Source: a bacterium | GTDB taxonomy: Bacteria > UBA8248 | Assembly: GCA_963692865.2 (NCBI GenBank) | Contig: OY843592.1 | Span: 3,264,001-3,328,000, forward strand | Length of the DNA stretch: 64,000 bases | Reading direction: 5' to 3' | In this document: positions 1-64,000 of the stretch, piece by piece | How positions within the stretch are numbered: the stretch's first letter is position 1 | How the letters are laid out: each line of letters starts with the position of its first letter | Translations under genes and position numbers: made by a program | Notes under the pieces: generated by a model | Told to the model about the DNA's origin: nothing | Databases searched by the model: none | Seen by the model: only the letters and a program-made list of their open reading frames with translations

Positions 1-257
1 TTGACGAACGCGAGCGTCCCCGGCGCGACGCCCAGCAGCGACGCCAGCGAGGCGCGGATCTCCTCCACGCGCAGCCTGGAGAAGGCCTCCCGGCCGCCGC
101 GCTCGTTCATCTCCCGCAGGAAATCGGGGATGGCGTCCTGGGCGCACTGCGGGAGGGGCGCCTTGTTGGCGAGGTCGAGGTAGGTCCAGCTCCGCGTGAC
201 GGGAAACTCGTCTCTCAAAGCCGCGAAATCCGGCGCAACCGCCCGTTCTTCATTCAT
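1..257 (-). CDS. Class V PLP aminotransferase / cysteine desulfurase-like protein, N-terminal part (runs off window)
   Basis: Manual translation: MNEERAVAPDFAALRDEFPVTRSWTYLDLANKAPLPQCAQDAI...IRASLASLLGVAPGTLAFV, matching the 'RdeFP..YLD.A' start of the family; GGGAG RBS upstream. Not in the ORF track. Confidence 0.8.
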   Translation of the reverse strand, partial: MNEERAVAPDFAALRDEFPVTRSWTYLDLANKAPLPQCAQDAIPDFLREMNERGGREAFSRLRVEEIRASLASLLGVAPGTLAFV

Positions 258-302
258 CCGTTATTCTCCCGCCGCAGAAGCCGGTAAACCCTTATCCAAA
301 GA

Positions 303-314
303 ATTATATACAAT
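303..314. promoter_or_regulatory. Near-palindrome ATTATATACAAT (TATAAT -10 on minus strand; GntR/FadR-like operator shape)
   Basis: Lies within a 17-mer AGAATTATATACAATCC that recurs identically at 2307-2323 inside a diverged duplication. Confidence 0.45.
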
Positions 315-326
315 CCCGCCCGAAGA

Positions 327-505
327 GGGTTGTGGAAAAAGCCCTGGTTTCGTGATTTGTCGTATGGAGATGAGGGAATGACGATCAAAACCGCACCGCC
401 TCATCCTGAGTAGCGGCGAAGCCGCATATCGAAGGCCAAACGCGATTGATGAATGAGTGTTTACTCTCGCCACGGCGCGAGCCTCTCGCCCTTCGATACG
501 CCGCC
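327..505. repeat. Truncated composite element: left IS-like end plus module B (CCTCATCCTGAGTAGCGGCGAAGCCGC...TCGAAGG)
   Basis: GGGTTGTGGAAAAA at 327; module B left arm 399-435; right arm CCTTCGATACGCCGCC breaks off at 505. Confidence 0.8.
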
Positions 506-674
506 GTTCGGATTTGCGCTGTTTTACATGAAGGGCGTGGCCTCACCCCAGGTCAAGATCCAGCAGATCTGCACCGGAATCATTCCGTTCGTGCTTCTGC
601 AACTGACCGGACTGGCGCTTATAATGGCATTTCCGGAAATCGCCATGTGGCTGCCGAGACAGCTGCTCAATTGA
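498..674 (+). pseudogene. 3' fragment of a TRAP transporter large permease (DctM family)
   Basis: TPPFGFALFYMKGVA...IIPFVLLQLTGLALIMAFPEIAMWLP is the typical DctM C-terminus; the rest of the gene is absent. Confidence 0.85.
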
Positions 675-2091
675 GCCATTCCTGGGCCGGTGCGGCCAGA
701 TCGGGCCTTCGGTCGACCCACGGTCTGGCGGCCTCGAATGCGGCGGCGGCGCGGAAGATGTCTTCCTCGTGCAGGATACTCGAAACCATCTGCATGCCCA
801 CGGGCAGGCCGTCCCGGGTCCATCCCGCCGGCACCGAGGCGGCCGGCTGGCCCGTCAGGTTGAACGGATAGGTGTAGTAAACCCAGGATACGATGTTGCG
901 GTCGGGCAGCTCCGGGGGCGCGTTGCAGTTCACGTCGAAAGCCGAGACGGGAAGCGTCGGCGTCAAGAGCAGATCGTAGTCCTCGAAGAAGAGGCGCATC
1001 TTCTCGCGAAAGTCGTAGCGCCGGAAAACCTTGTCGTAATACCCCTCCAGTTCCTGATCGAGGGCGCCGGCGAGCACGTCGGCAACCGCCGGGTCGAGCA
1101 GGTCCGGCTTGTTGGCGAGCACATCCTTGAGCCGGGTTCCGACGCCGGCGTAGAACTCGGCCATCCAAATGGGGAGCGGGTCCTCTTCCATGACCTGTTC
1201 GACCAGGTCCACGGTGCAGCCGAGATCCTCGAACACCCTGACGGCCTCCTCAACGATCCGGACCACCTCGCCGGTCGGCTGCGCGTAGCCGAGCGTCGGG
1301 CTCCAGGCCAGGCGCATGCCCTCGACCGGACGCTCGCAGGCGGCCAAGAAGTCGGGCACGGGCTGCGCGACGCCGAAGGGATCCCGGCGGTCGTGCCCGG
1401 CGACGGCGTTCAGCAGGAGCGCCCCGTCGCGCACGGTGCGGGTGAGCGGGCCGACATGGGCGAGCGTCGGCGTGGCGCTCGCCGGGAAGACCCCGACGCG
1501 CGCGAACTGCGCCTTGATGCCGAAAAGGCCGCTGAGCGAACTCGGGATGCGGACGGACCCGCCGCCGTCGGTTCCGAGCGCGAACGGTGTGACCCCGGCG
1601 GCAACGCTGGTCGCGGCGCCGCAGCTCGATCCGCCCGGCGTCTTGGCGAGATTCCAGGCGTTCGGCGTCACCCCGGTCAGCGGGCTGTCGCCGACCGCCT
1701 TGCAGCCAAACTCGCTGGTCGTCGACTTACCGACGATGCAGCCGCCCTGCCGCCGCACCCGGTCCACCGAGGGCGCGTCGACAGCCGCGACATTGTCCGC
1801 CATCGCCCGAGAGCCGAAGGTCAGCTTCAGGCCGTCCACGGCGATCAGGTCCTTCACCGAGATGGGTAGGCCGTGCAGCAGTCCGAGCTCTTCGCCGGAC
1901 ATGACGGCCTTTTCGGCCTGCCGCGCCGCTTCGAGGGCGAGGTCGGGCGAGGTCTGGACGAAACAGTTGAGCGTCGGCTCCAGCCCGTCCATGCGCTCCA
2001 GGGACGACCCGACGAGTTCGACCGGCGAGATGTCGCCGCGCGCGATCAGGTCCTTCAACTCGATTGCCGTCATGAACGCGAAATCGCTCAT
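667..2091 (-). CDS. Amidase signature family enzyme
   Basis: LHGLPISVKD, PGGSSCG and GTDGGGSVRIP motifs (Ser-cisSer-Lys triad); start at MSDF with ATGA overlap to upstream ORF. Confidence 0.93.
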   Translation of the reverse strand: MSDFAFMTAIELKDLIARGDISPVELVGSSLERMDGLEPTLNCFVQTSPDLALEAARQAEKAVMSGEELGLLHGLPISVKDLIAVDGLKLTFGSRAMADNVAAVDAPSVDRVRRQGGCIVGKSTTSEFGCKAVGDSPLTGVTPNAWNLAKTPGGSSCGAATSVAAGVTPFALGTDGGGSVRIPSSLSGLFGIKAQFARVGVFPASATPTLAHVGPLTRTVRDGALLLNAVAGHDRRDPFGVAQPVPDFLAACERPVEGMRLAWSPTLGYAQPTGEVVRIVEEAVRVFEDLGCTVDLVEQVMEEDPLPIWMAEFYAGVGTRLKDVLANKPDLLDPAVADVLAGALDQELEGYYDKVFRRYDFREKMRLFFEDYDLLLTPTLPVSAFDVNCNAPPELPDRNIVSWVYYTYPFNLTGQPAASVPAGWTRDGLPVGMQMVSSILHEEDIFRAAAAFEAARPWVDRRPDLAAPAQEWLN

Positions 2092-2264
2092 CGTTCCTGT
2101 CCGTCGAGCCACCCGCCAAGCGTCTCGAGCGTCATCGTAAACCGCTCGATTTCATCCACGTCTATCGCGCTGAAGGTCCGGAATAGATCCTGTCCGATGT
2201 CCTTGTGGATCCTGTCGAGCAGCGCCGTAAAACCCGGAGCCACCGCTCCCTGTTGTTCGTTCAT
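2088..2264 (-). pseudogene. 58-aa chimeric ORF: aminotransferase-like N-terminus fused to a MarR-like C-terminal helix
   Basis: MNEQQGAVAPGFTALLDRIHKDIGQDLFRTFSAIDVDEIERFTMTLETLGGWLDGQER; first ~15 codons resemble the gene at 257; stop overlaps amidase ATG; MarR resemblance is by eye only. Confidence 0.5.
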
Positions 2265-2330
2265 CCGTTTTCTCCCGTTGGGTAAGTCGGCAAAATCCTT
2301 GTTCGGAGAATTATATACAATCCTGCCCGA

Positions 2331-2390
2331 AGGGGGTTGTTAAGAAAGTCCACTGAAGTAGCGTTTGCGTCTTTTGTAGTAACAGCCCCT
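2331..2390. mobile_element. 60-bp minimal element, essentially two IS-like inverted ends
   Basis: AGGGGGTTGTTAAGAAA ... TAGTAACAGCCCCT. Confidence 0.55.
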
Positions 2391-2408
2391 CTTGAGTCCG
2401 ACTCGCGT

Positions 2409-3462
2409 TCAGTCGGTGAAGGAAAAATCCATCCTGCGCGTCACGCTGTGCGTGTTCCCGAACGTCGGGATGACGAGGCTGTGCTTCCCGAGGCCCCCCG
2501 CGACGAACAGGCAGATGCTGTCCTCATCGGCGACGACGGGAACGCTCCCGAGGTCTTCCCGGGCCAGAAGGTCGTCCCGGCGTCCCCGTGCGCGTTCGAG
2601 GTTCGCCGGCGCGAACATAGACGTCGGCACCCTGCCCCGCTCGTACAGGAAGGCCTTGATTCGCGGCGGATCCCAGCCGTCGCGCACGAGCATGTCGACG
2701 TGTTCGGGGCCGAGGACGACCGCCATCTCCCCGCCGAAGAGCGCGTTGTTGCTCCCCGCCTGCATCATCGAAGAAGCGATGGACTGAAGCACGCCCTCGC
2801 CATCCGTGCTGGCCGCGTCGTTGACCATGATGTGCGGGTCGACGGCGATGACCGTCACGGCGCTCTCCGAACGCTCCAGGCCGCGCTCGACGTGGAGCGG
2901 CGGCCACGGGCTCGCTTCCTCATTTTCGCCGATGCAGCTCGAGAACTTGCCCTGGTGGCCGAAGGTGCTGCGATCGGTATCGCCCGGTTTGGCGCCCCCG
3001 ATGTTCTGGAGGATGAACCGGAACGCCCTGCCGATGGTGGCGTTGGCCCGCCAGCCCTGGCCGAAGAGGTTCTCCTTGCAATTGACTCCCAGCACATGTC
3101 GGGCGGGGCCGTGGACGACGATGAGCTGCGCGATGCAGTTCGTCGTCCCCTGTACTCCCGGCAGGTTGTATGCGGGGTCGAAGATGGCGTCGACGGCGGT
3201 AACGAGCACCGGCATGTACTCGGGCTTACAGCCCGCCATGGCGGCGTTGACGGCGATCTTCTCGATCGTGGCGTCGCCGAACAGATGGGGGATGCGTCCG
3301 CGGGATTCCTCGGGCGGACGACCCGATGCCTCCACCATGCCCGCCACCCGCTCTTCGGTCGGCGGGATGACGGGCAGCCCGTCCCCCCAGCCTTGTTCCA
3401 TCACGTACTCGAAACTCCAGGGGGGATTCCGCCACCTCGTGGCGCGCGGAGGCCAGCTTCAT
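2409..3462 (-). CDS. Uncharacterised UGSC-partner protein (GW.DGLP..PPT family); +1 frameshift near 3411-3425 or alternative GTG start at 3404
   Basis: Motifs WGDGLPVIPPTEERV, NAAMAGCKPEY, RANATIGRA, ENEEASPW; ATG 3462 overlaps the upstream stop (ATGA); paralog at 50715. Confidence 0.85.
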
Positions 3463-4013
3463 CCTTCGTCTTCCGGGGGCGTATGCGTGAGGGACGCCGC
3501 CACGCTCTCAAAAATCCCGTCCGCGTGGTCATGCACCGTATCGAGCGGTATTCCGGTGATGGGATGGGGGATCGAGACGAGCGGCAGGCCCGCGAAGCCC
3601 AGCGCCCGCGCCTTCTTGCGGCCGAAGGCCTCGAACATGTCCGTGATGACGGTGAGCGTGGGGAGCCCGCGCTGCTCCAGCTCGATCGCGTCGTGGATAC
3701 TCCACGGCGTGCAGGAGCCTCAGTCGGGCACGGCGTTCACCACGAAGTCGCACTCCTCGGCCATCCGGTCGATCAGGTCCTCCTCCAGCGGGAGCGCGCT
3801 GCCGCTCTTGCGGTAGTGCGTGAACGAGCCGATGGGATATTTCCCGCTCAAGCGCTCCTCCAGGCGGCGCAGCAGCTTGTCGGAGTTTGGCTTCGTGTTG
3901 TCGAGAAGGCCCAGGCGAATTCCCTCGTGGGAGGCGGGGCGCGCGGCAGGGCGCACCTTCGGGATCGGAGGGGGTATTCCCGAGGGATCGAGGATCACCA
4001 GAGTCTTCCCCAT
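3459..4013 (-). CDS. UGSC-family selenoprotein (184 aa, Sec98)
   Basis: Frame continues through TGA at 3722-3720: ...VVNAVPD-U-GSCTPWSIHDAIELEQRGLPTLTVITDMFEAFGRKKARALGFAGLPLVSIPHPI...EDEG*; UxxC motif and downstream hairpin. Confidence 0.9.
3687..3719 (-). promoter_or_regulatory. Putative bacterial SECIS hairpin
   Basis: Stem CGTGGA/TCCACG (3706-3692) with G-first apical loop GTA about 20 nt 3' of the UGA. Confidence 0.7.
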
Positions 4014-4169
4014 AGCGGACGCCTCTCCATGATGGTGAGACCGGTGATGCTATCATCGATGGGCGAGGGCCTCAACAAACCCTTGACTCGCCTCCCATGA
4101 CATGCAATCAAAACGGACGCGGATTCGTTGAAACTCCCGCGCGGCGCGGACGGCGGGCGGGTTCCGTCT

Positions 4170-5303
4170 TTACTCCTCGTTTCCGGCTTGCGGCTGGACC
4201 CGCCACACCTCGATGATCGAGCCGACGATGCCCCTGGGCGCCAGCAGAATCGTGATGATGAAGAACAGGCCGATGATCAGGATCGCCCGCTCGGTGTATT
4301 CACCCAGAAAATCGTTCAGGTAATGGACGAAGCTCGCCCCGACGAAGGGGCCGATGAGCGTTCCGAGTCCGCCGACGACCGACCAGATGACGATCTCTCC
4401 CGAATGCAGCACGTCCATCTGCTCGGTGCCGATGATGCCGTTTTTCAGCAGCACCAACACCCCCGCCAACGAGGTGAAGAATCCCGAAACGGCCGTGTTG
4501 AATATCTTGTAAGCGTTCACGTTGTAGCCGAGATAGGCGGCCCGCCGCTCGTTCTCGCGGATGCCCATGAACACGAGCCCGACGGGCGAGCGGAGGAAGG
4601 CCCGCAAACAAATGTAGGATGCGAACACGACGCCGAACGTCAGGTACCAGAAATGCGAGAACTCTCCGGTCTCGACCCCGAACAGCCCGAAAAACCCGAG
4701 TGTGGGCAAATCGATCGTCATGCCGTCCTCGCCGTTCGTCATCGAGACCCACGAATTCGCGACGATGAACGCCACGCTGCCGAAAACCAGCGTGATGATG
4801 CCGAAATAGATGTCGCGGACGCGGACGGAGAACGCGCCCATGCAGGTCGTGAGCGCCGTTCCCAGGAAGACGGCGAAGCCTATCGCCGCCCAGGGACTCC
4901 AGCCATATTTGGTCAGCATGATCGCGGCGCCGTAGGCCCCGACGCCCGCGAGCGCCGCGTGCGCGAAACTGGCGAGTCCGACGAAGCCCATCATCACGTC
5001 GAGGCTCATCGCCAGAAGGCCCAGAATGAGCATCTCGCTGTAGAAGCGCAATTCGAAATCGCCGGCCCAAAACGGCAGGCTCAAGCCCACCAGGAATATG
5101 ACGGGGGCGGCGTACCTGACGCCGAAAAAAGGCTGGAGGCCGAGCTTCACCCGCTCGGGCAATCTCGACAACAGCCATACGACGAGCGGCAGCAAGGCGA
5201 GCAAGGCGAGCAATTCCACCGCCGCCAGGACGGGCAACAGCCAGAACGTCACCCCGACCAGGACGATGACGGGAACGCCGATGCGAAGCGAGAGATCGAT
5301 CAT
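4170..5303 (-). CDS. livM: Branched-chain amino acid-type ABC permease
   Basis: GLASFAHAA, YFGIITL, GIRENERRAAYLG, VVGGLGTLIGP. Confidence 0.9.
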   Translation of the reverse strand: MIDLSLRIGVPVIVLVGVTFWLLPVLAAVELLALLALLPLVVWLLSRLPERVKLGLQPFFGVRYAAPVIFLVGLSLPFWAGDFELRFYSEMLILGLLAMSLDVMMGFVGLASFAHAALAGVGAYGAAIMLTKYGWSPWAAIGFAVFLGTALTTCMGAFSVRVRDIYFGIITLVFGSVAFIVANSWVSMTNGEDGMTIDLPTLGFFGLFGVETGEFSHFWYLTFGVVFASYICLRAFLRSPVGLVFMGIRENERRAAYLGYNVNAYKIFNTAVSGFFTSLAGVLVLLKNGIIGTEQMDVLHSGEIVIWSVVGGLGTLIGPFVGASFVHYLNDFLGEYTERAILIIGLFFIITILLAPRGIVGSIIEVWRVQPQAGNEE

Positions 5304-6184
5304 TCGAGACCCCTGTCACCCATCAGGCCGTTGGGCCGGAAAACGAGGAATACCAGAAGCACGAGCAGGCTCAGAATCTGCGGCTGGGAGCCTTCCAGGA
5401 AAATAGAGCCGATGGCCTCCAACTCGCCTATCAGGAGCGCTGCGAGCATCGTCCCCGGCAGACTGCCCAGACCGCCGACGACAACGACGATGAACGCGGC
5501 GACGATGATGTCCGACCCCATCGAATAGTCGACGCTGAATATCGGGGCGACCAGGACACCGCTCATCGCGGCGAGCCCGCATCCGACCGCAAAGACCAAC
5601 TGGTACACCCGGGGCACGGGCACGCCCATGCAGGCGGCCATTTCGCGGTTCTGGATGGTCGCCTGAATCCACACCCCCCACTTCGTTCGCGTGACGAACA
5701 GCCAGAGCAGGAGCATAATGAGCGCGGCCACTCCCATGATGACGATCCGGTAGAGGGGGAATTCCAGGTCGAAAAAGGGAACCGAAGCCTTGATCGGCGG
5801 AGCCATGAATTTGCCGATGGTGCCGAAAATCGTCAGGGCCGCCTGCTGGAGCACGAGCGCCAGCCCGAAAGACACCAGGAGGGGAATGAACGGATTTCCC
5901 CCGTGCGTCGTCCGGAACAGGCTGCGCTCTATGGCGTAACCGAAGGCGGCGACCACGACGCCCGCGATCACCACCGCGCCCCAGAAACCGACGACCGCGG
6001 AGCCGAATTTCAGCGCGAGCCAACCGGCGAACGCGCCCGCCATGTAGAATTCCCCGTGCGCGAAATTGACGATATTCATCACGCCCAGGATGAGGGTGAA
6101 GCCCGCGGCGACCAGGGCCAGCACGAGTCCGTTCTGGAGTCCCATGACGGATTCGATGACAAGGCGTTCTAGGAATTGCTCCAT
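5300..6184 (-). CDS. livH: Branched-chain amino acid-type ABC permease
   Basis: GFTLILGVMNIVNFAHGE, VVGGLGSLPG. Confidence 0.9.
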   Translation of the reverse strand: MEQFLERLVIESVMGLQNGLVLALVAAGFTLILGVMNIVNFAHGEFYMAGAFAGWLALKFGSAVVGFWGAVVIAGVVVAAFGYAIERSLFRTTHGGNPFIPLLVSFGLALVLQQAALTIFGTIGKFMAPPIKASVPFFDLEFPLYRIVIMGVAALIMLLLWLFVTRTKWGVWIQATIQNREMAACMGVPVPRVYQLVFAVGCGLAAMSGVLVAPIFSVDYSMGSDIIVAAFIVVVVGGLGSLPGTMLAALLIGELEAIGSIFLEGSQPQILSLLVLLVFLVFRPNGLMGDRGLE

Positions 6185-6897
6185 CAGGCGACTCCCAGAT
6201 GCTCGTGGAGAGTCTCCGAATCGGCCAGGACGTCAGCCGACTCGCCGCCATGGACGATTCGCCCCTTGGCCATGATGTAGCCCCGCGCGCTCGCCCGCAG
6301 GGCCAGCCTGTAATCCTGCTCGACGAGGAGGATGGCGATCTTGAGTTCCTCGCTCATCCACCGGATGATCTGCTCAATCTCGTTGACCATGGCCGGCATC
6401 AGGCCCTCGGTGGGTTCATCGAGCAGTATGAGTTTCGGTTGGGTGACGATCGCCCGCGCGAGGGCCAGCATCTGCTGCTCGCCGCCGGAAAGGGTGGAGC
6501 CGACCTGATCGGCCCGCTCCTTCAGGCGGGGAAACGACTCATAGACGGCGTCCAGATTTTTTTGTTTCTCCCCTTCGCTCAACTTCTGCAGATCGAGGCC
6601 GATGCGCAGGTTCTGCATGACGGAGAGTCTCGGGAATACCTGGCGGTTCTCTGGAACATAACCGATGCCGAGCGTCGCCATTTTGTAGGGAGGTACGCCC
6701 GTGACGTCGCTTTCGCCAAAAAAAATCCGGCCGCGGCGCGGTGGATTGAGACCCATGATGGTCCGCATGGTGGTCGATTTTCCCACGCCGTTCCGCCCCA
6801 GCAGCGAGACGGTCTCGCCTTCGGCGACCTCGAGGCTCACCCCCTGGAGGATGTGGCTTTTTTCATAATAAGAATGGACGGCTTCAAGCCGCAGCAT
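6184..6897 (-). CDS. livF: ABC ATPase
   Basis: GRNGVGKST, LSGGEQQM, LLDEPTEGL, LLVEQ. Confidence 0.92.
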   Translation of the reverse strand: MLRLEAVHSYYEKSHILQGVSLEVAEGETVSLLGRNGVGKSTTMRTIMGLNPPRRGRIFFGESDVTGVPPYKMATLGIGYVPENRQVFPRLSVMQNLRIGLDLQKLSEGEKQKNLDAVYESFPRLKERADQVGSTLSGGEQQMLALARAIVTQPKLILLDEPTEGLMPAMVNEIEQIIRWMSEELKIAILLVEQDYRLALRASARGYIMAKGRIVHGGESADVLADSETLHEHLGVA

Positions 6898-7639
6898 CGG
6901 AACTTCTCAGATATACGCGCTGCACGTCGTCGTCGTTTTTTATCTCATCGGGAGTACCTTCCGCGATGATCTCCCCGTGGTGAAACACGCTAATCTGCTC
7001 GGCGATCGACATGACGACTTCCATGTCGTGTTCCACGAGAACGATGCTCAGTCTTTCGGAGAGGCGCTTGATCAGGGCGGCCGTCTCCTGAGTTTCCACC
7101 GCGCTCATGCCGGCGGTCGGCTCGTCGAGAAGCAGCAACTCGGGCGACAAGGCCAGGGCAAGGCCGATCTCCAGATATTTCTGTTCCCCGTGCGCCAGGT
7201 TGGAAGCAAGCTCCACCCGCTTCGCGGACATTCCGATCTCTTCGAGCACTTCGTCCACACTGGTCTCGACGTTTTGATGACTGGCGGCATTGCGGAACGG
7301 ATGAAAGCTCATGGCGCGGTTCTGCGCGGCGAGGCGCAAATTCTCTTCCACCGTGAGGTTCGGAAAGATATTCGTGATCTGAAAAGCGAGGCTGACCCCG
7401 AGCCGGCTGATTTTATGGGGCGGCATTCGGGAGGTATCGACTCCGTTGATCCGGATCTCGCCGCTCGAAGGCCGCTGCACACCCATCAGCATGCTGAAAA
7501 AGGTGCTCTTGCCCGCTCCGTTCGGACCGATGATGGCCCGCAACTGGTCTTTCGGGAGCTGGAAATCGACGTGGTCGACCGCAACCAGGGCGCCGAACGC
7601 CTTGGTCAGAGCCTTCGTCTCCAGAATGAAATCGGACAC
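6884..7639 (-). CDS. livG: ABC ATPase
   Basis: GPNGAGKST, LAHGEQK, LLDEPTAG, VEHDM; GTG start at 7639 chosen. Confidence 0.9.
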   Translation of the reverse strand: MSDFILETKALTKAFGALVAVDHVDFQLPKDQLRAIIGPNGAGKSTFFSMLMGVQRPSSGEIRINGVDTSRMPPHKISRLGVSLAFQITNIFPNLTVEENLRLAAQNRAMSFHPFRNAASHQNVETSVDEVLEEIGMSAKRVELASNLAHGEQKYLEIGLALALSPELLLLDEPTAGMSAVETQETAALIKRLSERLSIVLVEHDMEVVMSIAEQISVFHHGEIIAEGTPDEIKNDDDVQRVYLRSSDAAA

Positions 7640-7668
7640 TCCGAACCTTCCCGGTGGGCGCGACGGCC

Positions 7669-7702
7669 GCCCCCTGCCCGTTGGAAACCGGGCGGGGGGC
7701 GG
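7669..7702. terminator. GC-rich intercistronic hairpin after the solute-binding gene
   Basis: GCCCCCCTGCCCG ... CGGGCGGGGGGC inverted repeat; no U-tract, so more likely an mRNA stabiliser. Confidence 0.5.
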
Positions 7703-7721
7703 ACTTCGCCGTGCCATGAAA

Positions 7722-9011
7722 TCAGGCGCAAGTGCTGAACTTTGCGTCGTAGAGCGTCGTCTTCATCGGCACCTTGTCACCGATGATCTTGAAGTGAAGG
7801 TTATCGTCCACGGTCGTCATGTAGAAATCGACGAAACCCTGGTGGTCGGTGCTGCGCAGGTAGATGTCGCCTTGCGGGAAGTCGCTGCCCTGGGAGAACA
7901 TCCGGCCCGGCCCCATCGGCGTCTTGCCGCCTTCGAGCCACTTGACCATCCTGTCCGTATCTTCCTTCCTGTCCTTGAACTTGACGGCCTGCATCGCCTG
8001 CTTGATGACGTTCATGCCGGTAAACTGCGCCTGGGCGAATCCGCTCGGCAGCACGCCCTTGCTCAGCTTCATGAACTCACCGCGGAACGCGTGGTTCGGG
8101 GCGTTGTCGAACGGCGAGCCCTTGAGATCGTTGACCGGCGAGTAGCGGTGCAGATAGAACCCGCCGACCGCGCTCTTGCCCTGCTGGGTAATGGTGTTCA
8201 CGTCGCACACCGACGCCGGCCCGATGACTTTCGCCTTTTTCGTAAGACCCACATCGCCCAGGGCGAGCATCGATTTAATGGCGGCGCCGCCCGACATCCC
8301 CATCACGATCGCGTCGGCATCCTGCGAAAGACGGTTCACGTAGGCGATGTAATCCGCCGTCTTGAGAGGAACGGGCACCGGGTCGATCCACTTGCCGCCG
8401 AGGCGCTTGAACTCGTCGCGGAAATCGAACGCCACGGACTGGCCCCATGCGAAGTCCATGTAGAGCCCCGTCGCGGTCTTGACGCCGTTCTTGATCGCCC
8501 ATGGCGCCATGGCGATGGCCTGGCTCTTCGTGGTGTTGTAGGGCCTGAAAACATATTTCGGGCAGGCGGGCGCCTTGCCGCCTGTCAGGTTGGTCGTCTC
8601 GCAACCCGTGCCCAGGACGTAGAGCATCTTGTAGCGTTTCGCCACCGGTGCGAGCTGGACGCAGATGCCGCTGCTGGAAGTACCCGTCAACGCGTCGATT
8701 TTTTCTTTCAGGATCAGCTTCTCGACCTCGCGCACGGCCTGGGCGGGCTTGAAGGCGTCGTCGCGCTCGATGACCTGGATCTTGCGCCCGTTGATGCCGC
8801 CGGCGTTGTTGATCCGGTTGACGGCGACCGTCAGTCCCCAGCGCCCCTGCTCACCGAGTGCGGCAAGCGGCCCGCTGAACGTGTTGACGTGGCCGATCTT
8901 GATGGGGGCTGCGGCCCACGCCTTTCTGAGAAAAAACGGCCCTGCGCTTGCGGTCACGGCGCCGACTGCTGCGAGCTTCAAGAAGTCACGTCTCGAGTTT
9001 CTTGCGGCCAT
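7722..9011 (-). CDS. ABC substrate-binding protein, LivK-like, Tat-exported
   Basis: SRRDFLK twin-arginine signal; IKIG...SGPLAALG...INNAGGINGRKI. Confidence 0.9.
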   Translation of the reverse strand: MAARNSRRDFLKLAAVGAVTASAGPFFLRKAWAAAPIKIGHVNTFSGPLAALGEQGRWGLTVAVNRINNAGGINGRKIQVIERDDAFKPAQAVREVEKLILKEKIDALTGTSSSGICVQLAPVAKRYKMLYVLGTGCETTNLTGGKAPACPKYVFRPYNTTKSQAIAMAPWAIKNGVKTATGLYMDFAWGQSVAFDFRDEFKRLGGKWIDPVPVPLKTADYIAYVNRLSQDADAIVMGMSGGAAIKSMLALGDVGLTKKAKVIGPASVCDVNTITQQGKSAVGGFYLHRYSPVNDLKGSPFDNAPNHAFRGEFMKLSKGVLPSGFAQAQFTGMNVIKQAMQAVKFKDRKEDTDRMVKWLEGGKTPMGPGRMFSQGSDFPQGDIYLRSTDHQGFVDFYMTTVDDNLHFKIIGDKVPMKTTLYDAKFSTCA

Positions 9012-18609: not shown

Positions 18610-18937
18610 GGGGTTGTTGAAAAAATCGTCCTCGGTCGCGATTGGCCACCGCCGTCATTCCGGCGAAAGCCGGAATGACGAACAAAAATCACACCCCCTG
18701 GAACCGAAAGGGCCGTTCGCGAACGGCCCCTACGGCCCCCTGATCCGAGACGACGCAACCCACCCCCCTCATCCTGAGTAGCCCCGAGCTTGCGAGGGGC
18801 GTATCGAAGGACGAGGGGAGCCGACCCCCCCCCGCCGCGGCGAAAGGCAATCGCTCCCGCATTGGTCGCGATTGACCTTCGGTACGCGGCTTCGCCGCTA
18901 CTCAGGATGAGGCGGAGAAGGCTTTTTCAACAGCCCC
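18610..18937. mobile_element. MITE-like composite element (collapsed module A, half REP, module B)
   Basis: GGGGTTGTTGAAAAA ... TTTTTCAACAGCCCC terminal inverted repeats. Confidence 0.8.
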
Positions 18938-18980
18938 ATATCGCCTGCCAGGAGCACCGCCGGGCAGGCCATTATGAAAC

Positions 18981-20255
18981 CTAGCCAGTGTACTCCATGA
19001 TGTGGAGGCCCAGCCCCCAGCGGTCGGCCATGTAGATGAGGCCGGTGTCCTTGTCCACCTGCACGTCGTTGCTCTGCGGGCAGCAGCGCTCCTTCGTGCC
19101 CGCGGGGATGTAGTAGCCCACCTCCTTGGGACGGAAGGGATTCGACCAGTCCACCACGCGAAGCCCTGCGTTGAACCAGGTGATGTACATGAGATCGTCC
19201 TTCGTCATGTCGAGCCAGATGTTGTGCGCGCCGTGTCGCGAGCCCGTCTTGTTCCATTTCTCGTCCAGCGGCCGCATCTCGACCGGGTCGATCTCGTAGG
19301 GCATGAACGTGCTCACCGGCAGCGGCTCGTGGATGTTCCTCAAGTCGTAGAAGGTCACGAACGCAGGGGGATGATCGCAGTTCACCGTGGTGGTCTCCTG
19401 CGTCACGATGCCGAACTCCGACCCCTCCGGCACCAGGAAGCTGTGGTAGCACCCCGCCCAGCCGTGCGTCTCGTGCGGGTTGTGGCGCCACATGAGTTCG
19501 GGCTTGGTGGGGTCGGTCAGGTCGAAGAGCGCGATGCCTGCGTCCCAGTAGCCCGCCGTCACGTAGTTCCCCCAGGGATTCCCCTCATGAATCCACGCGC
19601 CGTCGCCCACGATTTCGGGGTCCCAGGAGGGTTCTTCGCCGTCTTTCTGGCCGGGAACGTGGCCCATGCCGATGAACTCGGGCGCCCAGGGGTCCTTCAT
19701 GTCGTGGACGAGGAGCACCTTGCCCGCATAGCCGTCCTTGAAGCCCGAGCTGTAGAGGAGTTGGCGCTTCCGGTCATAGATCGGCCGGTGGACGCCGAAC
19801 CCGTCCACCTCCACGTAGTTCACGAACTTCGGGTTGAACGGGTCGCGGTTGTCGAAAATGCGCAGGCCGCCGACGGCGTCGGGGTATTGAGCGCGCAGGG
19901 AGGGCCTGAGCTCCGAGTTCGTGAGCAGCACCTCGTCGTTGATGCGCAGCACCTTGTGCGTGCGCGCCGCGGGGCTGTCGACGAGCTGGTTGATGATCCT
20001 GGGGTTCGCCGGGTCGGTGACGTCGAGAATCGTCATGCCGTCGTGGCCGTTCACGCCCGAGGCCGCGACGTAGCAGATGCCGCCGCCCACCTGAATCTGG
20101 AAGGCGTCGCCCCAGCCGTTCAGGTCCGAATGGGCGACGAGGCGGACGTTGTGCGCCTCCTCCTCCCAGGGTTCGGTGAGCACGTGGTCCACGCCGGTGT
20201 AGGCGTCGTTGCCGCCGCCGCGAATGGGGTTTGGATGATACCAGGGTCTGGGCAT
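18981..20255 (-). CDS. LVIVD-repeat beta-propeller protein
   Basis: Repeated 'ILDVTDPANP', 'LFDLTDPTKP', 'GLRVVDWSNPFRPKEVGYYIP'. Confidence 0.85.
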   Translation of the reverse strand: MPRPWYHPNPIRGGGNDAYTGVDHVLTEPWEEEAHNVRLVAHSDLNGWGDAFQIQVGGGICYVAASGVNGHDGMTILDVTDPANPRIINQLVDSPAARTHKVLRINDEVLLTNSELRPSLRAQYPDAVGGLRIFDNRDPFNPKFVNYVEVDGFGVHRPIYDRKRQLLYSSGFKDGYAGKVLLVHDMKDPWAPEFIGMGHVPGQKDGEEPSWDPEIVGDGAWIHEGNPWGNYVTAGYWDAGIALFDLTDPTKPELMWRHNPHETHGWAGCYHSFLVPEGSEFGIVTQETTTVNCDHPPAFVTFYDLRNIHEPLPVSTFMPYEIDPVEMRPLDEKWNKTGSRHGAHNIWLDMTKDDLMYITWFNAGLRVVDWSNPFRPKEVGYYIPAGTKERCCPQSNDVQVDKDTGLIYMADRWGLGLHIMEYTG

Positions 20256-20397
20256 GTTTCCTCCGTCTGAAATGGATGATGTCGAAAAACGGATTGTCGA
20301 AATTCGCCGGGTATTCTAGGGGAAGTGGGCGGGCCGGGAAAAGCGCTCGCGGGAGATTTTTCCCGAAACCGGGGGTGCGGACCGGGGGGCCGAAAAG

Positions 20398-20712
20398 CCC
20401 CCCTGACAAGGGCTCGTTGCAAAACCCCTTCCGCCCGGAATCGGCCACTGCCGTCATTCCAGCGAAAGCCGGAATCCATTTTCGCCTCTCGTCTTTGATT
20501 GTTCTCCCGGCGTCAGCCAGGATCAAGACACGGGAGAGCATACGGAGTCCGGGGCCGAAGAGGGCGGATGCGTTCCGGCGTTTTATTTCGTATTCGCCCG
20601 CGCATCAATCCATCCGAAAAGCGAAAAATCAAAATGGATTCCGGCTTTCGCCGGAATGACGAACAAAACCGCACCGCCTTTTGTAGCCGGACAGGCGCTG
20701 GGGCCTGTCCGG
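20398..20712. repeat. Module E arm, module A pair and REP arm
   Basis: CCCCCTGACAAGGG; GTCATTCCAGCGAAAGCCGGAATCC ... GGATTCCGGCTTTCGCCGGAATGAC. Confidence 0.8.
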
Positions 20713-20768
20713 GGACCTGCGTGTCCCCCCCTGCGAAACCCTCTCCTCTCTTTCCTGAAGGGCCTCCC

Positions 20769-21890
20769 TCACTCCTCGCGGAACAGGCGGATGAAATCCT
20801 CGAATGGCGCGGGCGGCGACTTGGCGACTTCCATGTTCTCGGCGACGTGGGCCACTTGGCGCATCCCCACCAGGGCGACGGCCACGCCGGGCGCGCTGCG
20901 CGTGAACTGGATGGCGCGCTGCCCGTCGGTGGAAAAGCCCGGAAACACCTCCCCGATTACGGGGGGAAGCCCCTGGGCGGCGCGTCCCTGGAGGATGGAG
21001 CCGCTCGTCATGACGGTGACGCCGCTTTTGGCGGCCGCGGCGAGAAAACACGTCGTCTCCCCGCCCAGCGTCTGGTTGGGTTTGGAGAACGCCTCGGGCA
21101 TGCCCAGATTGAGCGGCAGTTGAACGACCCGGAAGTGGTGGTCCTCCCCGCCCGCGGCGCGCGCCGCGCCCAGGACTTCCTCCAGCGATAAATACTCCCC
21201 CTCGCCCGGCGACATGCGGTAGCCGTTCCAGGTGGCCGTGCCGTAGCTCCTGATCTTCCCCTCCGCGACGGCTTCTTCGAGCGTCTCGAAGGCGTCGCGC
21301 AGGCGGGCCAGGAACGCCTCGCGCGAGACCTCCTGAAGCTGCGTCTCGGGGTTGTGCACGTAGTAGACGTCGACCGTCTCCAGCCCCAGGTTCTCAAGGC
21401 TCGCGTCGAGTTCGCGCCGGATGTATGCGGGCGTCATGCAGTGGCAGTTCGCGACGATGTCCTGAGGAGCGCAGACCCCGGGATCGAAATAGGTTTTCCG
21501 CATGTAGTCGGTGAAATCCGCCTGCCCGGCCGGCGGATGGGCGTCGAAGGGGATGAACCCGCCCTTGGTGGATATGACGAGCGCCTCTCTGCCGACTTCA
21601 CCGCTCGCGAACAAGTCATCGAGCGCGGCGCGGATGCTCCTCTCGCTGCGCTGGAAGCGGTAGTTCACCGCCGTGTCGATGACGTTGCATCCGCCCCGCA
21701 CGGCGGCGGCTACCGAATCGCGGTAGGCGGCGTCGGTCGCCTCGTCCGCCTCTCCGAGATAGGTGCCGATACCGACCGAAGAGAGCCAAAGGCCGTTCAA
21801 ACGCCTGTAATGTTCGGGGTGGCAGACCGACGAATGGGTCTGCGCATAGCCTTGCGTGCCTTCCGTGGTGGCGAAACCTGCGTGGGCCAT
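20769..21890 (-). CDS. Aldo/keto reductase
   Basis: [39 protein letters not shown]. Confidence 0.9.
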
Positions 21891-21998
21891 TTTGACATCC
21901 TGTTGAAAGGGCAAGATGAGCCATCCTACACGCATTTGGGGCGGAAGGCGATGCGGCGGTTCGAAACACTCCGGCTCCTCAACCCAAAAATTCCCTTC

Positions 21999-22028
21999 TT
22001 GACACGGCCCCGCCGCATCATCAATAAT
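21999..22028 (+). promoter_or_regulatory. Possible sigma70 promoter for the cox-like operon
   Basis: TTGACA-N18-AATAAT. Confidence 0.4.
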
Positions 22029-22136
22029 GTTTTCACTCAGTCATTTCATGGAGGAACACCATTCTTCGGTGATGAAGACACTCCCCGTTGCGGGGATATG
22101 CTTCGTTCTTTTTTCATTCGTGGGGGCCCGAAGACC

Positions 22137-22601
22137 TTGGAAATCAACATCGGCATCAACGGCGAGAACCGGACGTTCGACGTGGAACCCAGAACCCTCC
22201 TTGTCCACCTGCTGCGCGATGACGCGGGCCTGACGGGCACGCACGTCGCGTGCGAAACCTCGATTTGCGGCGCTTGCACCGTTCTCGTTGACGGTCAGGC
22301 GGTGAAAAGCTGCACGGTCCTCGCCGCGCAGGCGCAAGGCTGCGAGGTGACGACCATCGAGGGGCTGGCCAACGGGGATCAACTTCATCCCTTGCAAGAG
22401 CAGTTCTGGGAGAAGCACGGACTGCAGTGCGGCTTCTGCACGCCGGGCATGATCCTGACGGCGAACCAGCTCATTGCGTCCAACCCCGATCCGACGGACG
22501 AGGAAATCAGGCACGGCATCGAAGGCAACATATGCCGCTGCACGGGTTATCAAAACATCGTCGACGCCATATCCGCGGCGGCGGCTCAGGTGAGGGAATA
22601 A
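22137..22601 (+). CDS. Molybdenum hydroxylase 2Fe-2S subunit (CoxS-like)
   Basis: CETSICGAC...C and QCGFC...CRC; TTG start. Confidence 0.92.
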
Positions 22602-22604
22602 GAG

Positions 22605-24932
22605 ATGGCCCAGGCACCCAAATTCATAGGCGCGCCCATCAAAAGACGAGACGATCCACGTCTCATCCAGGGCCTCGCCCACTACGTAGACGATTTCAAT
22701 CCACCAGGCACACTTCACATGGCATTGGCGAGAAGCCCATACGGCAAAGCCAACATACGCTCGGTCGACGTCTCGAAGGCGGCCGCGGCGGAAGGCGTCG
22801 TCGCCATATACACGCACGAGGAGACGAAGGGCATCGGCCCCGTTCCCGTGGGCGGCTTGGTACCCGACGCCAAGGTCCCCGTACAGCCGATTCTGGCCGA
22901 CAAGCAGGTTCTGTTCGCGGGCGAACCCGTCGTCGCGGTAGTCGCCGAGACACGTTACGGCGCGAGCGACGCAGCGGCGCTCGTAGAGATTGACTACGAG
23001 CCGCTGGACGCAGTCGTGGACCTCGAAGCCGCTCTCGAACCCGGATCCACAAAAGTGCACGACGACTATGAAAGCAACGAGGCGTTCAAGTGGGGGATCG
23101 CAGGCGGCGACGTGGAAGCCGGCATGCAGGAAGCCGACGTCATCGTCAAGGAGAAGATGACCAACGCCCGCGTCGCCCCGCTGGCTCTCGAACCCAGGGG
23201 CGTTCTGGCGCACTACCTCCCCGGCGAGGACAAGATGACGCTATGGACCTCCACCCAGGTGCCCCACAAGGTGCGCACGCTGGTGGCGCTCCAGATCGAC
23301 ATGCCGGAGAACCGCATGCGCGTCATCGCGCCCGAGGTGGGCGGCGGATTCGGCAGCAAGCTCAACATCTACCGCGAAGAGGCGCTCGCCGCTTTCGTTT
23401 CGCGCGAACTCGGCGTGCCGATCAAGTGGGTGGAAAGCCGTTCCGAGAACTTCCTGACCACCATCCACGGGCGCGGCCAGGTGGGCGAGATCGAGATGGG
23501 CCTCAAGAACGACGGCACAATCACCGCGTTCCGCTACAACGTGCTGGCCGACTGCGGGGCTTACTACCAGTTGCTCACCGTCGCCATCTTCACGCTGACG
23601 GGCCTCATGCTTCCCGGCCCCTACAAGATCGCGAACATCGAGATGAACGCCACCGGCGTGTTCACCAACAAGGTGGCGACCGACGCCTACCGGGGCGCGG
23701 GCCGTCCCGAGGCGACTTACATATTAGAGCGCATGATGGACATCGCGGCGAAAGAACTGGGTATGGACCCCGTGGAGATCAGGCGAAAGAACTTCCCGGA
23801 TAAATCCGAGTTCCCCTTCAGCACCTCCGCCGGCCTCAGCTACGACAGCGGGGACTACCACCTGGCGCTCGACCGCGCGCTCGAGGCGGCGGACTACCCC
23901 GCCATGCGCGCCCAGCAGGAAGAGGCCAGGAAAGACGGCAGGTATCTGGGAATCGGCTTTTCCACCTACGTCGAGATTTGCGGCATGGGGCCCTCAGCCG
24001 CCTTGGGCGGCCAGGGATGGGAGAGCGCGCGCGTCCGCGTGGAGCCCACGGGCAAGGCCACCGTGTTCTCGGGCGCGTCGCCCCACGGACAGGGCCAGCA
24101 GACCTCCTTCGCGCAGATCGTGGCGGACGGCCTCGGCATCGACGCGAACGACGTGACCGTCGTCCACGGAGATACGGACGTGGTTCCCTACGGCGTGGGC
24201 ACATTCGGCAGCCGGGGCACCGTGGTGGGCGGCTCTGCCGTCGTCTACGCGCGCGACAAGGTGCGCGCCAAGATGGCCAAGTTCGCGGCGATGGAATTCG
24301 AGGCGGACGCAAACGACATCGAGTTCGAGGACGGCAAGGTATTCGTCAGGGGCGCGCCCGAGAAATCGGCCGGCTTCGCCGACGTCGCGATGATGGCTTA
24401 CAGCGCCATCGCGCTTCCCGAAGACACCGAGCCGGGTCTTGAGGAGACGCATTTCTTCGAGCCGAGCAACTTCACCTTCCCCTTCGGGACGCACATCGTC
24501 CTGGCAGAGGTGGACCCGGAGACGGGCGACGTGGAAATTCTCCGCTACGTGGCGGTGGACGACGTGGGCAACATGATCAACCCGCTGCTCGTTCACGGGC
24601 AGATCCACGGCGGCATCGCCCAGGGGACGGGACAGGCCCTGGAGGAGGAGATGCTCTACGGCGAGGGAGGCCAGCCGCTGAACGCGTCGTTCATGCACTA
24701 CGCCTTGCCCAAGGCGAACCGCCTGCCCCGCTTCGAGCTTCTGCACACCACCACGCCGACGGACGTGAACCCGCTGGGCGCCAAAGGCGTGGGCGAGGCC
24801 GGCACCATCGGCTCCACGCCCGCGGTGGTGAACGCCGTGATCGACGCGCTTTCGCCGTTCGGCATCACGCACATCGATATGCCACTGCGCCCCGAGAGAG
24901 TGTGGCGCGCCATCGCCGAGAAGAGGGCCTAA
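22605..24932 (+). CDS. Xanthine oxidase-family molybdoprotein large subunit (form II CoxL-like)
   Basis: VGGGFGSK, AYRGAGRPE, GTFGSR, AKGVGEAG. Confidence 0.93.
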   Translation: MAQAPKFIGAPIKRRDDPRLIQGLAHYVDDFNPPGTLHMALARSPYGKANIRSVDVSKAAAAEGVVAIYTHEETKGIGPVPVGGLVPDAKVPVQPILADKQVLFAGEPVVAVVAETRYGASDAAALVEIDYEPLDAVVDLEAALEPGSTKVHDDYESNEAFKWGIAGGDVEAGMQEADVIVKEKMTNARVAPLALEPRGVLAHYLPGEDKMTLWTSTQVPHKVRTLVALQIDMPENRMRVIAPEVGGGFGSKLNIYREEALAAFVSRELGVPIKWVESRSENFLTTIHGRGQVGEIEMGLKNDGTITAFRYNVLADCGAYYQLLTVAIFTLTGLMLPGPYKIANIEMNATGVFTNKVATDAYRGAGRPEATYILERMMDIAAKELGMDPVEIRRKNFPDKSEFPFSTSAGLSYDSGDYHLALDRALEAADYPAMRAQQEEARKDGRYLGIGFSTYVEICGMGPSAALGGQGWESARVRVEPTGKATVFSGASPHGQGQQTSFAQIVADGLGIDANDVTVVHGDTDVVPYGVGTFGSRGTVVGGSAVVYARDKVRAKMAKFAAMEFEADANDIEFEDGKVFVRGAPEKSAGFADVAMMAYSAIALPEDTEPGLEETHFFEPSNFTFPFGTHIVLAEVDPETGDVEILRYVAVDDVGNMINPLLVHGQIHGGIAQGTGQALEEEMLYGEGGQPLNASFMHYALPKANRLPRFELLHTTTPTDVNPLGAKGVGEAGTIGSTPAVVNAVIDALSPFGITHIDMPLRPERVWRAIAEKRA

Positions 24933-24934
24933 GA

Positions 24935-25807
24935 ATGATTCCAGCTTCTTTCGACTACGTTCGACCACAATCGCTAGAAGACGCTCTCGCCAGGCTCGGG
25001 GAGCATGGAGAAGACGCGCGAGTCCTCGCCGGAGGCCATAGCCTCCTGCCCGTGATGAAGGCGCGGCTCGCCGACCCGGGCGTCCTCGTGGACATCGCGC
25101 ACATCGAGGGCCTCTCGGGCATCAGTGAAACAGAAGGCGGATTCACAATCGGCGCGATGACGACCCACGCCGAAATCGAGGCGTCCGCCCTGGTGCAGGA
25201 GAGATGCCGCGCCCTCGCCGAGGCGGCGGGATCGATCGGCGACGTACAGGTCAGAAACCGGGGCACGATAGGCGGCTCCCTCGCCCATGCCGACCCCGCC
25301 GCCGACTACCCGGCGGCCGTGCTGGCCGCGGGCGCGGAAATCACCGTCGCCGGCCCGGGTGGCGAGCGCGTCATCGGCGCGGATGACTTCTTCACCGGAA
25401 CGTACGAGACGGCCCTGGGCGCGGGCGAGATTCTCACCTCCGTCCGCATACGGGCTTCGGCCGCGCAAGGCTCAAGCGCGTATCTCAAGGCGGCGCAGCA
25501 GGCCAGCGGTTTTGCGGTTTGCGGCGTGGCGGCCCGACTCGCGCTGGGCGGAAACGGGGCCGTCGAGTCCATCCGCGTGGGCGTGACGGGCGTAGCCGCA
25601 ACGGCGTATCGGGCCACGAGCGTCGAAGACGCCCTCATGGGCAGCGCGCCGAGCGCGGAATCGATCCGCAAGGCGGCTGCGGGGGCCGGAGAAGGCGTCG
25701 ATGCGCTCGATGACTTCTACGCCGGGGCGGACTTCAGACGCCACCTGGCCGGCGTATACGCCGCGCGCGCCATCGGCAAGGCCTGGGTCCGCGCCTCGGG
25801 CAAATAA
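24935..25807 (+). CDS. FAD-binding medium subunit (CoxM-like)
   Basis: LAGGHSLLP, VRNRGTIGGSLAHADP. Confidence 0.92.
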   Translation: MIPASFDYVRPQSLEDALARLGEHGEDARVLAGGHSLLPVMKARLADPGVLVDIAHIEGLSGISETEGGFTIGAMTTHAEIEASALVQERCRALAEAAGSIGDVQVRNRGTIGGSLAHADPAADYPAAVLAAGAEITVAGPGGERVIGADDFFTGTYETALGAGEILTSVRIRASAAQGSSAYLKAAQQASGFAVCGVAARLALGGNGAVESIRVGVTGVAATAYRATSVEDALMGSAPSAESIRKAAAGAGEGVDALDDFYAGADFRRHLAGVYAARAIGKAWVRASGK

Positions 25808-25900
25808 CGCCTAAACTTCAGGCGTGCACGATTTCCAGGCAAGTGAGTTTTTCTTACATCGCCCCCACGCATTGGGGGCGATTTTCACGTCCGCAGTGTT

Positions 25901-26731
25901 TTGAAATTGAATAACTCCCCTCTCCTCCCCTCGATCCCCTGGCTCGCGCGCGAGAACGCGCGCTTCATCGCGCAGCTTCGCTCGCTCTCGGACGCCGACT
26001 GGACGAAACCCACCTTTTGCCCCGAATGGAACGCGGCCCAACTCGTCGGCCACATGACGGGCGGGGCCGTCTCCTACGCCGAGCGCATCCGGGCGGCGCG
26101 GCGGGGCGAGGTCATCATCTCGCTCGGCGCCGGGACGCCCGAGGAATTCCAGGCCGCGCGCGATGAAATCACGCGCAAATCCATCGCCATGTCTCCGGCG
26201 GAGCGCATCGAATGGATTGAGAGGAGCCAGGACGACCTCCAGGCCGAGATCGAACGCCTGGAACCCGGCGATCTGGACCGAGACCTCTGGCACCGGAAGG
26301 GGAACACGAAAGCGCGCACTTTTCCCGCTCAACGGCTCTACGAGGTGGCGCTCCACGGCTGGGATCTGGCCAACGACCCGAGTGCGCCGCTTGAGACCGA
26401 TTCGCTGGGCGCGCTCGTCGAGATTCTCGAATCGAGGCTTCCCCTCTACTTCAACCGCTCGGGCGCAACCGGACCAGCGGGCGTATTCCGCTTCGAGACG
26501 AGTCAGCCTGATGCGACATGGGAGATGGCGATTGCAGATGGCGTAGCGTCGGCGCTTGAAGGCCCCTCCGCCTCCCCCGACGCCGCTCTCTCCGCACCTG
26601 CGAGCGACATGGTGCTCCTGTGCGCGGGCCGGGCGGGTCGCGCGCAGAAAATCAAAAATGCCTCCCTCCGTATCGAAGGGGACGCGCAAAGGGCGGCCGC
26701 GCTCATGGACGTCCTCTTCCGGCCCTTTTAA
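25901..26731 (+). CDS. DinB-superfamily / maleylpyruvate isomerase N-terminal-domain protein with SCP2-like C-terminus
   Basis: W..PT.CPEW....LVGH and RLYEVALHGWDL. Confidence 0.75.
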   Translation: MKLNNSPLLPSIPWLARENARFIAQLRSLSDADWTKPTFCPEWNAAQLVGHMTGGAVSYAERIRAARRGEVIISLGAGTPEEFQAARDEITRKSIAMSPAERIEWIERSQDDLQAEIERLEPGDLDRDLWHRKGNTKARTFPAQRLYEVALHGWDLANDPSAPLETDSLGALVEILESRLPLYFNRSGATGPAGVFRFETSQPDATWEMAIADGVASALEGPSASPDAALSAPASDMVLLCAGRAGRAQKIKNASLRIEGDAQRAAALMDVLFRPF

Positions 26732-26751
26732 GGAGGCTCCGGGGATAAGGC

Positions 26752-27267
26752 ATGCGCATCGTCGTTGACGGATACAACCTCATCCCCGCCATCCCCGAGC
26801 TCAGGCGCGTTCTCCATCAGGATCTGGAAGCCGGGCGCGAGGGCCTCATCGAGATGCTCCAGAGCTACCGGAGAAATTCCAGCGGAAATCCCCGGATCAC
26901 CGTCGTATTCGACGGCAAATCCCACCACGACCACGGAGGCGGGAAAAGCGCGGGCGGGGTCGAGGTGCTCTTCTCCCGGCACGAAATCGCCGACGCGCTC
27001 ATCCTGCGCCTCCTGAAGGAGCGCTACAGGGGGGCCGTTCTCGTCACCTCGGACAGGGCGCTCGGCGAGGCGGCTGCGCCCTTCGCCTCGGCCGTTGTGA
27101 AAACGGGCGAGTTTCGCGACCGCCTCCAGCAGGCGGCCTTCATGGAGGAAGATTCTCCCGAGGATGAGCCACTCAAAACACCCAGACGGGACACGAAGAA
27201 GAAGGGAAACCCCAGGCGCGCCTCCAAGAAAGAGCGCAGGCGCAACCGGCAACTCAAGAATCTTTGA
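26752..27267 (+). CDS. NYN-domain (YacP/Rae1-like) ribonuclease
   Basis: IVVDGYNLI, VVFDG, AD..I, LVTSDR. Confidence 0.88.
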   Translation: MRIVVDGYNLIPAIPELRRVLHQDLEAGREGLIEMLQSYRRNSSGNPRITVVFDGKSHHDHGGGKSAGGVEVLFSRHEIADALILRLLKERYRGAVLVTSDRALGEAAAPFASAVVKTGEFRDRLQQAAFMEEDSPEDEPLKTPRRDTKKKGNPRRASKKERRRNRQLKNL

Positions 27268-27300
27268 GGCGGCGCAGGGGCGGTTCGCGGACCCATGAGC

Positions 27301-27778
27301 GCCCTTCGATACAAACGCTCCTTTCTCGGGGTCGTTGAAAAAGCCTTCCCGAAGCTGTGGGGATACGATGGTTTTGTAGGGGCGGACCTGCGTGTCCGCC
27401 CGCCTTCGGGTATCCATCTCATAACGACAACGCAACGGTAAAACAGGGCGAACGCATGGGGCGGACACACAGGTCCGCCCCTACGGGAAACTTTCTTTTG
27501 GAGAGAGCGCAACGCCCGTCATTCCGGCGCAAGCCGGAATGACGGCAACCTTGTGTTTGGCCTGTTACGGACTCGGAACCCGGAGGGACAGGCCTCCGTG
27601 CCTGTCCTGACGAAAGACAACCACGGAGGGCAGGACAGGTCGCGACCTGTGGGACAGCCCCGAGGAGGGGCTGTCACTACGAAACCATCGCACCCACCCG
27701 CGCCGCTCGGAATTCCTCTCGGCAGCCGCTTGACCCTCCATGCCGCATGGAGCCGAAACGGACTTTTTCAATAACCCC
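27301..27778. mobile_element. MITE-like composite element with several REP modules
   Basis: GGGGTCGTTGAAAAA (27328) ... TTTTTCAATAACCCC (27778); GTAGGGGCGGACCTGCGTGTCCGCCC / GGGCGGACACACAGGTCCGCCCCTAC; collapsed module A. Confidence 0.82.
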
Positions 27779-27789
27779 TCAAGGGGTAA

Positions 27790-27908
27790 GTGAGAAAAAC
27801 TCAAGCATGGGAGAGTGGTTTCGGGGAGGGAATGATGAATTTAACTGCCGGATTCTTTATGAATTGACCAACAAGAAGAAGCCGTCAATTCAGGCATATA
27901 ATTTCCCC
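27790..27908 (+). repeat. Diverged non-palindromic ~115-bp repeat, second copy 61380-61493
   Basis: Colinear blocks GTGAGAAAA, AGCATG, ATGAATT twice, CGTCA, TCAGGCA. Confidence 0.65.
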
Positions 27909-27915
27909 TAACAAA

Positions 27916-28818
27916 CTATTCCGAGCGCAGCCTGGGGTCGAGCGTGTCGCGCACGGCGTCGCCGAAGAGGTTGAAGGCGAAAACGGCGGCTGTGATGGCG
28001 AGTCCCGGGAAAACGGGGATCCACGGAGCGCTTTCCGCGTATTCCTCAGCGCCCCCCTGAAGCATCAGCCCCCAGGCGGGCGTGGGTTCCTGAACGCCCA
28101 GGCCCAGGTAGGAGAGCGAGGCTTCGAGCAGGATCGCCTGGCCCAGGAAAGCAGTGAGCATGATGAGATAAGGCGCCATGACGTTGGGGATCATGTGCCG
28201 GAAGATGATGCGAATATGCGCGAACCCGAGCGCTCGCGCGGCGTCCACGTAGGGAATCTCGCGAATCGCGAGCGCGCTCGAGCGCACCACGCGGGCGCAT
28301 CTGGGAATCAGGGGAATCGTGATGGCCAGAATCACGTTCTGCGTTCCGGTACCGAAGATGGAAACCACCGAGAGCGCCATGATGATGAGCGGAAACGAGA
28401 TGAATATATCCATGAAACGCTGGAAGATCAGGTCGAATCGACCGCCGAAATAGGCGCTGCCCACGCCCAGGATGAGGCCGGCGGTGGAACCCAGGATGGA
28501 GGCCGAGAATCCCACGAACAACGCCGTTCTGGCCCCGAAAACGATGCGCGTGAAGATGTCGCGCCCGAACTGATCCGTTCCGAACCAGTGCGCAGCGCCC
28601 GGGGCGACGTGCATGCTGTCGAAGGCGTTCTGCACCGGGTCGTAAAAGGTGATGATGTTCGCCAAAGCAGCCAGCAGGATCATCACGATGACGGCGCATG
28701 CGCTCACCGCGCCCAGCGGCTTTTTCCTCGCCGTAACCTTGATCCTATCGACCCATGAGCGCTCGGAAAGCGCGTCGAAATCCATCTCGGAGACGGCGAG
28801 GTCACCCGGGGACGCCAT
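27916..28818 (-). CDS. dppC: Peptide/nickel ABC permease
   Basis: HWFGTDQFGRDIF, YVDAARALG, SLSYLGLG, RDTLDPR. Confidence 0.9.
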   Translation of the reverse strand: MASPGDLAVSEMDFDALSERSWVDRIKVTARKKPLGAVSACAVIVMILLAALANIITFYDPVQNAFDSMHVAPGAAHWFGTDQFGRDIFTRIVFGARTALFVGFSASILGSTAGLILGVGSAYFGGRFDLIFQRFMDIFISFPLIIMALSVVSIFGTGTQNVILAITIPLIPRCARVVRSSALAIREIPYVDAARALGFAHIRIIFRHMIPNVMAPYLIMLTAFLGQAILLEASLSYLGLGVQEPTPAWGLMLQGGAEEYAESAPWIPVFPGLAITAAVFAFNLFGDAVRDTLDPRLRSE

Positions 28819-28828
28819 GGCGGAACTC

Positions 28829-29800
28829 CTAGCTGTACCGAATGCGCGGGTCGAGCCACGCATAGAGGATGTCGATGAACAGGTTCGTCAGGATGAATAC
28901 GACGGCCACGAGCATCACGAGCGATTGCGTCATGGTGTAGTCGTGGTTCGTCACCGACTCGACGAAGAGTTTCCCCAAACCGTTCAGGTTGAAGACCTGC
29001 TCGGTCACCACCAGCCCGCCCATCAGGAAGGCGAATTCCAGCCCGATAATCGTCGCCACGGGCAGGAGCGAGTTCTTGAGCGCGTGGCGGTTGATGATGA
29101 GCTTCTCAAGCAGCCCCTTGGCGCGGGCGGTGCGCACGTAATCCTCCCGCAGCACCTCCAGCAGGGCCGAGCGCGTCATGCGCGTGGCGACGGCCGAATA
29201 GCGGTAGCCCGTCGCGACGGCCGGCCAGATGAGTTGCGATATGTTGGCCACCGGGTCCTCCCATATCGGGGTGTAGTGAATCGGCGGCATCCAGGGATTT
29301 CCGAAGAATTTCTGCGTCATGATCAAGAGGCCGAGAATAATCAGGATGCCCAGCCAGAAGGAAGGCATGGCGATGCCTGCGATGCTGAACGTTCGTACGA
29401 CGTAGTCGATCCAGGTGTCCTGCTTGATGGCGGAGATCGTCCCCAGCGGAATGGCGATGATGGTGGCCGTGAGCGTCGCCATGATGGCGACCTGAAGCGA
29501 GAGTTCGAAGCGCAGGCCGATCTCATGCAGTATCGGCTTGCCCGTCCACATGGATTTTCCCAGGTCGAACGTGAAGAACCCGGTGATGAAGTCGACGAAC
29601 TGCACGTAGATGGGCGCGTCGATGCCCAAATTCTGCTGGCACGTCGCTATCGCTTCCTTGTCCACGTACATGCCCGTGCCCGCCATGCGGAGTTCACACA
29701 CGTCGCCGGGAATCAGTCGAAGCATGAAGAACACCAGCACCGCCGCTCCCAGGAGCGTGGGGAACATCAGCAGGATTCTCTTGATCGTGTATTTGTACAC
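28829..29800 (-). CDS. dppB: Peptide/nickel ABC permease
   Basis: IPGD, DLGKS, DYVRTARAKGL, LYAWLDPRI. Confidence 0.9.
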   Translation of the reverse strand: MYKYTIKRILLMFPTLLGAAVLVFFMLRLIPGDVCELRMAGTGMYVDKEAIATCQQNLGIDAPIYVQFVDFITGFFTFDLGKSMWTGKPILHEIGLRFELSLQVAIMATLTATIIAIPLGTISAIKQDTWIDYVVRTFSIAGIAMPSFWLGILIILGLLIMTQKFFGNPWMPPIHYTPIWEDPVANISQLIWPAVATGYRYSAVATRMTRSALLEVLREDYVRTARAKGLLEKLIINRHALKNSLLPVATIIGLEFAFLMGGLVVTEQVFNLNGLGKLFVESVTNHDYTMTQSLVMLVAVVFILTNLFIDILYAWLDPRIRYS

Positions 29801-29827
29801 TGCATGCGCCTTAGCGTTTTACTTTAT

Positions 29828-30056
29828 GGGGTTGTTGAAAAAACCCTCTCTGCCTCATCCTGAGTAGCGGCGAAGCCGCGTATCGAAGGTCAATCGCAAC
29901 CAATGCGAGAGCGATTGCCGCTCCCCCCGACGCGTTCGACTCCCCTCGCCCTTCGATACGCCGCCTCCGGCGGCTACTCAGGGTGAGGGCGATACGGCGG
30001 CGAGGCGGGGCGAGAGGAACGACCCCACTCCCAAAACCGGGTTTTTCAACAGCCCC
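29828..30056. mobile_element. MITE-like element with module B cargo and TTAT target duplication
   Basis: TTAT|GGGGTTGTTGAAAAA ... TTTTTCAACAGCCCC|TTAT. Confidence 0.88.
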
Positions 30057-30121
30057 TTATACGCGGTCCGCCCGCCCTTCCCCGCCGCCCGGCGACCCGG
30101 TCGGCGGGGAGGAGATGCGGC

Positions 30122-31744
30122 CTATTTGTCGATCCAGACGTTGTCCAGATGCTGGTTCAGATAGTGGCTCGGCGCTATCTTCCAGCCCTTCACGTAGCTG
30201 CGATGGGGGTTGATCTTGTACCACCAGAGCGTCACGAACTGGTGCGCCATCTCATCGAGCGCGCGCTTTTCATACTTGCGCATGATGGCGCGCTGCTTCT
30301 TCACGTCGGGTTCGCGGTTCATCTCCTCGAACCACTTGTCGAGCTTGCGATCCTGATACTGCGCGTACTGGTTGCCCGCCCTGTCGTCGGAGATGAACTT
30401 CGACACGTCGACCAGCGGATTGATGACCGACTGGCAGTTGAAGTCGATCGACACGTCGAAGTTCTTCTTCTTGCGCAGCGTGGCGTAGAAGGGACCTGAG
30501 GGCTGCACCCACTGCTTGACCTTGAGGCCGATCTTCCGCCACTGGTCGATGACCCAGGTGCCCACGACCTTGTAGGGCTGGTCCACGCCCCGGTTGTGCA
30601 GGGTGAACTCGAAGCCGCCCGGATAGCCGGCTTCCTTGAGCAGCCTCTTGGCCTCGGCGCGGGATTTGTTGATGTCCGGCCAGTAGCCTGCAATCTTCGT
30701 CAACTCCTCTTTCGTGGCCGCCAGGGGGTGTTTGGGGAAAACCACGCCGCCGACGGTCTTCACGATGGCGATGCGCGAGAGGTACTTCGAGCCGCCCCAG
30801 CGGTCGATCGCCAGCGTCAGCGCCCTGCGCACGCGCGCATCGTCGAAGGGCTTGCGCTTGTGGTTCGGCGTCACCATGAGGTTGCAGTTCCAGTCGCTCT
30901 CCTGGACGGTGAGCTTGTCCCCCAGCGCCTTCTTGAGGTCGTCACGCGCCTTGGGCGGGAATCCGCGGAATTCGATGGCCGCGCGGTCGCCGCGTATGGC
31001 CTGGAGGCGGATTGCCATCTTGGGAGCGGAGATCGCCCGGTAGCCGTCGAGATAGGGCTTGCCCTTGTGGTGGTATTTCTCATACCGCTTGCCCTCGACG
31101 AACGCGCCCGGCTGGTGCTGCACGAACTTGAAGGCGCCGGTGCCGTTCACGTTCTTCTGGTGCCACTTGTAGCCGTGCTTGTCGAGGTCGGCCTTCGAGT
31201 AGATGAAGTTGTAGGGCAGCGCCAGCGCGGGCACGAAGGCGCCCGTGGGATATTTCAGCTTGAAGACGAGCGTCTCGGCGTCCGGCGCGGTGACGGATTT
31301 CACCATGCTGAAAAACGCCTTGCGGTTGCTCTCGATGCCCTTGGGCGGGGTGATGATCTTGTCGTAAGTCGCCTTCACGTCCGCCGAGGTGAGTTTCTGG
31401 CCGTTGTGGAACGTGATGTCCTTGCGGATTTTGAAAGTGTACTTCGTGTGTCCTTCGGTCGGCTTCGGCACGCTCCCCTCGCACACGTCGCAGATGAAAT
31501 CGGTCGGCGAGGCGGGGTTGTCCGGATTCACGCGAATCAGCAGGCTGTAGAAGGGCCGAATCGGGTGAATCATCCCGAAGGTGGATTCGATGTGGCCGTC
31601 GTAGGATGGAATCTTGCTGCCGACGACGAACTTGAGCGTGCCGCCCTTCTTGGGGGCCGCCTCGGCGGGCGGAGCAAAGCTCCATGCCGCCAGAGCGAGC
31701 AGCGCCGCCCCTACAACCAGGGATTTAAGACGAGTGTTCCACAT
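30122..31744 (-). CDS. dppA: Family 5 ABC substrate-binding protein
   Basis: Signal peptide; YTFKIRKDITFHNG, NGTGAFKF, PFDDARVRRAL. Confidence 0.9.
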   Translation of the reverse strand: MWNTRLKSLVVGAALLALAAWSFAPPAEAAPKKGGTLKFVVGSKIPSYDGHIESTFGMIHPIRPFYSLLIRVNPDNPASPTDFICDVCEGSVPKPTEGHTKYTFKIRKDITFHNGQKLTSADVKATYDKIITPPKGIESNRKAFFSMVKSVTAPDAETLVFKLKYPTGAFVPALALPYNFIYSKADLDKHGYKWHQKNVNGTGAFKFVQHQPGAFVEGKRYEKYHHKGKPYLDGYRAISAPKMAIRLQAIRGDRAAIEFRGFPPKARDDLKKALGDKLTVQESDWNCNLMVTPNHKRKPFDDARVRRALTLAIDRWGGSKYLSRIAIVKTVGGVVFPKHPLAATKEELTKIAGYWPDINKSRAEAKRLLKEAGYPGGFEFTLHNRGVDQPYKVVGTWVIDQWRKIGLKVKQWVQPSGPFYATLRKKKNFDVSIDFNCQSVINPLVDVSKFISDDRAGNQYAQYQDRKLDKWFEEMNREPDVKKQRAIMRKYEKRALDEMAHQFVTLWWYKINPHRSYVKGWKIAPSHYLNQHLDNVWIDK

Positions 31745-31819
31745 AAGGTCTCTCCTTTTGGTGCTCGGTTGAAATGAATACATCGCAAATCGCTGAATAA
31801 AACAGCGTATTCAAGAATT

Positions 31820-32854
31820 TCAGACTTCCGTACAGGCCACCCAATGGCCTGGTTTTATCTCCCGCAAAACGGGAACTTCCCTCGAACAATTCTCTACGGC
31901 GATCGGGCATCGGGGGTGGAACACGCAGCCCGGCGGCGGATTTATCGGGCTGGGCACCTCACCCGTGACAATTCTGATGTCGCGTCCCTGCTCGACCTCC
32001 GGGTCCGGCACGGGAACGGCCGAAAGCAACGCCCTTGTGTAGGGGTGCATGGGATTATCGTACAACTCGTCGCAATCCGCCAACTCCACGATCCGGCCCA
32101 GATACATCACCGCCACGCGGTGGCACAAGTGGCGCACCACGCTCAAGTCGTGCGCGATGAACAGATAGGTGAGATTGTATTCGTCCCTCAAATCCTCGAG
32201 CAAATTGATGATCTGCGCCTGAATGGACACGTCGAGGGCCGAGACGGGCTCGTCGCAGATGATGAATTCGGGCTTCAAGCTCAAGGCGCGGGCGATTCCC
32301 ACGCGCTGGCGCTGCCCGCCGCTCATCTCGTGGGGATACCTGTCCGCCATCTTGGGGTTGAGCCCGCAGACGCTGAGCAGTTCGCTGACTCTCTGCTTTC
32401 GCTTCTGCGCGTCGGGTTCGATGCCGTGAACGTACATGGGCTCGTCTATCATCTCGCCGATCTTCATGCGCGGATTCAGCGAACTGTAGGGGTCCTGGAA
32501 GATGACCTGTATCTTCCGCCGGTATTCGCGCAGCGCGACCTGGTCGAGTTTCGCCAAGTCCACGCCCTCGAAGAATATCTCGCCCTCCGTGGGGCGTTCG
32601 AGCTGGAGGATGCACCTGCCCGTCGTCGTCTTGCCGCAGCCGCTCTCGCCCACGAGGCCCAGCGTCTCGCCCCGTCGGATGTGAAAGTCCACGCCGTCCA
32701 CCGCTTTCACGAGGCCGACGAGCTTGTTGAACACGATCCCCTCGGTGATGGGGAAGTGCATCTTGAGGCCCTTGACGTCCACGAGAACGTCCCCCGCCTC
32801 CCCGTTTCGGGAGAGTCGGGCGCCGCTTTCGAGAGTAGCTGCGTCGGCCGTCAT
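31820..32854 (-). CDS. dppF: Peptide ABC ATPase
   Basis: [29 protein letters not shown]. Confidence 0.92.
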
Positions 32855-32858
32855 TCGC

Positions 32859-33848
32859 TCATCCTCCCGCCGTTTCGAGGTTTCCCTTTTCCCAACAGGC
32901 GGCGAGATGGCCGTTCCCGATAGTTTCGAGCGGCGGAATCTCGCTTTCGCACCTGTCCGCGGCGAACTTGCACCGGGGCAAAAAAGAGCAGCCCCCGCCC
33001 AGCCGCGTGAGGTCGGGCGGCTGTCCGTCGATGGGGTCAAGGCGCTTTTGCCTGGGCTGGTCGAGCCTCGGCACCGAACTCAGCAGCCCCAGGGTGTATG
33101 GATGCCTCGGTTCGCGGTAGATGTCCGCCGCAAGGCCGCGCTCGATGATCTTTCCGGCGTACATGACGTTCACGCGGTCCGCGTAGCGGGCCACGACGCC
33201 CAAGTTGTGCGTGATGATGATGAGCGCAACGCCCATGCGTTTGGTGAGGTCCTTCATCAACTCCAGAATCTGGGCCTGTATGGTGACGTCCAGGGCCGTC
33301 GTCGGCTCATCGGCGATGATGAGCTTGGGCTCGCAGCAAAGCGCCATCGCGATCATCACCCTCTGGCGCATTCCGCCGCTCAGGTGGTGCGGGTACTGCC
33401 GGATTCGCCGCTCGGGCTCGGAGATTCCCACGAGGCGGAGATATTCGACCGCCTTTTTCTCCGCATCGGCCCTGTCCATGCCGATGTGGTGCTCCATCGT
33501 CTCGGTGAGCTGCAGCCCGATGGTCAGCACGGGGTTCAGGGAAGTCATGGGCTCCTGGAAGATCATGCCGATCTGGCGGCCCCGGATGTTCCTGATCTGG
33601 ATGTCGTCGAGCCGGATCAGATCGTCGCCCAGAAAGCGTATCGCTCCCCCGACGATGCGGCCGGGCGGATTCGGTATGAGGCCGAGAACGGAGAGCGCGC
33701 TGACAGACTTCCCGCAGCCCGACTCGCCGACTATCGCCACCGTCTCGCCTTCCTGCACGTCGTAGGAGATGCCGTCGACCGCCTTGACGACGCCGGAGGA
33801 GGTGAAAAAATGCGTTCTCAAGTCCTCGATTTCCAGAAGCGCGCTCAA
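32859..33848 (-). CDS. dppD: Peptide ABC ATPase
   Basis: [26 protein letters not shown]. Confidence 0.92.
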
Positions 33849-34026
33849 AGACCCCTACCCTTACGAAAACAGCCGGAAACAATCCCGAAAAATGTCATTT
33901 GAATCTTGGTGAATTCAAGGTACGGAGAACACTAAATCTTGTTGAAGGCAAAGTCAATCGGCGATTTTCGGCCTGCGGACGAAGCCTTTCTACGGGATCA
34001 AACCGTGGCGCGAAACGCGGCGTCAG

Positions 34027-34289
34027 GGGGTTGTTGAAAAAGTCCTCCAGGGGGAAATGATGTCCCAAAGAGCGCCGCCCGATGCGGGAAGGTGGTTTTG
34101 CTCCTCGCTTTTGATCGTCATTCCGGCGAAAGCCGGAATCCATTTACGGGTGCGGGTGAATGAAAGACGGCTTTTCATTCCCCGCCTATGCGCGGGAACC
34201 CTGACGAAAGGCAAAAGGCGTAAAAATGGATTCCGGCTTTCGCCGGAATGACGGCAAACCCTCCTACATCGAGGTTTTTCAACAACCCC
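34027..34289. mobile_element. MITE-like element with module A cargo
   Basis: GGGGTTGTTGAAAAA ... TTTTTCAACAACCCC perfect 15-bp TIRs. Confidence 0.87.
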
Positions 34290-34290
34290 A

Positions 34291-36402
34291 TCAAGCATCG
34301 TTTCCGGTGATGACGAGCCCATCCGCCACCAGGCACCCCCCGCCCCTCTCGCGCAGAAAAACGGGGTTCAAATCCATCTCCTCAATCCGCCCGCGGTGGG
34401 CGAAAGCGGCGTCTCCCAGGAGGCATACGGCCTCGGCGAACGCTGTTTTATCCAGCGGCCCGCGCCCCCGGCGGCTCTCGAAAACCTTCTTGCACTTGAG
34501 TTCATCCATCATCTCGTTGGCGTCATCGAGCGTGAGCGGGGCGACGCGCATGCTCACGTCGTCGAGTAGCTCCACATCCAGGCCGCCGAGTCCAATCGTC
34601 ACCACAAGACCGAACTGTGGGTCCCTTTTCACACCGAGCAAGAATTCCACACCGCCCTCGACCTGCTCCTGAAGCAGGTAGCCCTCCAGTTCGCACGCCT
34701 CCCGCAGTCTAGCGACCTCGGCGAGCGCGCCTTCGAGCGCCGCCTCATCGCCGAGGCCCGTTTTCACCAGTCCCCGCTCCGTTTTGTGGTGAATTTTCGA
34801 GGACACGCCCTTCAAAACGAGGGGAAATCGCAAATCACGCGCCGCGCGGCGAACCTCCTCACCCGAACGGCAGAACCGGTGCGCCACAACGGGCAAGCCA
34901 AAATCACGAGCGAGAGCCAGGCTTTGCGCCTCGTTCAGGACGCTCGCACTCGATAGTTTTTCCGCAATCAAGGGAGATGACGCTTGATACGCGGAGCGGG
35001 ATGCGCTTTTTCGCTCTCTTTTCAACACCTTCTCATATCGAACCAGGGCGGCCGCCGCGTGCGCGCAGCCCGGGATGGACTGAAAAGAGGCGATCCCCTC
35101 CCCCGCGAGCAGCCTGTGCGCATGCTCCGCATGGGGATTGAAATAGGCCAGCATGGGAACGCCGGGGTTCGTTTGCTTCAAGCGCACGATGGGCTCGACC
35201 CCCATCCCGGGCTTGAACTGCGCGCTCGAACCCACGATGGGAATCACCACGTCGAAGCAGCCGCTCTTGAGATAAGATTCGAGAAAATCAGAATACAGGT
35301 GAATGTCGGCGATGGTGGTGTCGAGCGGGTTCTCCATCCGCCCGAAGGCGGGGTGTTTTTCCTTCATTCGGGTACGGAGCGCGTCATCCACCTCGGCGAT
35401 TTCGAGGCCCAAGGCGCCGCACTTGTCGGCCATCAAGGCGCCGGCGCCGCCCGTCGTCGTTACGACTCCCAGTCTATTGCCTTCGGGAAGCGCCGAGACG
35501 CAGAACATGTGGGCGACCTCGAAAAGCGCTTCGAGGTCATCCACCCGCGCGACGCCCCACTTTCGGAACAGCGCCTCATATACCCTGTCCTCACCCACCA
35601 TGGCCCCCGTGTGGCTCAGGGCCGCTCGCTCCCCCTCGCGCGCTTCGCCCACTTTCAGCACGACCAGGGGTTTTTCCCGCCTCAGGGCCTTTTGGAGAAC
35701 TTTTTTGAACTTCTCCCCGTCGCGCACGCCTTCGAGATATACCGCGATGGCGCGGGTGTGGGGGTCGTCAATGAGATAATCGAGATAATCGGAGACCTCC
35801 AGGTCCATCTCGTTGCCGCAGGAGATGAGATGACTGAAGCCGACCCCGCGCTGCGTCGCGCGCGAGAGCAGCGCGCCGCCGATGCTTCCGCTCTGGCAGA
35901 CCACCCCGATGCCCCCGGGCAGCATCTCCTCCACGTCGAGCGCTATCAGGCCCGCCAGATGAAAATTGTGATGAAAGTTGTGCACGCCCGCCGTGTTCGG
36001 CCCGCAGACGCGGATGCCGGAATCCCGGGCGATGCGCTGGATTTCGGCTTCCAGGCGCGCGCCCGCCTCATCCGACTCGGAAAAACCGCCGGTATAGATG
36101 ATGGCCGCGCCCACCCCCGCCCCTGCGCATTGGCGCAGCACGCCCGCAACGCGCTCTCGTCCCACGGTGATGAAGGCGACGTCCGGCCCTTCGGGGAGCG
36201 CATCGAGCCTCGGCAGACAGCGCAGGCCGGCCACTTCTTCGTATTTGGGGTTTACGGGATAGACCCTGCCCGCAAATCCGTGGCGCAGGAGATTCTTCGC
36301 CACGCGGCCGTTGAATTGCTCCAGGTTCGCCGACGCTCCGACGATGGCTACCGACTCAGGTTTAAGAAGGCGCGCAAGGCTCTCGGTGGTTGCGGTCTGC
36401 AT
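34291..36402 (-). CDS. NDP-forming acyl-CoA synthetase (acetate-CoA ligase family, fused)
   Basis: PESVAIVGAS, YPVNP, GPN, QSG, SHTG phospho-His motif, HKTE, DLNP. Confidence 0.9.
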   Translation of the reverse strand: MQTATTESLARLLKPESVAIVGASANLEQFNGRVAKNLLRHGFAGRVYPVNPKYEEVAGLRCLPRLDALPEGPDVAFITVGRERVAGVLRQCAGAGVGAAIIYTGGFSESDEAGARLEAEIQRIARDSGIRVCGPNTAGVHNFHHNFHLAGLIALDVEEMLPGGIGVVCQSGSIGGALLSRATQRGVGFSHLISCGNEMDLEVSDYLDYLIDDPHTRAIAVYLEGVRDGEKFKKVLQKALRREKPLVVLKVGEAREGERAALSHTGAMVGEDRVYEALFRKWGVARVDDLEALFEVAHMFCVSALPEGNRLGVVTTTGGAGALMADKCGALGLEIAEVDDALRTRMKEKHPAFGRMENPLDTTIADIHLYSDFLESYLKSGCFDVVIPIVGSSAQFKPGMGVEPIVRLKQTNPGVPMLAYFNPHAEHAHRLLAGEGIASFQSIPGCAHAAAALVRYEKVLKRERKSASRSAYQASSPLIAEKLSSASVLNEAQSLALARDFGLPVVAHRFCRSGEEVRRAARDLRFPLVLKGVSSKIHHKTERGLVKTGLGDEAALEGALAEVARLREACELEGYLLQEQVEGGVEFLLGVKRDPQFGLVVTIGLGGLDVELLDDVSMRVAPLTLDDANEMMDELKCKKVFESRRGRGPLDKTAFAEAVCLLGDAAFAHRGRIEEMDLNPVFLRERGGGCLVADGLVITGNDA

Positions 36403-36440
36403 GATCAGGAGAATTCCCTAAAATTCATGGCGAGCGAAAA

Positions 36441-37592
36441 CTACGCCTTCGGCGGGCGCTGGCTGAAGGGCCGCTCGTAGATCAGGGAGGCCAGGCGGTT
36501 TCTCAGCATCTCGGTGGAGCCTCCCGCGATGGACCATCCGCGAATCTTGCGGTAGAGAAATTCGAGCGGCATCTCGGTCGAAAAGCCGTAGCCGCCGTGA
36601 AGTTGAATCGCGTCGTCCGCCACTTGGCGCGCCATCTCGTTGCAGTAGAGCTTGGCGCTCGTCGTCTCCAGGGCGGAGGGCAGGCCCGCGCGCGCGTTCG
36701 ATAGCGCCCGGTAGAGGAGCAGGCGCGCCGCCTCGAGTTTGACCCGCATGTCCGCCACCATCCACTGCACTCCCTGAAACTCGCACAGGGGGCGGCCGAA
36801 CTGCCGCCTCTCGCCGGTGTGGGCGACCGTCAAGTCGTAGGCCGCCTGCGCCAGGGCAAGGCAGCGCGTGGCGTTTCCGAGCCGCTCCACGTTGAACACG
36901 GGCATGAGCACCCGGAAACCCTCCTCATCCACCAGCACGTTCTCCCTGGGGATGCGCGCGTTCTCGAAATGAAGCGCGCAGTGCGCCTCCCCGCTCATGT
37001 AGTGTTCGGTCTTTCCCTTCGTGAAGCCGGGCGTTCCCGTTTCGACCACGACGGCGCCACAATCCCGCGTCCTGGGGCCGAAGCGGACGTAGACGACGAA
37101 CAAGTCCGCGTGCGGGGCGTTCGAGCTGAAGCACTTCCGGCCGTTCACGAGCACGCTCTCGCCGTCATATTCCGCCGTGGTCTGCAAGTCCGTGGCAGCC
37201 GAGCCGGCGTCCGGCTCCGTCATGCTGATGGAGACGATCTTCTCCCCACGGCATATCGGCGGCAGAAACTGATCTTTCTGCTCGGCGGAGCCCAACTCGT
37301 CTATCACGCGGATGGGTCCCATGTTCCCCATCTGCACCACGTCGCCGCTGTGGGGACACACCTGAGAGACCGCCTCCATCACCAGGCAGGCTTCGAAAAT
37401 CGATTGCCCCTCGCCGTGGGGTTCGGCCACCGTCATCCCCATCATGCCGTGCTCGGCCAGCACCTTCATGGAGCGCCGGGGGTACTCGCCCGTTCGCGCA
37501 TAGGAGAAGGCGTCGCCGGCGAACTCCCTCAAGGCCAGCTCCCGAGCCGTCTGCCGGAGCAGGCGGTCCGATTCTTCGAGACTGAAATCCAC
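36441..37592 (-). CDS. Acyl-CoA dehydrogenase
   Basis: MTEPDAGS, NGRKCF, RRQFGRPL..FQ, QLHGGYGF. Confidence 0.92.
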   Translation of the reverse strand: MDFSLEESDRLLRQTARELALREFAGDAFSYARTGEYPRRSMKVLAEHGMMGMTVAEPHGEGQSIFEACLVMEAVSQVCPHSGDVVQMGNMGPIRVIDELGSAEQKDQFLPPICRGEKIVSISMTEPDAGSAATDLQTTAEYDGESVLVNGRKCFSSNAPHADLFVVYVRFGPRTRDCGAVVVETGTPGFTKGKTEHYMSGEAHCALHFENARIPRENVLVDEEGFRVLMPVFNVERLGNATRCLALAQAAYDLTVAHTGERRQFGRPLCEFQGVQWMVADMRVKLEAARLLLYRALSNARAGLPSALETTSAKLYCNEMARQVADDAIQLHGGYGFSTEMPLEFLYRKIRGWSIAGGSTEMLRNRLASLIYERPFSQRPPKA

Positions 37593-37848
37593 GTAATCTC
37601 CTTTTCAATCCGCTCAAGTGATGCCGCCGATAATGACTGAATGCGCTCCCCGGCCCAGAGATTCGCCTTACCGGGGCATGCGCGGCGCCTCCAAGTTTTA
37701 CAACACCTTTGCTTTCGAGGCGAGACGATGGCGCACACTGCTGGAGCCATGCCGCACCGCGATCAAAACGCCCCCGCTAATTCCGTTTTGCTCGCCCCCC
37801 GAATTGCTCTACAATTCCCTGAATCCATCACCCGTCCGGGAGTCCGCG

Positions 37849-38550
37849 ATGACAGCATCTGAAGAAGCCCAATTCCGCGTCGGCCTTCTGGTTCCCTCCT
37901 CGAACGCCACGATGGAGCGCGATTTTCACAGGAACCTGCCCGAGGAAGTCCACGTCGCCACCTCGCGCATGTTCCTGGACGAGACGACGAAACAGGCCGA
38001 AATCCGCATGCTCGAGGAATCCCTGCCCGAGGCGAACCGGATGCTCAAGACGGTCGCGCCGCATTTCTGCGTCTTCGGCTGCACGTCCGGCGGCGCGCTC
38101 TTCGGGCAGTCGCATGATAAGAAAATACAGGCGCAAATCGAGGAGGAAACCGGCGCCGAGACGGCCACCATTCTCTCGGCGCTCGCCCGTGAATTCGACG
38201 ACATGAACGCGAAAAAACTCGTGGTGCTCACCCCCTACGTCGATGAACTGAACGCGCCCATACGCGCTTCGCTCGAGGAAGACGGGCTGGAAGTCCTCTC
38301 GATAGACGGCATGGGAATAACGGACAACATCGAAATCGGCAACACGCGGGCGGATAAAATCCTCAAATTCGCGGACGAGAAGCTCTCCACGCAAAACCTC
38401 AAAAAAGCGGACTGCCTTTTCATCTCCTGCACGAACCTGCCCGCCGTAGACGCGCTGCCGGAGATTCAGACCCGCTACCCCGGCCTGCCCGTGATGACGA
38501 GCAACCTGGCCGCTCTCATGGCCGTGCGCAGAAAATTGGACGGAGAATAG
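37849..38550 (+). CDS. Maleate cis-trans isomerase / Asp-Glu racemase superfamily protein
   Basis: GLLVPSSNATME, GCTSG, TPY, SCTNL (two catalytic Cys). Confidence 0.88.
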   Translation: MTASEEAQFRVGLLVPSSNATMERDFHRNLPEEVHVATSRMFLDETTKQAEIRMLEESLPEANRMLKTVAPHFCVFGCTSGGALFGQSHDKKIQAQIEEETGAETATILSALAREFDDMNAKKLVVLTPYVDELNAPIRASLEEDGLEVLSIDGMGITDNIEIGNTRADKILKFADEKLSTQNLKKADCLFISCTNLPAVDALPEIQTRYPGLPVMTSNLAALMAVRRKLDGE

Positions 38551-38710
38551 CGCCGCACCCCAGGTGTGTCTTCGTCTTTCTGTGATAGGAAAACCGGTGT
38601 AGGATGCGAACTCGTTATTTCGACATCACGGCATCCGGCATCAGGGCCTCTCGGGGCGTGTGTTCAGTAGCAGGATGCGCATGAACTTCACCAGAATGGA
38701 GTGACCTACT

Positions 38711-40087
38711 TTGGAAGCGCGCGTACTTTCTCCTTGCGGCGTCATCGGCTCTGGTTTCCCCGAAAGCTCATTCGAGCGCGGACTGTCCATGAAGCCCCAC
38801 GTCATCGCCTGCGACGGGGGCTCGACGGACAACGGACCGGCATTTCTGGGCGCGGGAAAACCGAACTTCTCCAGATCGGCGACCAAACGCGATCTCAAGC
38901 TCATGCTCCAGGGGCGCGAGAGCCTGGGCGTTCCCGTTATCGTGGGTTCATGCGGCACGGCGGGCGGCGACGCGGGTCTGGAATGGATGCGCGACATTTG
39001 TCTGGAAATCGCCCGCGAGGAGGGCCTGAACTTCAAACTCGCCCTGGTCCGAGGCGAACAGGATAAGGCCTATCTCAAGAAAAGATACAAAGAGGGCCGC
39101 ATCCAGGCGCTCGACCCGGCTCCCCCGCTCGATGAGGAAATTATCGACAAAAGCGCGCACATCGTGGGGATGATGGGGGATGAACCCATCGCCCGCGCGC
39201 TCGATGAGGGAGCGGACGTGGTGCTGACCGGCAGGGCTTCGGACACCTCGGTCTTCGCCTGCCACCCCGTGCGAATGGGCGCGGACAGGGGCCTCGCCTG
39301 GCATGCGGCGAAGATACTCGAGTGCGGCGCGGCCTGCGCGGTGCACCGGGCGCGGCCGGACGGCTGTTTCGCCTGGATTCGCGACGATCACTTCGTGGTC
39401 GAGCCGCTCAACCCGCAGATGTACTGCACCCCGCAGAGCGTGGCCTCGCACACCCTGTATGAGAACACCGATCCTTTCTTCATCACCGAGCCCGCGGGCG
39501 TCCTCGACACGAGCCATTCTACCTACTCGGCGGAAAGCGAGCGCGCCGTGCGCGTGAAAGGTTCCGAATTCCATACGGCGGAGCGTTATTCCATCAAGCT
39601 CGAGGGGGCGGAACTCGTCGGCTACCAGTCGGTGATCATCGGCGGGGTGCGCGACCCCATGATCCTCAAGCAACTCGACTCCTGGCTCGACGGCATCCGG
39701 GAGGGCTTCGAGACGCGCGTTCAGGAAATCTTCCCCGACCGCGAAACGCCGCCCACCCATCAACTCAACATCCGCGTGTTCGGGCGCGACGCCGTGATGG
39801 GAGCGCTCGAACCAGAGGCAAGCCGGATTCCGCATGAGGTGGGCGTACTCTTCGAGGTGACGGCGGAGGATCAGGTATCCGCCGGCACGATGGCGGCCAC
39901 GCTGGCCCATTTCGCGCTTCACTACCCCATCCCCGAGTGGAGCGGCCTCATCTCGACGCTGGCGTTTCCCTTCACGCCTGCGGAACTCGAAAAAGGCCCC
40001 GTCTTCCGCTTCAACCTGAACCACGTCGTCTATCCCGACGACCCCTACGAGATGTTCCCCGCCGAGATGATGGAGGTGGCGAACTGA
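38711..40087 (+). CDS. AtuA (DUF1446) family protein
   Basis: DGGSTDNGP.FLG, VGSCGTAG, GRASD, WHAAKILECG, HTLYEN. Confidence 0.85.
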   Translation: MEARVLSPCGVIGSGFPESSFERGLSMKPHVIACDGGSTDNGPAFLGAGKPNFSRSATKRDLKLMLQGRESLGVPVIVGSCGTAGGDAGLEWMRDICLEIAREEGLNFKLALVRGEQDKAYLKKRYKEGRIQALDPAPPLDEEIIDKSAHIVGMMGDEPIARALDEGADVVLTGRASDTSVFACHPVRMGADRGLAWHAAKILECGAACAVHRARPDGCFAWIRDDHFVVEPLNPQMYCTPQSVASHTLYENTDPFFITEPAGVLDTSHSTYSAESERAVRVKGSEFHTAERYSIKLEGAELVGYQSVIIGGVRDPMILKQLDSWLDGIREGFETRVQEIFPDRETPPTHQLNIRVFGRDAVMGALEPEASRIPHEVGVLFEVTAEDQVSAGTMAATLAHFALHYPIPEWSGLISTLAFPFTPAELEKGPVFRFNLNHVVYPDDPYEMFPAEMMEVAN

Positions 40088-40401
40088 TGGCCACGCTCGG
40101 CGAACTCGCAAAACTCATCCGCTCGAAAAACGCAGGGCCGTTCAACCTCACGTTCGACGTCATGTTCGATGAGGAGGAAACCTACCGGCGCGTGGTGGAG
40201 GCGAACGTCCTCACAAAGGAGGTGTTCTGCCGCCTCTACAATCTGGCGGAGGAAAATGTGCTGCTCGTCCACCACGACGCCGCGCGCGCGATCAAGATAT
40301 CCATCCCCCGTCCCGTGTTCTCCTGCGACCTCGAAGACGGCGACTGCTACGGCGGCCAGCAGTTCGGCCCCCTCGTCGGCATAGAAGTCCCGGATATATA
40401 A
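40087..40401 (+). CDS. DUF4387 family protein
   Basis: IRSKNAGPF.LTFD, D.YGGQQ; coupled to the AtuA-family gene. Confidence 0.85.
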   Translation: MATLGELAKLIRSKNAGPFNLTFDVMFDEEETYRRVVEANVLTKEVFCRLYNLAEENVLLVHHDAARAIKISIPRPVFSCDLEDGDCYGGQQFGPLVGIEVPDI

Positions 40402-40423
40402 GCGAAAACTGGAGAAGAGAAAA

Positions 40424-41032
40424 ATGGCGATTCAGACGAACGCAGACGAGATTCGGGCGCTTTTCCCCGAGTTGGAGCAAATCGAAGACTCAGCCTTGCG
40501 CGACGGCGTGATCGACATCTGGCTCGATTTGGCAGCGGAAACAACCTGGGAGCGCTTCGGGGACATTCCCAAGAACCTGAAGGACGAAAAACACATGACG
40601 CTCATCGGCCACGTACAGGGCGTGACGAGCATCGCGGTCGCCATGGCCGATCTCGTCAGGAAACTCCACGGCGTCGAGGTAGACCGCGACCTCCTCATCG
40701 CCTCGTGCGTTCTGCACGACATCTCGAAACCCCTGGAATCCGCGCCCAACCCCGGCGGCCCTCCCACGGGAAGCGATGTGCCGCCCGCGAAAATCACCGA
40801 GTTCGGCGCGAAAATACAGCACGGCGTCTACGGGGCGCACAAGATATGGGAGAAAGGACTGCCCAAGGCGCTCGAACTCGCCCACCTCGTCATCACCCAC
40901 ACGCGCGCGAGCAACACGCGCTCCAGGAGCTATGAGGCAGCGCTCCTTTTCTACGCCGACTGGGTGGATTCGGACGCGGGCATCGTCCTCGGCGGAGGAA
41001 CGCCCCTCGCCTCGAAATGGGTGGCGGAGTAG
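40424..41032 (+). CDS. HD-domain protein
   Basis: H...LHDISK...HG...H...AD. Confidence 0.8.
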   Translation: MAIQTNADEIRALFPELEQIEDSALRDGVIDIWLDLAAETTWERFGDIPKNLKDEKHMTLIGHVQGVTSIAVAMADLVRKLHGVEVDRDLLIASCVLHDISKPLESAPNPGGPPTGSDVPPAKITEFGAKIQHGVYGAHKIWEKGLPKALELAHLVITHTRASNTRSRSYEAALLFYADWVDSDAGIVLGGGTPLASKWVAE

Positions 41033-41065
41033 AAGCGATCGCGGGGGCGTCTCGCGATATCTTCT

Positions 41066-41968
41066 TCACTCCCCCCACGCGATTGCGAACGCGCCGATTA
41101 CGGACAGGACGCCTCCCATCACGATGCGGATCGTGACGCTCTCCTGTTTTTTCAAGAACAGCCACGAGAAGACGATGACCCACAAGACCGAGAGGCGGTT
41201 GATGGGTATCACCTGCACCACCTCCCCCTCCCGGAACGCCGTCCAGAAGCAAAGGGCGGCCGTCGTATTCGCAACGACCCCGCAGGCGATCGTCACCAGT
41301 CCCCTCGAATTCCAGTTCTTCCCGCCTCCTTCTTCTTTCGTGAACGGCATGGCCAGAAGGAGCAGGACCGTCGCCGTGATGGTGGAAATCGCAATCCCCA
41401 AAGATTCGGACGGTATGAGGAGGAGAGCGTATTTTCTGAAGACGAACGTGAGGGAAAACAGGAAAGAGGCGATGACCGGCACGAGGAAGTAAAGGAGTGA
41501 AACATCCTTCTCACCAGACTCTTTTTTGCCGGATTCTCGTTTGTAGACCAGGAGAACGGCCCCGACCATGATGGCCAGCGTGCCGACGGCCACGCCCGAC
41601 GAGAACCGTTCGCCCAGGATGAACACGCCCATGAGCGCCGACCAGACCAGTACCGACTGCACCATGATCTGCGTCCGCGCCAGGCCGATCAGGCGCATCG
41701 ACCAGAAAATCATGTACCGACCGATAGAACTCCCGAACAGACCGATGAGCATGTACCACATGACGCCCTCCAGGGGCCATGAAATGCTCTCGTCCCAGGC
41801 GAGGTAGAGCAAACTCGCCAGCGCCGCGGTGAGAACGTTCATTGCGATGGCCGCAATCCCCGGTCCGATATGGACCAATGCCTTTCGATAGAATACCTGG
41901 GAGATGGCGACGAAAAACGCCGCGATGAACGACAGGAGGTTCGGGTCCAGGGATTTGAGCAAAATCAC
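41066..41968 (-). CDS. DMT/EamA-family transporter
   Basis: About ten hydrophobic segments in two repeats; ILGER, FLKKQE. Confidence 0.82.
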   Translation of the reverse strand: MILLKSLDPNLLSFIAAFFVAISQVFYRKALVHIGPGIAAIAMNVLTAALASLLYLAWDESISWPLEGVMWYMLIGLFGSSIGRYMIFWSMRLIGLARTQIMVQSVLVWSALMGVFILGERFSSGVAVGTLAIMVGAVLLVYKRESGKKESGEKDVSLLYFLVPVIASFLFSLTFVFRKYALLLIPSESLGIAISTITATVLLLLAMPFTKEEGGGKNWNSRGLVTIACGVVANTTAALCFWTAFREGEVVQVIPINRLSVLWVIVFSWLFLKKQESVTIRIVMGGVLSVIGAFAIAWGE

Positions 41969-42190
41969 CCCACAAAAGTACAGTGCGGCCGGCGCTTCCA
42001 GACTACACGGCCGCAGAAGCGGGCATCAGATACGCACTCCGCTCGCGCCGGTCTCGAAAACCGGAGAATCATCCACGACTCGTTCCGATGGGCCTCGCAT
42101 ACGGACGGAAAAGACTCATCCGGCGGAAAGGGCATGATGATCGGAACGGCTCGTGAAAAAGCCGCGCGGGGGAAATCTCTCGCCCTCGGC

Positions 42191-44086
42191 CTAAGCGGGA
42201 GGATAGCCAAGCCCGGCGAGCGCTTCGGTGATCTCGGGCAGGATGGCCGGATCGTCGATGGTGGCCGGCGTCTTGTATTCCTCGCCATCGGCGATGCTCG
42301 CCATCGTACCGCGCAGAATCTTGCCCGAGCGCGTCTTGGGCAGGCGATTCACAACCGTCGCCTGGCGGAAGGAGGCGACCGCGCCGATCTGCCGGCGAAC
42401 GAGTTGCACCACCTCGCCGACGATTTCTTCGTCGTTTCTATCGACGCCCGCCTTGAGAACCAGGAAGCCGAGGGGGAGTTGACCCTTGAGTTGATCCTTC
42501 ACGCCGATGACGGCGCACTCGGCCACGTCGGGATGGGCCGATAAAACCTCCTCCATCCCGCCCGTGGAGAGCCTGTGGCCCGCCACGTTGATGATGTCGT
42601 CTGTCCTCGACATCACGTAGACGTAGCCCTCCTCGTCCATGTATCCGGCGTCGCCCGTCTTGTAGAAGCCCGGGTATTCACTCAGGTAGGAGTCGATGAA
42701 GCGATCGTCCGCGTTCCAAAGCGTGGGCAGACACCCGGGCGGCAGGGGCAGACTGACGCACAGCGCGCCCATTTCTCCCGCGCCCACTTCGCGGCATTCG
42801 GGGTCCAAAACCTTGAAATCATAGCCGGGCACCGCCTTTGAGGGAGAACCGTACTTGACGGGCATGTGCTCGATGCCCATGGGATTCGCGAGCATCGGCC
42901 AGCCGGTCTCCGTCTGCCAGTAGTGGTCGATGACGGGAACCTTCAGGTGCTCCTCGGCCCACTGGATCGTGTCCGGGTCCGATCGCTCACCGGCCAGGAA
43001 AAGAATGCGGAAACGGCTGAGGTCGTAATTTTTCATGAGTTCGGCGTCGGGATCGTCCCGTTTGATCGCGCGGAACGCCGTGGGCGCGGTGAAGAAAACT
43101 TCCACGCCGTGCTCGGAGATGATGCGCCAGAAAACGCCCGCGTCGGGCGTGCCCACGGGCTTGCCCTCGAAGAGGATGGTGGTGCAGCCGTGAAGCAGCG
43201 GCGCGTACACGATATAGGAATGCCCCACCACCCAGCCGACGTCGGACGCGGCCCAGAACACTTGGCCCGGCGACACGTCGTACACGTTTTGCATCGACCA
43301 CTTGAGCGCCACCATGTGGCCTCCGTTGTCCCGCACCACGCCCTTGGGCTGGCCCGTCGTGCCCGAGGTATAGAGGACGTAGAGAGGGTCCGTAGCGGCT
43401 ACGGGCACGCAGTCCGCCGGGGCTGCGCCTTCGAGCGAATCGCTCCACTCGACGTCGCGGCCCTCGATGAGTTCCGCCTCGACCTGGGAGCGCTGCAAGA
43501 CAATGCATTTTTCCGGTTTCGTGGTGGATAAATTGATCGCCTCATCGAGCAGGGGCTTGTAGGCGATGACGCCCGAGGGTTCGACCCCGCACGAGGCGGA
43601 GATCATGAGTTTTGGTTTCGCGTCCTCGATGCGCGTGGCCAGTTCGTTGGGCGCGAAGCCCCCGAAAACGACCGAATGCACGGCGCCGATGCGCGCGCAG
43701 GCCAGCATGGCGACCGCGGCTTCGGGCACCATCGGCATGTAGATAATGACGCGATCACCCTTCTCCACACCCTGGGCCTTGAGGGCGCCCGCGAAATGCG
43801 CCACCTTGTGCTGCAATTCCCTGTAGGTGATCTTCCGGGTGGGCTCGCCCGTGATGGGCGTATCGTATATCAGGGCGAATTGATCCCCGCGGCCCTCCTC
43901 GACGTGCCTGTCGACCGCGTTGTAGCAGGTGTTGACCTCCCCCCCCGTGAACCAACGGTAGAAGGGAGGGTTCGAGTCGTGAAGCACCTTGTCCCACTTC
44001 TTGTACCAGTGGATATCTTGCGCCGCCTCCGCCCAGAAGGCTTCTCCATCCGAGAGAGAGCGCCCGTAAACTTCCGCATAGCCCAT
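42191..44086 (-). CDS. prpE: Propionyl-CoA synthetase (AMP-forming)
   Basis: YTSGTTGQPKGVVRDNGGH, DHYWQTETG, TGD, GHRLSTG, PKTRSGKILR. Confidence 0.9.
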   Translation of the reverse strand: MGYAEVYGRSLSDGEAFWAEAAQDIHWYKKWDKVLHDSNPPFYRWFTGGEVNTCYNAVDRHVEEGRGDQFALIYDTPITGEPTRKITYRELQHKVAHFAGALKAQGVEKGDRVIIYMPMVPEAAVAMLACARIGAVHSVVFGGFAPNELATRIEDAKPKLMISASCGVEPSGVIAYKPLLDEAINLSTTKPEKCIVLQRSQVEAELIEGRDVEWSDSLEGAAPADCVPVAATDPLYVLYTSGTTGQPKGVVRDNGGHMVALKWSMQNVYDVSPGQVFWAASDVGWVVGHSYIVYAPLLHGCTTILFEGKPVGTPDAGVFWRIISEHGVEVFFTAPTAFRAIKRDDPDAELMKNYDLSRFRILFLAGERSDPDTIQWAEEHLKVPVIDHYWQTETGWPMLANPMGIEHMPVKYGSPSKAVPGYDFKVLDPECREVGAGEMGALCVSLPLPPGCLPTLWNADDRFIDSYLSEYPGFYKTGDAGYMDEEGYVYVMSRTDDIINVAGHRLSTGGMEEVLSAHPDVAECAVIGVKDQLKGQLPLGFLVLKAGVDRNDEEIVGEVVQLVRRQIGAVASFRQATVVNRLPKTRSGKILRGTMASIADGEEYKTPATIDDPAILPEITEALAGLGYPPA

Positions 44087-44238
44087 CCTTTTTCCTCCAA
44101 GCCGAAAACCCTTCGTTTTTCAGTCATATCATCGTATTTTTCTGTCATCCTTAAAAACGCATCATATCAAATTCCGCTTCTCTTTGCGCGGCCAGGATGC
44201 TAGGCTCGCTTTTCTCCTTCATAAGCACGGGATTCACC

Positions 44239-45498
44239 ATGGGCATGACCCTGACGGAAAAAATCATGGCCAGAGCCTCCGGCAGGGACGAGTTGCGGGC
44301 CGGGGAGATCGTCTACCCGGAGGCCGATCTGGCGACGATTCACGACCTCTACGTCGTGGAAGCCGACCGCCAACTCGCCGAACTCGGCGTGGAGCGCCCC
44401 TGGGACCCGGAGCGGGTGTTCGTATGCTTCGATCACGACACGATTCCCCAGACCGTCGCGGTCGCGAATCGCGCCAAGCAGATAAGGGAGATCGTGAAAC
44501 GCTGGGGCGTCAAGCACTTTTTCGGTCCCGGCCGCGGGCAGGGTCACGTGTTCCCGATGGAAATCGGCCTTATCAAACCCGGCGCATGCGTCCTCGCCTA
44601 TGACATTCACGTCACGAACTACGGCGCGGTGGGTTGTCTCGGCTTGGCGCTCGTCTTCGAGTTCCCCGCCGTGCTCGCCATGGGGAGTCACTGGCTCAAG
44701 GCGCCGGAGACGATACGAATCGATATAAGCGGAAAACTCCAGCCGGGTGTGGGAATCCGCGACGCCGCCGCGCGCATCATTCACGAGATCGGCCCCGACG
44801 CCGCCGATTACCGCGTCTTTGAATACACCGGAGGGGCCCTCACCCATCTGGGGGTCGATGCGCGGGTGAAACTCTGCAACCTGCCGATAGAGATCGGGGC
44901 GAAAAGCGCCATCGTTCCAGCCGATGAGGTCGTGGCCGAATGGATGCGCGAGAGAAACATCGAGGGATTCGAGGCGATGCAGAGCGACCTTGACGCCGTA
45001 TTCGCGGAAACATACGGGTTCGACCTCTCCGAAATGGAACCCACCGTAGCGCTTCCTCCGAGACCCGAGAACGTGGCCCCGCTTGGTGAGGCCCTGGGCG
45101 TCCCGATCCACGCGGCGTATCTGGGTTCATGCGCGGCGGATCAGTATGAGGACATGGCCGAAGCAGCCGGGATTCTGCGCGGGAAAAGGCTGGCGCCGGG
45201 CGTGCGGATGATCGTGACGCCCGGCAGTCGGGAGGTGCTCGCCCGCTGCGTCGAGGATGGATTGATGGACGTTTTCTGCGAAGCGGGCGCCATGGTGGGC
45301 CCGCCCGGGTGCGGCCCCTGCGCCATCGGCAGGGGAGGCCCCCTGGCGGACGGGGAAACCTGCATCGCCACGGTGACGCGAAACGACGTGGGGAGGATGG
45401 GGAGCCGGAAAGCCCGAATCTATCTCGCGAGTGCGGCTACGGTGGCGGCTTCCGCCGTGAGGGGCGAGATAGCAGACCCCAGGGAATTTCTGGCTTGA
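44239..45498 (+). CDS. Aconitase-family large subunit (LeuC/HacA-like, divergent)
   Basis: MTLTEKI, FDH, GSC and PGCGPC Fe-S ligands, GRMG. Confidence 0.88.
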   Translation: MGMTLTEKIMARASGRDELRAGEIVYPEADLATIHDLYVVEADRQLAELGVERPWDPERVFVCFDHDTIPQTVAVANRAKQIREIVKRWGVKHFFGPGRGQGHVFPMEIGLIKPGACVLAYDIHVTNYGAVGCLGLALVFEFPAVLAMGSHWLKAPETIRIDISGKLQPGVGIRDAAARIIHEIGPDAADYRVFEYTGGALTHLGVDARVKLCNLPIEIGAKSAIVPADEVVAEWMRERNIEGFEAMQSDLDAVFAETYGFDLSEMEPTVALPPRPENVAPLGEALGVPIHAAYLGSCAADQYEDMAEAAGILRGKRLAPGVRMIVTPGSREVLARCVEDGLMDVFCEAGAMVGPPGCGPCAIGRGGPLADGETCIATVTRNDVGRMGSRKARIYLASAATVAASAVRGEIADPREFLA

Positions 45499-45508
45499 GG
45501 AACTCACC

Positions 45509-46036
45509 TTGAACTGGACGATGCAGGGGCGCTGCTGGAAATTCGGAGACAACCTCTCTCTCGACGACGACATTCTCGAATTCGCAAAGGTCTTCGTGGG
45601 GGGCGTGCGCGTATCGGACCCCGAATACCTGAAACAACACGTCTTCACGAATCTTATCCCCGATTTTCCCGAGCGCGCGGAACCGGGCGACATCGTGGTG
45701 GCGGGAAAGCGGTTTGGACAGGGGAATCCCCACATATACGGCCTGCTGGGCATGGCGGGCTTAGGGCTGGGCCTCATCGCGGAGAGCGTTCCCCATTTCA
45801 CCTACCGGATGATCGTGGCGGCGGGGCTGCCCGCGCTTCCTTTCTTCACCGGTATCGGGGCGCATGTGGAAGATGGAGACGAGTTGCGCGTCGATTTCGA
45901 ATCCGGAGAGGTCGAGAACCTGAGTCGTGGCGTGCACTGGAAGTCGGAGCCTCTGCCCGATGCGCTGAGAGAGATCATCGAAACTGGCGGATTTCTCCCT
46001 GCCCTCAAAAAACGCCTCAATGCCTCTCTTTCATAA
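45509..46036 (+). CDS. Aconitase-family small swivel subunit (LeuD-like, divergent)
   Basis: GRCWKFGDN, GDIVVAGKRFG, IIETGG. Confidence 0.85.
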   Translation: MNWTMQGRCWKFGDNLSLDDDILEFAKVFVGGVRVSDPEYLKQHVFTNLIPDFPERAEPGDIVVAGKRFGQGNPHIYGLLGMAGLGLGLIAESVPHFTYRMIVAAGLPALPFFTGIGAHVEDGDELRVDFESGEVENLSRGVHWKSEPLPDALREIIETGGFLPALKKRLNASLS

Positions 46037-46132
46037 GGCGAGCAACTTAAAGAGCCTCCTGCAAATATCCCCTTACGCGACTCTGCTTCTCGGATGGGTT
46101 TTTGAGATTTTTCCCCCAGTCCAAAAATTTTT

Positions 46133-46141
46133 TGCTATAAT
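46133..46141 (+). promoter_or_regulatory. Extended -10 promoter upstream of the Rieske gene
   Basis: TG-C-TATAAT in an AT-rich context 54 nt before the ATG. Confidence 0.55.
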
Positions 46142-46194
46142 TTTTGACGTGACGTTTCGCTTCAGCGCATGACTTTTCGCAGTGGGGGCAGGCG

Positions 46195-46650
46195 ATGGCG
46201 TCATCGGAAACAGAACCAGGACTTGAACGGCGAGGCTTCATCGCCACGCTGTGCATGGCCGGCGGCGTCATCGTAAGCTACGGCACGGCGGCCGTCTACG
46301 GACTGCGCTATCTCTTCGGGAGGCAGCTTCCCCCCCGCATGACGCAGGTGCTCGTCGGCTCTCTCAACGACATCCCCGACGGCGGCAGCATCCTCAGCCA
46401 GGATTTGAGCGGCAGGAAATTCCTGCTCGTGCGCGCGAATGATTCGGTGCGCGCGTTTTCGACCGCGTGCACGCACCTGGGATGCCAGGTGTATTGGCAG
46501 GGAGACAAAAAGGTTTTCTTTTGCCCTTGCCACAACGGTTTCTTCGACGCGGACGGAAAACCCACCGCGGGTCCCCCGCCGACTCCTCTCGCCCGGTACC
46601 CCGTGGAGGTGCGCGGGGCGAGCGTTTTCGTCACCATGCCCGAGGCCTGA
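46195..46650 (+). CDS. Rieske 2Fe-2S subunit of a Rieske/cytochrome b complex
   Basis: ERRGFI Tat-like anchor; CTHLGC and CPCHNG boxes; GPP.PL. Confidence 0.93.
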   Translation: MASSETEPGLERRGFIATLCMAGGVIVSYGTAAVYGLRYLFGRQLPPRMTQVLVGSLNDIPDGGSILSQDLSGRKFLLVRANDSVRAFSTACTHLGCQVYWQGDKKVFFCPCHNGFFDADGKPTAGPPPTPLARYPVEVRGASVFVTMPEA

Positions 46651-46653
46651 GCC

Positions 46654-47709
46654 ATGAACAGCCGCTTGCCGCATTGGGTGGAAGAACGGATTCCCTTCGA
46701 TTGGGACCACCTCAGACACATCACGAGCGAACCCATACCGCGCCACCTGAAAAAATGGTGGTTCTGCGTGGGCGGCACGCCGCTGTACCTGTTCTTCATC
46801 CAGATCGTCACAGGGATAGCCCTCACCTTCTACTACGTTCCCGAGCCGGGAAAGGCGTATGAATCGGTGCGCCACATCACCGAGGCCGTGCCCTTCGGCT
46901 GGTGGATTCGCGGGATACACCGATGGTCGGCGGAACTGATGGTGGTGACCGTCATCCTCCACATGATGCGGGTGTTCTTCACGGGCGCATACCGCAAGCC
47001 ACGCGAGATCAACTGGCTCATCGGCATGGGCCTCCTCATCACCGTGTTCACCTTCGGGTTCACGGGCTATTCCCTGATTTACAACCAGCTTTCCTACTGG
47101 GCGGCCGTGGTGGGCACGAACATCGCCGCGGCGGTGCCCGGCGTAGGGCCCTATCTGGCGGGCTTCATTCGCGGAGGTCCAGTCATCAGCGCGAACACGC
47201 TGACGCGCTTCTACGTGCTTCACATCGGAATCTTGCCGACCACCGCGTTCGCCCTGCTCGCCCTCCACATTTTCTTCATCCGCATCCACGGGGTGAGCGA
47301 GTTCATCGACCCCAAGGACGAGGAGGCGAAAAAAGACAGATTCTTCCCGTTTTTCCCGGACCATTTTCTGACCGAGGTGGCCCTGGGCGTTTTTCTCATC
47401 TTTCTGGTCAGCCAACTGGCCATCATCTTCCCCGCCCAGATGGGAGAGCCGGCGAACCCGGCGGTCACGCCCGAACACATCAAGCCGGAGTGGTATTTCT
47501 ACCCCGTTTTCCGCTGGCTGAAGCTGTTTTCCTTCGAGGCCGGCATCATCGGGGCGATTCTCGTCGTCATCCTCATGTTCGCCTGGCCGTGGGTGGACGC
47601 CGCCATCGAACGCCGCTGGCCCGGGCGTGACATCAGCGTGTACGCCGGCATCGTCGCCGTCGTAACGATGACGATTTTCCTCATCATCGAGGGTTTGTCG
47701 GGACACTAG
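46654..47709 (+). CDS. Cytochrome b (b6 plus subunit IV fused type)
   Basis: Heme His in IHRW...LHMMR and LH...LH; PEWY; WFCVGG. Confidence 0.94.
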   Translation: MNSRLPHWVEERIPFDWDHLRHITSEPIPRHLKKWWFCVGGTPLYLFFIQIVTGIALTFYYVPEPGKAYESVRHITEAVPFGWWIRGIHRWSAELMVVTVILHMMRVFFTGAYRKPREINWLIGMGLLITVFTFGFTGYSLIYNQLSYWAAVVGTNIAAAVPGVGPYLAGFIRGGPVISANTLTRFYVLHIGILPTTAFALLALHIFFIRIHGVSEFIDPKDEEAKKDRFFPFFPDHFLTEVALGVFLIFLVSQLAIIFPAQMGEPANPAVTPEHIKPEWYFYPVFRWLKLFSFEAGIIGAILVVILMFAWPWVDAAIERRWPGRDISVYAGIVAVVTMTIFLIIEGLSGH

Positions 47710-47736
47710 ATTCGAGACGCCGGAAGGGAGGGAGCC

Positions 47737-49077
47737 ATGCAGCTGCAAGCCAAGCAATGGATAGTCGCTATCTTGAGTCTGTTCTTTCTCGGCTCCCTGA
47801 TCACCGTCGGCCTCATCGAGAGCGAGCGCCTCGTGCCCGAACGGGAGAAAAAAGCCGTCGTCACGGCCAAAAACGAAGGGTGCGTGAACTGCCACACGGA
47901 GAAATCGCCGGGCATCGTCGCCCAGTGGAAAGACAGCCGCCACGCGCAAATCGGCGTGGGCTGCCTGGACTGCCACGAAGCCGAGAAGGGCGACAAGGAC
48001 GCCTGGCAGCACGAGGGGTCCCTGGTGGCCGTCATCGTATCGCCCAAGGATTGCGCGAAGTGCCACGTCCAGCAAGCGGAGGAGTTCACGGCCAGCCACC
48101 ACGCCAAGGCGGCGCAGTTCATCGGCAGCCTGGACAACTTCCTGGGCGTCGTCGTCGAGGGCGTGCCGGCGGCGGTGGGCGGATGCCAGAAATGCCACGG
48201 CTCCACCGTGAAGGTGCTCGCGAACGGGAGGCTCGACCCCGCCACCTGGCCCAACACGGGCATGGGGCGCATCAACCCCGACGGCAGCAACGGCGCTTGC
48301 TCGGCCTGCCATGCGCGCCACCAGTTCTCTCCCGCGCAGTCGCGGCGGCCCGAGAACTGCGGAAAATGCCACATGGGGCCGGATCACCCCCAAATCGAGA
48401 TATACGAGGAATCCAAGCACGGAATCGTCTTCCACGCGCGCGAGAAGGAGATGAACCTCGACAGCAAGAGCTGGGTGGTCGGCAAGGACTACACGGCGGC
48501 GCCCACCTGCGCGACCTGCCACATGAGCGCGGCGCCGAAGCTGCCGACCACGCACGACGTAGGCAAGCGCATCAGCTGGACGCTCAGGCCCGTCATCTCC
48601 AAGAAACTCGAGAACTGGGAGCAGAAACGCGACGACATGAAGAAGGTGTGCGTCGCCTGCCACGCGCCCTCGTTCGTGAACGCCTTCTACACGCAATACG
48701 ACAACGTTATCGACCTGTATAACGAGAAATTCGCGCATCCGGCGCAGAACATCATGAACGAGCTCAGAAAACAGAAGAAGCTCACCTCGGCGCCGTTTGA
48801 CGAGAAGATCGAGTGGACCTTCTTCGAGCTGTGGCACCACGAGGGCCGACGCGCGCGGATGGGCGCGTCCATGCAGGGGCCCGACTTCACGCAGTGGCAC
48901 GGGTTCTACGAAGTCGCCAAGCACTTTTATTTCAAGTTCTTACCCGAAGCCGAGGAGCTCCTCCCCGGCGTGAGCGAGCAATTCGTCACGGGCAGGCACC
49001 ACGCCTGGCGCAAGGGCATGAGCAAGGCGCAGATCCAGCAGATGCTCGACTTTTACGAAACGCGGTACGGGAAGTAA
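47737..49077 (+). CDS. Membrane-anchored octaheme hydroxylamine oxidoreductase-like cytochrome c
   Basis: Eight CxxCH (CVNCH, CLDCH, CAKCH, CQKCH, CSACH, CGKCH, CATCH, CVACH); CHMGPDHPQ.EIY.ESKHG. Confidence 0.9.
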   Translation: MQLQAKQWIVAILSLFFLGSLITVGLIESERLVPEREKKAVVTAKNEGCVNCHTEKSPGIVAQWKDSRHAQIGVGCLDCHEAEKGDKDAWQHEGSLVAVIVSPKDCAKCHVQQAEEFTASHHAKAAQFIGSLDNFLGVVVEGVPAAVGGCQKCHGSTVKVLANGRLDPATWPNTGMGRINPDGSNGACSACHARHQFSPAQSRRPENCGKCHMGPDHPQIEIYEESKHGIVFHAREKEMNLDSKSWVVGKDYTAAPTCATCHMSAAPKLPTTHDVGKRISWTLRPVISKKLENWEQKRDDMKKVCVACHAPSFVNAFYTQYDNVIDLYNEKFAHPAQNIMNELRKQKKLTSAPFDEKIEWTFFELWHHEGRRARMGASMQGPDFTQWHGFYEVAKHFYFKFLPEAEELLPGVSEQFVTGRHHAWRKGMSKAQIQQMLDFYETRYGK

Positions 49078-49509
49078 AAACAACGGGATAAGAACGATAA
49101 CCTCGTCTTTTTCTTTCCTGTTCGGGGCGCATTTGCCCGCATTTGCAATGCCCGCGAGGGGGCCGAGATACGCTATGGTGCGTCCGCGCGGGAAATCGTT
49201 ACGCGGCGGTTTTCCTTCCATTTATTTATCGAAAAACATCGTGAATTTATCTGAATTTATACATATTTATTCGATATTTATCGAATTATCCGGGAGCCTG
49301 AAGATTCCGCGCCGTTTCCACCTTCTCTCGAACCGCTCGAAACGGATGCTCCCCCGGCGCGCGGGCATCCGGCGAAACGCCACGGAACGACCCTTCCCGC
49401 CCCGGCTCCTTCCCTCTAAAAAAACTACCCTTGCCCGTTGCGCTATGCTAACTTGCTTTTCCGGGCAGCCGGTTGTATTCGAACATCCCGTTCAGGGAGG
49501 AATTAAGCC

Positions 49510-50240
49510 ATGAGCAGCCATCCTTTCGACAACTAGTTCCACGTCACCCCCGAGCACAAGGAGCAATTCCGGCGCGACGGCTTCGTCAAGCTCGAAGGGT
49601 TCTACAACCCTGAAGTGGTCGAGGCGCTGCTTGCGCGCGTCGAAGCCGAAATGGACCGGGGGGTGGCCGGCGGTATAACGGGCGATGAAATGTTCAACCG
49701 GGCGAAGTATGACTTCGCAGGCGAAAGAACGGAAGTCTATGAACTGCTGGAGCGGCCTTACCTGCGAACGGCGCTTACGGATCTGGTCGAATGCGACCTC
49801 TTTCTGACCTTCGAGCAGTGCTTTGAAGTCGAAAAGAACGTCAGCAAGGGATTCCCCTGGCACGTCGGCGCGCAGAGCTTCGGCTTTCAACCCGCTGAGG
49901 AATTCGCGTGCACGCTGTGGGCGCCGCTGCATCCCGTGGACACGAAGGGCCAGCGGGGCGGGATGGCTTATGTCCCCGACCGCGTCATATCGGGCGATTT
50001 CATCTTCCGCCAGATCGAGCCGGCGGTCGTCTCCACGCTGGAGGCCAAGGAGCAAGCCGGCGTCAGGACGAACGTAGATGAATACTTCGCCATGCGTTCG
50101 GGGATCCTCAATTCGCCGACCATGTGCGAGATACTCGAGAACCACCAGGTCGAAGACGATTTCAAGCCCGGCGACGCGCTCCTGTTCAACAAAATGGTCG
50201 TCCACCGGAGCATAATGCTCGGCGAGGGCGCGCTTCCCAG
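49510..50240 (+). pseudogene. PhyH-like Fe(II)/2-oxoglutarate enzyme with HxG motif; in-frame TAG at codon 9 and lost C-terminus
   Basis: GGGAGG RBS, MSSHPFDN*FHVTPEHKEQFRRDGFVKL...FPWHVG...LWAPL...GGM...PGDALLF...VHRS. Confidence 0.8.
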
Positions 50241-50343
50241 GCTGTTTGAAGATCGCCCGCGCAAACGCGTGAGGGCGCGCGCCGCAGGCCCGGGCGGGCG
50301 CAACTGCGATGAGCTTCCGAGCGGATTCCCGCACCCCCTTGAG

Positions 50344-50536
50344 GGGGTTGTTCAAAAAGCCCCCTCCGCCTCACCCTGAGTAGCGGCGAAGCCGCGTATC
50401 GAAGGGCGAAATTCGCGTCCCGCCGGTTGGATGCGTTCCCCCATCCTTCGATACGGCGCTTGCGCGCCTACTCGGGATGAGGAAAGAGGCGTCGGCGGTT
50501 TGCGGGGATCGAAGACGGGGGTTTTTCAACAGCCCC
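50344..50536. mobile_element. MITE-like element with module B cargo
   Basis: GGGGTTGTTCAAAAA ... TTTTTCAACAGCCCC; further right end near 50591. Confidence 0.82.
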
Positions 50537-50714
50537 TGACAAGGGAGGTCGGGAGGGTTGCTCTCTTGACAAAGGCTTTTTCAACAAGCCCGTATGCGGC
50601 CCCTGCGGGAGAATCCAGACACCCAAGCGACGATCCAAAAAGGCGCCGGGCGTGATAAGGTGAGACCATCGAAACCCGAGAAAAATCCGTGAACACCCAC
50701 CCGGAGAACGCCAC

Positions 50715-51743
50715 ATGAACGAGATGGACGAATTCGAATTTTTTCTGGAGAAACCCTGGTCGGACGGCCTCCCCGTGGTGACGCCCACCGAAGAGCGCGT
50801 CGAGCGCATGCTGGCGGGAACGTCGAGATCGCCCGACGAGGCCGTGACCCCCGTTCCCCCTCTGGACGAGGTCGCCACCGTTCGAGACATCGCCGCCCAC
50901 GCCGTCATGGCCGGATGCAAACCCGAGTACCTCCCCGTCGTCATCGCGGCTCTGGAACTCATCGTGGAGGAGCCGCTCAACCTGCGCGGCGTGCAGGCCA
51001 CCATGCACAGCGTCGCGCCCCTCCTCATCCTGAACGGCCCATATGCGAAGAAGATAGGCGTCACGGGCGGGCAGGGATGCTTCGGCCCCGGCTTTCGGGC
51101 GAACGCCACCATCGGCCGCGCCGTCCGCCTGCTTCTGCTCAACCTGGGCGGCGGAATCGCGCGCGTCGCGTGCATGAGCATCTACAGCCAGCCCTCGCGC
51201 TTCACGTTCTGCGTCGCGGAGAACGAGGAGGAAAGCCCCTGGGAGTCGCTCGCCGCATCGCGCGGCTATGGTGAAGATGAAGACGTGATCACCGCCGTCA
51301 TGGTGGAAAACCCCCACATCGTCTTCAACGACGTGGACCGCGACCCCGAGCGCCTGCTCGTCTCCCACATGGACAACATGGCGGCGATGGGTTCGTGGCC
51401 CATCTGGGTGAGGTCGGACACCGTGCTCGTCCTCTCCCCCGAGCACGCGCGCCTGTGCGCGGGAGCCGGCTTCTCGCGCGCGGACGTGCACGCGTACGTC
51501 TCGGAGAACGCGGGGCGCAGGGTGGGCGAACTCAAGCGCGGCGGCCCCTGGCGGGAGGACAAGCCGAACGGGCGGTGGGAGTACCCGGTGGACAGGGAGG
51601 ATGACGACTTCTTCATCCGCGTCGTGAACGAACCCGAAGACCTGCACCTCATCGTCGCGGGCGGCGAGGGGCCCCTCGGCGCGGTGATGCCCGGCTGGAA
51701 CGGCGCCAGCCGCGCCGTGCACCGGGCGTACGAGGCGACGTGA
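50715..51743 (+). CDS. Paralog of the UGSC-partner protein
   Basis: WSDGLPVVTPTEERV, MAGCKPEY, RANATIGRA, ENEEESPW shared with 2409-3462. Confidence 0.9.
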   Translation: MNEMDEFEFFLEKPWSDGLPVVTPTEERVERMLAGTSRSPDEAVTPVPPLDEVATVRDIAAHAVMAGCKPEYLPVVIAALELIVEEPLNLRGVQATMHSVAPLLILNGPYAKKIGVTGGQGCFGPGFRANATIGRAVRLLLLNLGGGIARVACMSIYSQPSRFTFCVAENEEESPWESLAASRGYGEDEDVITAVMVENPHIVFNDVDRDPERLLVSHMDNMAAMGSWPIWVRSDTVLVLSPEHARLCAGAGFSRADVHAYVSENAGRRVGELKRGGPWREDKPNGRWEYPVDREDDDFFIRVVNEPEDLHLIVAGGEGPLGAVMPGWNGASRAVHRAYEAT

Positions 51744-51793
51744 TGATCCGGTAAGGGCCGCATAAATACGGTATGGACCCACTCCTCCCCCGA

Positions 51794-52737
51794 GGGGTTG
51801 TTGAAAAACCCTATCCGCCTCATCCTGAGTAGCGGCGAAGCCGCGTATCGAAGGTCAATCGCAACCAATGCGGGAGCGAATGCCTCTCGCCTCTGCGCGA
51901 GGCATTCGACCCTCCTCGCCCTTCGATATAAACGCTCCTTTCTCGGGGCTGTTGAAAAACCCGGAGAGAGACAATTTGTTTGTAGGTGACAACCCCTCCT
52001 CGGGGTTGTCCCACACATATCATGCGACCCTGATTTTCGCCTCCGCAAGGCGGGCCGCATGATATGTCAGACATATATGTCTGACCTACAAAAACCGTTC
52101 CTCCCCGGTCGCGTAAAACACTCGCTCATCAGGACTTTTTCAACAGCCCATTCTCAGTCGCGTTTGACCTTCGGCGGCTGCTCAGGGTGAGGAAAAGGAC
52201 GTTGGCGGCTTGCCGGGGCCGCAGATGGGGTTATTCAACAACCCCTTTTAGGGTATCGCTTTTACCCCCCTGACAAGGGGGACAGGGGGGGCTTTTTCGA
52301 CTGTTCCTTGCGGGCCGGTCGGGGTTCCCCCGTAGTGGGCCGTTCACGAAAACAACCCACTACAAAACCATCGCCCCCTTTTGCCTATGCTCGTCATTCC
52401 GGCGAAAGCCGGAATCCATTTGCGGACGCGGGTGAATGAACGACGGCGTTTCATTCCCCGACGATGCGCGGGAATCCTGACGAAAGGCGTAAAAATGGAT
52501 TCCGGCTTTCGCCGGAATGACGGTGGTTTTCCCGCATCAAGGAGACTTTTCAACAACCCCTTGAGGGTCGGGCGGATACACAGGCCCGCCGCTGCAAAGC
52601 CCCAAAAATCGTAATGAACCCGTAGGGGAGTACCCGCGTGTCCTCCCCCCCACGTCGTTCTGGTCGTGAGCCTGGTGTAGAGGCCGGAATGACGGCGGTG
52701 GTCAATTCCGATCGGGGAGGGGTTTTTCAACAACCCC
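51794..52737. mobile_element. Nested and stacked composite elements (modules A, B, C, E)
   Basis: Left ends 51794 and 51945; right ends 52149, 52245, 52560, 52737. Confidence 0.83.
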
Positions 52738-52755
52738 TGATCGATCGCGTTCGAT

Positions 52756-54057
52756 CTACAACTCGATCACGTCCATCGCGTCGGGGTTGAGGACGCGCGG
52801 GCCGTTCTCCTCCACGATCACCTGGGGGCCGAAGACCATGAATATCCTGTCCTCGTGCGCGGCCTTGATTTCGACTGCGAGGGCCATGCCCGCCTCCACC
52901 TCGAAATCCTCCAGGAAGCCGTAGCGGCCCCCCGCGAGTTCTTGCCATTCGGGGTTCTCGGCGAGGCTCCCCTCCACGTAGGGTTCGCGCCAGGGGAAGT
53001 TCCGGGGAATGTCGCCCGCGCATATCGTCGTCATGGGCGGCTCGATGCCGTCGAGCCCCACCCCGTGCACCTGGGGGATTTCGTGATAAAACCCGCTCCG
53101 CAGGATCGCCCCGTTCGAGGCGCGGTCCACCTCGCTCCACGGCGTGCCGGGCTTCAAGGCGTCGAGCGCGGCGTGGAGACACTCTCGCACCGCCTCATGA
53201 ATGGGCTTGTAGTCGTCATCCATCGGCCCCAGCGACATCGAGGTGTGCGGGTGGCTCCAGTAGCCCCCGTAGCGCGAGTAGTAGCCGATGCACAGCATGT
53301 CGCCCGCCCGCAGAATCCTGTCCGTGGGTCTCCGGTTCACCGGATAGCCCTTGCCCGAGCACATGATGAGCCAGCTGTCGCGCCCCGCCTCGGCGCCCGC
53401 GCGCAGGCTCGCGCTGAAAAGCTCCGCGTACACCTCGCTCTCGCGCACCCCCGGACGGCAGCAGCCGAGCACGGCGTCTATCTCGATGTTCACCATCTCG
53501 GCGGCCTTCTCCATCATCGCTATCTCCTCGGCGCTCTTGATGATGCGAAGGCGCGTGAGGATGTCCGAGGCGTCGGCGAACTGCGCGTCCGGCAGGAGGC
53601 GTTTGAGGTTCTGGTACGTCATGTATGGAATCGCGCCCTCCGCGCCGTATCCCCCGCCGATGAGTCCGACGACGCCGATTCTCCCGCTCTCGTAGCCCAA
53701 CTCCTTGATGGCGTCTGCCGCCACGATGCTCACCTTCCCCTCGTGGCCCCGGTAGCGCACCCCCTCGAAGCACGACTCGGTGTACCACTTGCCCCAGTTC
53801 TGCAGGAGCCAGAAGGTCACGGGCGCGCCGTTTCGGGGAAACACCATGCTGCGCTCGCCGTAATCGCCCCCGTCGAGCCAGCGGGCGTTGCCGTTGCCGT
53901 TCGAGCCGCGCCCGACCACGATGAGGCAATCGAGCCCGCGCTCGTCCATGGCGGCGCGCACCGCGCTCCACCGCCTGTCGCGCTCCTCGGCGGAAAACGC
54001 TGCCGCCGCATCGCCCGTGCGGCCGTCTTTCGGGAAAAACCTGGGGTCCGTTACCAT
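52756..54057 (-). CDS. M24 (Xaa-Pro peptidase/creatinase) family protein
   Basis: FS..ERDRRW..VR..M, LRIIKSAEEI, YGGYW, HGVGL. Confidence 0.85.
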   Translation of the reverse strand: MVTDPRFFPKDGRTGDAAAAFSAEERDRRWSAVRAAMDERGLDCLIVVGRGSNGNGNARWLDGGDYGERSMVFPRNGAPVTFWLLQNWGKWYTESCFEGVRYRGHEGKVSIVAADAIKELGYESGRIGVVGLIGGGYGAEGAIPYMTYQNLKRLLPDAQFADASDILTRLRIIKSAEEIAMMEKAAEMVNIEIDAVLGCCRPGVRESEVYAELFSASLRAGAEAGRDSWLIMCSGKGYPVNRRPTDRILRAGDMLCIGYYSRYGGYWSHPHTSMSLGPMDDDYKPIHEAVRECLHAALDALKPGTPWSEVDRASNGAILRSGFYHEIPQVHGVGLDGIEPPMTTICAGDIPRNFPWREPYVEGSLAENPEWQELAGGRYGFLEDFEVEAGMALAVEIKAAHEDRIFMVFGPQVIVEENGPRVLNPDAMDVIEL

Positions 54058-54380
54058 GAATGTCTCCTGTAATTCTCGATTTGAATGGGAATTATAAGTT
54101 TAAGTTGATGGCTTTTTCGAACAGCATTGTCAACCAACGAGAGAGAAGAGAACCACTCCCCCCTTGAAAGTCGCACATTCCGGGGATGAGGCGTCGCTTA
54201 TCGGAAACGAACCGCTGTCAGGCGCCCCGCTCAGCAGATGACCGTCCGCAGGCGAATCGGCGGCTCCTGAATGAACGTCGTTCAGAGTCGAAGCATCAAT
54301 TCGGACGAGCGCTTGCGGGCCGGGTACTGAAGGTGAAAACTGCTGAATATGACCGACGTCGAGCGAAAGGAGGGGAAACC

Positions 54381-54584
54381 GTGAAACTCAAGGTAGTCGT
54401 TCACGAGGCGGAAGAAGGGGGATATTGGGCCGAGGTGCCGGCCGTCCCCGGGTGCGCGACCCAGGGAGATACGTTCGAGGAGTTGTTGGGCAATCTCTAC
54501 GAGGCGGTTGAGGGATGCCTCTCCGTGGACGTCCGGGAAGTGGAAGTTTCGGGCGCGGGCAGGGTCGTCGAGATCGCCGTGTGA
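54381..54584 (+). CDS. hicB: HicB-family antitoxin (short, no DNA-binding domain)
   Basis: EEGGYWAEVPAVPGCATQGDTFEE; AGGAGG RBS, GTG start. Confidence 0.92.
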   Translation: MKLKVVVHEAEEGGYWAEVPAVPGCATQGDTFEELLGNLYEAVEGCLSVDVREVEVSGAGRVVEIAV

Positions 54585-54787
54585 AATCCGTCAGTGGAAA
54601 GCGCTTTTGCCGCATACTGGAAGCGAAGGGCTGGAAACTGGCGCGCTCCCGCGGCAGTCACCGCATTTGCGCGAAACAGGGTTCGGATATCGGCATCTCG
54701 GCGCCGGTCCATGGTGACGCGTCGCTCAAGCGCGGCTTGCAGAGACATCTCATGAAACTGGCGGACATCCAGGAATCCGAACTGTAG
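54581..54787 (+). CDS. hicA: HicA-family toxin
   Basis: LEAKGW...RGSH...PVHG...LKRG; GTGA overlap with hicB. Confidence 0.9.
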   Translation: MKSVSGKRFCRILEAKGWKLARSRGSHRICAKQGSDIGISAPVHGDASLKRGLQRHLMKLADIQESEL

Positions 54788-54807
54788 ACCGGGAGCGCGG
54801 TCGCCGC

Positions 54808-55877
54808 GGTATCTCCGCCCTCCTCGGTTCTGTAAGGGCGTCCTCTCGTGGTTCGCCTGTGGCTGTCATTCCGGTGTCAGACCCGACCAATGCGGGAGGG
54901 TTTGACGGAATCCAGAGCCGATGAGGATCAAGGCGCTCGGGACTTCCATGTTCTCACCGCTCAGATCGGAAATGGCGAAGTACAAAGACGAAAAGGCAAG
55001 GTGAAATGTCCCCCGTGGGACATTTCTGGATTCCGCATTCTCTTCCTCATCGGGCGAGAATGATCGCCGGAATGACGAGCAAAACCACTCATCCACTGTA
55101 GGGACAGGTCGCGACCTGTCCCTACGGGTTCGTTAAAATACGCGAGATGTCCGTAGGGGCGGCCCACCGTGTCCGCCCGGTTCCACACGCGGACATGGAG
55201 AACCGGGAGAACACATAGGTTCTCCCCTAAACAAGAACCTAGCGTAGGGGCGACCCCCCGTGGTCGCCCTTCCCCTTGTGGCGCCCTTCCTTCATCCCGA
55301 GTAGGCGCGCTCGCGCGCCGTATCGAGGGAGCGTGTCGAAGGGCCTGCCCTGAGCGCACCGAAGGGGAGCGCCCTTCGATACGCCGCTTCGCGGCTACTC
55401 AGGGTGAGGCCAGTGCGGGAGGCGGGCAAGACGAAGAGAGCGCCTCCGCTTCCGTAGGGGGTTTTTGATTTTACCCCCCTGTTAAGGGGGGTAGGGGGGG
55501 GTGCTTTTCCAGTCGAGAGGGGCGTCCCCTCTACCCCTTAAAAAGTCCACCTCGATCGGTCGATTCCTTCCTCATCGGCCGGAACCGACCACCGCCGTCA
55601 TTCCGGCGAATGCCGGAATCCAGGGGTTTCGTATTTCGTTTTTCGCCGCAATGCCCGTCCCATTAGAGAAGAAATGAAACGCCGCGATTTCTCCGCCCTC
55701 ATCGGTTCTGGATTCCGGCTTTCGCCGGAATGACGAACAATACCGCATTCGCCCGTAGCCGGACAGGCTTCTACGCCTGTCCAGGGTTCGCGTACTGTGG
55801 GACAACCCCGAGGAGGGGTTGTCACTACAATCCCATCATGTCGAACCTTCATTTATCAGGGCTTTTTCAACAACTCC
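54808..55877. repeat. About 1-kb stack of modules A, B, C, E ending in a right IS-like end
   Basis: Module A at 54865 and 55597-55734; GTAG REPs at 55098, 55153, 55244; module B 55290-55409; TTTTTCAACAACTCC. Confidence 0.85.
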
Positions 55878-56002
55878 TCAGAGGGATTGACTCCATCATT
55901 CCCATCCGAATCTCACCCGCGCGACTGGACGGGGGCGAGCGGAATCATTTAGCCTTGAACGTCATTTACCCTCACGATAACGGATGAACCGGGCGCCGGA
56001 AA

Positions 56003-57136
56003 ATGAGAGAAGCGCAATTCGCCTGTATCGACTGCGGGGAGAAATACCCCCTGAACCTCCCCCGCTGGCGGTGCGGCTGCGGCGGGCCGCTGGAGGTTGC
56101 GCCGAACGCCGTCTTCACCCGTGAATCCCTGGCCTCCCGCCCCGCCACCTTGTGGCGCTACAGGGAGGCGATTCCGGTCGAGGACGATGAGAACGTCGTC
56201 AGCATGGACGAGGGGATGACGCCGCTCGTACCTCTCGCCCGCTCGGGGATGGAAATTCTCTGCAAGTTGGATTTCCTGTTCCCCACCGGCTCGTTCAAGG
56301 ACCGCGGCGCCGCCGTGCTGATGAGCAAGCTGAAGGAGTGGGGTCTCGCGCGGGTGCTCATGGATTCTTCTGGCAACGCCGCCGCCGCCGTCTCCGCCTA
56401 CGCCGCGCGCGCGGGAATCGAGTGCGACGTCTACGTTCCCGCCTCCACCTCCGCGGCCAAGCGCGCGCAAATCGCGGCCTACGGCGCAAGGCTTCACAAA
56501 ATCCCCGGTCCCCGCGCCGCCGCCACCGAAGCCGCCATGGAAGCGGCGGAAGAGGGCTTCTACGCCTCCCATTTCTGGAACCCCTGGTTCAACCACGGAA
56601 CCAAGACCTGGGCGTTCGAGGCCTGGGAGCAGCTCGGCTTCAAGGCGCCGGACGCCGTCGTCGCCCCCGCCGGGCACGGCTCCGTGCTTATCGGCGCGTA
56701 TCTGGGGTTTTCGGAACTCTTGCGCGCCGGCCATATCGACGAACTGCCCAAAATCTTCGCGGCCCAGGCGGCGAGATGCGCGCCCATGGTGCGGATGTGG
56801 GAGGAGAATCTCGAAGCCGTGCCCGAGATCACGCCCGAGGATACGCTCGCCGAGGGCATCTCCATCGCCGCGCCCGTGCGCTGGAAGCAGATGCTCGAAG
56901 CCGTCCGAGAGAGCGGGGGCTGCTTCGTCGCAGTAGAGGACGAAACCATCCCTCCCCTGCTCCGGGAGTTCGGCGCGAAAGGTGTCCTCATGGAGCCGAC
57001 GAGCGCCGTCCCCTTCGCAGCAGTCGAGACCTTGAGAGAGCAAGGCAAGATAAAGTCGTCCGACGCCGTGGTGGTTCCCGTGACGGGCCACGGACTCAAG
57101 GCCGCCGACAAGCTCGAAAAGCTGATGAGCGCCTGA
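56003..57136 (+). CDS. Threonine synthase-like PLP enzyme
   Basis: CxxC...CxCG N-terminus, EGMTPL, PTGSFKDRG, SSGNA, EPTSA. Confidence 0.9.
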   Translation: MREAQFACIDCGEKYPLNLPRWRCGCGGPLEVAPNAVFTRESLASRPATLWRYREAIPVEDDENVVSMDEGMTPLVPLARSGMEILCKLDFLFPTGSFKDRGAAVLMSKLKEWGLARVLMDSSGNAAAAVSAYAARAGIECDVYVPASTSAAKRAQIAAYGARLHKIPGPRAAATEAAMEAAEEGFYASHFWNPWFNHGTKTWAFEAWEQLGFKAPDAVVAPAGHGSVLIGAYLGFSELLRAGHIDELPKIFAAQAARCAPMVRMWEENLEAVPEITPEDTLAEGISIAAPVRWKQMLEAVRESGGCFVAVEDETIPPLLREFGAKGVLMEPTSAVPFAAVETLREQGKIKSSDAVVVPVTGHGLKAADKLEKLMSA

Positions 57137-57861
57137 TGGATTTTCGCCGCACCGAAAATACATGGGGCGCCTATTTCCGCCAGGGGATGAAGCACTGCGT
57201 ACAGGCGCCGGGCATCGGGCTTTTCGCCGCCATGTCGGGCTTCGGCGCGCTCGCCAGGGACAGCGGCGTATCGCTCCTGATCGCGTTGGGCATGACGGGC
57301 GGCATGTGGAGCACGCCGGGCCAGGTGGCCTTTGTCGAATTGTTCGCCGCGGGCGTCGGTGGAGTCGCTCTCATCGCCTCGGTCACCATCGCCAACGTGC
57401 GGATGTTCCCGCTCACCATCGCCCTCATGCCGCTCTTAAGATCGCGGCAGGGCGTCGAGACCGCGCATTTCTGGATGGCCCACGCCAACTCGGTCACCTC
57501 GTTCGTCCAGGTCGTCGAGATGTGCCGCCACGTCGAGGAGAAGCGCCTGCGCACGGCCTATTTCTTCGGCTTCACGACCGCCTGCATGTCTTCGGGCCTC
57601 CTCGGCACCGCCCTGGGCTACACGATGGCCTCCAGGATGCCCGGCCTCATCGCGCGGGCGCTCATGCTCGTAACGCCGCTCTTCATGCTGCTGCTGGCCG
57701 CCCGGAGCAATCAGCGCTCGCTGCTGACCTCGGTGGCGCTCGGCTGCGCCCTCGTGCCCGCGGGATACCTCGTCTCCACCGACTGGGGGCTTCTCGCGGG
57801 CGGCGTCCTGGCCGGAACGCTCGCATTCGGGTTCGAGAGAATGAGGAAGAACAATGCCTGA
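57136..57861 (+). CDS. AzlC-family permease
   Basis: FGALARDSG, PGQVA, ANVRMF; hydrophobic; TGATG coupling. Confidence 0.8.
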   Translation: MDFRRTENTWGAYFRQGMKHCVQAPGIGLFAAMSGFGALARDSGVSLLIALGMTGGMWSTPGQVAFVELFAAGVGGVALIASVTIANVRMFPLTIALMPLLRSRQGVETAHFWMAHANSVTSFVQVVEMCRHVEEKRLRTAYFFGFTTACMSSGLLGTALGYTMASRMPGLIARALMLVTPLFMLLLAARSNQRSLLTSVALGCALVPAGYLVSTDWGLLAGGVLAGTLAFGFERMRKNNA

Positions 57862-58186
57862 CGCCGCGATCCTCTTGGGAATCGCCATCGTCTGCACCTA
57901 TTCCTGGCGGTGGATGGGCGTGCTCATCGCGGGCCGGATCGAGGACGACAGCCCCGTCTTCGAGTGGGTGACCTGCGTGGCCTACGCCATCGCCACGGGC
58001 CTGATGATGAAGATCATCCTGCTGCCCGGCGGCGCGCTCGCGGAATCACACCTCATCGACCGCCTCGCGGGTCTGGCGGTCTGCGTGGGCGTCTTCTATG
58101 GTTTGAGAAAAAACCTGCTCGCGGGCCTCGGCGCGGGCGTTTGCGCGTTCATGCTGTTTCCAGGCCTGCGGAGCCTGTTGTTCTAG
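57854..58186 (+). CDS. AzlD-family membrane protein
   Basis: TYSWR.MG, small hydrophobic protein following azlC-like gene. Confidence 0.78.
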   Translation: MPDAAILLGIAIVCTYSWRWMGVLIAGRIEDDSPVFEWVTCVAYAIATGLMMKIILLPGGALAESHLIDRLAGLAVCVGVFYGLRKNLLAGLGAGVCAFMLFPGLRSLLF

Positions 58187-58215
58187 GGTCGAACCCACAC
58201 GAGAGGAGGCAAATC

Positions 58216-59055
58216 ATGGAGACCGCCGAAACCCCCTGGGCGCATGAGAAAAGCTGGCGCGAGGTGCGCGAATACCTCGGTTCGGGAAACGATATGGCGA
58301 TTCTGCCCGTGGGAAGCGTGGAGCAGCACGGCCCGCACATGCCCATGGGCCACGACGCGTTCGCCGCCCACCATGTCGCACAAGACGCGGGCCGGCGGGC
58401 GGGCGTTCTGGTCTACCCCACCCTCTGGTACGGCTGGACCAACAACCACATGGCGCTTACGGGCACGGTAACGCTGAGACCCGAGACGCTCACCGCCGTC
58501 GTGACCGACATCATGAGCAGCCTCCTCTACCACGGCTTCAACCGGGTGATCATCGTGAACGGGCACCGGAGGGCCAATCTCGCGCCGCTCGAAATCGCCG
58601 TGAACCAGATGCGCCAGAAGACCGGGGCGGCGCTCGCCATCGTGGACGTCGGCATCATCGCCTTCGACCGGATCCCCGACATCAGAACCACGCCCCCCGG
58701 CGGACAGGGCCACGCGTGCGAGCTGGAAGCTTCGCACGCGCTTCACTTGTATCCCCACCTGGTGGACCTGGAGAAAGCGACGCCTCAGAACTCGAACCCC
58801 GAGCCCGAGTGGATGACGGCCCACCACATCAGTGATCCAGGCGTGGACGCGCCGCGCTTTTTCTACCCCAAGACGGTGGCCGAATACCGCGCCGAAATCG
58901 GAGACCAAGGACAATCCGGCGACCCGACGCAGGCTACACCTGAGAAAGGGCGCGCCTTCCACGAAGCCGTGGTGGAACGTCTCATCGGCGTCATCGAGTA
59001 TATCAAGGCGCGGGAAGTGAACGTCCACCACCGCCCCGCGCCGTTCGAGGATTGA
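58216..59055 (+). CDS. Creatininase-family amidohydrolase
   Basis: LPVGSVEQHGPHMP.G.D, NGH, GHACELE, GDP..AT.EKG. Confidence 0.9.
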   Translation: METAETPWAHEKSWREVREYLGSGNDMAILPVGSVEQHGPHMPMGHDAFAAHHVAQDAGRRAGVLVYPTLWYGWTNNHMALTGTVTLRPETLTAVVTDIMSSLLYHGFNRVIIVNGHRRANLAPLEIAVNQMRQKTGAALAIVDVGIIAFDRIPDIRTTPPGGQGHACELEASHALHLYPHLVDLEKATPQNSNPEPEWMTAHHISDPGVDAPRFFYPKTVAEYRAEIGDQGQSGDPTQATPEKGRAFHEAVVERLIGVIEYIKAREVNVHHRPAPFED

Positions 59056-59087
59056 GGGGGCGCTACTGATGGACTTTTTCGCTGACA

Positions 59088-59442
59088 GGGGCTGTTAAAA
59101 AATCGTGTTTTCGTGATTCAGCGTATGGTGTAGGGGTCGTTCGCGAACGTCCCCTACAGAAAACATGGCATTCGCCTTGCTCGTCATTCCAGCGAAAGCC
59201 GGAATCCATTTGCGAGTGAGATTGAATGAACGGCGGCCTTTCATTCCCCGCCGATGCGTTGGAACCCTGACGAAAGGCAAGAGCGAGGAAGATATGTAAC
59301 CTCCTCATCCCGAGTAGGCCCGTAAGGGCCGTATCGAGGGACGAGGAGGGTCGAAAGCCTCGCGCCGGGCGAAAGGGCATCCTTCGATACGCAGCTTCGC
59401 CGCTACTCAGGATGAGGCGGAGGGGGCTTTTTTAACAGCCCT
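59088..59442. mobile_element. MITE-like element (REP arm, partial module A, module B) with variant TIRs
   Basis: GGGCTGTTAAAAAA ... TTTTTTAACAGCCC. Confidence 0.82.
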
Positions 59443-59474
59443 TGAAGGTCTTTGTCTTGTGACGAGAGAGAAAT

Positions 59475-59693
59475 TCACTCCCCTCCTTGAGGGGGAGTCG
59501 GTGAAGCCGAGCGATTTGTGCGAAGGCTGAACCGGTGGGGGGTCAATTCCGAGCGAGAAGCGAGGAATTGCGTTCCGATGGCAGCCTCGCCTTAGGCCTG
59601 TAAACGCTCCCTAATCGGTCGCGATTGACCCCCCACCGACTCGCTTGCGGGCTTACGCCCTTAGCTCGTCGACTCCCCCTCAAGGGGGGAGTG
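59475..59693. repeat. Module D palindromic element
   Basis: CACTCCCCTCCTTGAGGGGGAGTCG ... CGACTCCCCCTCAAGGGGGGAGTG. Confidence 0.88.
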
Positions 59694-59852
59694 GTTGCTA
59701 AATGCTCTACAAAGGGGAAGTGAAATTCCTCATTCGTTTTTTGTGCCTTATCCCCAAGTGTGGAGTGTTGTATCCTGTCCCGACATTCGTCTAGATACCC
59801 GGAATCGCGGAATCAGGGGTTTTTCAACAACTCCCGACAGGAGAGACTGAGA

Positions 59853-61031
59853 TTGCCGAAAAGAAAACCGGGCAACTCCTTCATGGGCTACAGGCGGCCT
59901 AGCGGGCCCCCCGGCGCGCGGAACCACCTCGTCGTCGTGAGCGCGATGGACAACGCCAACCCCCTCGCGCGGCGGATCGGGAAACTCGTGCGCGAGGCGG
60001 TCGTCGTGAACACGACGTTCGGCAGAAACCTCTTCGGCGAGGACGAGCGGCAGCACTACCGGGTGATGGGCCGCACGGCGGGCCACCCGAACGTGGGCGC
60101 GGCCATCGTCGTGAGCCTGGAGCCCAAAAGCGCGCGGGACGTGGCCGACGTTGCGGCGGAAGCATCGCCCTGGATGCCTATCGAGACCCTCACCATCCAC
60201 GAGACGGGCGGCACGCTCCGGACGGCGAACCGGGGGGTGGAGATCGCCCAGAAGCTGTACCGGCGCCTGAGCGCGGCGAGGCGCGGACGGTGCGATCTCT
60301 CCGAGATCACGCTGGGCACGGAATGCGGGGGCTCCGACACCACGAGCGGTCTCGTGGCGAACCCTGTCACCGGGGTGCTCGCGGACAGGATCGTGGACGC
60401 AGGGGGCGTCGTGCTTTTTTCCGAGACCATGGAGATCGTCGGCGCGGAGCACCTTCTCGCAAAGCGGGCGGCCAGCCCGAAAGTGCGCAAGAAACTGCTC
60501 GGAGCGGTTGCGCGCACGATGGACTACGCACATGAGATGGGGATGGACATCATCGGCTGCAACCCGACGGAGGACAACATCCAGGGCGGACTCTCCTCGA
60601 TTGAGGAGAAAAGCCTGGGCGCGGTGAAAAAAGCGGGTACGCGCGATATCGCCGACGTCATCGTTCCGGGCGAGCGCACGAAAGAGCGCGGCTGCGTGTT
60701 CCTGGACGCGCCGAGCGCGGGCGTCGAGAACGTAACGGCGCTGGCGGCGTGCGGGTCGCAGGCCATCGTCTTCAACACGGGAAACGGAAACCCCATCGGC
60801 CACCCCGTCTCCCCCACCATCAAGGTGACGGCGAATCCCCGCACGGCGGCGCGCATGGCGGAGAACACCGACCTCGACATCAGCGGCGTCATGCGCGGCG
60901 AGCTCTCGAGGGATGAGGCCGTGGACCTCCTGCACGAGGAGTTGACGGCCGTCTTGAGCGGCAAGCGAACGCGGGCGGAAATTCTCGAAGAAACGGAAAT
61001 CACCGTGAGCCGCCTGGCGCTTAACTTATAG
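59853..61031 (+). CDS. UxaA/GarD-family dehydratase catalytic subunit (SuyB-like, no SAF domain)
   Basis: FMGYRR..G..G.RN, HPNVG, ECGGSDTTSG..ANP, GGLSSIEEKSLG; TTG start after AGGAG. Confidence 0.88.
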   Translation: MPKRKPGNSFMGYRRPSGPPGARNHLVVVSAMDNANPLARRIGKLVREAVVVNTTFGRNLFGEDERQHYRVMGRTAGHPNVGAAIVVSLEPKSARDVADVAAEASPWMPIETLTIHETGGTLRTANRGVEIAQKLYRRLSAARRGRCDLSEITLGTECGGSDTTSGLVANPVTGVLADRIVDAGGVVLFSETMEIVGAEHLLAKRAASPKVRKKLLGAVARTMDYAHEMGMDIIGCNPTEDNIQGGLSSIEEKSLGAVKKAGTRDIADVIVPGERTKERGCVFLDAPSAGVENVTALAACGSQAIVFNTGNGNPIGHPVSPTIKVTANPRTAARMAENTDLDISGVMRGELSRDEAVDLLHEELTAVLSGKRTRAEILEETEITVSRLALNL

Positions 61032-61173
61032 GGGAATGATATACATGACTCGGCGGCGGGATTCCGGGTTCTGAAATCGAAAAGAAAAGACATAATTATT
61101 CCCCTTTTGAGGGGGTTATTGAATAAACTCGATTTCGTGATTTGGCGTGTGTAATCGACAGACGAGATACAAG

Positions 61174-61340
61174 AATCACTCCCCCCTTGAGGGGGAGTCG
61201 GCAAGACGAGGACGAAGTCCGAAGTCGCGCCGGTGGGGGGTAAAACGTGTTTGATCGCCATTTCGAATTATACCCCCCACCGAATCGCTTTCGGGCTTAC
61301 GCCCTCAGCTCTTCGACTCCCCCTCAAGGGGGGAGTGATT
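61174..61340. repeat. Module D palindromic element
   Basis: AATCACTCCCCCCTTGAGGGGGAGTCG ... CGACTCCCCCTCAAGGGGGGAGTGATT. Confidence 0.9.
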
Positions 61341-61511
61341 TTTCTCCCTCGTGTGTCGGCCACAACCCTCCAGGGCCGAGTGAGAAAACCCAGCATGAGG
61401 AAGCGGTTTTGGAGAAGGAAATATGAATTCACCGGCGGATTTTCATGAATTCAACGGAAAGAAAAAATCGTCATCTCAGGCACATCATTCCCATTGGAAA
61501 GGAGTTTTTTC

Positions 61512-62717
61512 ATGAACAGCGCCATCACCCCCGTTCCCGTGGATGGGGACTACGTCGTCGGACTCGCGCAGGAGTTGATCCGCATACCGGCTGAAAACCC
61601 GCCGGGGGACTGCTCGGACATGGCCGAGCGCATTCTCGCGGAACTCAAAACCATCGACGTAGGTGATATCACCACTTATGAGTACGAATCGGGAATGCCC
61701 AACTTCATCATCCAGGCGGGAGACGGCGGCCCGGGCGGGCATTTCGTCATCGGCGGCCACATGGACACCGTTCCCGTCCATCCCGAAGAAATCGACGCCT
61801 GGGAGGTCCCCCCCTTCAGCGGCGAACTGAAAGACGGCGAAATCTGGGGGCGCGGCGCCGCCGACATGAAGGGCGCGCTGGCGTCCACCATCGGCGCGTT
61901 CAAGGCCTTGAGGGATGAGAAAATCACGCTGAACGGAACGCTCACCTGGGTGCTGCTCTCGGACGGCGAGAAGGGCGACTACTACGGCGCGCAATCGCTG
62001 GTGAACCACGGAATCTTGAAAGAACTCGGCGGCGACATGGTGCTCTACACCGAATCGACGGGCAACAACATCATCCGCTCCTTCAAGGGGCGGGTGTTCT
62101 TCGAGGTCAAGGTGCGCGGACGCTCGGTGCACGTGAGCGTGCCCGAGAAGGGCGTCAACGCCATCGAGAAGATGGCCAGGATCATCGACGCCTTCAGGGC
62201 CGAGCGCATCGCGCCTCCCCCGCACCCCTTCCTCGGGCCGGGCACGCTCGCCTTCTCCACCATCAAGGGAGGCTCCGCGGTGAACGTCGTGGGCGGACGG
62301 TGCAGCGCCACCTTCGACGTGCGCATGCTGCCGGGGCAGACTTCCGCGGGCGTCAAGGAGAAACTGGAGGGCATTCTGGCCGAACTCGCGCAGGACGACC
62401 CCGAGTTCGACGCCTCGGTCGAGATCATGCCGAGCGGCGCGCGCGAGGTCACCGAAATCGCGGAAGAAGAACCCGTCGTACAACTCATGGAACGAGTCGT
62501 GCCCACCGTGCGCGGTACGCCGAACGAGTACCTGCCCGGCATCGAGTCTCCCGGCGCGCTCAGGCTCTTCATCGAGAACGGGATTCCGGGCGTCTTCTTC
62601 GGTCCCGGCGAGTTCATCTCCGAAGCCCATCTGCCGAACGAGCGCGTGCCCGCGAAGAACCTCATCGACGCCGCCGGCATGTTCGCCACCGCCGCTCGGG
62701 CGCACTGCAACGGGTGA
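61512..62717 (+). CDS. M20 metallo-hydrolase (ArgE/DapE family)
   Basis: GHMDTVP, GRGAADMKG, GVNAI, AHLPNE. Confidence 0.9.
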   Translation: MNSAITPVPVDGDYVVGLAQELIRIPAENPPGDCSDMAERILAELKTIDVGDITTYEYESGMPNFIIQAGDGGPGGHFVIGGHMDTVPVHPEEIDAWEVPPFSGELKDGEIWGRGAADMKGALASTIGAFKALRDEKITLNGTLTWVLLSDGEKGDYYGAQSLVNHGILKELGGDMVLYTESTGNNIIRSFKGRVFFEVKVRGRSVHVSVPEKGVNAIEKMARIIDAFRAERIAPPPHPFLGPGTLAFSTIKGGSAVNVVGGRCSATFDVRMLPGQTSAGVKEKLEGILAELAQDDPEFDASVEIMPSGAREVTEIAEEEPVVQLMERVVPTVRGTPNEYLPGIESPGALRLFIENGIPGVFFGPGEFISEAHLPNERVPAKNLIDAAGMFATAARAHCNG

Positions 62718-62754
62718 GGGGGGCAATTCATTTGCATCCGAATGAGGCCAAGAG

Positions 62755-63078
62755 CAGGGACAGGCCCCCCGTGCCTCTCCTGATGAGGAACAGCCGAGGG
62801 GGCAGGCATCGGCCCGCCGCCGTGAAAACACGATACTCGTATAGAGGCCGCATACGGGGTAATTGAAAACCCTCTTTCAAGAACGGGCGGACACTCGGGT
62901 CCGCCCCTACGCAAGGCGCGATGGCACTGTAGGGGAGGACCTGTGTGTCCTCCCACCTCCCCACTCCTCCTTGCCGTGAACCCTCCAACCCCCCTTGTCA
63001 GGGGGGCTTTGATTTTATCCCCCTGTTAAGGGGGAACAGGGGGGTGCTTTGCAGGGACAGGTCGCGACCTGTCCCTAC
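62755..63078. repeat. Cluster of GTAG-type REP arms and module E
   Basis: GGGCGGACACTCGGGTCCGCCCCTAC; GTAGGGGAGGACCTGTGTGTCCTCCC; CCCCCTTGTCAGGGGGG; AGGGACAGGTCGCGACCTGTCCCTAC. Confidence 0.8.
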
Positions 63079-63102
63079 GGGCTCGCAAGGCATCCCTCAA
63101 AC

Positions 63103-63137
63103 AAAAAAACCGGGGGAGCGTCACACACTCCCCCGGT
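63103..63137 (-). terminator. Rho-independent terminator
   Basis: ACCGGGGGAG-loop-CTCCCCCGG followed by T7 on the minus strand, just after the CMD gene. Confidence 0.85.
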
Positions 63138-63159
63138 CGAACCGCCTTCAGTCCTGCTT

Positions 63160-63537
63160 CTAATACCCCTCGTCGATCACCTCTTTGAGCTGCGTGCAGC
63201 CCGCCACGAGCGCCGTCATCCCGCAGGGGGGGAGCATGCACTCCAGGGCTTCCGTCGCCTCCTCGACGGTCGCGCCCAGTTGGAGCGCCTTTTTCAGGTG
63301 ATTCTTGATCCCCTCGGTGTCGGAGGGGTCGCGCGAGGCGCTCGCCACGGCGATGAAGAGCTCCTTGTACTTCTCGTGAAAGGGGCCCTGTTTCTTCATG
63401 ATGTGATTCTTCAGGTTCTCGTAGTTCTCCAGAAGTTCCGGGTCTACCTCGCAGAGGAGCTCGTACGCCGGGTAGATGAACCCGCGCGCCGCCTTCATCT
63501 CCTCGTACAAGGCCCTGCCCCGCTCGCTCATCGCCAT
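63160..63537 (-). CDS. Carboxymuconolactone decarboxylase/AhpD-fold protein
   Basis: KYKELFIAVA, HLKKALQLGATVEE. Confidence 0.82.
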   Translation of the reverse strand: MAMSERGRALYEEMKAARGFIYPAYELLCEVDPELLENYENLKNHIMKKQGPFHEKYKELFIAVASASRDPSDTEGIKNHLKKALQLGATVEEATEALECMLPPCGMTALVAGCTQLKEVIDEGY

Positions 63538-63581
63538 CTTGGATCCTCCTCAGGAAAACGCCCGCTCCGGGCGCAACACTC

Positions 63582-64000
63582 CTATGGATACACTTCCTTC
63601 TCGAGCACGGAAACCTCGTGACCGGGCAGGATGTATTCCTCCTTCGTGGCGCGCTCGATGCACTTGTGGATGGAGTCCATCGCGTCGCGCATGCTCGACA
63701 TCTGGCCGGCGGGAACGCGGCGCTCGAGGCCTTCGTTGATCTGGATGACGTCGGCGGCGATGACGTAGGTGCCCACGCGCGTCTCGACGGCGACCGAGCA
63801 ATGCCCCGGCGTGTGGCCCGGCGTGTGGAAATAGGTGACGCCCGGCACGATCTCGGTATTGTCCTTCCAGATGGGTTCGAAGATGATGCCCTGCTGCGCG
63901 ATCACCGGCCAGCGGGTGTTGGGGTGAATCGGCGCGTCATAGGGCTTCGCCTGCAGCGCGACCGGGCACATGGAGTATTGAAGCTCCTCCGCCCACACGT
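63582..64000 (-). CDS. Metallo-beta-lactamase-fold hydrolase (AHL-lactonase family), C-terminal part
   Basis: EIVPGV....TPGHTPGH, IAAD, ILPGH. Confidence 0.85.
   Translation of the reverse strand, partial: VWAEELQYSMCPVALQAKPYDAPIHPNTRWPVIAQQGIIFEPIWKDNTEIVPGVTYFHTPGHTPGHCSVAVETRVGTYVIAADVIQINEGLERRVPAGQMSSMRDAMDSIHKCIERATKEEYILPGHEVSVLEKEVYP

Follow-up and report, generated by a model that had tools for sequence, protein, structure and literature searches.

This locus raised the question of whether a TGA that closes an apparent 97-aa gene is a stop or a selenocysteine codon, and of what the longer product would do. The window analyzed was a 64,000-nt stretch of contig OY843592.1 (positions 3,264,001 to 3,328,000, assembly GCA_963692865.2) from a bacterium of the UBA8248 lineage. 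A first-pass annotation had placed a hidden selenoprotein here, and the ORF coordinates it gave were all confirmed. The 97-aa ORF (3720..4013, minus strand, in the ORF list) ends at TGA 3722-3720, and the same frame stays stop-free for 86 further codons up to TGA 3461-3459, which shares an ATGA (3462-3459) with an ATG. The read-through product has 184 aa and, in translation, the motif D97-U98-G99-S100-C101. The features of the locus are collected in Table 1.

Table 1. Coordinates of the UGSC locus and its neighborhood within the window.
Feature	Position	Strand	Detail or basis
Predicted UGSC-family selenoprotein gene	3459..4013	-	184 codons; ATG 4013-4011, Sec codon 98, terminal TGA 3461-3459
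In-frame UGA, predicted selenocysteine, residue 98, motif D-U-G-S-C	3720..3722	-	ORF read-through and conserved column
Putative SECIS-type hairpin, nt 16-32 from U of UGA, loop G23-U24-A25	3691..3707	-	Fold and alignment
Shine-Dalgarno-like GGAGAGG, 8 nt 5' of ATG	4022..4028	-	Seen in sequence; GGAGG-like block in the same place in 15 orthologs
Partner gene, GWGDGLPVIPPT family	2409..3462	-	Ancestral start ATG 3462-3460; intact ORF 2409..3404 (331 aa)
Amidase gene, directly downstream on same strand	667..2112	-	PF01425, 308.7 bits
ABC uptake binding protein (Peripla_BP_6)	7722-9122	-	Pfam scan; upstream of UGSC, system 4170..9122
ABC uptake ATPases, two (ABC_tran)	6884-7717 and 6184-6897	-	Pfam scan
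ABC uptake branched-chain-type permeases, two (BPD_transp_2)	5300-6184 and 4170-5303	-	Pfam scan

Judged by its sequence, the window gene is a further member of the known UGSC family (NF041046, PF24696; the "UGSC-containing protein" of Zhang and Gladyshev) and no new kind of selenoprotein. Nothing about it is atypical; at residue 96 it has Pro, in a column where Gly or Ala prevails. The first-pass annotation had named similarity downstream of the TGA and Cys at the UGA position of homologs as checks, and both were found. The PF24696 match covers residues 7-176 (profile 2-171 of 172; 172.3 bits, cut-off 25) and spans the TGA, and the NF041046 match covers residues 31-176 to the profile end (2-147 of 147; 144.6 bits, cut-off 125). 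Among the best 150 homologs, 143 have Cys in the UGA column, with GDCGSC as the commonest motif. These homologs came from an exhaustive HMMER search; a word-index search at near lengths with the 184-aa product gave no match, and PDB sequence and profile searches with the UGSC protein returned nothing meaningful.

In PMC2398784, PMC1976440, PMC9312934 and PMC13188914, UGSC-containing proteins are described as a selenoprotein family that is abundant but has no known function. In ocean metagenomes, UGSC is listed among the most abundant selenoprotein families, with 255 Sec against 21 Cys forms (PMC2398784, Table 2). The literature and the curated models agree with the earlier description of a known but functionally uncharacterized family. 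The word "hidden" applied in that the gene is missed by ordinary callers, but not as a claim of novelty, since NCBIfam and Pfam models exist. The expectation that gene callers split such genes was borne out by the public prediction P0125, a 100-aa fragment whose last residue directly precedes U, and by 21 of the 120 listed partner homologs, which start within the UGSC domain past the TGA.

The TGA itself was conserved. Eight UGSC paralogs are present in the genome, each with one in-frame TGA at the shared column, and exactly one TGA occurred at that column in each of the 150 listed matches in relatives (150/150). The window and 15 orthologous loci from other species of the genus had exactly two stops, at codons 98 and 185 (16/16). 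The variable columns behind the TGA numbered 18/9/47 by codon position (86 columns each), mostly third positions, and the part before the TGA gave the same pattern (23/12/57, 97 columns each). Logan contigs from three runs of one study, which may include the source sample, showed 0 differences over 3586-3756, so TGA 3722-3720 is no assembly slip. Four runs of one study contained the stretch, and 19 others contained 5-14% of the sampled words. One of these 19, an RNA run, yielded two contigs, both of which belong to a relative, so they are evidence of neither expression nor habitat.

The selenocysteine machinery, whose presence had also been suggested as a check, was complete as to selA (567.2 bits, cut-off 267.9), selB (391.7 bits, cut-off 242.25) and selD (334.6 bits, cut-off 125) in profile searches of the genome. 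A tRNA-Sec scored 76.7 bits (cut-off 47), and ARAGORN called it tRNA-SeC with anticodon TCA; all four exceeded their curated cut-offs.

It is extremely improbable that the TGA is a real stop which leaves a 97-aa protein or a decaying pseudogene with a high-G+C by-product behind it: TGA is indeed the commonest stop in the genome (it ends 859 of the 1624 ORFs of at least 400 aa), high-GC DNA has many long spurious ORFs, several of which are listed across the locus, and the adjoining partner gene is frameshifted, but the profile alignments through the TGA to the end, the stop-free frame with its third-position bias in 16/16 orthologous sequences, the single shared TGA column, Cys at that column and the Sec machinery all argue against it. 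On these comparisons, the apparent 97-codon gene would almost certainly be a 184-codon selenoprotein gene in which UGA98 is recoded as selenocysteine.

A SECIS-like hairpin had been noted 14-28 nt 3' of the UGA. Its position held (CGTGGA/GTA/TCCACG at 3706-3692, nt 14-28 past the TGA), and a conserved register and covariation were added to it. In the window, the pairs 17-31 to 22-26 form, and C16 and A32 are unpaired. The 71-nt fold had z = -1.83, with 10 of 200 shuffles equally or more stable, so the hairpin alone is within chance; it is conservation that lifts the signal beyond chance. All eight UGSC paralogs carry the hairpin in one register (stem nt 16-22/26-32, loop G23-U24). Across 32 distinct sequences, the 7-pair helix was paired in 91.1% of cells, a value reached by 0/500 shuffles, and the loop G23 and U24 were invariant (32/32). 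The hairpin block was also invariant in 15 orthologs of 84-93% overall identity. Two-sided changes occurred at two helix pairs, CG to GC in six sequences and GC to AU in one, and this covariation is entangled with amino-acid changes (Trp/Cys, Ile/Val/Met) among related sequences. When 3300-4200 was scanned against Rfam at E up to 10, the matches were of chance level and none was to a SECIS family.

Like the E. coli fdhF-type SECIS, the window hairpin starts a few nt past the UGA and places G23/U24 in equal numbering, following the E. coli register as described in PMC8659212. It differs in having no bulged U17, a shorter stem and a loop of 3 nt (5 nt in one paralog group).

The gene immediately downstream is the partner gene of about 340 aa, which is coupled to the UGSC gene by the ATGA overlap; comparison with relatives identifies the ATG in it as the ancestral start. 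A total of 7247 partner homologs were found, and the N-terminus of homolog P0003 supports this start. In this genome, the partner is 2 nt shorter at about 3411-3414 than in 15/15 orthologs, and its frame is broken after codon 17. The short form was also present in contigs of three sequencing runs. This deletion near the partner start may leave this particular module impaired.

The association of the two genes was examined in this genome and beyond. Each of the eight UGSC genes in the genome has a same-strand partner paralog no more than 10 kb away, directly adjacent in seven cases; one UGSC copy is an in-frame fusion with the partner. A UGSC gene occurs on the same strand within 3 kb in 72 of the 80 best partner loci, drawn from many phyla. 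Among 41 related genomes, UGSC and partner were both present in the same 27 and both not found in the same 14. From these patterns, UGSC and partner probably form an obligate two-protein module.

The same data bear on the proposal that UGSC is a free-standing thiol/selenol oxidoreductase, a thioredoxin-like antioxidant with no dedicated partner and a merely syntenic neighbor. The single-domain length (131-260 aa) of 122 of the best 150 UGSC homologs would suit it, but the partner domain is present in 25 of the 27 that exceed 260 aa, and these natural fusions, together with pair adjacency across phyla and a presence/absence pattern identical in 41/41 genomes, speak for a dedicated partner. The paralogs also expand together, with 8 UGSC genes against 15 partner paralogs in the genome. 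In PMC2398784, UGSC is grouped with redox selenoproteins with UxxC motifs and is called likely Trx-like, and thioredoxin-reductase-like genes adjoin UGSC in 19 loci; the predicted fold, described next, is however flavodoxin-like, and we consider a free-standing role quite unlikely.

The UGSC protein was modeled at pLDDT 96.4. The model shows a series of five beta-alpha units, and the predicted fold is a flavodoxin-like alpha/beta domain with five strands. The Foldseek and VIA-align matches listed for it were domains of flavodoxin, CheY, azoreductase and binding-protein type, the best with Z 11.0, rmsd 3.4 and 133 aligned residues, and no thioredoxin-fold chain was among them. In the model, Sec98 and Cys101 lie in the loop joining strand 3 and helix 3. 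The near-invariant polar residues N39, K69, D97 and H150 follow strands 1, 2, 3 and 5 in sequence.

The partner contains an invariant Cys, Cys59, in an AGC motif (21/21 aligned). It matched no family in Pfam at E up to 10 and none in NCBIfam, and no PDB match below E 0.4 came from sequence or profile searches. Foldseek searches of the partner model against solved folds reached a best TM-score of 0.25-0.29; the best VIA-align match had Z 6.2, rmsd 3.3 and 81 aligned residues, and residues 1-113 were barely covered. The idea of a three-repeat "Toblerone-like" build arose from weak Foldseek matches (TM 0.16-0.29) with cyanuric acid hydrolases and class I fumarate hydratase. This build was dropped, as hhalign of four partner segments showed no internal repeat. 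The names "thioredoxin family" and "thiol-disulfide oxidoreductase family" that Atlas clusters attach to the partner are machine-assigned, lack support from Pfam and were given no weight. The "Unknown_1" of the UGSC/"Unknown_1" fusion in Figure S1A of PMC2398784 may be the partner family.

The neighborhoods were then considered with regard to substrate and electron source. Recurrent neighbors were CoA-transferase III, enoyl-CoA hydratase, acyl-CoA dehydrogenase, MmgE/PrpD, amidase and uptake systems. Thioredoxin-reductase-like genes made up 19 of 108 flanking ORFs and lie beside the pair in 19 loci of other genomes, largely related Alphaproteobacteria and so non-independent. One CAxC motif was present in each of these neighbors (19/19). 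The four sampled scored 163-197 bits on TIGR01292, below the thioredoxin reductase equivalog cut-off of 343. A Pfam scan of the neighborhoods found no such gene beside any of the eight UGSC copies in this genome.

The arrangement resembles Trx/thioredoxin reductase and AhpC/AhpF-type relays in that the gene of a CAxC flavoprotein adjoins that of a small protein whose two-residue redox motif immediately precedes a helix. Unlike the small proteins of those relays, UGSC is predicted to have a flavodoxin-like rather than a thioredoxin fold. A redox mechanism fed by thioredoxin reductase, as suggested by these gene neighborhoods, falls slightly short of an even chance.

UGSC can also be compared with the glycine and D-proline reductase selenoproteins GrdA, GrdB and PrdB, which share a Sec-x-x-Cys type motif, a substrate-specific partner subunit and a setting in catabolic operons. 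The likeness is one of working principle only, and UGSC has no sequence match to those families in the Pfam scan. The glycine reductase system takes its electrons from thioredoxin and thioredoxin reductase.

An alternative is that Sec98 is no redox carrier but a catalytic nucleophile or acid/base, acting either in reductive C-N or C-S cleavage, as in the B proteins of glycine and D-proline reductase, or in an isomerase, with the thioredoxin-reductase-like enzyme only regenerating Sec. The four polar residues at the strand ends around Sec98 look more like an active site than a simple carrier, and some UGSC-family members, with H-U-G-S-S or D-U-G-T-S, have no resolving Cys, so the U-x-x-C redox couple is not the whole story. 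The invariant Cys of the partner and the catabolic enzymes and uptake systems nearby point the same way, as does PrdB, for which Table 2 of PMC2398784 gives a UxxC motif. However, at E up to 0.01 PF24696 was the sole family that the Pfam scan listed, with no match to the GrdB/PrdB selenoprotein B family, and the structure searches gave the partner no known catalytic fold. We regard this alternative as rather unlikely.

The explanation that we prefer, highly likely when taken as a whole, is that positions 3462-4013 (minus strand) encode a 184-aa UGSC-family selenoprotein with UGA98 recoded; by inference, UGSC and its partner would form a two-subunit seleno-redox enzyme of a catabolic operon. 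The hairpin at nt 16-32 would recruit SelB and Sec-tRNA(Sec), both genome-encoded, so that UGA98 is read as selenocysteine. Sec98 and Cys101 would alternate between the selenol/thiol and selenenylsulfide states. UGSC would be the selenium-bearing subunit, and the partner of about 340 aa encoded immediately downstream would be the second. Electrons would probably be drawn from NAD(P)H by way of a flavoprotein of thioredoxin-reductase type, and the substrate would probably be a small organic acid, amide or CoA-ester imported by the operon's transporter.

For annotation, these results mean that ordinary gene callers truncate the window gene at codon 97 and likewise its seven paralogs, and that fused relatives are mis-started. 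They also provide handles on UGSC function, namely a constant partner of unmatched fold, natural fusions and, in some lineages, a thioredoxin-reductase-like neighbor; Cys-form pairs, which exist in culturable bacteria such as Cupriavidus and Candidimonas, are a further handle, and a Reyranella isolate carries the Sec form. Tentatively, UGSC and the GWGDGLPVIPPT partner might constitute a widespread, undescribed selenium- or cysteine-dependent two-subunit enzyme, with a partner whose fold no solved structure matches and a thioredoxin-reductase-like flavoprotein dedicated to feeding it, that has diversified into many substrate-specific paralogs (8 plus 15 here) which break down organic acids, amides or CoA esters. 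If this is true, the two-subunit enzyme would be the functional counterpart, in many other bacterial phyla, of the glycine and proline reductases of clostridia.

The UGSC gene was read on the minus strand from ATG 4013 to the TGA at 3722-3720, giving 97 aa. With this TGA translated as U, 86 further codons followed to TGA 3461-3459, and the 184-aa product carries D-U-G-S-C at residues 97-101. The terminal TGA shares bases with the next ATG (ATGA). The first-pass annotation had proposed a hidden selenoprotein of the UGSC family with a SECIS-like hairpin at this locus. This reading was correct and the finding is real; the ORF, TGA, read-through, hairpin and ATGA overlap were checked, and every coordinate proved right. 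The read-through protein scored 144.6 bits against NCBIfam NF041046, 'UGSC family (seleno)protein' (cut-off 125), and 172.3 bits against Pfam PF24696. In the latter, residues 7-176 aligned to profile positions 2-171 of 172; thus, the match continues straight over the TGA, and the similarity to homologs past the TGA on which the proposal depended is present. The gene adds one more member to a selenoprotein family that is already known and curated, and is therefore, by itself, unsurprising to a specialist.

Coding across the TGA was supported by comparison. The genome of the window contains eight PF24696 matches, each with a single in-frame TGA in the same motif column. The family occurs in 27 of 41 related genomes, including all 22 other species of the genus, and one TGA was present in every one of the 150 matches listed from relatives (150 of 184). 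In the window gene and 15 orthologous loci from other species of the genus (84-93% DNA identity), the frame is interrupted at codons 98 and 185 and nowhere else (16/16). Counted by first, second and third codon position, 18, 9 and 47 of the 86 columns vary downstream of the TGA, and 23, 12 and 57 of the 97 columns upstream of it. This third-position bias and the conserved frame indicate that the part after the TGA evolves as coding sequence. HMMER, run exhaustively against 1.84 billion representatives, returned 1347 homologs (E up to 0.001). As the annotation had anticipated, Cys stands at the U column in 143 of the best 150, usually in the motif (G/A)DCGSC. Three runs of a single study, possibly among them the source sample, yielded contigs identical to the window over 3586-3756, including the TGA. 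An altered genetic code was ruled out as an explanation, since TGA is an ordinary stop that ends 859 of the 1624 ORFs measuring 400 aa or more in this genome.

The hairpin CGTGGA/GTA/TCCACG was found where the annotation had placed it, 14-28 nt past the TGA (3706-3692). By itself it is no more than chance (71-nt fold, z = -1.83; 10 of 200 shuffles at least as stable), and the comparison carries the case. All eight paralogs have the hairpin in one register past the UGA. Segments of 54 nt, beginning with the UGA, were taken from the eight paralogs and 29 loci of relatives; with five identical rows removed, 32 distinct ones were aligned. The helix 16-22/26-32 was paired in 91.1% of cells, a value reached by none of 500 shuffles; shifting the partner strand by 1-3 columns left only 12-56% pairing. 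Loop G23 and U24 were invariant. Pair 21-27 reads C-G in 26 of the sequences and is reversed to G-C in the other 6; pair 18-30 reads G-C in 31 and A-U in 1. As a caveat, these compensatory changes fall together with Trp/Cys and Ile/Val/Met replacements among 32 mutually related sequences. In the 15 orthologs, the stretch from the Cys101 codon to the stem end was invariant even at synonymous sites, whereas the codons just upstream vary. In a review (PMC8659212), the E. coli element is described as a stem-loop at nt 15-31 with loop G23 and U24 and a bulged U17; the UGSC hairpin lies in the same register but has no bulged U. Public contig depth rises about fivefold over 3678-3731, with many loose ends at the edges. 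This block, which contains the U-G-S-C codons and the hairpin, is evidently common to paralogs and relatives.

The selenocysteine machinery on which the annotation relied is encoded in the genome, with selA, selB, selD and tRNA-Sec all over curated cut-offs, and ARAGORN also found a tRNA-SeC with anticodon TCA. Because of its own in-frame TGA, the selenophosphate synthetase is probably another selenoprotein. The two tRNA-Sec matches had equal scores; the assembly is rated 6.69% contaminated, and contig C4 may repeat part of C1 or derive from a closely related strain. In one Burkholderiales genome (L161 558-2855, +), selB lies immediately upstream of a UGSC-partner pair.

Coordinates of the features of the UGSC locus, its paralogs, the recoding machinery and the predicted UGSC model
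Feature	Position	Strand	Remarks
Shine-Dalgarno-like GGAGAGG	8 nt ahead of ATG 4013	-	direct sequence reading
Partner gene	2409..3404	-	331 aa; next gene after UGSC
Lone partner paralog	50715-51743	+	342 aa; no UGSC gene within 10 kb
Ankyrin-repeat protein	10366-11136	-	256 aa, almost entirely repeats (Ank_2, 185.7 bits)
UGSC-partner fusion	G000:C1:328742-329248		UGSC continues in frame into partner domain
Tandem partner paralogs	G000:C1:686090-690205 (L064 11037-15242)	-	four copies, 3 kb from a UGSC gene
UGSC copy with H-U-G-S-S	G000:C1:146526-147029 (L031)
selA			567.2 bits, cut-off 267.9; adjoins selB
selB			391.7 bits, cut-off 242.25; adjoins selA
selD	G000:C1:65915-66877 (L011)		334.6 bits, cut-off 125; single in-frame TGA
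tRNA-Sec	G000:C1:1207504-1207596 and G000:C4:29719-29811		two matches, 76.7 bits each, cut-off 47
UGSC model unit 1	strand 33-38, helix 44-58
UGSC model unit 2	strand 63-68, helix 78-87
UGSC model unit 3	strand 90-94, helix 102-114
UGSC model unit 4	strand 119-124, helix 125-137
UGSC model unit 5	strand 145-148, helix 157-176

The UGSC gene is paired with the partner gene. Fifteen partner paralogs were found in this genome by tblastn, and 12 of them have a UGSC gene no more than 10 kb away. Each of the eight UGSC genes has at least one partner paralog on its own strand at a distance of up to 10 kb, directly adjacent in seven, and one UGSC copy is fused to the partner domain. Of the best 150 UGSC homologs, 27 exceed 260 aa, and 25 of these carry a C-terminal partner domain, among them every one of the 21 that exceed 450 aa. 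When one genome per species was scanned, 577 partner relatives were recovered. At 72 of the best 80 loci, a UGSC gene is encoded on the partner's strand no more than 3 kb away; it precedes the partner in 49 and follows it in 23. These loci represent Alpha- and Betaproteobacteria, Actinomycetota, a Robertmurraya (Bacillota), Rokubacteria, Poribacteria and others. Their 77 UGSC matches carried one TGA in 70 and Cys in 7 (four Mycobacterium records, a Cupriavidus, a Candidimonas and one Burkholderiales paralog). In the set of 41 related genomes, which stand for just a few independent lineages, the partner occurred in exactly the 27 UGSC-bearing genomes and in none of the 14 others. A 2008 paper (PMC2398784) describes UGSC fused to a domain 'Unknown_1'; the association may therefore already be in print.

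The partner protein matched nothing in Pfam, even with E allowed up to 10, and nothing in NCBIfam. Homologs made up 7247 of 8000 scored candidates, and those with a name among the matches listed were called 'hypothetical protein'. The partner model (pLDDT 93.3, pTM 0.93) has no convincing counterpart among solved structures: best Foldseek TM-scores were just 0.25-0.29, the best VIA-align match had Z 6.2 (rmsd 3.3, 81 aligned) with residues 1-113 hardly covered, and the PDB gave no match in either a sequence or a profile search. The Cys of an AGC motif is invariant in all 21 aligned paralogs and distant homologs. The lone paralog in the window, like other lone or tandem copies, retains this Cys and lacks PLHVER and GKH, the motifs of UGSC-adjacent copies, which suggests from sequence that the partner falls into two classes. 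Amid the four tandem paralogs, a xanthine-dehydrogenase-type molybdenum subunit gene lies on the opposite strand.

Close partner homologs start MKLAS.RHEVAESPLELLEYVME.GWGDG, and the ATGA overlap is present at all 15 orthologous loci. Compared with these 15, the window is 2 nt short at about 3411-3414 (-), inside the partner gene. Translation from ATG 3462 thus goes out of frame beyond codon 17, and only at GTG 3404 or ATG 3401 does the long ORF start again. Over 3341-3481, the contigs from three runs of a single study match the window exactly, so the short form is not one assembly's slip. The partner in this genome may start 20 residues late, or the copy may be impaired. Because of the deletion, the partner ORF lies in the UGSC frame, separated by the terminal TGA and 18 codons only (3404-3461, -); hypothetically, reading through TGA 3461-3459 would yield a product arranged like the natural fusions.

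The AlphaFold model of UGSC, built on a 75-sequence alignment, had pLDDT 96.4. Sec98 and Cys101 are predicted in the loop joining strand 3 to helix 3, and near-invariant N39, K69, D97 and H150-P151 come after strands 1, 2, 3 and 5, respectively. Foldseek and VIA-align returned generic flavodoxin, CheY, azoreductase and binding-protein domains only (best Z 11.0, rmsd 3.4, 133 aligned; Z of at least 8 for 369 chains). The 2008 paper (PMC2398784) gives UGSC a 'likely Trx-like fold'; this is not supported by the predicted model, since no thioredoxin-fold chain was among the matches listed, although such a fold may still apply.

In the window, the minus-strand order is a binding protein, two ATPases and two permeases of a branched-chain-type ABC system, UGSC, partner and an amidase. 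The ankyrin-repeat protein, also in the window, is of a eukaryote-like repeat type in a bacterial genome. Other copies in this genome neighbour CoA-transferase III, enoyl-CoA hydratase, acyl-CoA dehydrogenases, fumarylacetoacetate-hydrolase-family proteins, class-III aminotransferase, FAD oxidoreductase, and ABC or TRAP uptake systems. We surveyed the 108 nearest same-strand ORFs flanking the 80 loci of other organisms. Pyr_redox_2 (thioredoxin-reductase-like) proteins accounted for 19, mostly from related Alphaproteobacteria, followed by solute-binding or transport proteins (about 10), CoA-transferase III and MpaB/Lcp-type oxygenase domains (5 each) and MmgE/PrpD (3). All 19 Pyr_redox_2 proteins keep a single CAxC motif, and four sampled ones matched TIGR01292 (thioredoxin reductase) best, at 163-197 bits, under its 343 cut-off. 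None of the copies in this genome has a thioredoxin-reductase-like gene beside it.

From the gene context and the CAxC flavoprotein neighbours, we infer a relay in which NAD(P)H would reduce the flavoprotein disulfide, this would reduce Sec98/Cys101 of UGSC, and these would in turn act on the partner and substrate. Two observations limit this relay. UGSC variants without the second Cys exist, namely H-U-G-S-S, which retains Sec but has Ser in place of the second Cys (L031, L154, L155 and L159), and D-U-G-T-S (L124). Furthermore, the conserved polar residues clustered around Sec98 suggest that the site is catalytic and not simply a carrier. The main mechanistic rival to the relay is therefore direct catalysis by Sec, of the kind seen in the B proteins of glycine reductase and D-proline reductase.

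The accessible literature on the UGSC family, including PF24696 and NF041046, assigns it no function. The wider interest lies in its strict pairing with an abundant, undescribed protein family of no known fold, and in the large paralogous expansion of the pair in this lineage. The thioredoxin-reductase-like neighbour found elsewhere provides a lead to function.

Follow-up and report, generated by a model that had tools for sequence, protein, structure and literature searches.

Several described bacteria carry genes for a Rieske protein and a cytochrome b next to that of an octahaem c-type cytochrome. In Nitrospira, the octahaem gene (ONR), which has two Rieske/cytochrome b genes upstream of it, is reported to be highly expressed with nitrite as the sole nitrogen source, and the N. 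japonica ONR to be switched off with ammonium (PMC6606698, PMC6311188, PMC12342949). The Rieske/cytochrome b genes of Caldithrix abyssi are described as adjoining both an epsilon-Hao gene and nap (PMC5317091), and the structure of a Nitrospina gracilis operon is stated to be conserved in Kuenenia and Methylomirabilis (PMC3578206). As regards the enzymes themselves, haem 4 is given as the catalytic haem of the HAO family (PMC9250108), the hallmark of epsilon-Hao is reported to be the replacement of Tyr by Trp with a Met eight residues before it (PMC8940962, quoting Haase et al. 2017), and four Tyr-less epsilon-HAOs are reported to have reduced both nitrite and hydroxylamine in vitro while showing negligible oxidising activity (PMC8042395). 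The family is often annotated as 'hydroxylamine dehydrogenase', a label said to mislead nitrogen-cycle surveys (PMC8940962).

An earlier note on the DNA analysed here had placed such clusters in anammox bacteria and some anaerobes, which holds but understates their occurrence, as descriptions also exist for Caldithrix and for two nitrite oxidisers that live aerobically, Nitrospira and Nitrospina (PMC6311188, PMC6606698, PMC12342949, PMC3578206, PMC5317091). Published accounts of the module thus already cover Nitrospira, Caldithrix, Nitrospina and Kuenenia, and the locus in our 64-kb window (i.e. the whole stretch of DNA that was analysed) is one more well-preserved example of it. Because transcript evidence for the conversion of nitrite to ammonium exists in Nitrospira, the quinol:N-oxide reductase that the note had proposed repeats a published hypothesis.

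Operon organisation and genomic context

Three same-strand open reading frames (ORFs) at 46195-49077 (+) of the window encode, in this order, a Rieske protein, a cytochrome b and an octahaem cytochrome, i.e. the Nitrospira-type order within one tight cluster. The features of the region are:

46133..46141, + strand: extended -10-like element TGCTATAAT, 54 nt 5' of the Rieske start
46195..46650, + strand: Rieske [2Fe-2S] subunit, 151 aa (Pfam PF00355, E 1.1e-13)
46654..47709, + strand: cytochrome b, 351 aa, with b6-like and subunit-IV-like parts fused (PF00033, PF13631, PF00032)
47737..49077, + strand: octahaem c-type cytochrome of the HAO family (apparently of the reductive, epsilon-Hao/IhOCC-like kind), 446 aa (PF13447)
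49190..49215, + strand: weak terminator-like hairpin, 113 nt past the octahaem stop (11 pairs, 4 of them G-C)

The intergenic gaps measure 3 nt (Rieske stop to cytochrome b ATG) and 27 nt (cytochrome b to octahaem), and a GGGAGG Shine-Dalgarno sequence precedes the octahaem gene. Within a comparison set comprising the best 80 related loci (from several phyla), Rieske and cytochrome b genes lie directly upstream of the octahaem gene in 10, which belong to several phyla and keep the same tight order. From the spacing and from this identical order in 10 other genomes we infer that the three genes are co-transcribed. Neither the ORFs nor the family matches revealed a mono- or dihaem c1/f-type gene within the operon, whose sole c-type cytochrome is the octahaem. 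Two claims of the earlier note are thereby borne out: that of a tight three-gene operon (with exact coordinates, and gaps and gene order as given above), and that of a membrane-anchored eight-haem HAO-family protein in the slot of cytochrome c1/f (PF13447, eight CxxCH motifs, an N-terminal helix and no c1/f gene).

Its claim of a dedicated extended -10 promoter stood only in part. The sequence TGNTATAAT occurs once in the 64-kb window (0.14 copies expected by chance; at least one copy in 11 of 100 shuffles), 54 nt upstream of the operon, which makes TGCTATAAT a plausible operon promoter; on the other hand, no -35 element matching TGCTATAAT was found, a sigma-70 scan returned no sites in 45900-49700, and in L001, the closest relative, the corresponding region lacks TGNTATAAT. 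The region holds 7 terminator-like matches (4.0 +/- 2.1 in shuffles, hence no enrichment), including a weak one inside the 3' end of the cytochrome b gene (47658-47673).

Inspection of the neighbouring genes in the window revealed no nap, nar, nir, hcp or nitrogen-assimilation genes near the operon, which stands alone among catabolic genes, and the window as a whole contains neither napA nor amo, nxr or hzs genes. Judging by these neighbours, the host may be heterotrophic. Furthermore, depositors have assigned the nearest named relatives of one neighbouring gene to the Nitrospinae/Nitrospinota, and on this basis the host lineage is probably related to the Nitrospinota, the phylum of Nitrospina gracilis.

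The Rieske and cytochrome b subunits

The Rieske protein combines a twin-arginine (Tat-type) motif (R12-R13) and a single hydrophobic anchor (residues 16-34) with the cluster boxes CTHLGC (92-97) and CPCH (110-113); the arginine pair, C92, C97 and CPCH are invariant across the 10 partners, and the best NCBIfam models are b6-f iron-sulfur subunits (scores below cut-off). The cytochrome b (7 hydrophobic segments) matches Cytochrome_B (PF00033, E 1.7e-52), Cytochrom_B_C (PF00032, E 2.3e-12) and PF13631, its nearest NCBIfam models, both under cut-off, being the ExtP b-type cytochrome (230.7 bits, cut-off 290) and cytochrome b6 (222.6 bits, cut-off 325). His89, His103, His190 and His205 are presumed to ligate haems bL and bH, and PEWY (278-281) is presumed to be the Qo motif; the four His, together with P278, W280 and Y281, are invariant in 11 cytochrome b sequences. 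Cys38, within FCVGG, recurs in 8 of these 11 sequences and may correspond to the haem ci-binding Cys of b6-type proteins.

The octahaem protein

All 16 Cys of the octahaem protein fall within its eight CxxCH motifs (which begin at residues 49, 76, 106, 150, 188, 208, 258 and 305), and the protein matches Multi-haem_cyto (PF13447) with E 4.9e-29 (101.9 bits, cut-off 21.9). The 8 PDB matches at E of 0.01 or below are all IhOCC, HAO, HOX or HDH chains, with IhOCC (4qo5) as the best one (E 7.4e-45 by phmmer, 3.7e-66 by profile) and the HAO/HOX/HDH chains at E 1e-22 to 1e-18. An AlphaFold2 model of the protein is haem-free and mediocre (pLDDT 67.2, pTM 0.47); its 11 Foldseek matches at E of 0.001 or below (the top 11) are all HAO-family chains, with low TM-scores (0.19-0.28). 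The haem coordination and the Tyr/Trp equivalence discussed below are hence derived from motifs and HMM alignments rather than from a structure. The sites concerned are:

47743..47832, + strand: N-terminal anchor of the octahaem protein, residues 3-32, K..IVA.LS..FL..L..VG.IE (modelled helix)
48184..48198, + strand: fourth haem motif CQKCH, residues 150-154 (by motif position)
48382..48387, + strand: Asp216-His217 in CGKCHMGPDHP (HMM alignment to 4fas/1fgj, ch.G.dH)
48871..48897, + strand: Met379-x7-Trp387 (SMQGPDFTQW); M-x7-W in 81/81 sequences

Haem 4 is presumed to be the five-coordinate catalytic haem, as its counterparts in HAO and IhOCC suggest; none of 24 sequences departs from C150, C153 and H154, and the invariant non-motif His of the family suffice in number for seven distal ligands. 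Asp216-His217 aligns with the Asp-His that Nitrosomonas HAO has after the same haem motif, a pair that we take to be the active-site acid/base, and CxxCHxGPDHP is found in 80 of 81 family members. We argue that the protein fits among the reductive members of the HAO family, which lack the cross-link; reduction is favoured because there appears to be no tyrosine cross-link. The reductive direction put forward in the earlier note thus agrees with the Met-x7-Trp signature, the missing Tyr pattern, the retained Asp-His pair, and the napA, hcp and Crp/Rrf2-type regulator genes that adjoin the octahaem genes of relatives.

Two other assignments were rejected. An oxidative P460 HAO/HDH is at odds with the sequence motifs, as Met-x7-Trp rather than the cross-linking Tyr pattern is present in 81/81 sequences; the NCBIfam model hydrazine_HDH scores 96.6 bits against a cut-off of 900. 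An NrfA/TvNiR-type nitrite reductase is excluded by the lack, in the octahaem protein, of CxxCK (the motif of the Lys-ligated catalytic haem of NrfA and TvNiR-type ONR), NrfA being found only at a profile E of 0.0031 and a Foldseek E of at least 0.2.

Distribution and gene neighbourhoods of the family

The family is large, with at least 8000 clusters at 90% identity and at least 583 species genomes matched; in a 50%-identity library, 430 clusters match the octahaem protein at E of 1e-30 or below. The nearest ESM-Atlas cluster is mostly Nitrospirota, which we treat as a lead only. Across related loci of several phyla the octahaem proteins share about 50-66% identity with that of the window. Beside the 10 loci with Rieske and cytochrome b, the 80 best loci include 9 with a tetrahaem partner and 61 in which no quinol-oxidising partner adjoins the octahaem gene; on their tree, the link to Rieske/cytochrome b has a scattered distribution (8 changes). 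The partnerless majority and the scattered link therefore indicate that the Rieske/cytochrome b partnership is facultative in this family.

Three of the 10 loci with Rieske/cytochrome b (L045, L056 and L080) have a gene for NapA, scoring over the curated cut-off, directly behind that of the octahaem, and a NapA over the same cut-off also follows in L048. Other neighbours of the octahaem genes of relatives include a hybrid-cluster protein (L052), NarJ-like proteins (L030, L058), regulators of the Crp/FNR (L011, L044) and Rrf2 (L017) types, and the stress proteins rubrerythrin (L059, L075) and an AhpC-like protein (L011).

Membrane anchor and modelled complex

The octahaem protein has one hydrophobic N-terminal segment (residues 9-27), which is modelled as a helix spanning residues 3-32. 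This helix is present in the window protein and in all 10 loci with Rieske and cytochrome b upstream; among the remaining 70 loci it occurs in L020 alone, where the contig ends 360 nt upstream of the octahaem gene. We propose that the helix holds the octahaem on the Rieske/cytochrome b core. Complex modelling, which the earlier note had suggested as a check, turned out in favour of this arrangement: in a three-chain model the helix docks at residues 80-84 and 235-257 of cytochrome b and 13-35 of the Rieske protein, with a complex score of 0.65 (runs 0.65, 0.65 and 0.62) against 0.17 for the best of 3 controls. The runs share at least 95% of contacts, and the partner pLDDT is at least 72. Among solved complexes, 116 of 157 reach the pass mark, as against 2 of 215 among mismatched pairs, rates that are rough for the present case (own alignments, three chains). 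In two of the controls the membrane helix was swapped for unrelated natural proteins of unstated kind, which, if soluble, would make the contrast partly one of hydrophobicity; the third, in which cytochrome b was swapped out, scored 0.17. Taken together, the model and the co-occurrence of the anchor support direct wiring of the octahaem to Rieske/cytochrome b, and the helix may offer a simple sequence test for telling which copies are probably wired directly to a bc-type complex.

Proposed function and alternative explanations

We regard it as rather probable that the three proteins form one membrane complex, in which quinol would be oxidised and periplasmic nitrite (or hydroxylamine/NO) reduced, with the octahaem in the place of cytochrome c1/f. 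This proposal builds on the domains and motifs of the proteins, on the conserved gene order, on an anchor that co-occurs exclusively with the Rieske/cytochrome b genes and on the complex model that passed its mark; beyond these, we infer the substrate, the product, the direction of flow and the proton coupling. Quinol would bind at the Qo site (PEWY) of the b6-type cytochrome b, and one electron would pass to the cluster of the Tat-exported, membrane-anchored Rieske protein, the other returning to quinone via haems bL and bH (possibly also ci), as in a Q cycle. From the Rieske head, electrons would enter the octahaem, held by its own N-terminal helix at the usual cytochrome c1/f site, and seven bis-His haems would lead them to the fourth haem as the site of substrate reduction, with Asp216-His217 donating protons. 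The most likely reaction would be that of nitrite to ammonium, hydroxylamine and NO being further or alternative substrates. The role of the complex may be assimilatory (as proposed for Nitrospira), respiratory (as for Caldithrix) or protective, a choice that sequence cannot decide.

We advance more tentatively, and as a possibility that falls somewhat short of an even chance, that the anchored octahaem belongs to the complex as a stoichiometric third subunit rather than serving as a diffusible client, and that the conversion of nitrite to ammonium would be directly coupled to a Q cycle, also in the anchored forms of other phyla. If true, this would be an electrogenic 'complex III-nitrite reductase', marked off by its helix from the soluble forms served by NapC/NrfH. 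The reductase step of NrfHA-type nitrite ammonification is generally regarded as non-electrogenic; with a running Q cycle, nitrite reduction would be electrogenic, unlike that served by NrfH-/NapC-type donors, and its energy yield would be raised, a coupling that would explain the recurrence of the module in nitrite oxidisers, ammonifiers and anammox bacteria. Several points count against the three-protein complex. The haems of such reductases usually have lower potentials than Rieske clusters, and some electron-transfer steps would therefore be uphill. HAO-family enzymes are trimers and bc-type complexes dimers; how the two symmetries would combine is unexplained and speaks against an octahaem-bc complex, and the architecture, if real, would have to fit enzymes of a trimer-forming family onto a bc core that is dimeric. 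Nitrogen genes are missing near the operon, the partnership is facultative in the family, and the promoter element is not shared by L001.

The octahaem could instead be a mere electron wire, itself non-catalytic, that connects the Rieske protein to separate periplasmic reductases (NapA or others). Such an arrangement would suit the three linked loci in which NapA directly follows the octahaem gene, the Rieske/cytochrome b pair that is also considered as a Nap donor in Caldithrix (PMC5317091), and the bc-type complexes with multihaem c subunits known from anaerobes (PMC3578206, PMC5317091). We nevertheless judge it distinctly unlikely, as the Asp-His pair (80/81) and Met-x7-Trp (81/81) are kept in anchored and soluble forms alike, the identity of about 50-66% spans the whole catalytic core (beyond the needs of a wire), Tyr-less relatives are reported to reduce nitrite and hydroxylamine in vitro (PMC8042395), and the window carries no napA. 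Electrons might also flow in reverse, from hydroxylamine, NO or another donor oxidised by the octahaem via Rieske/cytochrome b into the quinone pool, in keeping with the reverse electron transport discussed for the bc-like operon and octahaem neighbour of Nitrospina gracilis (PMC3578206) and with the Nitrospinae label on the closest named relatives of a neighbouring gene in the window. The missing cross-linking Tyr signature, the negligible oxidising activity reported for Tyr-less HAOs (PMC8042395) and a window devoid of amo, nxr and hzs make this direction highly improbable.

Rather than serving nitrite respiration or assimilation, the complex could chiefly detoxify hydroxylamine/NO under nitrosative stress, which we consider unlikely as its main role. 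In its favour, octahaem genes of relatives adjoin those of a hybrid-cluster protein (L052), an Rrf2 regulator (L017), an AhpC-like protein (L011) and rubrerythrin (L059, L075), catabolic genes surround the isolated operon of the window, and a detoxifying role has been considered for IhOCC. Such a function has also been discussed for hao and hcp (PMC8940962). However, a dedicated Q-cycle-type quinol oxidase would be a costly donor for a stress enzyme, and the NapA linkage in relatives, together with the expression reported in Nitrospira (PMC6606698), points to routine nitrite reduction. The two roles are mutually compatible.

Comparison with known systems

The epsilonproteobacterial epsilon-Hao is periplasmic and linked to nap clusters, unlike the Rieske/cytochrome b-linked octahaem of the window, and its partner is a NapC/NrfH-type cytochrome. 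By description, the two proteins share the octahaem build, the absence of the cross-linking Tyr and Met-x7-Trp (PMC8042395, PMC8940962). With IhOCC (Ignicoccus hospitalis, 4qo5), which is listed as an octahaem nitrite reductase, the window protein shares eight haems and the absence of a P460 cross-link (PMC9250108); it differs in having Asp-His (Asp-Val in IhOCC) after the sixth haem motif and in its C-terminal signature, where the IhOCC Trp sits three residues earlier. IhOCC is archaeal, and the part of its description available to us does not describe a Rieske/cytochrome b neighbour.

In Kuenenia stuttgartiensis, the HAO-like Kuste4574, without proven oxidative function, is described as a component of the Rieske/cytochrome b complex R/b-3 (kuste4569-4574); nitrite reduction is supposed for it, the activity being still unproven (PMC12485887). 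R/b-3 comprises six genes, with further subunits and NO as the proposed product (PMC12485887), whereas the window has three, and the window octahaem matches IhOCC (E 7.4e-45) much better than it does the HAO-like chains solved from Kuenenia (E about 1e-20). The bc-like operon of Nitrospina gracilis pairs a Rieske protein with a b6-type cytochrome b (split there, fused in the window), and a neighbouring 'atypical octaheme cytochrome c' is its only candidate c subunit (PMC3578206); the likeness is again one of description.

Caldithrix abyssi has the same succession (Cabys_2558/2557/2556) of Rieske protein, cytochrome b and Tyr-less HAO-type octahaem, for which delivery of electrons from quinol was proposed (PMC5317091). 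Its nap genes lie adjacent, as in L045, L056 and L080, whereas the window has none; the tetrahaem NapM is favoured there as mediator, and the portion of the account available to us makes no mention of a membrane anchor on the octahaem (PMC5317091). In some Nitrospira genomes a NapC-type tetrahaem replaces Rieske/cytochrome b (PMC12342949), which compares with the 10 Rieske/cytochrome b and 9 tetrahaem loci found here. The Nitrospira genes lie in a nitrogen-assimilation cluster (PMC6311188), those of the window do not. The ONR/OCC loci of N. moscoviensis and N. japonica nevertheless show the same order of Rieske protein, cytochrome b and periplasmic octahaem (PMC6606698, PMC12342949; protein families likened by description), and for Nitrospira the same hypothesis, a quinol-coupled conversion of nitrite to ammonium, has been published.

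Gene organisation and expression signals

The three genes form a tight operon, as the earlier note had proposed: the ORFs (GC3 0.78-0.89, typical for genes of the window) are separated by gaps of 3 nt (Rieske stop to cytochrome b ATG) and 27 nt, each has its family match, and the three-gene operon contains no c1/f-type gene.

Features of the operon, its flanks and the tRNA gene of the window
18467-18549, - strand: tRNA gene, the only sequence of the window to reach an Rfam gathering score
46133-46141, + strand: -10-like element TGNTATAAT, 54 nt 5' of the Rieske start
46195-46650, + strand: ORF 1, Rieske protein, 151 aa (PF00355, E 1.1e-13)
46654-47709, + strand: ORF 2, cytochrome b, 351 aa (PF00033, E 1.7e-52; PF00032, E 2.3e-12)
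47737-49077, + strand: ORF 3, octahaem protein, 446 aa (PF13447, 101.9 bits against a cut-off of 21.9)
49190-49215, + strand: weak hairpin 3' of the operon

In the Rieske protein a single hydrophobic anchor accompanies a twin-arginine motif, and the cluster boxes read CTHLGC and CPCH, while the cytochrome b (seven hydrophobic segments) fuses b6-like and subunit-IV-like parts, with PEWY at 278-281, Cys38 in FCVGG and invariant His 89, 103, 190 and 205; its nearest NCBIfam models (ExtP b-type cytochrome and cytochrome b6) each score below their own cut-offs. All 16 Cys of the octahaem protein lie within eight CxxCH motifs, CxxCK does not occur, and both motif scan and structure model place its single hydrophobic helix at the N-terminus.

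Upstream of the octahaem gene is a ribosome-binding site, GGGAGG, the next + strand ORF starts more than 500 nt 3' of the operon, and the three genes are likely co-transcribed. As for the extended -10 promoter attributed to the operon, TGNTATAAT is the only copy in the 64-kb window (0.14 expected by chance; at least one match in 11 of 100 shuffles), but it has no -35, a sigma-70 promoter scan gave no result and the element is missing from the corresponding region of L001 (the closest related locus), so that no conserved promoter or operator can be defined. A repeat search of 45900-46300 found none, and Rfam returned nothing near the operon. Immediately 3' of the -10-like element lies a short direct repeat, TGACGTGACGT (46142-46160), which is not conserved in L001 and could be an operator or chance.

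The octahaem protein belongs with HAO-like enzymes

Sequence matches of the octahaem protein in the PDB are confined to chains of the hydroxylamine oxidoreductase (HAO) family, the best being the Ignicoccus octahaem IhOCC (4qo5, E 7.4e-45), followed (E 1e-22 to 1e-18) by Brocadia, Kuenenia and Nitrosomonas HAO/HOX, the reductive Kustc0458 and HDH; a profile built from 24 relatives gave the same ranking. An AlphaFold2 model on the 24-relative alignment was mediocre (pLDDT 67.2) and is thus too poor for mapping the active site or Tyr/Trp, and its 11 Foldseek matches at E<=0.001 were all HAO-family chains with TM-scores below 0.3 (NrfA appeared at E>=0.2 only). The protein is not an HDH, because its score against the NCBIfam HDH model (96.6) falls far under the cut-off of 900; NrfA/ONR was likewise rejected, as CxxCK is lacking and the profile search of 24 relatives favours HAO-family chains.

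In the HMM alignment, the D-H of CGKCHMGPDHP (present in 80/81 family sequences, i.e. the 80 best related loci and the window) aligns with the D-H of Nitrosomonas HAO, and we take this pair to be the active-site acid/base; IhOCC differs in having D-V at this position. HMM alignments to HAO end at about residue 351-366, short of the Tyr region. The C-terminal region reads SMQGPDFTQW, and its Met-x7-Trp, found in all 81 sequences, matches the signature of reductive epsilon-Hao, in which, according to an excerpt of PMC8940962 quoting Haase et al. 2017, Trp replaces the Tyr that forms the cross-link, with a conserved Met eight residues earlier; this Trp of the window's protein is the putative positional equivalent of that Tyr.

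Family size and redox partners

The octahaem family is very large and conserved: the database search gave at least 8000 matches (every scored candidate being positive), at least 583 species genomes have a match, and the 50%-identity library holds 2740 clusters at E<=0.001 and 430 at E<=1e-30. The best 120 database relatives share 58-89% identity with the octahaem of the window and bear depositors' names from Nitrospirae, Acidobacteria, Deltaproteobacteria, Zixibacteria, Ignavibacteriales and others.

Among the 80 best loci, 10 (L001, L009, L019, L023, L045, L056, L061, L068, L074 and L080; Myxococcota, Thermodesulfobacteriota, Cloacimonadota, Planctomycetota and Pseudomonadota where taxonomy is named) have Rieske and cytochrome b genes immediately upstream of the octahaem gene, in this order and tightly spaced or overlapping. 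In L028 a pair of this kind lies about 4.7 kb downstream, and in L020 a partial cytochrome b match sits where the contig is cut off. Nine further loci, forming one well-supported clade (L054, L060, L062, L063, L065, L066, L069, L076 and L077; Desulfomonilaceae, Syntrophaceae and others), encode directly downstream a tetrahaem protein of about 200 aa, which matched no NCBIfam model in the two examined (L062, L054) and is possibly a NapC/NrfH-like donor. The remaining 61 have no adjacent redox partner (same strand, within about 400 nt), although about 10 of the 80 loci extend less than 1.5 kb upstream, and a few partners could therefore have escaped notice. On the tree of the 81 octahaem sequences the Rieske/cytochrome b label requires 8 changes, at least 5 of them forced by the starred branches, which rejects a single origin and implies that the link was gained or lost repeatedly; shuffled labels needed 10.5 changes on average, and a count this low came up in 7 of 500 shuffles.

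Two linked loci carry substitutions that suggest an altered cluster or Qo site: the first Rieske box is CTDLGC in L019:4478-4921 and L023:1586-2032 (Asp for a cluster-ligand His), and their cytochromes b (L019:4933-5961, L023:2048-3070) have PPWY, not PEWY, the Cys38 equivalent being absent in L019 and kept in L023. In 10 long representatives (picked for length from the 150 best) no cytochrome b-octahaem fusion was found. Four of these ten (P0242, P0257, P0264 and P0336) have a CopD-like membrane domain (PF05425) N-terminal to the octahaem part, P0242 and P0257 with an additional cytochrome b5-like domain (PF00173); such a fusion would be a third mode of membrane tethering for an octahaem enzyme.

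An anchor helix accompanies the Rieske/cytochrome b pair

In the window and in all ten linked loci, the octahaem N-terminus consists of a basic residue and a very hydrophobic helix (K..IVA.LS..FL..L..VG.IE), with the first haem motif 19-23 residues after it. Outside the linked loci this anchor occurs only in L020, which is sister to L023 and has its contig cut off 360 nt upstream; in the other loci the N-termini resemble signal peptides, except L021, L042, L050 and L067, in which the N-terminus is not readable. The strict pattern is present in 9 of the 81 sequences, all linked (the anchor of L019 and L023 deviates from it), and also in 20 of the best 120 database relatives.

A three-chain model of cytochrome b, Rieske protein and octahaem residues 1-70 (an alignment being supplied for each) scored 0.65, 0.65 and 0.62, against 0.17 for the best of three controls, in two of which the anchor helix was replaced by unrelated, possibly soluble proteins. 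Among solved complexes 116 of 157 attain the score mark, among mismatched pairs 2 of 215, figures that apply only approximately to own alignments and three chains. Contacts agreed between runs to at least 95%, partner pLDDT was at least 72, and the modelled helix contacts cytochrome b residues 80-84 and 235-257 and Rieske residues 13-35. The direct wiring claimed in the earlier note thus gains from both the co-occurrence of anchor and partners and the model, but binding of the helix to the cytochrome b/Rieske core is supported rather than demonstrated. We did not find this co-occurrence stated in the literature excerpts cited here.

Proposed function and genomic context

Domain content and motifs are observed, as are synteny, the co-occurrence of anchor and partners and the complex model, whereas substrate, product, direction and proton coupling are our inference: the complex is probably a quinol:nitrite (hydroxylamine/NO) oxidoreductase, in which quinol would be oxidised at Qo, one electron would pass from the Rieske cluster through the haem chain of the anchored octahaem protein to haem 4, and the other would be recycled via the b haems. 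In excerpts of PMC8042395, nitrite and hydroxylamine were reduced in vitro by four epsilon-HAOs that lack the Tyr and whose oxidising activity was negligible, and the Tyr-less Kustc0458 converted nitrite to NO; that the present complex operates in reverse, oxidatively, appears highly improbable.

NapA (above curated cut-offs) directly follows the octahaem gene in three linked loci (L045, L056 and L080) and in L048, and neighbours in other loci include hybrid-cluster protein, NarJ-like proteins, Crp/FNR and Rrf2 regulators and rubrerythrin, none of which, NapA included, was found in the window. We regard it as unlikely that the complex serves mainly for detoxification, and as somewhat less likely still that the octahaem protein does no more than conduct electrons to NapA or other reductases. 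In the window, the operon is surrounded by genes for CoA ligases/transferases, acyl-CoA dehydrogenase, amino-acid and peptide ABC transporters, amidase and the like. Taxonomic placement rests on depositors' names for matches of the PrpE-like neighbour (93% identity to proteins named 'Nitrospinae bacterium').

The L001 operon occupies the same place, between a PrpE-like and an M24 peptidase gene, and relative to it the window has two additional flanking stretches: 44197-46036 (an aconitase/LeuCD-like gene pair) and about 49078-52735 (3.6 kb). In the latter, downstream stretch, dense short palindromic repeats of type GGGGTTTTTCAACAACCCC (at least 6 copies, 50344-52757) and a perfect 30-nt inverted repeat (52392-52421/52493-52522) look like REP-like intergenic elements; the ORF at 50715-51743 (+, 342 aa), flanked on both sides by GGGGTTTTTCAACAACCCC-type repeats, and L001:7528-8823 (431 aa) had no Pfam or NCBIfam match.

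Comparison with described systems

The reading as a quinol:N-oxide reductase, put forward in the earlier note, is reasonable, but it is already in print (Nitrospira, Caldithrix and others); the operon is not a new kind of system, and that kind is biochemically uncharacterised. In excerpts of PMC5317091, Caldithrix abyssi has consecutive Rieske, cytochrome b and epsilon-Hao genes beside nap; excerpts of PMC3578206 describe a bc-like operon adjoining an octahaem gene in Nitrospina gracilis, Kuenenia and Methylomirabilis, and an excerpt of PMC12485887 the HAO-like Kuste4574 as part of R/b-3, its activity still unproven. As excerpted from PMC6311188, PMC6606698 and PMC12342949, Nitrospira moscoviensis and N. 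japonica possess an octahaem nitrite reductase whose gene is preceded by two Rieske/cytochrome b genes. All three are highly co-expressed when nitrite is the sole N source (the N. japonica octahaem gene shows no expression with ammonium), and a connection with the quinone pool is the authors' hypothesis. The nearest ESM-Atlas cluster of the window's octahaem protein is mostly Nitrospirota, which is only a lead towards a putative shared family with the Nitrospira enzyme. A quarter of such genomes, in the same excerpts, have a NapC gene in place of Rieske/cytochrome b, the same dichotomy as in our 80 loci.
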